A DNA stretch of 32,000 nucleotides, taken from the NCBI GenBank assembly GCA_038889235.1, contig JAWAHN010000001.1:464499-496498 (forward strand), read 5' to 3'. This document shows positions 1 through 32,000 of the stretch, in pieces (positions within the stretch are counted from its first letter, which is position 1; each line of letters begins with the position of its first letter). Source of the DNA: Candidatus Jordarchaeales archaeon (GTDB taxonomy: Archaea > Asgardarchaeota > Jordiarchaeia > Jordiarchaeales > Freyrarchaeaceae). Made by a program: the position numbers and the translations under genes. Under the pieces are notes generated by a model. That model made no database searches, was not told the DNA's origin, and was given only the letters and a program-made list of their open reading frames with translations.

Positions 1-12
1 CACAGAGGTATT

Positions 13-1584
13 TTGAAGTGGAGTGGAGAAGAAAGGTATCTTAGGGCGCGACAAGACTACCTAGAAGCCTTGAGGGGGGCTGCAGTCATAGACTGGAAAG
101 AAATGGAGGGGGAGGTGTTAGTTAGACTAGCGGAGTTGGAGGATGAAGCGGGTAATTATGTTCAATCATCTGAGTATTACATGCAAGCTCTTGAAAAGTT
201 CAGTAAGGTGATAATTGAAGACAATGAAGTAAAAAATAGGAAGAAAGAGGTCGAGGCGAGAGCTAACATAGAAAAGGGCAAGGATTTGTTGAAAAAGGAA
301 CCCTTCGAGGCGGCATCTTACTTCAAGAAGGGAGGCGAGCTGCTACTGGGTATTAGCCAGAGAGAGGCGGCGTTCTATCAAGTTTTCGGTGAATTTTTAG
401 AGGCGGAAGCGGTGGGAATATTGAAGCCAAGTGAGGCTGTGGAACGGCTAAGGAAAGTTGGCAGGCAACTTAAAACCTTGGAGGAAAAGGCCATTAACGG
501 AAAGGTAAAAACCCTCTTAAAAGTTTGTGAAGGGAGGGAGTACTTGGAGGAGGGGTTGGCGTTTTACGCTAGTGGAGAGAACGCGGCTGCGCTTGTAAAG
601 TTTTCTATGGCTGCGAAAACACTAGAGGAGGCTGCAAAAACTGAGAGCGACTGGGAAAAAATTGAGGGATACGTGTACTTTGCAAAAGGATTGGAGCGGT
701 TTGCTAAAGGACAATTAGGATTCAAAGAAGAGTTTTTAGAGGCCGCCAATTTCTTCAAGGAAAGTGTCAAAGTGTTTGTGACCAATAAAATGAAAAATGC
801 GTCTCTTGGATTCACAGACCTGTGTTATGGATGGTACAAGCTTTTGGAGTTTTCTGAGGAGAGGGGAGAAGAAAACGACTATATTGAGGCGAGGACGCAC
901 CTAGAAAGGTGCCTGAAGTTTTTCATGAACGCCGGACTGGAGAACTACATTAAGTATGTTGAGGGGTTAGGGTTTCTGCTCGATGGAGAAAGGTACGTTA
1001 AAAAAGGAACAGAGGGAGGGGACTCTGCTGAGAAGTACTATTCGCTCGCAGAGGAGAGTTACGGTAAAGCGAGAGAAAGATTCTTAGAGGCGGGCTATAC
1101 TGGATTAAAAAAGTTGATGGAGGAAAAAATACAAAAATTAAGAGAGGAAAGGGCGAGAAAGGAGTACATTGAGGTTATTTTTGGCAGTCCGACCAGTGAG
1201 GTCCTAGAGGAATTAAAGGATGGTTTTGCTGTCATAAAAATTGAGGAGCCAGCTGATAAAAGCGTCTTCAAAATGGGGGACAAAGTCGACTTGAAATTAG
1301 AGCTGGTGAACGTTGGGGAGGCAAGCGTCCTACTAGAAAGATTGGAGAATGCCGTTCCACAGGAATTTAGAACTATAAGTTCGTCCACGGTGACTATAAA
1401 AGACGGTGATATAGTCCTCGGTAAAGAGGTGGCACCGTGGGAAAAAACCACTATAGAGTTAAGAGTTGTGGCTGAGAGGAAAGGAGAAGTAATGTACCAG
1501 CCGGTGCTTATTTTTAGGGATAGTAAGAACAGGAAACGGTACTTTAAACCAAGGGGAGTCTCAATACTTATTAGGGAGGATTAG
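13..1584 (+). CDS. TPR/alpha-solenoid protein with C-terminal Ig-like beta-sandwich domain (may be 5'-truncated)
   Basis: Repeated TPR-like helical motifs (A..Y..A...F; YFAKGLE) over about 380 aa, then a beta-rich domain (VDLKLELVNVG...YQPVLIFRD). Codons 1-12 are open in frame, so the true start may lie upstream of the window. Confidence 0.75.
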   Translation: MKWSGEERYLRARQDYLEALRGAAVIDWKEMEGEVLVRLAELEDEAGNYVQSSEYYMQALEKFSKVIIEDNEVKNRKKEVEARANIEKGKDLLKKEPFEAASYFKKGGELLLGISQREAAFYQVFGEFLEAEAVGILKPSEAVERLRKVGRQLKTLEEKAINGKVKTLLKVCEGREYLEEGLAFYASGENAAALVKFSMAAKTLEEAAKTESDWEKIEGYVYFAKGLERFAKGQLGFKEEFLEAANFFKESVKVFVTNKMKNASLGFTDLCYGWYKLLEFSEERGEENDYIEARTHLERCLKFFMNAGLENYIKYVEGLGFLLDGERYVKKGTEGGDSAEKYYSLAEESYGKARERFLEAGYTGLKKLMEEKIQKLREERARKEYIEVIFGSPTSEVLEELKDGFAVIKIEEPADKSVFKMGDKVDLKLELVNVGEASVLLERLENAVPQEFRTISSSTVTIKDGDIVLGKEVAPWEKTTIELRVVAERKGEVMYQPVLIFRDSKNRKRYFKPRGVSILIRED

Positions 1585-1587
1585 ACG

Positions 1588-1962
1588 TTGATACGCGCCG
1601 TGTGGATAATAGATGAGAAGAACTCCTTTTTCAGGTCGTACGAGAAGAGCGATGTAGATTATAGTTTGATAAGCGGGCTTTTAACAGCGATCAAAACGTT
1701 TGTCAAAGACATGTCAGGAGGAAATGTGTCGTCAATAGATCTTGAGGATAGGACGTTCGTGTACAAGATAACGGGGGAAAAAATATTCATAATTTATAGT
1801 GATGAGAAGGAAGAGTTGGATAAAGTATTCGAAAAACTGGAAGAGCTATGCTTATCGATTGGAGAGAAGGAAGAACTGTCTAGAAGGATAGACAAAGTGA
1901 TTGAGAGTTATAATAGAAGGAAGAGGCTTGAGAAGCTCGATGAGCTTCTTCAAAAAATATAG
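1588..1962 (+). CDS. Small longin-like domain protein (Asgard type)
   Basis: Pattern IRAVWII...FFRSY...LISGLLTAIKTFVKDM...VSSIDL resembles Asgard longin/roadblock-like domains. Starts 3 nt after the upstream stop. Confidence 0.65.
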   Translation: MIRAVWIIDEKNSFFRSYEKSDVDYSLISGLLTAIKTFVKDMSGGNVSSIDLEDRTFVYKITGEKIFIIYSDEKEELDKVFEKLEELCLSIGEKEELSRRIDKVIESYNRRKRLEKLDELLQKI

Positions 1963-2138
1963 TCAAAAAATATAGTTCGATTCATAATGCTTTTTAGTGA
2001 AATGTAGAGCTGCCTTCTTAGGCCTTAAAAATGAAGAGTCCTCTTTCAGTGAGAAACCAAAAAAGTAAAAAGGAGGTATGTGGGCGAAGAGAAAAGTGAC
2101 ACTGAGAAGGTTTTGGGAGAAAAAGAGGTGCACGGTGG

Positions 2139-2966
2139 ATGGCTGAGGAAGCTCTGCAAAAGGCGAGAGAGTTTGAGGAGAAAGGATTACTTGACGAGGC
2201 TGAAAAGAAGTATTTGGAGGCTGTGAAAGAAGCCGAAAAAGAGGATGGTTCTGCTCTCGGCGAAGTATACTTGGAGGTCGGCCTCTTTTACACCAGGATC
2301 GGAGAGCTTGAGAAGTCCATTGAGTTTTACATGAAGAGCTTGGAGGTTTACGAGAGAAAGGGGGATGAGGAGGGCGTTGCAGATGCAGCGTATAACCTAT
2401 CTGTTTCTTACCTCGAACTTGGGGAGTATGATGAAGCCGAAAAACACTGTGTGAAAGCACTTGAAATGTATAAGAAGATGGGGTTGAGGGAGGGGGTTGC
2501 GGATGCAATGTATGCTCTGGGGCTAATCTCCATTGGAAGGACGGAGATAGAGAAAGGTATTGAGAAGCTTCAGGAAGCACTCAAGATTTACAGTGAAGAG
2601 GGGAACGAGGACGGTATGGGAAGCGTCCTCTTAGACCTAGGTGAAGCATATTACCGGTTGGAGGAGCTCGATAAGGCTATCGAGCACTATCAAAGTGCAG
2701 TGAAGATTCTGGAGAAGAGTGGGGACAAGCTGACTAGTGCTTACGCTATTAAGAGAATTGGGGACTCGTATAGCGATAAGGGGGACATGCGCAGAATGCT
2801 TGATAACTACCTGAAGGCTGCAAAAATCTACATAGAGGAGGGCGACCAGGAAGCTGCTCAGGACATCATAGACGAAATTGAGGACAGATTTTGGGATTTA
2901 CCAAAGGCTACGAGGAGGACGGTCTCAAAAAAACTAGACGAGCTGAGAGCATTGATGAAGAAGTAG
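2139..2966 (+). CDS. Tetratricopeptide repeat protein (SNAP/TPR_12-like)
   Basis: About six 40-aa TPR repeats (A....LG..Y...G....A...Y..AL). SD-like GAGGTG/GGTGG precedes the ATG. Confidence 0.85.
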   Translation: MAEEALQKAREFEEKGLLDEAEKKYLEAVKEAEKEDGSALGEVYLEVGLFYTRIGELEKSIEFYMKSLEVYERKGDEEGVADAAYNLSVSYLELGEYDEAEKHCVKALEMYKKMGLREGVADAMYALGLISIGRTEIEKGIEKLQEALKIYSEEGNEDGMGSVLLDLGEAYYRLEELDKAIEHYQSAVKILEKSGDKLTSAYAIKRIGDSYSDKGDMRRMLDNYLKAAKIYIEEGDQEAAQDIIDEIEDRFWDLPKATRRTVSKKLDELRALMKK

Positions 2967-2984
2967 TTTTGAAGCGTGCGCTGG

Positions 2985-5900
2985 CTACTCTCCTATCATT
3001 TCAGCCAGTGTCTTCAGCTTATTTAGTATGCGTTTCAGTCTCGGAAGCTTTTCGTGAATTATTCGTATTTTTTCGAAATCATCTATGCTCTCGTCGGAAA
3101 GTGGCAAATCAAGCTCTTTGAATACTGCTCTCAACTCGTTTATTGTTGTCCGCATGTGGTAAGCGAGTTCCCGGTCAAGTTCGGGTATGAACGTCTTACT
3201 TTGGAAGCGCATCCTTCTTGCGATGTAAGCTCCGATAGCCAAAGCCAGCATAAGGGAAGAGACGAGGAAACCTATTATGATGTCTTGCGTCGGAGACGGC
3301 TGATAGACCGGAAGGGGGGTCTCTGGGGGGCTTGGGAGCACAGTGAAGGTTAGAGTTTTAAACGACGAGACGTGTTTTGGGGAGTCAGCCCATATGATTA
3401 GCGTGTAGTCTCCACTATCCCCTATGAGCTCGGTGAAGAGCAACGTCGTATAGTATCCATCCTTGTAGTGGAAGCACCACATCGGTATAGAAGTGCCGTT
3501 CGGAAGGTTGAATATGGCGAAAACGGACAGATTACTGCTGGTATCTCCATCTATAGAGGTTACATGGATTAGAAAGTATACCCTGTCTCCGAGACGTATT
3601 CTCCCGTCCCCTTTGGGCGTGCTTACAATTACATCGATGCTAAGCTTCCTCGCCATGAGCCACTCTAAGGTATTAAAGAGAAGTAGGGAGTTGTCACCTT
3701 CTTCAACGTGAAAAAGAGAGGCGAAGTCCGAGTCGCCGAAAACCACAACTCTGCCGTCTCCATGCATGGCGCCCACAATGAAGAAATGCTCATCAGTCAA
3801 TGCGAATGCGCCCTTCGATTCGTCAACCTCAAAGACAACCGGTGAGTATAAAGTGACTAAGCTCAACCCGCTAGTTATCCGGTGGTTCTTGAAGCTCGTG
3901 ATGGTAATGTTTCCATTAACACTTGAAACCGCCCTTATCCCATAGGGTTCTAAGAGCTCGTTTACCAGCGCTAAGTTTTCAGGTTCAACCATTACTAAGA
4001 GACTACCGCCGCTCTTCACGAACGACTCTATCGCTTCCAGCTCTGCCGGGCTGAAAGGTAAATCTGGGTCGCACACGATCAGGGTGTCATATAGCCTTAG
4101 GATCGTCTTGTTGATTTCTTGCAGGAAAGGTATCTCGTCAAGCTCATACAGGTTGAGCTTAGCTATTTCGTAGAGGCTGAAGTACCCTGTAAACGTGCTG
4201 TCCAATAGTTCTTCAATGTGTTCGACGTCCACCAGGTTGTGGGAGCTGTCAAAAAGTATTCTACCCTGAGGATAATCAATACTGAATGATACTGATACTG
4301 GAAGCTTGGCGTCATTCACTGTTACCGCTATAACCCCACTATACCATCCGGGGTTTGGAAAGTTAAAGAATTCGAACGGGAGCTGTATCCCTTCAAGTTT
4401 TATATTTGACGGAGTTGTGGTGTTTATCGAGACTTCAACTGTTCCGAAGCGATCGACTTCTACAAGCATCCTATGTACAGTGATAAACTTTGATGCGTTC
4501 CCCTCGATCGAAATATTAATTCTGTTTGTGGTACCCGTAAGTATTACACTCAAGTTGTAGTATGCCAGATCTACTGGGAAATTTATTGGGAACGGGTTAC
4601 ATGGTATCTTCGCCGGGAACACCAACTGGTCTGGCGGAGGGGAGCCTATAAAGGCATTCCTAGCCATGTAGTTGTCTAGCAAGTAGAACTCTGTCATGTT
4701 AAGCTGTTGCAGAAGCTCTGTTGCATTTGTGAGCAAATCGGGGTTTAGCAGGTGTTCTAATGACAATGGAAAGTCACTCCACGCGACCCAGCCGACCGAG
4801 TATGCGCCACCGCTGGTCGGGCGCCACACCGCTCTCAGTTTAACCGGTTCGTATGGCTTTAAAGGTGTGATCTTGAACTCTTCAGCATAATATATAGTAC
4901 TGCCATCCCCGGACCTGTTTGCGAAGAAGATAGCCGAAGCGTTGACAGCAATGTTTCCCACGTTAAGCAACACGCACTCTGAAGTGTAGTCTGCTCCAAG
5001 CCCGTGTAGGCGAGCCATCGACGGGGCAAGCAAACATAAGTCAGCAATAGACAACTGTTCCTGTGCGGCGACGGCCTCTAATGCTGATTCTCGAGCAGCA
5101 GCCTGGTCCTCTCCAAACGAAAGAGAGGCTGCAAACGAGGACGAGGTGCCTGGCTCGATGAGATCGGAAAGTAGCCATACTGCTGCAAGACCTAAATCAC
5201 CGAAGTACTCCGACTTGTTTGATAAAAGACCGCTTGAAGCAGCACTAAACACTTCGTCTTTTCTACCAACTTCGTAGCCCGCGACGGACAGGTTTCCTTT
5301 GAACGCCAGCCACAGCACTTGGCTTCCGTCTGAACTTGTGTCTCCGACCTCTAACGTTTCAGTTTCACTGTTGAAAAAGCCGTGTTCGTCTGGCGGCCCG
5401 CTTTCGCCCAAGAAAAGGGAAGGATTCCAGAAGAACACAACACGGACATTTGAAACCGCCTTATCACCTGTGTTTAAGAAGGTCACGGTAATTTTAAAGG
5501 CGTTTATGGCGCCGCTCACGTTATAGTTGCTCCAACACTCGAATAGCATGACGACGATGAAGCAATCCACTTTCACTACCGAGACCAGTTTCTCATAACC
5601 AGTGGTCTCATTTATATGGGAAATGTGGAGTTCGCGGAGTATGGTCCCCGTGGTCAGCCAGGTAGTCTTTCCACCGTTGTAGGAGACACCGAACATGCCA
5701 TACAAGATGTGAGACGAGTTGAAGTTAGCCGTCCTGTTAGAGAGGGACATTGCCACGAAGGTTCCATAGCTTCCTACGAGACAATAACTTGAAACTCCCG
5801 TTCCATTAACGAAGAGGGGGGCGGGTGTAAGTCCGGGAGTGTATGTTCTCACATGCAAGTCTAGCGAGATGCCGCCCTTCGACTTAAGGTAGCTGTAGGC

Positions 5901-7256
5901 GGAGTACGGGTCAACAAGGCCAGCCCCCTGAACATTTGGGGATTCACCGAGGTCTACTGCCGTTCTCATGAAGGCTATCTTGACGGATTCTGGACTGGCA
6001 TACATTGACAGCTGAAGGAGAATGGCTGCTAGTCCCGCAACATACGCCGCTGCGGCCGCTGTGGACGAAGACACCACATAGTATTCATCTATTGGAGTCC
6101 CGTACCCGCCCGGTTCCAGTTGGGGGATCGAGATGTTAAATCCTAGGTCTGGTGGGCGAGAGCGGCAGGACGCTATGCCGTGTCCAGGGGCGACCACGTC
6201 CGGCTTAGTCCACATGTAAAGGCTTGGCCCTCTCCCGCTGAACGTGCACGTCTTTCCGGACGAGGAGTTATATGCTCCTACAGTTATCGCTCCCAGCGCT
6301 GACCCAGGTGAGCCAATGCTCATGTAGGCTGGCCCCCCGTCACCCGCCGCCGCGACAACCACCACTCCCATGCGAACGGCCGCATCAACTGCTAAGCAGA
6401 GGGGGTCGTCTGGAAGCCCAGGGATTGAAAAGGCGATAAGCACGACATCTGCTCCGTGGCTCACACTCCACTCTAACCCTGAGAGTATCCACGAGTAGAG
6501 GCTCAGTCCCTCAACATCAAAAACTTTCACGTTCATAATTAGAGAGCCAGGCGCCACTCCTTTGTATGAGCCGTTAGAGGCGTATCCTGTTCCAGCAACT
6601 ATGCCAGCCACGTAGGTTCCATGTCCGTTGAAGTCGTAGGGAAATGGGTCGTAGTCGACCATAGAAACCGATGCTATGACCTTGGGGTCCATGGTCGACG
6701 GGTCGTCGTCTAGGTCGTCAAGGTCTGGATGGGAGGAGTCCACGCCGCTGTCCAGAATTGCTACTATTACGCCGCTCCCGTTAAACCCTTCATTCCATAT
6801 TTGCTCGACAGACGACACTTCTACCTCAGATGCCCCGACCATCTGCGAGTCCGATGCAAGCCTTACCTGTCTGTTAAGCCAAATATATCTGACCTCTGGG
6901 AGGCCGGCCACTTTGTAGACGGTTGATGAGGGGATTTTCATGAGCGCGGCGGGGATAATCGTGTAAATTTTTTCGACAGTAGATTCAGGTGAGACATTCC
7001 TGACTGCGGCACAACCCACTTCTGGGTTCACGTTAAAAACCACTATGACCGGTATGGTCTTCCACCCTGACTTGATAATGCTGAGTATTTCAGGGTCTAT
7101 TTTATTTTCCCAATCAGCAGGGGCTCCGTTCAAAGCATTAGTCGAACTCTCCTGTGAAACACCTTGGGAAAGATTGGTCACGTGGAGAAGCGAGAGAACT
7201 AGAGTGGTGAGCAACAGGGTGATTAAAAGGGCTTTGAAATGTCTCGTAGCAGCCAA
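2985..7256 (-). CDS. Membrane-anchored multidomain S8 subtilase homolog, probably catalytically inactive, with a GldG/DUF4350-like GATase-fold domain and C-terminal TM helix
   Basis: Signal peptide, I9-like prodomain, ILDSG and NGHGT motifs. The GTSMA region reads SSTAAAAAYVAG. RILFDSSHN...FVKSGGSLLV domain. TM IIIGFLVSSLMLALAIGAYIA. SD AGGAGG before the TTG. Confidence 0.85.
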   Translation of the reverse strand: MAATRHFKALLITLLLTTLVLSLLHVTNLSQGVSQESSTNALNGAPADWENKIDPEILSIIKSGWKTIPVIVVFNVNPEVGCAAVRNVSPESTVEKIYTIIPAALMKIPSSTVYKVAGLPEVRYIWLNRQVRLASDSQMVGASEVEVSSVEQIWNEGFNGSGVIVAILDSGVDSSHPDLDDLDDDPSTMDPKVIASVSMVDYDPFPYDFNGHGTYVAGIVAGTGYASNGSYKGVAPGSLIMNVKVFDVEGLSLYSWILSGLEWSVSHGADVVLIAFSIPGLPDDPLCLAVDAAVRMGVVVVAAAGDGGPAYMSIGSPGSALGAITVGAYNSSSGKTCTFSGRGPSLYMWTKPDVVAPGHGIASCRSRPPDLGFNISIPQLEPGGYGTPIDEYYVVSSSTAAAAAYVAGLAAILLQLSMYASPESVKIAFMRTAVDLGESPNVQGAGLVDPYSAYSYLKSKGGISLDLHVRTYTPGLTPAPLFVNGTGVSSYCLVGSYGTFVAMSLSNRTANFNSSHILYGMFGVSYNGGKTTWLTTGTILRELHISHINETTGYEKLVSVVKVDCFIVVMLFECWSNYNVSGAINAFKITVTFLNTGDKAVSNVRVVFFWNPSLFLGESGPPDEHGFFNSETETLEVGDTSSDGSQVLWLAFKGNLSVAGYEVGRKDEVFSAASSGLLSNKSEYFGDLGLAAVWLLSDLIEPGTSSSFAASLSFGEDQAAARESALEAVAAQEQLSIADLCLLAPSMARLHGLGADYTSECVLLNVGNIAVNASAIFFANRSGDGSTIYYAEEFKITPLKPYEPVKLRAVWRPTSGGAYSVGWVAWSDFPLSLEHLLNPDLLTNATELLQQLNMTEFYLLDNYMARNAFIGSPPPDQLVFPAKIPCNPFPINFPVDLAYYNLSVILTGTTNRINISIEGNASKFITVHRMLVEVDRFGTVEVSINTTTPSNIKLEGIQLPFEFFNFPNPGWYSGVIAVTVNDAKLPVSVSFSIDYPQGRILFDSSHNLVDVEHIEELLDSTFTGYFSLYEIAKLNLYELDEIPFLQEINKTILRLYDTLIVCDPDLPFSPAELEAIESFVKSGGSLLVMVEPENLALVNELLEPYGIRAVSSVNGNITITSFKNHRITSGLSLVTLYSPVVFEVDESKGAFALTDEHFFIVGAMHGDGRVVVFGDSDFASLFHVEEGDNSLLLFNTLEWLMARKLSIDVIVSTPKGDGRIRLGDRVYFLIHVTSIDGDTSSNLSVFAIFNLPNGTSIPMWCFHYKDGYYTTLLFTELIGDSGDYTLIIWADSPKHVSSFKTLTFTVLPSPPETPLPVYQPSPTQDIIIGFLVSSLMLALAIGAYIARRMRFQSKTFIPELDRELAYHMRTTINELRAVFKELDLPLSDESIDDFEKIRIIHEKLPRLKRILNKLKTLAEMIGE

Positions 7257-7355
7257 TTTTTATTCCTCCTTTTAACCTAAAGGGTGAGGCGTACATGTTA
7301 AATCTTTTGAATGATTCAAGTGTTGATTGAGGGCGAGTGAAGCGGAGGGTGCGGT

Positions 7356-8288
7356 GTGGCCGGGAAGTGCCAGTGGTGTGATGTGACTGCAGAGGTCTTC
7401 CTTCCCTACGCTCGGCTTAAGCTTTGCCGAGACCATTTTAAGGAGTACGTGGTGAAGAGGGTTAAACGTACGGTGGAGAGGTACAGGATGATAGGTGAGG
7501 GGGAAAGGGTGCTCGTAGCTCTGTCGGGGGGTAAGGATAGCCTCGTCCTTTTACACGTCCTATCAGTTATGGCGAACAGCGGCGACCCGAAGTTATCTCT
7601 AAAGTGTGAAGTCGAGGCGGTGACGTTAGACCTCGGTATAAAGGGTTACTCTGAGAAGTGTGTCAGTGTGGCGCGCTGGTACTGCGAAAAGCTTGGAGTC
7701 CCACACCACACTGTAAGGCTTGCCGAGCTGGCTGGGTTCACGATGGACCATGTCGCCTCTAGGAGGGGGAGGCCTACGTGCTCCGTGTGCGGCGCAGTCA
7801 AGAGGTATGTTCTAAACAAGTTCGGCGTGGAAATGGGGTTTGACAGGCTCGCTACGGGGCATAACCTTGACGATGAAGCTGCAGTTCTCCTCTCAAATTA
7901 CTTGTCGGCTAACGTGGAGTTTTTAGCCCGCCAGTACCCTGTCCTGCCTTCAAGGGAGGGAATGATATCACGCATAAAGCCTCTTTTCGAGGTCTCCGAG
8001 AGCGAAACAACGATGTACGCCCAGTTCCAAGGATTGATTCCAGTTGACGGAAAATGCCCCTACGCCACAAACCCGTCAACACACGCGTTTAAAAGAGTGC
8101 TCAATACGCTAGAAGAAGAGGCGCCGGCTACGAAGATAAGGATGGTTCGGGGCTTCTTGGAAAAAGTAAAGCCGTTGCTTGAAAAAACGAGTGTGACGCC
8201 GTTGCGCAAGTGCGCTGTATGCGGTTACCCGTCGTCTTCGGAAGTGTGCAGCTTCTGCCGCATAAAGAGGACTTATGGACCTATGTAG
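7356..8288 (+). CDS. ttuA: tRNA 2-thiolation protein, TtuA/NcsA/CTU1 family (TIGR00269-like)
   Basis: PP-loop SGGKDS, CSVC, GHNLDD and CPY motifs, plus N- and C-terminal Zn-finger CxxC pairs. Confidence 0.88.
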   Translation: MAGKCQWCDVTAEVFLPYARLKLCRDHFKEYVVKRVKRTVERYRMIGEGERVLVALSGGKDSLVLLHVLSVMANSGDPKLSLKCEVEAVTLDLGIKGYSEKCVSVARWYCEKLGVPHHTVRLAELAGFTMDHVASRRGRPTCSVCGAVKRYVLNKFGVEMGFDRLATGHNLDDEAAVLLSNYLSANVEFLARQYPVLPSREGMISRIKPLFEVSESETTMYAQFQGLIPVDGKCPYATNPSTHAFKRVLNTLEEEAPATKIRMVRGFLEKVKPLLEKTSVTPLRKCAVCGYPSSSEVCSFCRIKRTYGPM

Positions 8289-8689
8289 CTCAAGGTGAGC
8301 TTCAACTGTTTTACCCCCCTGTTCGCCATGAGCTTCTCCGAAAAGTTCCTTATTCTTTCAGCTTTCCCCTTGACGATTATCACTTCCATGCAATCGTTCT
8401 GAGTAAGGTGAGCGTGAACAGTCGCGATAACTATGTCGCTGTAGCCGTGCTGGACGTCCGTTATAGCGTCCTCTAGTCCCTTAACTTCGTGGTCATATAT
8501 CACCGACACTACTCCTGCAACATCACCGGACTGGGAGAAAGCCTTGTACTCTGTGAGGAAGTTTCTCATAGCGATCTGGATGGCCTTGGACCTATCCATA
8601 CCTATGGAGGAGACAAACTCGTCGAATTCCTCTAAAAGCTCCGGTGGGAGCGAGACGCTAATCCTAGCAACCCCTTTCCCCTCTTCCAC
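8273..8689 (-). CDS. nikR: Nickel-responsive regulator NikR
   Basis: N-terminal RHH (RISVSLP...RSKAI), IYDH, QH and HAHL....CME nickel-site residues. Its 3' end overlaps ttuA by 16 nt. Confidence 0.9.
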   Translation of the reverse strand: MEEGKGVARISVSLPPELLEEFDEFVSSIGMDRSKAIQIAMRNFLTEYKAFSQSGDVAGVVSVIYDHEVKGLEDAITDVQHGYSDIVIATVHAHLTQNDCMEVIIVKGKAERIRNFSEKLMANRGVKQLKLTLSYIGP

Positions 8690-8769
8690 GCTCCAGCACG
8701 CCCCTCTAAGCTACTACTAAAATAGTGGGGGAATGGGGCTTTTAAAAAGCGTGCCCCGGAAGGTTTTGG

Positions 8770-9180
8770 TTAAAGTTCTTTTGCAAGCTCTGCGAATTTA
8801 TCGCACGCGTTTACAATAAGGAGGATATAGTTTCTTATTTTCTCAGGTGTTAGCTCGGTGTCTGCTGTCTCTATGCTGACGAATAGAACGTCGCCGTTGT
8901 CCACACCGTACTTGATGCCGTTCTGCCTAAAGTTCTCTTTCAGGAGGTTGTAGAAAAGTTGGGGGCGCAACTCTTCGGGTATGTTTGAGAGATCTGTTAA
9001 CCAAGACACGATGAACAACCACGACTCGTCCGGCGAAGTTAGGATGACTACCGTCAAATCCGAGAAGTACTCAGTCTCCCAGCGCATCACTATGGCGTCC
9101 TTCTCCTTAAAGTACTTGAGGTTCGCCTTATCGAGAAGACCCGCAACCTTATCAAGCAACAAGTAAATTCCACCTTTCAC
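8770..9180 (-). CDS. YbjN-like (T3SS chaperone-fold) domain protein
   Basis: Size and pattern (WLFIVS...LLKENF....IKYGVD.GDVLFVS) resemble the YbjN family. The real start may be a few codons downstream. Confidence 0.6.
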   Translation of the reverse strand: MKGGIYLLLDKVAGLLDKANLKYFKEKDAIVMRWETEYFSDLTVVILTSPDESWLFIVSWLTDLSNIPEELRPQLFYNLLKENFRQNGIKYGVDNGDVLFVSIETADTELTPEKIRNYILLIVNACDKFAELAKEL

Positions 9181-9188
9181 TCTAGAAA

Positions 9189-9218
9189 GAGTCTAAGGGT
9201 CGAAGAACCCAAAGACTC
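9189..9218. repeat. Imperfect inverted repeat GAGTCT-AA-GGGT-N6-ACCC-AA-AGACTC (possible operator or hairpin)
   Basis: Read directly. Lies between a TTTTTAAA TATA-like box (9221-9228, minus strand) and the YbjN-like start. Confidence 0.5.
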
Positions 9219-9265
9219 CTTTAAAAATTTAACAAATTCCCCCATTAAAAAGGGTTTCTACGACG

Positions 9266-9297
9266 AAGAAACAAAAAAGAAGGGAAAAGAGGAAGAG
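9266..9297 (-). terminator. Pyrimidine/U-rich archaeal terminator candidate after the nuoN-like gene
   Basis: Minus strand reads CTCTTCCTCTTTTCCCTTCTTTTTTGTTTCTT immediately after the stop. Confidence 0.5.
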
Positions 9298-9301
9298 TTT
9301 C

Positions 9302-11071
9302 CTAGACTATTCCGGCTATGTAGTTCTGGGAGTAGAGTAGGGCCTCCGCGGCTCTGTTCGCAAGGCTGTATATCGGGCTCGGGTACACACCGAAGGCCAC
9401 GCATGCTAGAGCTAGGATAGCTATGGGCACGGCCATGACTAAGGACTCCTTCTTGTTTATCGCTTTAACATGGTCAGACTCTGGGGCGAACCACAAAACG
9501 TACAGTAGTCTCAGGTAGAAGGCTGCAGAGAACGCGCTCGCCAGGACTGTTGCTACTGCCACGGTCACCCACACCCAGCCTTCTGGCACGAATGGAGCGT
9601 ACCATATTGCTGCAAGCACTATCAGCGCCTTGCTCCAGAAGCCGTTGAGCGGTGGGAGCCCCATTAGTGCGAGTGTCCCTATGGCGAAGCTTATGCTTGT
9701 TATGGGTGTTTTGCGTCCTATTCCTGATAGGTCACTTATCATCCTTGAGCCAGTGGCATGTAGGTATACTCCTGAACCTAAAAACAGGAGACCTTTGGCT
9801 ATGGCGTGGTTTACGAGGTGGAAGAACGCTGCAGAGACTCCGACCGCCGTGCCTATTGATAGGCCAAGCATTATGAATCCTATGTTTAGTATGCTGCTGT
9901 AGGCCAGAAGTCTCTTTATGTCTTGTTGCAGGAGCGCCATTATGTTGGCGACTATCAGGGTTATCACGCCGAAGAGCGCTAGGGCGTAGTTCCAGTTGAA
10001 CGGGTAGCTGTATCCGGGGAACCCTGCCGGGAACATTTGCGGAAGGTTGTAGGGTGGAACATTTAGGGGGACTAGCCACGGCCAGGAGAGTGTGATCGGG
10101 AATAGCACGAAGAGGCTTCTCGCCATCGAGTAAACACCGGTTTTTATCACTACACCTGAAAGCATAGCACTTATTCCGCTGGGTGCGGCTGGGTGAGCGT
10201 CCGGAAGCCACGTGTGCACTGGGACTATTGCCGCCTTGACGCCGAAGCCTAAGACTAGTAGCGCGATGATCACGTACAACACTTGGCTCCCGATGAAGAA
10301 GCCCAGTGGGTTAATTGTACGCGAGAGGTTGATCAGGGTTCCAACATAGGCGAAGTTTAGTGTTCCCGTCAATCCGTAGATTAGCGATATGGCGTAAAGA
10401 ATCATGCTGCTGCCTACCGCGCCCATCACAAGGTACTTGAAGCCTGCCTCAACAGGCTCCCATTGTTCCTTCCTGAAGCCGACAAGAGCGTACGCTGAAA
10501 CGCCCATGATTTCAAAGAATACGAAGAGCGTGAACAAGTCTCCTGCAAAGGCGACACCATTCATCGCTGCGACAAGTATGAGGAGGAGCGCGTAGTACTT
10601 TGTTTTACCCGTATCGTGCTCCATGTACTTTATAGAGTATATGCAGACTAGGAGGCCGAGGCCGGTGAATGCCGCAGCCATCAGTATGCTTAGGAAGTCC
10701 ACAGCGAACACTGAGCCTACAGGCGGCATAGTCGCCTTGTAAAGGAGCCAGTTTTGCCCACTTACGAACAGTTGGTACGCGAAGGTGAGCCAGTAGCCTG
10801 CAGGCATATACTCGTAGTAGAGGGCCACCGGTACTAGGATTCCCTGTGTCATGAGCGACCAGTCGGATACCACTTGCAGGTACCTTAGCTGCCAGTATGT
10901 GAGGAATATGTAAAATGAGGTCGCAGCGAAGCCTATGACCGCAACTATCTCCCTGGCCAGTTGCAGTTTTCCGTCTGCGACCTTCTCGAATACTGTTCCA
11001 ACACCTAGCGTTATTAACGCGAAAACTATTGGTATTATTACCGGGTACAGGAGGGTTACATCGCTTAACAT
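9302..11071 (-). CDS. nuoN: Antiporter-like subunit, NuoN/MrpD/MbhH family
   Basis: FFEIMG, GVKAAIVPVHTWLPDAH, VVIKTG, DIKRLLAYSS and GFWSK motifs. Confidence 0.8.
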   Translation of the reverse strand: MLSDVTLLYPVIIPIVFALITLGVGTVFEKVADGKLQLAREIVAVIGFAATSFYIFLTYWQLRYLQVVSDWSLMTQGILVPVALYYEYMPAGYWLTFAYQLFVSGQNWLLYKATMPPVGSVFAVDFLSILMAAAFTGLGLLVCIYSIKYMEHDTGKTKYYALLLILVAAMNGVAFAGDLFTLFVFFEIMGVSAYALVGFRKEQWEPVEAGFKYLVMGAVGSSMILYAISLIYGLTGTLNFAYVGTLINLSRTINPLGFFIGSQVLYVIIALLVLGFGVKAAIVPVHTWLPDAHPAAPSGISAMLSGVVIKTGVYSMARSLFVLFPITLSWPWLVPLNVPPYNLPQMFPAGFPGYSYPFNWNYALALFGVITLIVANIMALLQQDIKRLLAYSSILNIGFIMLGLSIGTAVGVSAAFFHLVNHAIAKGLLFLGSGVYLHATGSRMISDLSGIGRKTPITSISFAIGTLALMGLPPLNGFWSKALIVLAAIWYAPFVPEGWVWVTVAVATVLASAFSAAFYLRLLYVLWFAPESDHVKAINKKESLVMAVPIAILALACVAFGVYPSPIYSLANRAAEALLYSQNYIAGIV

Positions 11072-11089
11072 TTCACCACGCCTCCTTTC

Positions 11090-12976
11090 TTAAACTAACA
11101 TTAGCACGGTCAGCAGGTAGACTATCTGCTCCCACCCGTAAATAGTAGGTAAGTATTGGGTGGCACCGAAGAGCGGCGCGAAGAACTGGGTTGCCATGTT
11201 CGGAGCTATTCCGAGGATCACTGTGAAGACTACCAGTATCATCGCTGGCACCGTGTATTTCAATGGAAGCTCCTTAGCGTTTTCTAGGCCCGGCTTCAAC
11301 GGTCCGAAGAATATGCGGCGTATTGCCCAGAGGTAGTATGCGAGCGTGACGGCGGTGGCCAGAACCATGAGTCCTAGAAGGAGGTACTGGTTGGCTACAG
11401 CTCCTCCAACGAAGATCAACCACTCGCTTGCAAACCCGCTGAGCGGAGGTATTCCTGCGAGCGAGAGTCCAGATATAACTGCAAGCGTTGCCGTCACGGG
11501 CATTCTGCCCGCGAGCCCGCCGAGCTTGTCGAAGTCTATGGTGTTAAACTGTTTGAGGAGGAGGCCTGCGATCATGAACCAGGTAGCTATGCATATCCCG
11601 TGGTTTATTATGTGGAAGAAGGAGCCAGTAACGCTGAAGAACGTGTTCATAGCGTAGCCGAAGAATATGTAGCCCATCTGGCTCATGGAGGAGTATGCAA
11701 GCATAGCTTTCAAGTTCTTCTGTGTTAGAGCCATTATTCCTCCGTAGAAGGCTGTTGCTATGGCGAGTATTCCTAGCCCAACAGTCATCATGGAGACTGA
11801 GGGGGCAAGGTAGAGGGATACCAGCCTAGCTATACCGTAGGCCGCTGTCTTGGTCATCGCAGCACTTAGCAAGAGCGTTACAGGCATTGGGGCCTCCATG
11901 TACGTGTCCGGAAGCCACGTGTGCAGCGGGAATATAGCCATCTTGACGGCGAATCCCACTAGTACAAGTGAGACCGGCAGAACCATCACGGCACCTATCA
12001 GCGCTAGGGATAGCCATTGCTGAACTTGCTGACCTATAACTGTTGACGCAAGCCATGGGATGAGGCTGCCCACCACGTTTGAGTACACTAAGTCCTTGTA
12101 AGCACTTACGATCACTCCCATTTCTTGTATGTTGAAAGTTCCAAGGTTTACTCCGGTCATGAGCATGCCGACCAGCATGAACGCCGAGCCGAACGTGGTC
12201 CAAAGGAAGTACTTGAGAGCCGTTGCGCCACGCCTCTCGGTTAGCCCGTAGCGTGCAACAAGGACGTATGTGGGTATGAGCATCAGCTCCCAGAACACGA
12301 AGAACTCTATTATGTTTGTTGAGAAGACGACGCCCAGCATGCCTCCTATGAAGAGGAGGAGGCAGGCGTAGAACGTCCCGGGGTTCTCTAGGTTCTCCAT
12401 GTGCGTTGCACAGTGGAAGACGACTAGTGCTCCGAGGCCTGATATCAGCATCGCAACGGGGGCGCTTAGTCCATCGGCGACAAATCCTGCATCAATCGGG
12501 AGGAGCAGGAGTGGGTTCATGGATACTACTATCGGGACGTCTATTCTAGGAGCGGGTTGAGGGATGACGTTGTAGAATGGACGGAGCACAAGCCTGTACT
12601 GGAACAGGTGGAAGGCTGGGTAAACCACCGCGCGGTCGAAGGGGTTTGGATAGTATGGAACTGGGCTTTTAAGTAGGGACACTTGCCAAGTTGACAAGTC
12701 GACGCTGAGGGCAGCCTGCTGGAATGGGACGTAAACTAGCAATTGGTAGGTTTTCGTGGCCACGTTGAACGAAATGGATGCCAGGATGTTGTACGACGTG
12801 AGGAGGATGTACGACACATGCATTATCAATATGGCTGAAGCCACTGCTGCAGCCACGGAGAGCCACTTAGCGGCTCTACCCCACTTCTTTCCTAACAGGT
12901 AAACTATCGGGCTTAGCAAGATCAACACTGCTACTGAGGCTGCAAGTTCGTAGCCGGACAACACGTCGAGTATCAT
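11090..12976 (-). CDS. nuoM: Antiporter-like subunit NuoM
   Basis: FWELMLIP, AVKMAIFPLHTWLPD, MTKTAAY, LKAMLAYSS and GFASEW (TM12 Glu typical of NuoM). Confidence 0.85.
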   Translation of the reverse strand: MILDVLSGYELAASVAVLILLSPIVYLLGKKWGRAAKWLSVAAAVASAILIMHVSYILLTSYNILASISFNVATKTYQLLVYVPFQQAALSVDLSTWQVSLLKSPVPYYPNPFDRAVVYPAFHLFQYRLVLRPFYNVIPQPAPRIDVPIVVSMNPLLLLPIDAGFVADGLSAPVAMLISGLGALVVFHCATHMENLENPGTFYACLLLFIGGMLGVVFSTNIIEFFVFWELMLIPTYVLVARYGLTERRGATALKYFLWTTFGSAFMLVGMLMTGVNLGTFNIQEMGVIVSAYKDLVYSNVVGSLIPWLASTVIGQQVQQWLSLALIGAVMVLPVSLVLVGFAVKMAIFPLHTWLPDTYMEAPMPVTLLLSAAMTKTAAYGIARLVSLYLAPSVSMMTVGLGILAIATAFYGGIMALTQKNLKAMLAYSSMSQMGYIFFGYAMNTFFSVTGSFFHIINHGICIATWFMIAGLLLKQFNTIDFDKLGGLAGRMPVTATLAVISGLSLAGIPPLSGFASEWLIFVGGAVANQYLLLGLMVLATAVTLAYYLWAIRRIFFGPLKPGLENAKELPLKYTVPAMILVVFTVILGIAPNMATQFFAPLFGATQYLPTIYGWEQIVYLLTVLMLV

Positions 12977-12991
12977 TTCTCCTCGCCTCCT

Positions 12992-15403
12992 TTACCAGAA
13001 CACTAACAAGAGGAACATGAACACCAAGACGCCGAGTAATAGGTACATTACGTTGACGTATGCTATCCCCGTTTGCGTCTTCCTGAACGAGTCGGAAACC
13101 TTGACAGTTACTGTGGCAGCTACGTAGTTCAGGCGGTCGAGCCCTCTTTCCACGTAGTTGTAGAGCGCCGATGCAAGGCTTAGGAAGCCATCAACGAAGA
13201 CCAAGTAGTATATCTGGTTTATGTACCAGCGGTTCCACAGGAACTTCCATATAGCACCGCCAACGCGGTTGCTTGTGACTTTGGACGGGTCTCCGCGCCT
13301 CGCTATGTAGTAGTACCATGCTGGAACAAATCCGACTACGAACATCGCTAAAGACGTCACTATGCTCATCCAGGCGCCAGCGAGCTCAGACATCCAGCCG
13401 CTGTAAGTGGTCAAGTGCAAGTATTCGTAGACTTCAAGTAACACGACTTGCTTGTGTGATAGCATGTGTTCGACGATGAAGTGCGGGTACTCTGAGAACG
13501 AGAGTCCACCTAGAAGGACTGGGCGGATGTACTCTGCGTGGAGCAAGTATGTTCCCAGCGGTCCGAGGAAGAACTGCCTGAAGAGCGGTTCAAGCCACCC
13601 TGCGGCTAACGTTGCCGCTGCTAGGATTACGAGTGGAACCCACATTACTGGCGGCGCCTCCTTGATTGGTCCGTGTTCCTCCTCGATTTTCTTGACGTGG
13701 CTGCTTGGTTCTCCGTGGAATACTAGGCCTATCATCCTGAAGGTGTAGAAGGTCGTTATCGCTACAACCACTGCTGCTAGAGCGTACACGGCTAGCTGGT
13801 TCGCTCTTAATGTAGCGCCGAATATTGCTTCTTTGCTGAAGAAGCCAGCGAAGCCAGGGAAGCCTGCTAGCGATAAGCCGCCGACCACCATGCATGCATA
13901 GGTTATGGGCATTTTCTGTTTGAGACCACCCATCTCGAACATGTCTTTGGTTTCAACTGCGTGAAGCACTGCTCCAGCGCAGAGGAATAGGAGTGCTTTG
14001 AATATCGCGTGAGCCATGAGGTGAAATGTTCCAGCAGTGAAGCCCGCAACGGACATTGTTGAGGAACCTACAACGCCTAGGGCAAGCATCATGTAGCCGA
14101 TCTGGCTTATCGTGGAGTAAGCGAGAACCTTCTTAAGTTCTCTTGAAACAACACCCATGGTTGCCGCTAGGAAAGCTGTGAAGACGCCTATGGACGCCAC
14201 GGTGTTAAAGAATGTGCTCAGGCCGTACTGGGTGGCTGTGTAGAGGAACACCCACTGCCCGGAGGTTAGCACTAGTGTAGACGCGTACTTGGTTGGCTCA
14301 AAAGCGGCTTCTAGTAGTATTTGCTGGGAACCGTAGAATATGGGAAGCATGCGCGCTACGAGATACACGCCTGCCTTAACCATCGTGGCGGCGTGTATCA
14401 ACGCTGAAACCGTTGTTGGACCAGCCATTGCTTCTGGCAACCACTCGTGCAGTGGGAACTGAGCCGACTTAGCTACCGGCCCGCCGAAGAGTAGGAGGGC
14501 TACTGTCGGTAGCAGTCCTCTTAGCGCTAAATCTGTGACCCAGCCTATGCTACCTACACTGTAGTTTATGGCGGCGTTTTGCTGTAACTGGACGAGGTTG
14601 AACGTTCCCGAGAAGAAGAAGATCAGCGCTATGGCGATCAGCAGTGCCACGTCTCCTATTTTCGTCATTATGAATGCTTTCATACCGCAGAGGGCGTTGT
14701 ACTCTCCTTCGGTCGGCCTGTATTCTGGGGTGTCTTTAGGCGCGGTGCATGGCTCCTCTTTCTTGTGCCAGAAGCCAATTAGCGCCCAGCTGCACAGTCC
14801 GACTATTTCCCAGCCTATGAAAAGCTGTAGGAGGTTGTCGGTCACCACCAGCATTGTCATGCCGCCTATGAAGAAGTTCATGAAGAACCAGTACCTCGTG
14901 AGGTCCGGGTCACCGTGCATGTAGCCTAGTGAGAAGACCATTATGAGGAAGCCTATGCAGGTTACAATGCACGCCATGAAGACGCTTAACGGATCGACGA
15001 GTACTCCTGCGTATATTCCCTTAGGTATCATGAAAGCGTATGGGGCCTGCCAGAATTCTATCGGCGGGTTTACTGGGAGCCAGGGTATCCAGAGGATTTT
15101 TGCGTTATATGGTAGGAGCGAGATCCAGCGTAAAGTTATAGGTATGCTTGCCCCTTGAACTGTTAGGGTGAATTTTAGATCCCAAGGTATTGGGCTCTCG
15201 CCTATCAGTATTTCTGGCTGTGAAAGTACCACGAACCCGTTCACCACGTCGGGTATCATTGATACCGCGAAGACTGCGGCTGCTGCCGAGAAGAGGACAG
15301 CCATTATGTCTCTGACCTTCGGGTGTATTTTAGCAAGGGCGGGCGTTAGGGCCGCACCTATCATGGGGATTATCCAGCAGAGCCAGGCGGCGTTGGGCAA
15401 CAT
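12992..15403 (-). CDS. nuoL: Antiporter-like subunit NuoL/MrpA
   Basis: GWEIVGLCS, KSAQFPLHEWLPEAMAGPTTVSALIHAATMV and FFSKE motifs, with a long C-terminal lateral helix region ending QTG..Y. Confidence 0.9.
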   Translation of the reverse strand: MLPNAAWLCWIIPMIGAALTPALAKIHPKVRDIMAVLFSAAAAVFAVSMIPDVVNGFVVLSQPEILIGESPIPWDLKFTLTVQGASIPITLRWISLLPYNAKILWIPWLPVNPPIEFWQAPYAFMIPKGIYAGVLVDPLSVFMACIVTCIGFLIMVFSLGYMHGDPDLTRYWFFMNFFIGGMTMLVVTDNLLQLFIGWEIVGLCSWALIGFWHKKEEPCTAPKDTPEYRPTEGEYNALCGMKAFIMTKIGDVALLIAIALIFFFSGTFNLVQLQQNAAINYSVGSIGWVTDLALRGLLPTVALLLFGGPVAKSAQFPLHEWLPEAMAGPTTVSALIHAATMVKAGVYLVARMLPIFYGSQQILLEAAFEPTKYASTLVLTSGQWVFLYTATQYGLSTFFNTVASIGVFTAFLAATMGVVSRELKKVLAYSTISQIGYMMLALGVVGSSTMSVAGFTAGTFHLMAHAIFKALLFLCAGAVLHAVETKDMFEMGGLKQKMPITYACMVVGGLSLAGFPGFAGFFSKEAIFGATLRANQLAVYALAAVVVAITTFYTFRMIGLVFHGEPSSHVKKIEEEHGPIKEAPPVMWVPLVILAAATLAAGWLEPLFRQFFLGPLGTYLLHAEYIRPVLLGGLSFSEYPHFIVEHMLSHKQVVLLEVYEYLHLTTYSGWMSELAGAWMSIVTSLAMFVVGFVPAWYYYIARRGDPSKVTSNRVGGAIWKFLWNRWYINQIYYLVFVDGFLSLASALYNYVERGLDRLNYVAATVTVKVSDSFRKTQTGIAYVNVMYLLLGVLVFMFLLLVFW

Positions 15404-15425
15404 TTTTCTACCACCCCTTCTTAAA

Positions 15426-15863
15426 TCACCATTTCAGTCTTCTCATCTTTTGAACATCCAACGTTCCATAATGCCTGTATAGGGCGATCACGAAGGATAA
15501 CGCTATAGCGGTTACACAGCTTGCCAGTACTATTGATGTCATGACCATGGAGTGGGCGAGCGGGTCCACGAACAACGGGTTAAATTGCACTGCTTCCATG
15601 AGGAAGCTGCCGTAGAGGGCTAAGGCCACCGGGTCGGAGTGGACGACGTTGAGTAGAAGCATGTAGATCCCCTGGATCCATTGCGTTACCCACCGGTATG
15701 CTGAAAGCGCTATCAGATTTAGGTGAGCGGCGTTGATGAGTATTTCTATCCCGATGACTATCTTGATCAAGTTTCTCTTTGTGGCCACAGCGTAGAGCCC
15801 TATTCCGTACAATATCGCTGCTATGCCTAGGTATAGTCCGGGGGAGAGGGGTAGTGCCATCAT
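15426..15863 (-). CDS. nuoK: NuoK/MrpC-family subunit
   Basis: GLY.VATKRNLIKIVIGIEILINA; ends LYRHYGTLDV..MRRLKW. The second NuoK Glu is absent (MrpC-like). Confidence 0.85.
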   Translation of the reverse strand: MMALPLSPGLYLGIAAILYGIGLYAVATKRNLIKIVIGIEILINAAHLNLIALSAYRWVTQWIQGIYMLLLNVVHSDPVALALYGSFLMEAVQFNPLFVDPLAHSMVMTSIVLASCVTAIALSFVIALYRHYGTLDVQKMRRLKW

Positions 15864-15866
15864 TTA

Positions 15867-16181
15867 TCACCTCTCTTTTTTCTCCTCTCTAAAGAGTATG
15901 GACGCTCCTATCGCTGCGGCGACTATTGCTACTCCTTGGAAAATCGTGTCGAAAAGCCGCGTGGACCACATGTAGACGCCTTCATAGAAGCCTATTTGAG
16001 CTACTGGAATCATGGTCACGTTTACTGACGGCATAAGTAGTTCTACGGTGCAAGTGAATAACTGGTATGAGAATGGTTTAAGCCAGAGCATGTTTATGAG
16101 GATCACTGCGACGGCGCCAGCGAGGATTATTCCCGACAGTATTCTAGCGGCTTTTAAAACAAGCTTTTTCTTCTCACTCAT
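15867..16181 (-). CDS. MbhE-like / NuoJ C-terminal-half subunit
   Basis: R.FDTIFQG..IVAAAIGA motif typical of the MbhE/MrpA C-terminal/NuoJ second half. Located between the J-like and K-like genes. Confidence 0.65.
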   Translation of the reverse strand: MSEKKKLVLKAARILSGIILAGAVAVILINMLWLKPFSYQLFTCTVELLMPSVNVTMIPVAQIGFYEGVYMWSTRLFDTIFQGVAIVAAAIGASILFREEKKER

Positions 16182-16447
16182 TCCTCTTCACGCTCCACAG
16201 GTTCTTGCGCCACGTTAATTGTTACTAGCAGGAGGACAGCTATGGCTCCAGCAAATATTACTAGTTGGAGCGCGGCGACCCATGGCGCGAAGAGGAGGTA
16301 GAACAGGATCCCCAGTACGATGCACATGCCAGCGAAAGAGATTACAGCGTAGTCGAGGCGTTTGACTTCAACGGCGATCACTGCCAAGACTACTGCTATT
16401 GCCAGAAGCAAGCCGTGAACAATTGTAGGGCTCAACATTTTGGGCAT
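16178..16447 (-). CDS. NuoJ N-terminal-half / MbhD (DUF4040)-like subunit
   Basis: Three TM helices, A..VAALQLVIFAGAIAVL motif, 4-nt overlap with the next gene. Confidence 0.7.
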   Translation of the reverse strand: MPKMLSPTIVHGLLLAIAVVLAVIAVEVKRLDYAVISFAGMCIVLGILFYLLFAPWVAALQLVIFAGAIAVLLLVTINVAQEPVEREEE

Positions 16448-16606
16448 CCTCTCTTTTTAGAGAGTTTTAAGGTGACAAAACAGCTTCATGTGTTTTCAAT
16501 ATTTAACTTTAACGTTTATCAAGAAGGGAGATTAGGCGAGGAGCTACGAAATCTGCCTAAAAGAATAAATAGGGGTTTTCGCTTAGAGTTTTCCTGGCAT
16601 GGAAGT

Positions 16607-16699
16607 GGGCCCCTAGCTCAGCCTGGTAGAGCTTAGAGCGCTAAAAGCACCCGGTTCGCACCCGGGAGGCCGCGGGTTCAAATCCCGCGGGGTCCACCA
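16607..16699 (+). tRNA. tRNA-Ala(CGC) with a 16-nt non-canonical intron at about 22/23 (16630-16645); CCA encoded
   Basis: Acceptor GGGCCCC/GGGGTCC with G3:U70 and A73. Anticodon stem CCCGG/CCGGG, loop TTCGCAC. T arm GCGGG-TTCAAAT-CCCGC. The 16-nt D-arm insertion fits a BHB motif. Confidence 0.93.
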
Positions 16700-17045
16700 C
16701 CTTCTACTTCTTAATCTCTGTGCCTTATTAATGCGAATCCTACTTGCGTGTTGTGCCGGGAGGCCGAAGCTTTCGTACAATTTGCTTTTTAGGCTTTTGC
16801 GGATTGGCGGGCTGTAGGGGGAAGAATGAGCTGCGCTTTCGACTAGTGGTTTCATTTCCCAGCTTGGTCCCTTTTGTTGTCGGAAAGTTTAGTTGATTGT
16901 ATCTTGTTGCTTAGATGAGAAACGTTTTTTAGCTTCTCTCTTTTTGTTGCTGGCGAGTGCTGGCTGAAGCCGCGGTTTCACACCATGTCCTCAGAAATTT
17001 AAGGGAGCTCTGAGTTCTTGAAGAGGTTTCCGCTGCGGGTATGAG

Positions 17046-18971
17046 GTGGGGATAGTGTACGGATATTCCGGTAGAGTTCTCATTGTCGATCTTTCAAGGG
17101 GGAAAGTGAAGGGTGTTGAGCTGAATAGGTCACTTATCGAGCTTTTTATTGGAGGTCTAGGGGGGAATCTGAAGCTTATAGCTGACTTTAGTGATAGGTG
17201 GGTTCACCCGTACTCCCCTGATGCTTGCCTGGTACTGGGTGCCGGTCCGCTCGTAGGTACTGTAGCTCCGGGTGCGGCGAAGGTTTCGGCTGTCTGTAAG
17301 TTTCCGCTTACCGAAACATATGGTTTCTCTTCTGGAGGGTTTGTTTTCGGGGTGTTGATGAAAGCCGCCGGATATGACCACATTGTTATTAAAGGGCGGG
17401 CTAAAAGGCCGGTATACTTGGATGTCTCCGACTGCGGTGTAGAGATTTGTGACGCAAGAGATCTGTGGGGTCGAGACGTCTACGATGTTACGAGGGAGCT
17501 GCAGGGACGGTATGGAATGTGCGGTGTTCTAACTATCGGGCAAGCAGGAGAGAAGCTGGTTAGATTTTCTGTGGCTATAATGGATTTGTGTTCCAGTCTC
17601 GGAAGGGGGGGAATGGGCGCGGTTATGGGTTCTAAGAACCTGAAAGCGGTGGTTGTTAGGGGAGAAAGAGGGGTGGAGGTTGCCGACGAAGAAGGGTTCC
17701 TCGAGAAGGCTTCAATGGTTGTCGAAAGAATATGCAGCAACCCGCGTTACGATGCTTGGGTTAAGTTTGGCTCTATGACTTGTTGGGAGTTCAGGACGGG
17801 GTTGATAAAGGCGTGGCCTTGCGATGGTTGGAGGGGGCTTATGCCGGGGAGAGAGGCTGAAGCATTGTTCGGACCAAAGGTTTTTGTTGAAAAGGTCAAA
17901 GAGAGAACTTTATCCTGCCCCTCATGCCCCGTTGGAGACAGACTCATTGCCAGATTTGATGATGAAGGAGGGGGGAGCGTTTGCATGTCCCAGTTTTTTG
18001 GGCCAGCTTACGCTTTCGGAGTACGCTGCAAAGTGGGAGATGGTAGAAAGATCGCCTACTGCTACTATTTGGCTAATAAGTACGGGATAGACTACACGAC
18101 TCTGGCTTCTGTCGTCGAGCTAGTTAAAATATTGCGGGAGAGAGGTTACGTGAAGACTAGTTTTGGCAGCGACGAGTTCGAGGAAACAGTGAACTTGATT
18201 AAGGCGGTCTCGCTAAGGGAGAAGTTAGGTGGAATTCTAGCTGAGGGACCTGTAAGGGCTGCAGCGAAGTTTAATGCCGGCCTCCTCGAAGAGATAGTCA
18301 GTATTAAAGGTATGGACCCCCCGCTGGATGGAAGATTTAACTTTGGCACAGAGGCGTTTGAGGTGATAGTTAATCCAATGGGGGGGCATTACATATCGGG
18401 TTTCTCTCCAACGTTCATGATTGGGGCAAGCTTTGGCAAGCTTAAAAAATTCTGCGCCAGGATAGGGGTTCCCAAGGAGGCGATAGATAGAATATTTACG
18501 CCTTCGTTTAACGTTGCAAGGATGACGCGTTATGTTGAGGATTGGTACGCTGTCCTATCTTCGCTGGGGATTTGCTGCCGCCAGCCGGTGGCTCAAGGGT
18601 ATTCGATAGCAATCCTAGCCGAGCTGTATACTCTAGCCACAGGTGTGAAGATGTCCCCTAAGAGACTTATTAAGGTTGGAGAGCGCGCTTGGAACCTTTT
18701 GAAGATCCTCAATGTGAGGGAGGGGTTTTCCAGGAAGGACGACGTTTTTCCTGAAAAGTGGTTGAAGGAGCCTCTTAAAGGGGAGAACATTGTTATGCGG
18801 CTCATGGATTACTACAGGAGTAAAAACATAGGAGTGGACGAGGCGGAGAAGCTTCTCGACGACTATTATGCTGAAAGAGAGTGGAGTATTGAGTGCGGGA
18901 CGCCGACTGAGAGTAAACTCGCTGAACTAGACTTGCTATCTATAGCGAGAAAGATGGGCATTCTAGGGTGA
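17046..18971 (+). CDS. Aldehyde:ferredoxin oxidoreductase family protein (divergent)
   Basis: GYSGRVLIVDLS, GRGGMGAVMGSKNLKAVVVRG, NKYGID, SLGIC and ERAWNL...N.REG motifs. Confidence 0.9.
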   Translation: MGIVYGYSGRVLIVDLSRGKVKGVELNRSLIELFIGGLGGNLKLIADFSDRWVHPYSPDACLVLGAGPLVGTVAPGAAKVSAVCKFPLTETYGFSSGGFVFGVLMKAAGYDHIVIKGRAKRPVYLDVSDCGVEICDARDLWGRDVYDVTRELQGRYGMCGVLTIGQAGEKLVRFSVAIMDLCSSLGRGGMGAVMGSKNLKAVVVRGERGVEVADEEGFLEKASMVVERICSNPRYDAWVKFGSMTCWEFRTGLIKAWPCDGWRGLMPGREAEALFGPKVFVEKVKERTLSCPSCPVGDRLIARFDDEGGGSVCMSQFFGPAYAFGVRCKVGDGRKIAYCYYLANKYGIDYTTLASVVELVKILRERGYVKTSFGSDEFEETVNLIKAVSLREKLGGILAEGPVRAAAKFNAGLLEEIVSIKGMDPPLDGRFNFGTEAFEVIVNPMGGHYISGFSPTFMIGASFGKLKKFCARIGVPKEAIDRIFTPSFNVARMTRYVEDWYAVLSSLGICCRQPVAQGYSIAILAELYTLATGVKMSPKRLIKVGERAWNLLKILNVREGFSRKDDVFPEKWLKEPLKGENIVMRLMDYYRSKNIGVDEAEKLLDDYYAEREWSIECGTPTESKLAELDLLSIARKMGILG

Positions 18972-18977
18972 GGAAGG

Positions 18978-19376
18978 GTGGTTGAGGGAGGAGTGTGGTC
19001 AGAGGGGGAGGGAAGGCTAAAGGTATGGTGCACTATGACGAGAATGGGTGAGGGAATTGTCTTCTGTCTAGGGGGAGGGGAGAAGACGCATATTGGGGCT
19101 ATCTCGTTAGCTGTACCATACAAGAAGAAAGACGGCGAGTGGTCTGTTTCGGTTTCGACTATAACGCTTCCAGCTCACAGGGATGATGTACTCACACGCA
19201 TTATCGCCGAGAAAGTCGCCAGGGTGACCGGCAGCGTGGTTGTGGCCGTCGGAGGCGTGCACGTGGAGGCGGCGTCCGAGAAGGAGATAAATGAAATAAT
19301 TAGCAACACTGAGAGGCTCGCTGAAAAAGTTGCAGTAGAGCTAAGGAGGTGTAAAGCTGCTAATCTGGTCGACTAG
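18978..19376 (+). CDS. LpdD-like / PAC4-like small chaperone-fold protein
   Basis: GGGEKTHIGA, H RDD and GGVHVEAAS..EI motifs. Coupled to the AOR gene. Confidence 0.65.
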   Translation: MVEGGVWSEGEGRLKVWCTMTRMGEGIVFCLGGGEKTHIGAISLAVPYKKKDGEWSVSVSTITLPAHRDDVLTRIIAEKVARVTGSVVVAVGGVHVEAASEKEINEIISNTERLAEKVAVELRRCKAANLVD

Positions 19377-20402
19377 GGAGTTGACAAAGCTTTTAAGGTC
19401 TCGGGGTATAGGGCCGGCGCGCTCCACTTCATCAAAGTACTCTATTTTGGCGTCAACTATACGTGAAACTACCGCCGCTATAGAGAGAGGGAGGGCTAGT
19501 AGACTGTAGCCTCCCTCGAGTATGAAAGAAACACGGCCTCTGCAATACTCGTCTGCGGCTGTAATTATGTGACTGGTTATTTCAGCGTGATCCAATGCTT
19601 GAAGGAACATATTTCCAACGGGGTCGTCGTAATGCGTGTCTAACCCGAGGGATACAACTATGATGTCCGGTTTAAACCACTCCGCCGCGCAGTGAAACAC
19701 TCTTTCGAAAACCCACATGTATGGTTCCCCGCGGACCCCCAGAGGAAGCGGAACATTGATGGTATATCCCTCCCCTTCACCGTAGCCGGCTTCGTCCACC
19801 CACCCTGCACCAGCAATCTCCTGGTCGTATTCGTGAAAGGAGAGAAAGAGGACTGAGGGGTCAGAGTAGAATATTTGTTCTGTTCCGTCTCCCGGGTGGG
19901 CGTCTACGTCTACAATCATCACCTTCTTGATTCCTTTACACTGGCAGTACTTTACCGCGATTGCGGCGTTGTTAAAGAAGCATAGCCCGGAGGTGTGACT
20001 CAAACCGGCGTGGTGTCCTGGAGGGCGTAATAGTGCCAGTGAACGGCGGCTTCGTCCTTCGATGATCGCACTGACTGCTTCTATAGCTCCTCCTGCTGCC
20101 AGGCAAGCTAGCCTAAAAGTGTCCTTGGTTGTGAAGCTGGACGATCCAGCTTCGCCTCTCTCAAAGTTCGATAGCTCTCTTACGAGGTCGTAGAGGTAGG
20201 GGGTGTGCACACTTAAAATTTCCTCCTTCGAAGCTGGGCGCGGGGAGACGACTTCTAAGTGTTCTAGGAGGTGGTACTCTTTTAACCGGCGCATTGTTAA
20301 TGAAACTCTTTCGGGACGCTCGAAGCTTTCCATCCAAGGCTTAGTAAAAAATGGAGAGTGGAGGACACCGTATAGTTCATGGTAAACTAGTGTAAGAGAC
20401 AT
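19341..20402 (-). CDS. Histone deacetylase family (AcuC-like) protein
   Basis: ERPER, RPPGHHA, GLCFFNN, DVDAHPGDGT, SLGLD...DP.G and LEGGY motifs; metal and catalytic residues present. Confidence 0.93.
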   Translation of the reverse strand: MSLTLVYHELYGVLHSPFFTKPWMESFERPERVSLTMRRLKEYHLLEHLEVVSPRPASKEEILSVHTPYLYDLVRELSNFERGEAGSSSFTTKDTFRLACLAAGGAIEAVSAIIEGRSRRSLALLRPPGHHAGLSHTSGLCFFNNAAIAVKYCQCKGIKKVMIVDVDAHPGDGTEQIFYSDPSVLFLSFHEYDQEIAGAGWVDEAGYGEGEGYTINVPLPLGVRGEPYMWVFERVFHCAAEWFKPDIIVVSLGLDTHYDDPVGNMFLQALDHAEITSHIITAADEYCRGRVSFILEGGYSLLALPLSIAAVVSRIVDAKIEYFDEVERAGPIPRDLKSFVNSLVDQISSFTPP

Positions 20403-20487
20403 TGAACCACCTTCGAAAATAGAACTTTACAGGTAGATTTTTGAGTAAGTGTGTGGGACGCAGAAAGGTTTTATTAGAAAATGTTGA

Positions 20488-20659
20488 CGGGCCCCGCGGG
20501 ACTTGTTCTGGGAAACCCATTTGAACCCTTAGCCGGGAAGGGTGAACCCCCTTGGACCCTGCGACCACCAGCTTTCTACGCTTAGGGCACCGCAGGCGTA
20601 CGCCTCAAAACGTTGGCGCCCTGTCAGGCATTAATAGATCCTGGCTGGGCGAGGGGCCC
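20488..20659 (-). tRNA. tRNA-Arg(GCG) with five BHB introns (20a/21, 29/30, 37/38, 50/51, 58/59)
   Basis: Removing 20623-20637, 20598-20613, 20574-20589, 20529-20560 and 20503-20520 gives a perfect 75-nt cloverleaf: GGGCCCC TC GCCC AGCCAGGATA GGGC G CCAGC CTGCGGA GCTGG TGGTC GCGGG TTCAAGT CCCGC GGGGCCC G. Each intron has a 4-bp central helix with its upstream exon. CCA is not encoded. Confidence 0.88.
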
Positions 20660-20684
20660 GTGAAGAAGAAATGTAAGCGCCGCA

Positions 20685-20700
20685 TATTAAGCTTTCCTTT
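20685..20700 (-). promoter_or_regulatory. BRE-TATA promoter of tRNA-Arg(GCG)
   Basis: Minus strand AAAGGAAAGC-TTAATA; TATA-like box 26-31 nt upstream of tRNA G1. Confidence 0.6.
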
Positions 20701-20722
20701 AGCGGTTGTGCTGGAAGGAGAT

Positions 20723-22609
20723 TTACATTTTCGGCGGTATTTCTATGCCAAGCACTTTCATAGCGTTTTTCAGCGTTTGTAGTGTTACTTGTACTAGTGC
20801 AAGGCGCGCTTTCCTCGTTTCAGGGTCGTCTGCTGAAAGAACGGAGCACTCTTCATAGAACTTGTTAAACTTTACTGCCAACTGGTGGGTGTACTCTGCT
20901 AATATGTTTGGCTTGAGGTTTTCCGCGGAAAACAAGATTACTTCCGGGAACTTTGCTATATGTTTGATTAGGTCGGCTTCTCTTTGCGTTGAGAGCTTTT
21001 CAGGGTTTATCTCCGGGCTTGGAGACTCTCCCGCCCTTTCAAGTATGCTTTTAGCTCTAACCGCCGCGTACTGTATGTATGGCCCTGTTTCCCCGTCAAA
21101 GTTTGTGACTTTTTGGTAGTCGAATATTATTGTTTGCTCTGTGCTGAACTTTGCAAGCCAGTATCTTACAGCACCCACTGCTATTATCTCGGCTATCTGT
21201 CTTTTCTCGAGCTCCGAGGCGTCGGGGATATTCTTGTTCACTTGTTCATAAGCGCACAGCATAGTCTGGTTTATGACGGCGTCGGCGTGATACCCAACCC
21301 AGTTCCCTTCCCTTCCCGAGAACCTTTCCCCCATAAGCTGGACGTGTTTGTATGAAAGGTGTATGGAGTTCTCGGCCTGTTCCAAGTATCCCAGCAGCTT
21401 TAGGCACGCTCTAACAGTCTTCTGCAAGTATTCTTGCTCGTATCCTATGACGTTTATCACCCTGTCTGCTCTCGCGAAGCAAGTCATGGGTGTGGCGAGT
21501 ATTGGAGATGTCGTCCAAAGGTCCTTTCCGTTGAATTGCTTGTGCCAAGGGCGGTACTTCAAGTCTGCTTCAAGAAGGCCGAACTTCCAAAGCTGGTATG
21601 CTATGTCGTGGGCAACGTATGTCGGAACCATGTTAGACCTAACAAGAACCTTGTCGGGGTTCTTTTTGTCTTTAAATTCCTCTAGGCGGCTGAGTTTTGC
21701 CACAAAGCAACCCTTGTATTCCCCTTCAGTTTCCCAGACGAAGTACTCAGACTTTTCGAGGAGTTTCATAGTGCGTTCCCAGAGGCGGGCTTTCGAAATG
21801 TCACTTTCCCAGACAAGTAAATCGTAGGTTATCCCCACTCTAGCGGCTGTCTCAAGGTTTGACTCCACGCATTTCTCGGCGAGCTGCCTGCTGAAAAGTG
21901 AGACTTCACCGTTGCTTAGCATTTGTTTCATGACTTCGTCTACTTCAGCCTCGAGTTCAGGGTTCTTTTCCAGCTTCTGGGCTGCCTTAGCGTAGACCAG
22001 CCCGTACCAAAAGTCGAGTTTCATGTCCCTATCCCTTGGAACCTCTAGGTGCAGGTTGTTTAGGAACGCCCAGACTAGGACCCCCATTTGGCGGCCTAAA
22101 TCGTCTATGTAGTTTTGGACTTCGACATTCCAACCGCAGGCTCTTAAAAGGTTGGCAACTATGTCCCCTAAAACAGCGTTTCTTAGGTGCCCTATGTGGA
22201 GAGGCTTAGTAGGGTTAACTGCAGTGTGCTCGACTACTACTTTCCTCCCCTTTCCTATGTCGCAAAAACCGTACTTGTCCCCTTCCGCCATAACGGTCTT
22301 CACTACAGCACTTGCAAGCCTCACTTTATCGAGGAAAAAGTTCACGTAGCCTGGCTCTACGGCTTCAACACGCTCAACGAAGTCCGGCTTTTCCATGCAC
22401 GAAACGATTTCTCTGGCTATTTCAAACGGTGTACGCCTTAGATGGCGGGCAAGCTTAAACGGGACGGTTGAAGATACATCGCCAAGTTTTGGGTCAGGAG
22501 GCTCAGACAAGTTTGAGACATCGCTCCTTGAAACCGCATTTGAAAAACCAAGCTTTTCCAAAGTCTGCCAAAGAGCGTCTGCAATACTCGCTTTAACCGT
22601 TAGAATCAT
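20723..22609 (-). CDS. argS: Arginine--tRNA ligase (archaeal type)
   Basis: EHTAVNPTKPLHIGHLRNA (HIGH), ETGPYIQYA, DALR domain and C-terminal ...IPPKM. ATG at 22609 preferred because of the GGTGG SD; the ORF track uses GTG at 22618. Confidence 0.96.
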   Translation of the reverse strand: MILTVKASIADALWQTLEKLGFSNAVSRSDVSNLSEPPDPKLGDVSSTVPFKLARHLRRTPFEIAREIVSCMEKPDFVERVEAVEPGYVNFFLDKVRLASAVVKTVMAEGDKYGFCDIGKGRKVVVEHTAVNPTKPLHIGHLRNAVLGDIVANLLRACGWNVEVQNYIDDLGRQMGVLVWAFLNNLHLEVPRDRDMKLDFWYGLVYAKAAQKLEKNPELEAEVDEVMKQMLSNGEVSLFSRQLAEKCVESNLETAARVGITYDLLVWESDISKARLWERTMKLLEKSEYFVWETEGEYKGCFVAKLSRLEEFKDKKNPDKVLVRSNMVPTYVAHDIAYQLWKFGLLEADLKYRPWHKQFNGKDLWTTSPILATPMTCFARADRVINVIGYEQEYLQKTVRACLKLLGYLEQAENSIHLSYKHVQLMGERFSGREGNWVGYHADAVINQTMLCAYEQVNKNIPDASELEKRQIAEIIAVGAVRYWLAKFSTEQTIIFDYQKVTNFDGETGPYIQYAAVRAKSILERAGESPSPEINPEKLSTQREADLIKHIAKFPEVILFSAENLKPNILAEYTHQLAVKFNKFYEECSVLSADDPETRKARLALVQVTLQTLKNAMKVLGIEIPPKM

Positions 22610-22692
22610 GGCTACCACCGGCCAGTGCTTGGAAACCTAGCTTATTTAACTTGATAATTATCATTATCTTTTAGTTTTAAAATTGAGAAGGT

Positions 22693-22849
22693 TGGCGGGT
22701 CTGGAGGGAGTCTCACCCTTTCAGGTTTTGAACCCTCGATCGCCGGCTTTCCCCTGCAAGGTCCCCCGTTATCGACTAGTTCTTCTCGGTGGAACCGGAG
22801 GCCGGCGCCTGTAGGCGTTTGCAGCATATCCTGGCTAGGCCACAGACCC
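22693..22849 (-). tRNA. tRNA-Arg(CCG) with three introns (21/22, 37/38, 59/60); CCA encoded
   Basis: Removing 22811-22826, 22749-22794 and 22710-22726 gives GGGTCTG TG GCCT AGCCAGGATA AGGC G CCGGC CTCCGGA GCCGG CGATC GAGGG TTCAAAT CCCTC CAGACCC G CCA. Confidence 0.9.
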
Positions 22850-22875
22850 GCTAAGTAGAATTTAGACGAGAGAAC

Positions 22876-22890
22876 AAATAAAACTTACCG
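22876..22890 (-). promoter_or_regulatory. TATA-like promoter of tRNA-Arg(CCG)
   Basis: Minus strand CGGTAAG-TTTTATTT, 27-34 nt upstream of tRNA G1. Confidence 0.5.
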
Positions 22891-22941
22891 AGAAAGAAGA
22901 CTGTGTCTATTGTAAAAGTTTTTGAGCTGTTTTAGCTGCTA

Positions 22942-23106
22942 GGGGTGTTTGGAGGGTGTATCTCGCCTCGATGACGGTGTGGTAGCCATTGGAGGCGTGG
23001 TACAATGTTCCTCGAGGCGGGCTCTGTGGTGCCCGCCGATGCGGCTCCCGATGACCCTGCAAACGGTGAGCAGGTGACGAGGAAGAAGCCCATAGCTACA
23101 ACACCC
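22942..23106 (+). ncRNA. Candidate structured ncRNA of unknown class with two kink-turn-like hairpins
   Basis: Hand count about 61% GC (97/160) versus about 34% in the preceding 80 nt. Closing stem GGGTGTT/AACACCC, several internal stems and a repeated CGATGAC motif. Confidence 0.4.
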
Positions 23107-23147
23107 AAAACAATCAAAAACACCCAAACAAACAACACGGGCAACCA

Positions 23148-23642
23148 CTAGATATTAAGCCACCATGCTTGCCGTTTGCCTTCCACGCGAGCACGTATGT
23201 AGACTAGCACGGGTTTTCCCAGTTCTCTCTCGGCCCTCGATGCTAGCTCTCTCATCTTGTTAAGAATTTGCCTCCTCTTTAGGCCAACGACTTTTTCTAG
23301 CTCGCGTGTAGTCGCCCCCCTTTCCCTGAGTAGGTATTCAACAATTTTCCGCTCATTTTCGTCCCTGCAAATTTTGTAAAGGGGGTGTGTTTCTACAACA
23401 AGCTTGCCAGAGCTTATGCAGGATAAACCGTTTTCTAGGAAGGCGACCCGTTTTTCAAGCTCTTCCAGCCTACGAAGTAGTTCGTCTCCTACTCCGGTGA
23501 GCTTACCTTGAAGTTTTTCCATTATAGCCTGCCTTATGAATTCCGATCGCTTTCCCCGCCCAACTTCCTTTTCAAGTAACCCTAGTATGTCGCGGGGTAT
23601 CTTAACGGAGACTACTACTTCGTTCAAAAGTGAGACCTCCAC
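23148..23642 (-). CDS. CopG/RHH - coiled coil - winged HTH transcriptional regulator
   Basis: N-terminal VVVSVKIP...RSEFIRQAI (RHH), LRRLEELEKRVAFLE coil, and C-terminal ERKIVEYL...ATTRELEKVVGLKRRQI (HTH). Confidence 0.75.
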   Translation of the reverse strand: MEVSLLNEVVVSVKIPRDILGLLEKEVGRGKRSEFIRQAIMEKLQGKLTGVGDELLRRLEELEKRVAFLENGLSCISSGKLVVETHPLYKICRDENERKIVEYLLRERGATTRELEKVVGLKRRQILNKMRELASRAERELGKPVLVYIRARVEGKRQAWWLNI

Positions 23643-23701
23643 GTTTTAAAGCAAAAGGTTTTCGTAGCGTAAGGTAGGGGGAATGCTGGAAATATTTAAG
23701 T

Positions 23702-23732
23702 TGATATTACTGATGATATTACTTTTGTAATA
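23702..23732. promoter_or_regulatory. Putative operator: direct repeat TGATATTACT x2 plus palindrome TATTAC-N4-GTAATA
   Basis: Read directly: repeats at 23702-23711 and 23714-23723, inverted copy at 23727-23732. Lies between divergent TATA-like boxes (23693-23699 minus; 23750-23755 plus). Confidence 0.55.
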
Positions 23733-23765
23733 CTTCACCTACTAAAAACTTTTAATTGAGGTCGT

Positions 23766-24926
23766 GTGTTGTTCGCTGTAGCGAAGAAGGGGTGGCGCTT
23801 TTTGTCTGGGATTTCAACAAGGATGGAGAAGATTTATGGAGTCATAAATGCCTTGAATATCAACGCCATCCTCCTTTTTAATCCAAAAAACATATACTAC
23901 TTGTCCGGTTTTCTTAAATCACTGTTTAGCGAGGAAAGCGCTTTGCTTATTCCCTTAGATGAAGAGCCTGTACTGGTGGTTCCTCGCAGCGAGTTTGATA
24001 GAGCTGCTGAAACAACGTGGATTAAAGATGTAAGGTACTATACTACGTACTCTACTGGAGCAGATGCGAAGAAGATTAACAGCATTCTAGACGTGTTGAA
24101 AGGGGTTTTTGAGGAGAAAGAGCTGCTTGACAAGCTAGTTGGAGTGGAGCTGCAGGACATCAGGGCTGCCTTGTTTGAAGGATTGAAAAAGGAGGTGCCA
24201 AAAATGGGGTTTAGAGACGTCTCAGATAGCATTTGGAGAATTAGAGCGGTCAAAGATATTGCGGAGATAGACAACATAAGGAAAGCTGCAGAGATAGCGG
24301 AGAAAGGATTGAGAACCGCGCTCGAGCTGGCAAGTCCAGGGGTTTCGGAAGTAGAAGTCATGTCTGAGGTCAGGGAAGTTCTCATAAAGTCAGGCTCACA
24401 GAATGGGGAGGGAGAAAACAGAATTGTCTCAGGAGAAAGGTCTGCCTACCCTTATGCTTCTTCAAGCAGTAAAAAGATAGGGGAGAATGAAATAGTCGTC
24501 GTTGTTGTAAGCGCAAACTACAACGGTTACTATGCTCGCCTTTCAAGAACACTTTACACGGGAAAACCTAAGGATAAGCACAAGGAGATATTCGATGTGG
24601 TTAAACGCTCCTTCCTAGCTGCCGTTGGGGAACTTAAGCCCGGTGACGGGCTGAGTAAAGCAGACCAGGCTGCAAGAAAAGTAATCAGGGATTGCGGTTA
24701 CGAGAAGTTTTTCATGTACCCTACTGGGAGCAGTGTAGGGCTTAGCCTTGAGGAACCACCGGTTATAACAGGGAATACCAGTGAGGTGGTGAGGGCTGGT
24801 ATGGTGTTCAGTATTAGGCCCGCAATATACATACCGAGGTTTGGTGGCGTGCGCATTGAAAACATTGTTATAGTTGATGAGAGTGGAGGAAAAGACATAA
24901 TCAAGGTGCCTTTAGAAACCATGTGA
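23766..24926 (+). CDS. M24 (Xaa-Pro peptidase/creatinase) fold protein lacking most metal ligands
   Basis: Creatinase_N-like domain, RAVKDIAEI, GYYARLSRT, GLSLEEPP and GGVRIEN motifs. Start may be ATG 23823. Confidence 0.85.
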   Translation: MLFAVAKKGWRFLSGISTRMEKIYGVINALNINAILLFNPKNIYYLSGFLKSLFSEESALLIPLDEEPVLVVPRSEFDRAAETTWIKDVRYYTTYSTGADAKKINSILDVLKGVFEEKELLDKLVGVELQDIRAALFEGLKKEVPKMGFRDVSDSIWRIRAVKDIAEIDNIRKAAEIAEKGLRTALELASPGVSEVEVMSEVREVLIKSGSQNGEGENRIVSGERSAYPYASSSSKKIGENEIVVVVVSANYNGYYARLSRTLYTGKPKDKHKEIFDVVKRSFLAAVGELKPGDGLSKADQAARKVIRDCGYEKFFMYPTGSSVGLSLEEPPVITGNTSEVVRAGMVFSIRPAIYIPRFGGVRIENIVIVDESGGKDIIKVPLETM

Positions 24927-24938
24927 AAGGGTTCTGCA

Positions 24939-26572
<1,634 letters not shown>

Positions 26573-26615
26573 TAAAGCGTGTTTCGATGGTGCCCTTAGT
26601 TCAAGCATTTTTGCG

Positions 26616-27143
26616 TTAAACGCCGAGCAGTCCTCTCACAAACTTGCTGCGCATTATTCCTTTTCTTTCCAGCTCTTCGAGATTCTTCAAGAGTTGAATT
26701 CTGATGTGTGGCGGCTTTTTCAAGTGCTCTTTGTACTTTTCTAGGAACGATGATAAACTGTCGCTTGAAGCTAGTGGTTCTTCCAACTCTGCTGGTATAA
26801 TTATGAGAGCATCATAGGAAACTATTCTTCCCTCCTCCAGCTTGATGGGGCCAACGCTCGGCTTCGAGATGTAAAATGGTATTCCACCAACTTGGAATTG
26901 AAGGGTTAGTGTGTCTATGTATCTTGTAGCTTCTTCAAGTTCGCCGCTTTCAATTCTTTTCTTGAACCACCCAACCAAAACACCTTTACCGACCACTTCG
27001 GGCTTAACAACTACGTTTTTCACAGCTTTAGGCTCCGCGCTGACGGCGGTAGACTTGGGTGGGATAGGGGTGCTTACTTCCTCTCGCGGCGCAGTTTTCT
27101 CAGCGGACTCTTGCTCTTTTTCCTTCCTTCTAAACAACCACAA
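26616..27143 (-). CDS. Hypothetical protein
   Basis: 175-aa ORF with SD AGGAGGT before GTG. Low-complexity N-terminus and a folded-looking C-terminal half; no family recognised. Confidence 0.65.
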   Translation of the reverse strand: MWLFRRKEKEQESAEKTAPREEVSTPIPPKSTAVSAEPKAVKNVVVKPEVVGKGVLVGWFKKRIESGELEEATRYIDTLTLQFQVGGIPFYISKPSVGPIKLEEGRIVSYDALIIIPAELEEPLASSDSLSSFLEKYKEHLKKPPHIRIQLLKNLEELERKGIMRSKFVRGLLGV

Positions 27144-27285
27144 GAAGGTGACCTCCTAGCTGAAAATTGTTAATCATGAGAGTTTGTGTGCCTGCAAGTT
27201 ATTAAATCTTTTCCAATTTCTCCAAAAAAATTAATCTAAATATGGATAATTATTGCGAAAAGTTAAAATAAAAAGCCGGCGTTTT

Positions 27286-28680
27286 CTATTTAATGCATTG
27301 AATGAATGGACCTTTTGTAAAGTATTCATGTAGAATTACGGTTGTAGGATCTGACCCCAGATAATCTTCTATTCTTTTAAAAGCTTCGTCTGACTTGCTT
27401 AGAGGGATTACCTTAAGTTTCTCTGCGGCTAGCTTAGACCTGCAACCTATAACCATTATTTCTTCTACATATTCCAGGGTGAATGTTGCAGTATAGAGAC
27501 TGAAAAGCGGGTACAGTGGATGAGGCATTAAGCCGTCTTTGTATAGTTTAACTAGTGCCGGTTTTCTGATGTCGTCTTGCCTAGATGCTACTTCCTCTAT
27601 GGATTCCGCCTTGTCAAGGATTCCCAGTACCTCTTTTTCGGCCGGTGTAATCTCCGCCGCAGTGCAATTCGCGGCTGTTAGGAGTAAACCTCCTTTCCGG
27701 ATCACTGGAGAAATACGGTGGTTTCTAAGAACGAACGTTAGAGCTTGAACAAGTGATAGAACGTTGTCCGTAGAGTTGCCTAAGAGCGTCATATTGGGGA
27801 CGCCTATCACAGAAAGATCCCCCTGCCTCTTAAAGTGAACTAAGTACTGCTTGTCTGCCTCTGTCCACACAGCTTTCTCAACAGTACTCAGAGATCCCGC
27901 TTTGACTGAGAGGAGCTGCCCGCTCGTCGTCGCGACTAACTCAACGAAAAATATGGGGGAGCCCTTGACTTCTTCAATCACTTTGACAGATTCGTGGAAG
28001 AGCTTTTGAAGAGGATTTGAGGTTGGGTCACCGTTGCAGGCGGGATTACTTAACAGTTCTATGTCATAGTACTGTGATGTGGTTCTAATTGATGTAAGGT
28101 CGAGTGTCAGCGTTCGGGCACCGGAATTGTACCCCCCTAATGCCCCCCAAGGGAGAACCTTGGAGATGGATATTACGAGGTCTGACTCGGCAATCCATTT
28201 GTTGACTTCCATCGCTTCTCCAAATGGTGTTTCGCCAATTTTTACCATGAAGCCATCTTCTTCGCAGTCATGGACGACTACGTTGCATGCTTTGATCACT
28301 TCTTCTCCTACTAGGGACGCAAGTTCCTTGCGGCTTGGTTTCCTGTAAACACCGGTGGCTACGACAAGGGTTATATCTTTATACTTAACGCCGACGTTGC
28401 GAAGTTCGTTTAGCAAGATGTTGAGGACGCGCTTCCTGTAGCCTCCGGGAACCTGAGGACCGTCCACGAGAATTGCAACTCTACGTCCTTTCTTAACTAA
28501 GACTTGAAGGGGGTCGCTGTCGAGAGGATTTCTGATAGCGTCCATTATGTAGCTGTCAGGATTGTCTACCCCTTTTAGGGGTTCAACTCCAAGTGATAAC
28601 GACGGATAGGGCAGGGTGAGCTTAATGTATGAGTCAGCATAGGGGAGGTGAACGACAGAAGACAATAAAAACACCTCCAA
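27286..28680 (-). CDS. Lactate racemase (LarA/DUF2088)-like protein, degenerate active site
   Basis: DAIRNPLDS.PL, VAILVDG, LVVATG.YRKPS..EL, VHDCE and G.TPFG..MEVNK...ESDL motifs. Confidence 0.8.
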   Translation of the reverse strand: MEVFLLSSVVHLPYADSYIKLTLPYPSLSLGVEPLKGVDNPDSYIMDAIRNPLDSDPLQVLVKKGRRVAILVDGPQVPGGYRKRVLNILLNELRNVGVKYKDITLVVATGVYRKPSRKELASLVGEEVIKACNVVVHDCEEDGFMVKIGETPFGEAMEVNKWIAESDLVISISKVLPWGALGGYNSGARTLTLDLTSIRTTSQYYDIELLSNPACNGDPTSNPLQKLFHESVKVIEEVKGSPIFFVELVATTSGQLLSVKAGSLSTVEKAVWTEADKQYLVHFKRQGDLSVIGVPNMTLLGNSTDNVLSLVQALTFVLRNHRISPVIRKGGLLLTAANCTAAEITPAEKEVLGILDKAESIEEVASRQDDIRKPALVKLYKDGLMPHPLYPLFSLYTATFTLEYVEEIMVIGCRSKLAAEKLKVIPLSKSDEAFKRIEDYLGSDPTTVILHEYFTKGPFIQCIK

Positions 28681-28774
28681 CCAGCTTAGGATACAGGTTT
28701 AACATGTTTTCGAAAAATTTTATTAATTTGGGGGAGTTCAATATCCTTGGACTTCTCTAAAAGGAGACGGTAAA

Positions 28775-29230
28775 GTGAGTGACGATATAGGATTTATGCT
28801 GGATTTTGGGGAAAGCAAGAAGGTTAAACAATTAGCTGAAATTATAACTGGTCTTATAAACATAATTCTCAACGCCGTGGGGTTATTAGAGGATAGGATA
28901 AACCAGCTGGAAAGTGAACTAAGAAATTTGAGTAATGAGGTAAAAAGCCTCGAAATGAGGATGAACACACTTGAAACAAAAGCAACCGTACAGCCTCCAC
29001 CTGTAGCGCAACCAGTTATCGAAAGAGAGAGGGAGTATGCTTTCAACCATGATGTGAGACCTCTACAAACCATGCCAGTTAGGACGCCGGTGGCAACAAC
29101 ATCGATGGAGAGACCGGTAAGCGCGCCAAAAGCACCAAGCCCTACAGCACCATTAAACCCTGCCAGCGCACGAATGCAACTTCAATCCGAACTAAAGGAG
29201 CTCTTTAGCAGGCTTAGACGATCAGAATGA
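28775..29230 (+). CDS. Coiled-coil protein with Pro-rich linker and C-terminal amphipathic helix
   Basis: Heptads LEDRINQLESELRNLSNEVKSLEMRMNTLE, a Pro-rich stretch, then ARMQLQSELKELFSRLRR. Confidence 0.7.
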   Translation: MSDDIGFMLDFGESKKVKQLAEIITGLINIILNAVGLLEDRINQLESELRNLSNEVKSLEMRMNTLETKATVQPPPVAQPVIEREREYAFNHDVRPLQTMPVRTPVATTSMERPVSAPKAPSPTAPLNPASARMQLQSELKELFSRLRRSE

Positions 29231-29310
29231 TGGGAAATGGATTAAAAACGAGGTAAAAATAAAAGGTAAAACGATTTAAAGAAAAGCCGTGCATGCTGAG
29301 CTACTTCTTT

Positions 29311-30621
29311 TCACTTCTTGAGTCTTCTAACTTCTTCAAGTATCATTTCGAGGATCTCTTTGTCTGGTAGACATCCTTCTGGTGGATCGATAACCTTTCT
29401 CAACCTTATTGGGACACGATCCATTCTGTAGGCCGTTCCTTCCGCTTCTATCCCCACTATTGCCGGTGGGATTACTATTTTTGAGATTTCGACAGTTGGT
29501 GTTGGATGCGGTTCAATGACTGCTACTGGGATCTTAGCAAGGTGCCTTACGGCTGCTGCGGGGAAGTGAGATACTGGGTCACTAGCCACTACTAGTGCAG
29601 CATCGACCTCGCCTCTCATCAACAGGTCTATAGCCGTGGTTTCACCTGGGTTATAGTAGGGGAACCCTCTATGGAAGTCTATGGCGAACGGGTACCCCGT
29701 AACCCACGAGAAAGTTTCACCAGTACCTGTCACATTGTAGTGTCCACGCATGGGCATTAGTATCCATTTCGCGAACAAGTTAAGGTCTGCTATAAGACTT
29801 ATAGCGTTGTCAATGTTTCTATGTTTCCCTCTAGACATCGTAAGACCCATTCCGAAGAAGAGTGCGCCAAAGCCTGCGTTCTTCATTATTTCAACTACTT
29901 CTTTAATCTTTGAGACAGGGACCCCGCCTACCTCACTTGCATTGATAGAGTGACCCTTGAGTATTGCCCGCATAGCAGCTACTAACTCGTAGTCGTAACC
30001 CGGCTTGACTTGGATGAAGTAGTCAGCTAGCTTAGCGGTATCCGTCTTTCGTACATCAACAACTATTAGAGTTCTTTCTTTTCTTCCTTTCTCCCTGAAG
30101 AACCCTCTAGTGAACGCGGTATAGCGCGACATGTGACGTGGGTGAGCGTGAATAGGGTTAGACCCCCAGTAGACCACGACATCCGCTCTGTTTTTGACTT
30201 CCCCTAAAGTGCAAGTTGGGCAACCGACCTCTTGAACTGCAAGAACAGAGGGACCATGGCACACAGTCGTGGTACTGTCTATTACTCCACCTACTTCTTC
30301 AGCCAATTCAAGGCCTACCCTTTGAGCGTCACAATCAGTGTTGCTCCAGCCATAGAGGAGGGGGTGCTCAGCGTTAACTAAAATTTTAGCGGTTTCTTTA
30401 ACAGCCTTTTCTAAGGTGGTTTCCGTGAAAACTCCGTTTTTCTTTATGAGTGGTGTTCTTATACGGTGTTCACTCTGAGCATTGAGGAACTTGCTAGCAC
30501 CAACGGAGCAGACATTTTCAACTTCTATGATTCTTCCAACAGAATCTAATATTACCTTGACGTCATCGCAAAGTGAGCCGCATACAGGGCAAACAACGTC
30601 TGTGACTATTTCTCGAGACAT
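29311..30621 (-). CDS. fwdB: Formylmethanofuran dehydrogenase subunit B
   Basis: CPVCGSLCDD, TVCHGPS (Cys metal ligand, no UGA), NRADVVVYWG.NP.HAHPRH and PMRGHYNV motifs. Confidence 0.95.
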   Translation of the reverse strand: MSREIVTDVVCPVCGSLCDDVKVILDSVGRIIEVENVCSVGASKFLNAQSEHRIRTPLIKKNGVFTETTLEKAVKETAKILVNAEHPLLYGWSNTDCDAQRVGLELAEEVGGVIDSTTTVCHGPSVLAVQEVGCPTCTLGEVKNRADVVVYWGSNPIHAHPRHMSRYTAFTRGFFREKGRKERTLIVVDVRKTDTAKLADYFIQVKPGYDYELVAAMRAILKGHSINASEVGGVPVSKIKEVVEIMKNAGFGALFFGMGLTMSRGKHRNIDNAISLIADLNLFAKWILMPMRGHYNVTGTGETFSWVTGYPFAIDFHRGFPYYNPGETTAIDLLMRGEVDAALVVASDPVSHFPAAAVRHLAKIPVAVIEPHPTPTVEISKIVIPPAIVGIEAEGTAYRMDRVPIRLRKVIDPPEGCLPDKEILEMILEEVRRLKK

Positions 30622-30683
30622 CGTTAAACCTCCAAGTAAGGGCCATCATTCATAGGATTTCAAACGTAATATAATAGTTTTGG

Positions 30684-31082
30684 TTACGATTGAAGATTGC
30701 TTATTAGCGTCCTTATGTTGGGAACCGTTGACTCAAAAACGGGTTCAACAACCACTCGTGTCGCTTTAAACGAAGGCATACCCGTTGAATTTGTTTCGGG
30801 ATTAACTATCTTGTTCCCCCAGGGTCCCAGTGGAACCACAAGTATTCCCTTGTGAGGTTCATCTCTAGACCTTTCCGCCCTGAGAACCACTTCACCGTAA
30901 GGAGATTTCACGAGAACGTAGTCCCCCGGAAGGATGTCTAGTTCTTTCATGTCTTCGTAGTCCATGTAGCACACGCCGCAGGCTCTCTGGTAGCTGTACC
31001 CCATTTTCTCCCCTTCCCTAGCGGCGCCCTGTTCAACGGTTCTACACGTCACGAGAATCATTTCAAGAGACTTCTTAACCAT
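30684..31082 (-). CDS. fwdD: Formylmethanofuran dehydrogenase subunit D (molybdopterin dinucleotide-binding)
   Basis: LVTCRTVEQG...K and GPWGN....PET..TGMPSFK motifs; upstream of fwdB. Confidence 0.92.
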   Translation of the reverse strand: MVKKSLEMILVTCRTVEQGAAREGEKMGYSYQRACGVCYMDYEDMKELDILPGDYVLVKSPYGEVVLRAERSRDEPHKGILVVPLGPWGNKIVNPETNSTGMPSFKATRVVVEPVFESTVPNIRTLISNLQS

Positions 31083-31233
31083 AACATACCCTCCAGAAGG
31101 GTGGAAATGTGCTCGCTACAGGTCACCTACCAGCCGAGCGTTTTTAAGTACTCCAACCTTCACAAGCCGATAATCCAACTATTTCACGCTTAAAAAAGTT
31201 TTTCGCACATAGGTAAAAAGAGGCGTGGAAAAA

Positions 31234-31479
31234 TCAAAGTATTTTCATGGCGCCCGAGGGGCAGGCGTTTTCACACGCTCTACAGCTCGGAAGCAGTTCT
31301 ATACAAGCATTACTCACAACAGTACATACGCCGTTCACAAGCCGTAAGATTGGGGCATATTTCATCCAAATTAATGGGGTGCGCCTGTTTTCGGGGTTAA
31401 ATGGGCAGACTTCAATGCAGTTTCCACAACCCCAGCAGATTGTAGGGTCGACGGTTATTACCTTTTTCTCGCTTGTCAT
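31234..31479 (-). CDS. 2x[4Fe-4S] ferredoxin, FwdG-like
   Basis: CWGCGNCIEVCP and C....SCRACENACP motifs; upstream of fwdD. Confidence 0.85.
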   Translation of the reverse strand: MTSEKKVITVDPTICWGCGNCIEVCPFNPENRRTPLIWMKYAPILRLVNGVCTVVSNACIELLPSCRACENACPSGAMKIL

Positions 31480-31685
31480 GAATTATTCCCCGTGTGGAAC
31501 AGTGATGGGCTCAGCATTTTAAACTTATAGGGGGTCCAGCCCTAGACACTTGCACCGTATCACATGTAAAAGATTGAGGGCTACGCTTTTCCATCCTTTT
31601 ATAGAAACACAATTTTTTTAAGGACTGAAACATTGTAATAACCCGACACAGTTGACGATGTTCCCATCGTTAAGGAGGAGTTCTG

Positions 31686-31940
31686 ATGGAGTCTTATAAG
31701 CTCGCGAACATATACAAGCTGCACATAAACACAGCGCTTTGCGTCGGTTGCAATGATTGCGTCATAGCTTGTCCACATAATGCCAGTCTGCCTCCTGAAA
31801 TGAGGGGGGACGAGAAGAATTATACTATAATAGTCAAGAATGGGAAGGCTGTTGTGTCGAACCAGAGTTACTGTGACGGATGTGGAATATGTATCGAAGC
31901 TTGTGGGCCACGTGCGATAAGCTTGAGAGTTGTCAGGTGA
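31686..31940 (+). CDS. 2x[4Fe-4S] ferredoxin, FwdG/H-like
   Basis: CVGCNDCVIACP and CDGCGICIEACG motifs; SD AGGAGG. Confidence 0.85.
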   Translation: MESYKLANIYKLHINTALCVGCNDCVIACPHNASLPPEMRGDEKNYTIIVKNGKAVVSNQSYCDGCGICIEACGPRAISLRVVR

Positions 31941-31950
31941 GGTGATTTAA

Positions 31951-32000
31951 GTGTATCCTTACTGTGCATCTGAGATTAAGGAGGACAAAGTGGTCACCCG
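31951..32000 (+). CDS. Start of a gene running off the window (unknown product, possibly a further Fwd ferredoxin)
   Basis: SD GAGGTGA then GTG TAT CCT..., open to the window end. Only 16 codons visible. Confidence 0.35.
   Translation, partial: MYPYCASEIKEDKVVT

Follow-up and report, generated by a model that had tools for sequence, protein, structure and literature searches.

In Freyarchaeia and Atabeyarchaeia, introns are found in 92-95% of tRNA genes, over half of them with several (Valentin-Alvarado et al. 2024, PMC11291895). Goswami, Ghosh and Sinha (bioRxiv 10.64898/2026.10.13.758758) report 2.01 intervening sequences per gene in Jordiarchaeaceae and 2.42 in Freyrarchaeaceae, with a maximum of five and a median length of 22-23 nt. 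According to the same preprint, the introns of Asgard tRNA genes occupy many positions in the D- and T-arms, and their history is one of repeated independent gains and recent terminal gains, with little copying between genes and an arrival route that is unknown; nested introns are not mentioned. In the accounts of Thermoproteales drawn on here, Pyrobaculum and Thermofilum carry several BHB introns per gene, at non-canonical positions, which are excised by an (αβ)2 EndA that has a CSL loop (Sugahara 2007, 2008; Fujishima 2010; PMC4090602). A loop lysine gives (αβ)2 EndA the capacity to cleave relaxed and non-canonical sites, and the specificity loop is found across Asgard archaea (PMC5829648). 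The intron of archaeal tRNA-Trp can carry a box C/D guide RNA (PMC4090602).

The window, that is, the whole stretch of 32,000 nt analysed here, contains a tRNA-Arg(CCG) gene with three introns to be spliced out, which is a real gene of an Asgard archaeon. Its parts and the neighbouring features used below are as follows.

22693..22849, minus strand: precursor tRNA-Arg(CCG) gene, 157 nt, with the encoded CCA at 22695-22693
22827..22849, minus strand: exon 1, tRNA positions 1-21, 23 nt, holding the arginine identity base A20
22811..22826, minus strand: intron 21/22, 16 nt, relaxed BHB
22795..22810, minus strand: exon 2, positions 22-37, 16 nt, anticodon CCG at 22798-22796
22749..22794, minus strand: intron 37/38, 46 nt, central helix 4/4, inner helix 1 bp
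22727..22748, minus strand: exon 3, positions 38-59, 22 nt
22710..22726, minus strand: intron 59/60, 17 nt, strict BHB
22693..22709, minus strand: exon 4, positions 60-76, 17 nt, G73 and CCA
22876..22883, minus strand: AT-rich box, 34 to 27 nt upstream of G1, with invariant TTTATTTG columns in 4 genomes
20723..22618, minus strand: argS (arginyl-tRNA synthetase), about 75 nt downstream of Arg(CCG) on the same strand, the synteny marker for orthology
20485..20659, minus strand: tRNA-Arg(GCG) with five introns (20a/21, 29/30, 37/38, 50/51, and 58/59), the comparison gene

Removal of the introns joins exons of 23, 16, 22, and 17 nt into a class I cloverleaf of 78 nt, with an acceptor stem of 7 bp, a D stem of 4 bp, and anticodon and T stems of 5 bp each. 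All 20 tested stem pairs are formed, and the spliced product carries the anticodon CCG, A20, G73, and the encoded CCA, in agreement with the initial annotation, which had described a perfect 78-nt tRNA including CCA. A BHB motif, strict or relaxed, is present at every exon-intron boundary (central/inner/outer helices of 3/1/3, 4/1/7, and 4/3/5). In the 21/22 motif, AGGA faces GCCT in a central helix with three of four pairs formed and A20·G as the mismatch, flanked by an outer helix of 3 bp and an inner pair of 1 bp. The 37/38 motif has a complete central helix, CTCC/GGGG, with one G-U pair, an inner helix of 1 bp, and the anticodon stem as its outer helix. In the 59/60 motif, the TTCA/TGAG central helix is again complete (4/4), the inner helix is CCT/GGG (3 bp), and the outer helix has 5 bp. 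The three introns end in AC, AA, and AC, respectively, which is the genome-wide pattern (AA in 64 and AC in 11 of 98 introns).

To place the junctions, the DNA is aligned to a hand-coded archaeal tRNA profile, with introns permitted anywhere and a bonus for BHB motifs. The search covers the whole genome and is given neither gene nor intron positions, so it checks the proposed junctions independently. The same three junctions are recovered. The initial annotation, which had proposed a tRNA-Arg(CCG) with three introns, is therefore borne out base for base, and every detail it gave of their sizes and helices (16 nt at 21/22, relaxed with an A·G mismatch; 46 nt at 37/38; 17 nt at 59/60) is correct. 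The region scores 62.9, whereas the scores of 150 dinucleotide shuffles have a mean of -6.2 and reach 9.1 at most. The same gene is present in independent DNA runs. Standard annotators miss or misname such genes. ARAGORN and Rfam make no call at the Arg(CCG) gene (22693-22849), and ARAGORN calls a tRNA-Ala(CGC) gene elsewhere in the window (16607-16699, plus strand, with a 16-nt intron at 22/23) as tRNA-Leu(TAA). The intron of this Ala(CGC) gene is identical in Ala(TGC) at C1:1088321, which suggests duplication of a whole gene; likewise, Gln(CTG) and Gln(TTG) have both of their introns in common.

The ArgRS encoded beside Arg(CCG) is 84% and 82% identical to the proteins of a Jordarchaeales MAG and of Ca. 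Jordarchaeum sp. LHC_1308, both of the same genus. This places the host in the class Jordarchaeia of the Asgard archaea; it comes from hot springs. Our census counts 46 native tRNA genes in its genome. They form a complete archaeal set, with Arg(CCG) in the CCG slot, and all 46 contain introns. One intron is found in 13 genes, two in 14, three in 15, four in 3, and five in 1, so that 33 of the 46 have at least two and three is the commonest number. The mean of about 2.24 per gene is an estimate from an approximate census, in which Asp(GTC) and one Ser gene are assigned an incorrect anticodon and the search does not resolve Tyr or the variable arms of class II tRNAs. Positions 59/60 and 37/38 are both among the top three for intron use across the host tRNA genes. 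Tyr(GTA) (G000:C1:1059725-1059890) and Ser(CGA) (G000:C1:1018102-1018308) have inserts of 94 and 61 nt that the search does not resolve; these are probably several introns around the anticodon and the variable arm.

The history of the three introns can be followed in orthologues beside argS. In all 10 class genomes where argS is found (the host and 9 relatives), it is flanked by tRNA-Arg(CCG) and tRNA-Arg(GCG). The trio (20485-22849, minus strand) lies on a single strand in the host family, and one tRNA gene is inverted in the other family. All 10 class genomes have the 59/60 intron of Arg(CCG). The 37/38 intron is present in 9 of 10, with the junction in G005 placed by eye, and is absent in G004. 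The 21/22 intron occurs in the three genomes of the host genus only (3/3), being absent from the sister genus and from all six genomes of the other family. The gene of G004 lacks both the 21/22 and the 37/38 introns and has an intron of its own at 51/52. With such naturally intron-less forms, the D-loop and anticodon junctions can be placed independently of the BHB motif. Among the orthologues, the exons are conserved (exon 1 is invariant in the 4 genomes of the host family) and the intron interiors are divergent, with the four intron bases that pair with the exon retained. In G005, exon A57 is replaced by G and its intron partner T by C, a compensatory change. A metagenome search for further orthologues returns four loci, all identical to three genomes already compared; in the relative G001, whose genome is 73% complete, the gene is not found. 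On this pattern, with polarity taken from GTDB ranks and not from a tree built here, the T-loop intron position appears to be old within the class, the D-loop intron would have been gained on the stem of the host genus, and the anticodon intron would have been lengthened or replaced recently. The orthologue series is a tidy dated record of gain and turnover, with a D-loop gain on the genus stem, anticodon introns of 15, 17, and 46 nt in a single genus, and a compensatory change between exon and intron.

The D-loop and T-loop introns of Arg(CCG) each lie one base away from those of Arg(GCG) (21/22 versus 20a/21 and 59/60 versus 58/59), as the initial annotation had noted in arguing for independent insertions. 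The offset is insufficient for that argument, because intron sliding after copying could yield the same. Independent gain is nevertheless supported by the distribution of the introns among relatives. Every one of the 10 class genomes has the 20a/21 intron of Arg(GCG), whereas the 21/22 intron of Arg(CCG) does not occur outside the host genus. Conversely, the 58/59 intron of Arg(GCG), whose placement is based on the BHB motif, is confined to the host family (4/4), whereas the 59/60 intron of Arg(CCG) is class-wide. In addition, a separate 59/60 intron is present in the Arg(GCG) gene of G006 (about 1319-1490). This gene is the sole Arg(GCG) with such an intron, which is 29 nt long; its interior has a perfect 4-bp TTTC/GAAA register, making it a possible candidate for a nested intron.

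The alternative that survives best is that the 21/22 intron arose as a copy of the 20a/21 intron in the neighbouring Arg(GCG) gene and later shifted by one base, in which case the two would not be independent. The D-loop exons of the two genes, 2.2 kb apart, are identical, the 3' ends of both D-loop introns are similar and contain GCCT, and the mismatch of G with A20 is conserved across the three congeners. However, the common 3' ends are imposed by pairing with the same exon bases, and the unconstrained parts of the two introns show no more similarity to each other than shuffled sequences do (P 0.83-0.98). Copying among the host tRNA genes was considered more generally and rejected, as the best matches of all three Arg(CCG) introns to other introns of the genome are at the level of chance (P 0.09-0.54). 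Moreover, copying between genes is rare in Asgard archaea, at 1.5% compared with 28% in Thermoproteales (bioRxiv 10.64898/2026.10.13.758758). We therefore regard copying followed by sliding as unlikely, and favour independent gain.

The single unusual part of the gene is the 46-nt intron at 37/38. It is one of the longest in the host genome; the intron at this position is 15 and 17 nt long in the congeners and 20-23 nt in the other family. In principle, it could be two nested introns spliced in a fixed order, which would bring the total to four. A BHB intron of 16 or 28 nt would then have entered an older short 37/38 intron recently and would be the first to be excised, an arrangement to which we give a slim chance. 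The intron exceeds those of the congeners by about 29 nt, the motif of a G-run plus A that marks the 3' end occurs twice, and two internal registers resemble a BHB: one at intron positions 7-34 (central 4/4, outer 3 bp, bulges AC|C twice), whose removal leaves 18 nt, and one at positions 11-26 (16 nt, central 3/4, outer 4 bp). When all BHB registers are enumerated, however, 33% of 1000 shuffled intron interiors contain an internal motif at least as good as the best one here, and excision of either candidate gives the outer intron no better inner helix. An apparent homology between the 3' part of the 46-nt intron and the short introns of the congeners, seen in a MAFFT alignment, is not significant (P 0.55 and 0.22), and no segment of the intron is significantly like them (P 0.22-0.55). 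Two nested introns are accordingly very unlikely. If true, the arrangement would be a very recent gain with its before-state kept in the congeners, useful for learning how Asgard tRNA introns arrive.

The simplest reading is that the 46-nt intron is a single intron, lengthened or replaced on the branch of the host species. As for a donor, no exact match of at least 14 nt is found elsewhere in the host genome, and the 24-nt core of the intron has no exact match in viral contigs. The intron matches no Rfam family, and neither box C nor box D can be read from its sequence. In the lowest-energy fold, the 5' bulge of the 37/38 motif, and with it the splice site, is paired with the intron. The energy needed to open it, 6.5 kcal/mol at 37 °C and 3.8 at 70 °C, places the intron 17th among 98 (median 2.8). 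The cost resembles that of the 37/38 intron of Arg(TCG) (6.9) and is no outlier.

The weakest alternative, that Arg(CCG) is a decaying copy with an anticodon intron that can no longer be spliced out, CGG codons being left to the intron-less Arg(CCG) of contig C6 or to wobble of Arg(UCG), is hardly credible: the predicted fold does occlude the 37/38 5' splice site and an intact intron-less Arg(CCG) does lie in the same bin, but such occlusion is no outlier among the 98 introns, the gene has intact and conserved exons, stems, CCA, and promoter box, C6 has 85-93% DNA identity to Desulfurococcaceae/Thermosphaera MAG contigs, and its partial initiator-tRNA copy is unlike that of the host genome. 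Contig C6 (G000:C6; 5.7 kb, 41.6% GC) carries its intron-less tRNA-Arg(CCG) as the 47th tRNA gene of the bin, and a matching Desulfurococcaceae/Thermosphaera MAG contig has an intron-less Arg(CCG) at the equivalent place. Judged by these matches, C6 is most likely mis-binned or a foreign island. We considered its intron-less gene as the 'real' Arg(CCG) and rejected it, as C6 is probably foreign. Three tRNA-related segments are found on C6 (226-468, 4576-4624): the intron-less Arg(CCG), its partial 3' repeat 4.1 kb away, as at an integration site, and a 3' fragment of an initiator tRNA. An F420-ligase-family gene on the same contig is 87-92% identical to Desulfurococcaceae proteins. The arrangement resembles an island that has integrated into a mis-binned contig.

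As a whole, the locus is best explained, with high confidence on our part, as a native CGG-reading tRNA-Arg(CCG) made from a promoter-driven precursor with three BHB introns of the history given above. The analysis itself covers the sequence anatomy, the orthologue pattern, and the presence of the enzyme genes. The host genome has two EndA paralogues. The alpha subunit has 3p1z_B as its best PDB match (E 4e-47) and keeps the catalytic residues Tyr134, His142, and Lys173; its Lys51 aligns with K44 of the specificity (L1/CSL) loop. In the second paralogue (beta), the catalytic His is missing, as read from the translation. RtcB is encoded as well. The host is thus predicted to possess a two-subunit EndA of broad specificity and the RNA ligase RtcB.

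Arg(CCG) would serve as the host's native reader of CGG codons. Transcription from the conserved promoter in front of the gene would yield a precursor of about 160 nt, which would then undergo cleavage and ligation. The three motifs use non-overlapping exon bases, so any splicing order should be possible, and the order is probably free. The D-arm can fold only after excision of the 21/22 intron, because G23-C25 pair with G15-C17 in the motif. In RNA run X4, a random-primed metatranscriptome, one contig covers 22719-22902 at a depth of 2.3; it is unspliced and possibly derives from DNA. This contig has one extra base at window position 22754, in the 46-nt intron next to the central helix, which is left intact; the base may come from a related strain or, given one contig at depth 2.3, may be an error. 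RNA run X7 has no contig over the gene. No joints at the Arg(CCG) splice sites are found in the contigs of the RNA runs, which are unreliable for the splicing of a 78-nt RNA.

The conserved AT-rich box upstream of Arg(CCG) is a probable archaeal TATA box, judging from its position and conservation; a sigma-70 promoter scan of the region was set aside, the host being an archaeon. Directly upstream of the promoter lies a repeated element of 255 bp (window about 22894-23150). The element has 4 copies in the host genome (97%, 73%, and 70% identity) and many high-depth variants in the hot-spring DNA runs and RNA run X4. It is found in none of 10 relatives and has neither an Rfam nor a phage match. 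Two of its copies lie about 300 bp or closer to TnpB-like ORFs, as judged by eye. The element may be mobile but non-autonomous, or it may be a structured RNA.

Taken alone, Arg(CCG) is of little importance; it cleanly illustrates a trait already described in the literature. The series of orthologues does not render the question of intron arrival directly testable, and it could furnish substrates for probing the substrate range of Asgard EndA. The published tRNA sets of Jordiarchaeia, Freyarchaeia, and Atabeyarchaeia are 92-98% interrupted, with about 2.0-2.4 introns per gene; the host, of the same lineage, has 46 of 46 interrupted, with an estimated mean of 2.24. Compared with the published Jordiarchaeia set, Arg(CCG) is no different in kind, its 46-nt anticodon intron being about twice the median of the preprint. 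Multiple BHB introns at non-canonical positions and, by prediction, excision by an (αβ)2 EndA with the CSL loop are features that Arg(CCG) has in common with the Thermoproteales genes, so far as the accounts cited above describe them; in those accounts, the Thermoproteales introns recur in near-identical form across tRNA types, by transposition, whereas the Arg(CCG) introns are without relatives in the host genome. The tRNA-Trp intron with a box C/D guide (PMC4090602) and the Arg(CCG) intron are both long introns at 37/38, but the latter is without boxes and is not conserved in congeners. The host's own Trp intron, of 79 nt, has C/D-like boxes. In every tested respect, Arg(CCG) fits the published class, of which it is an ordinary member.
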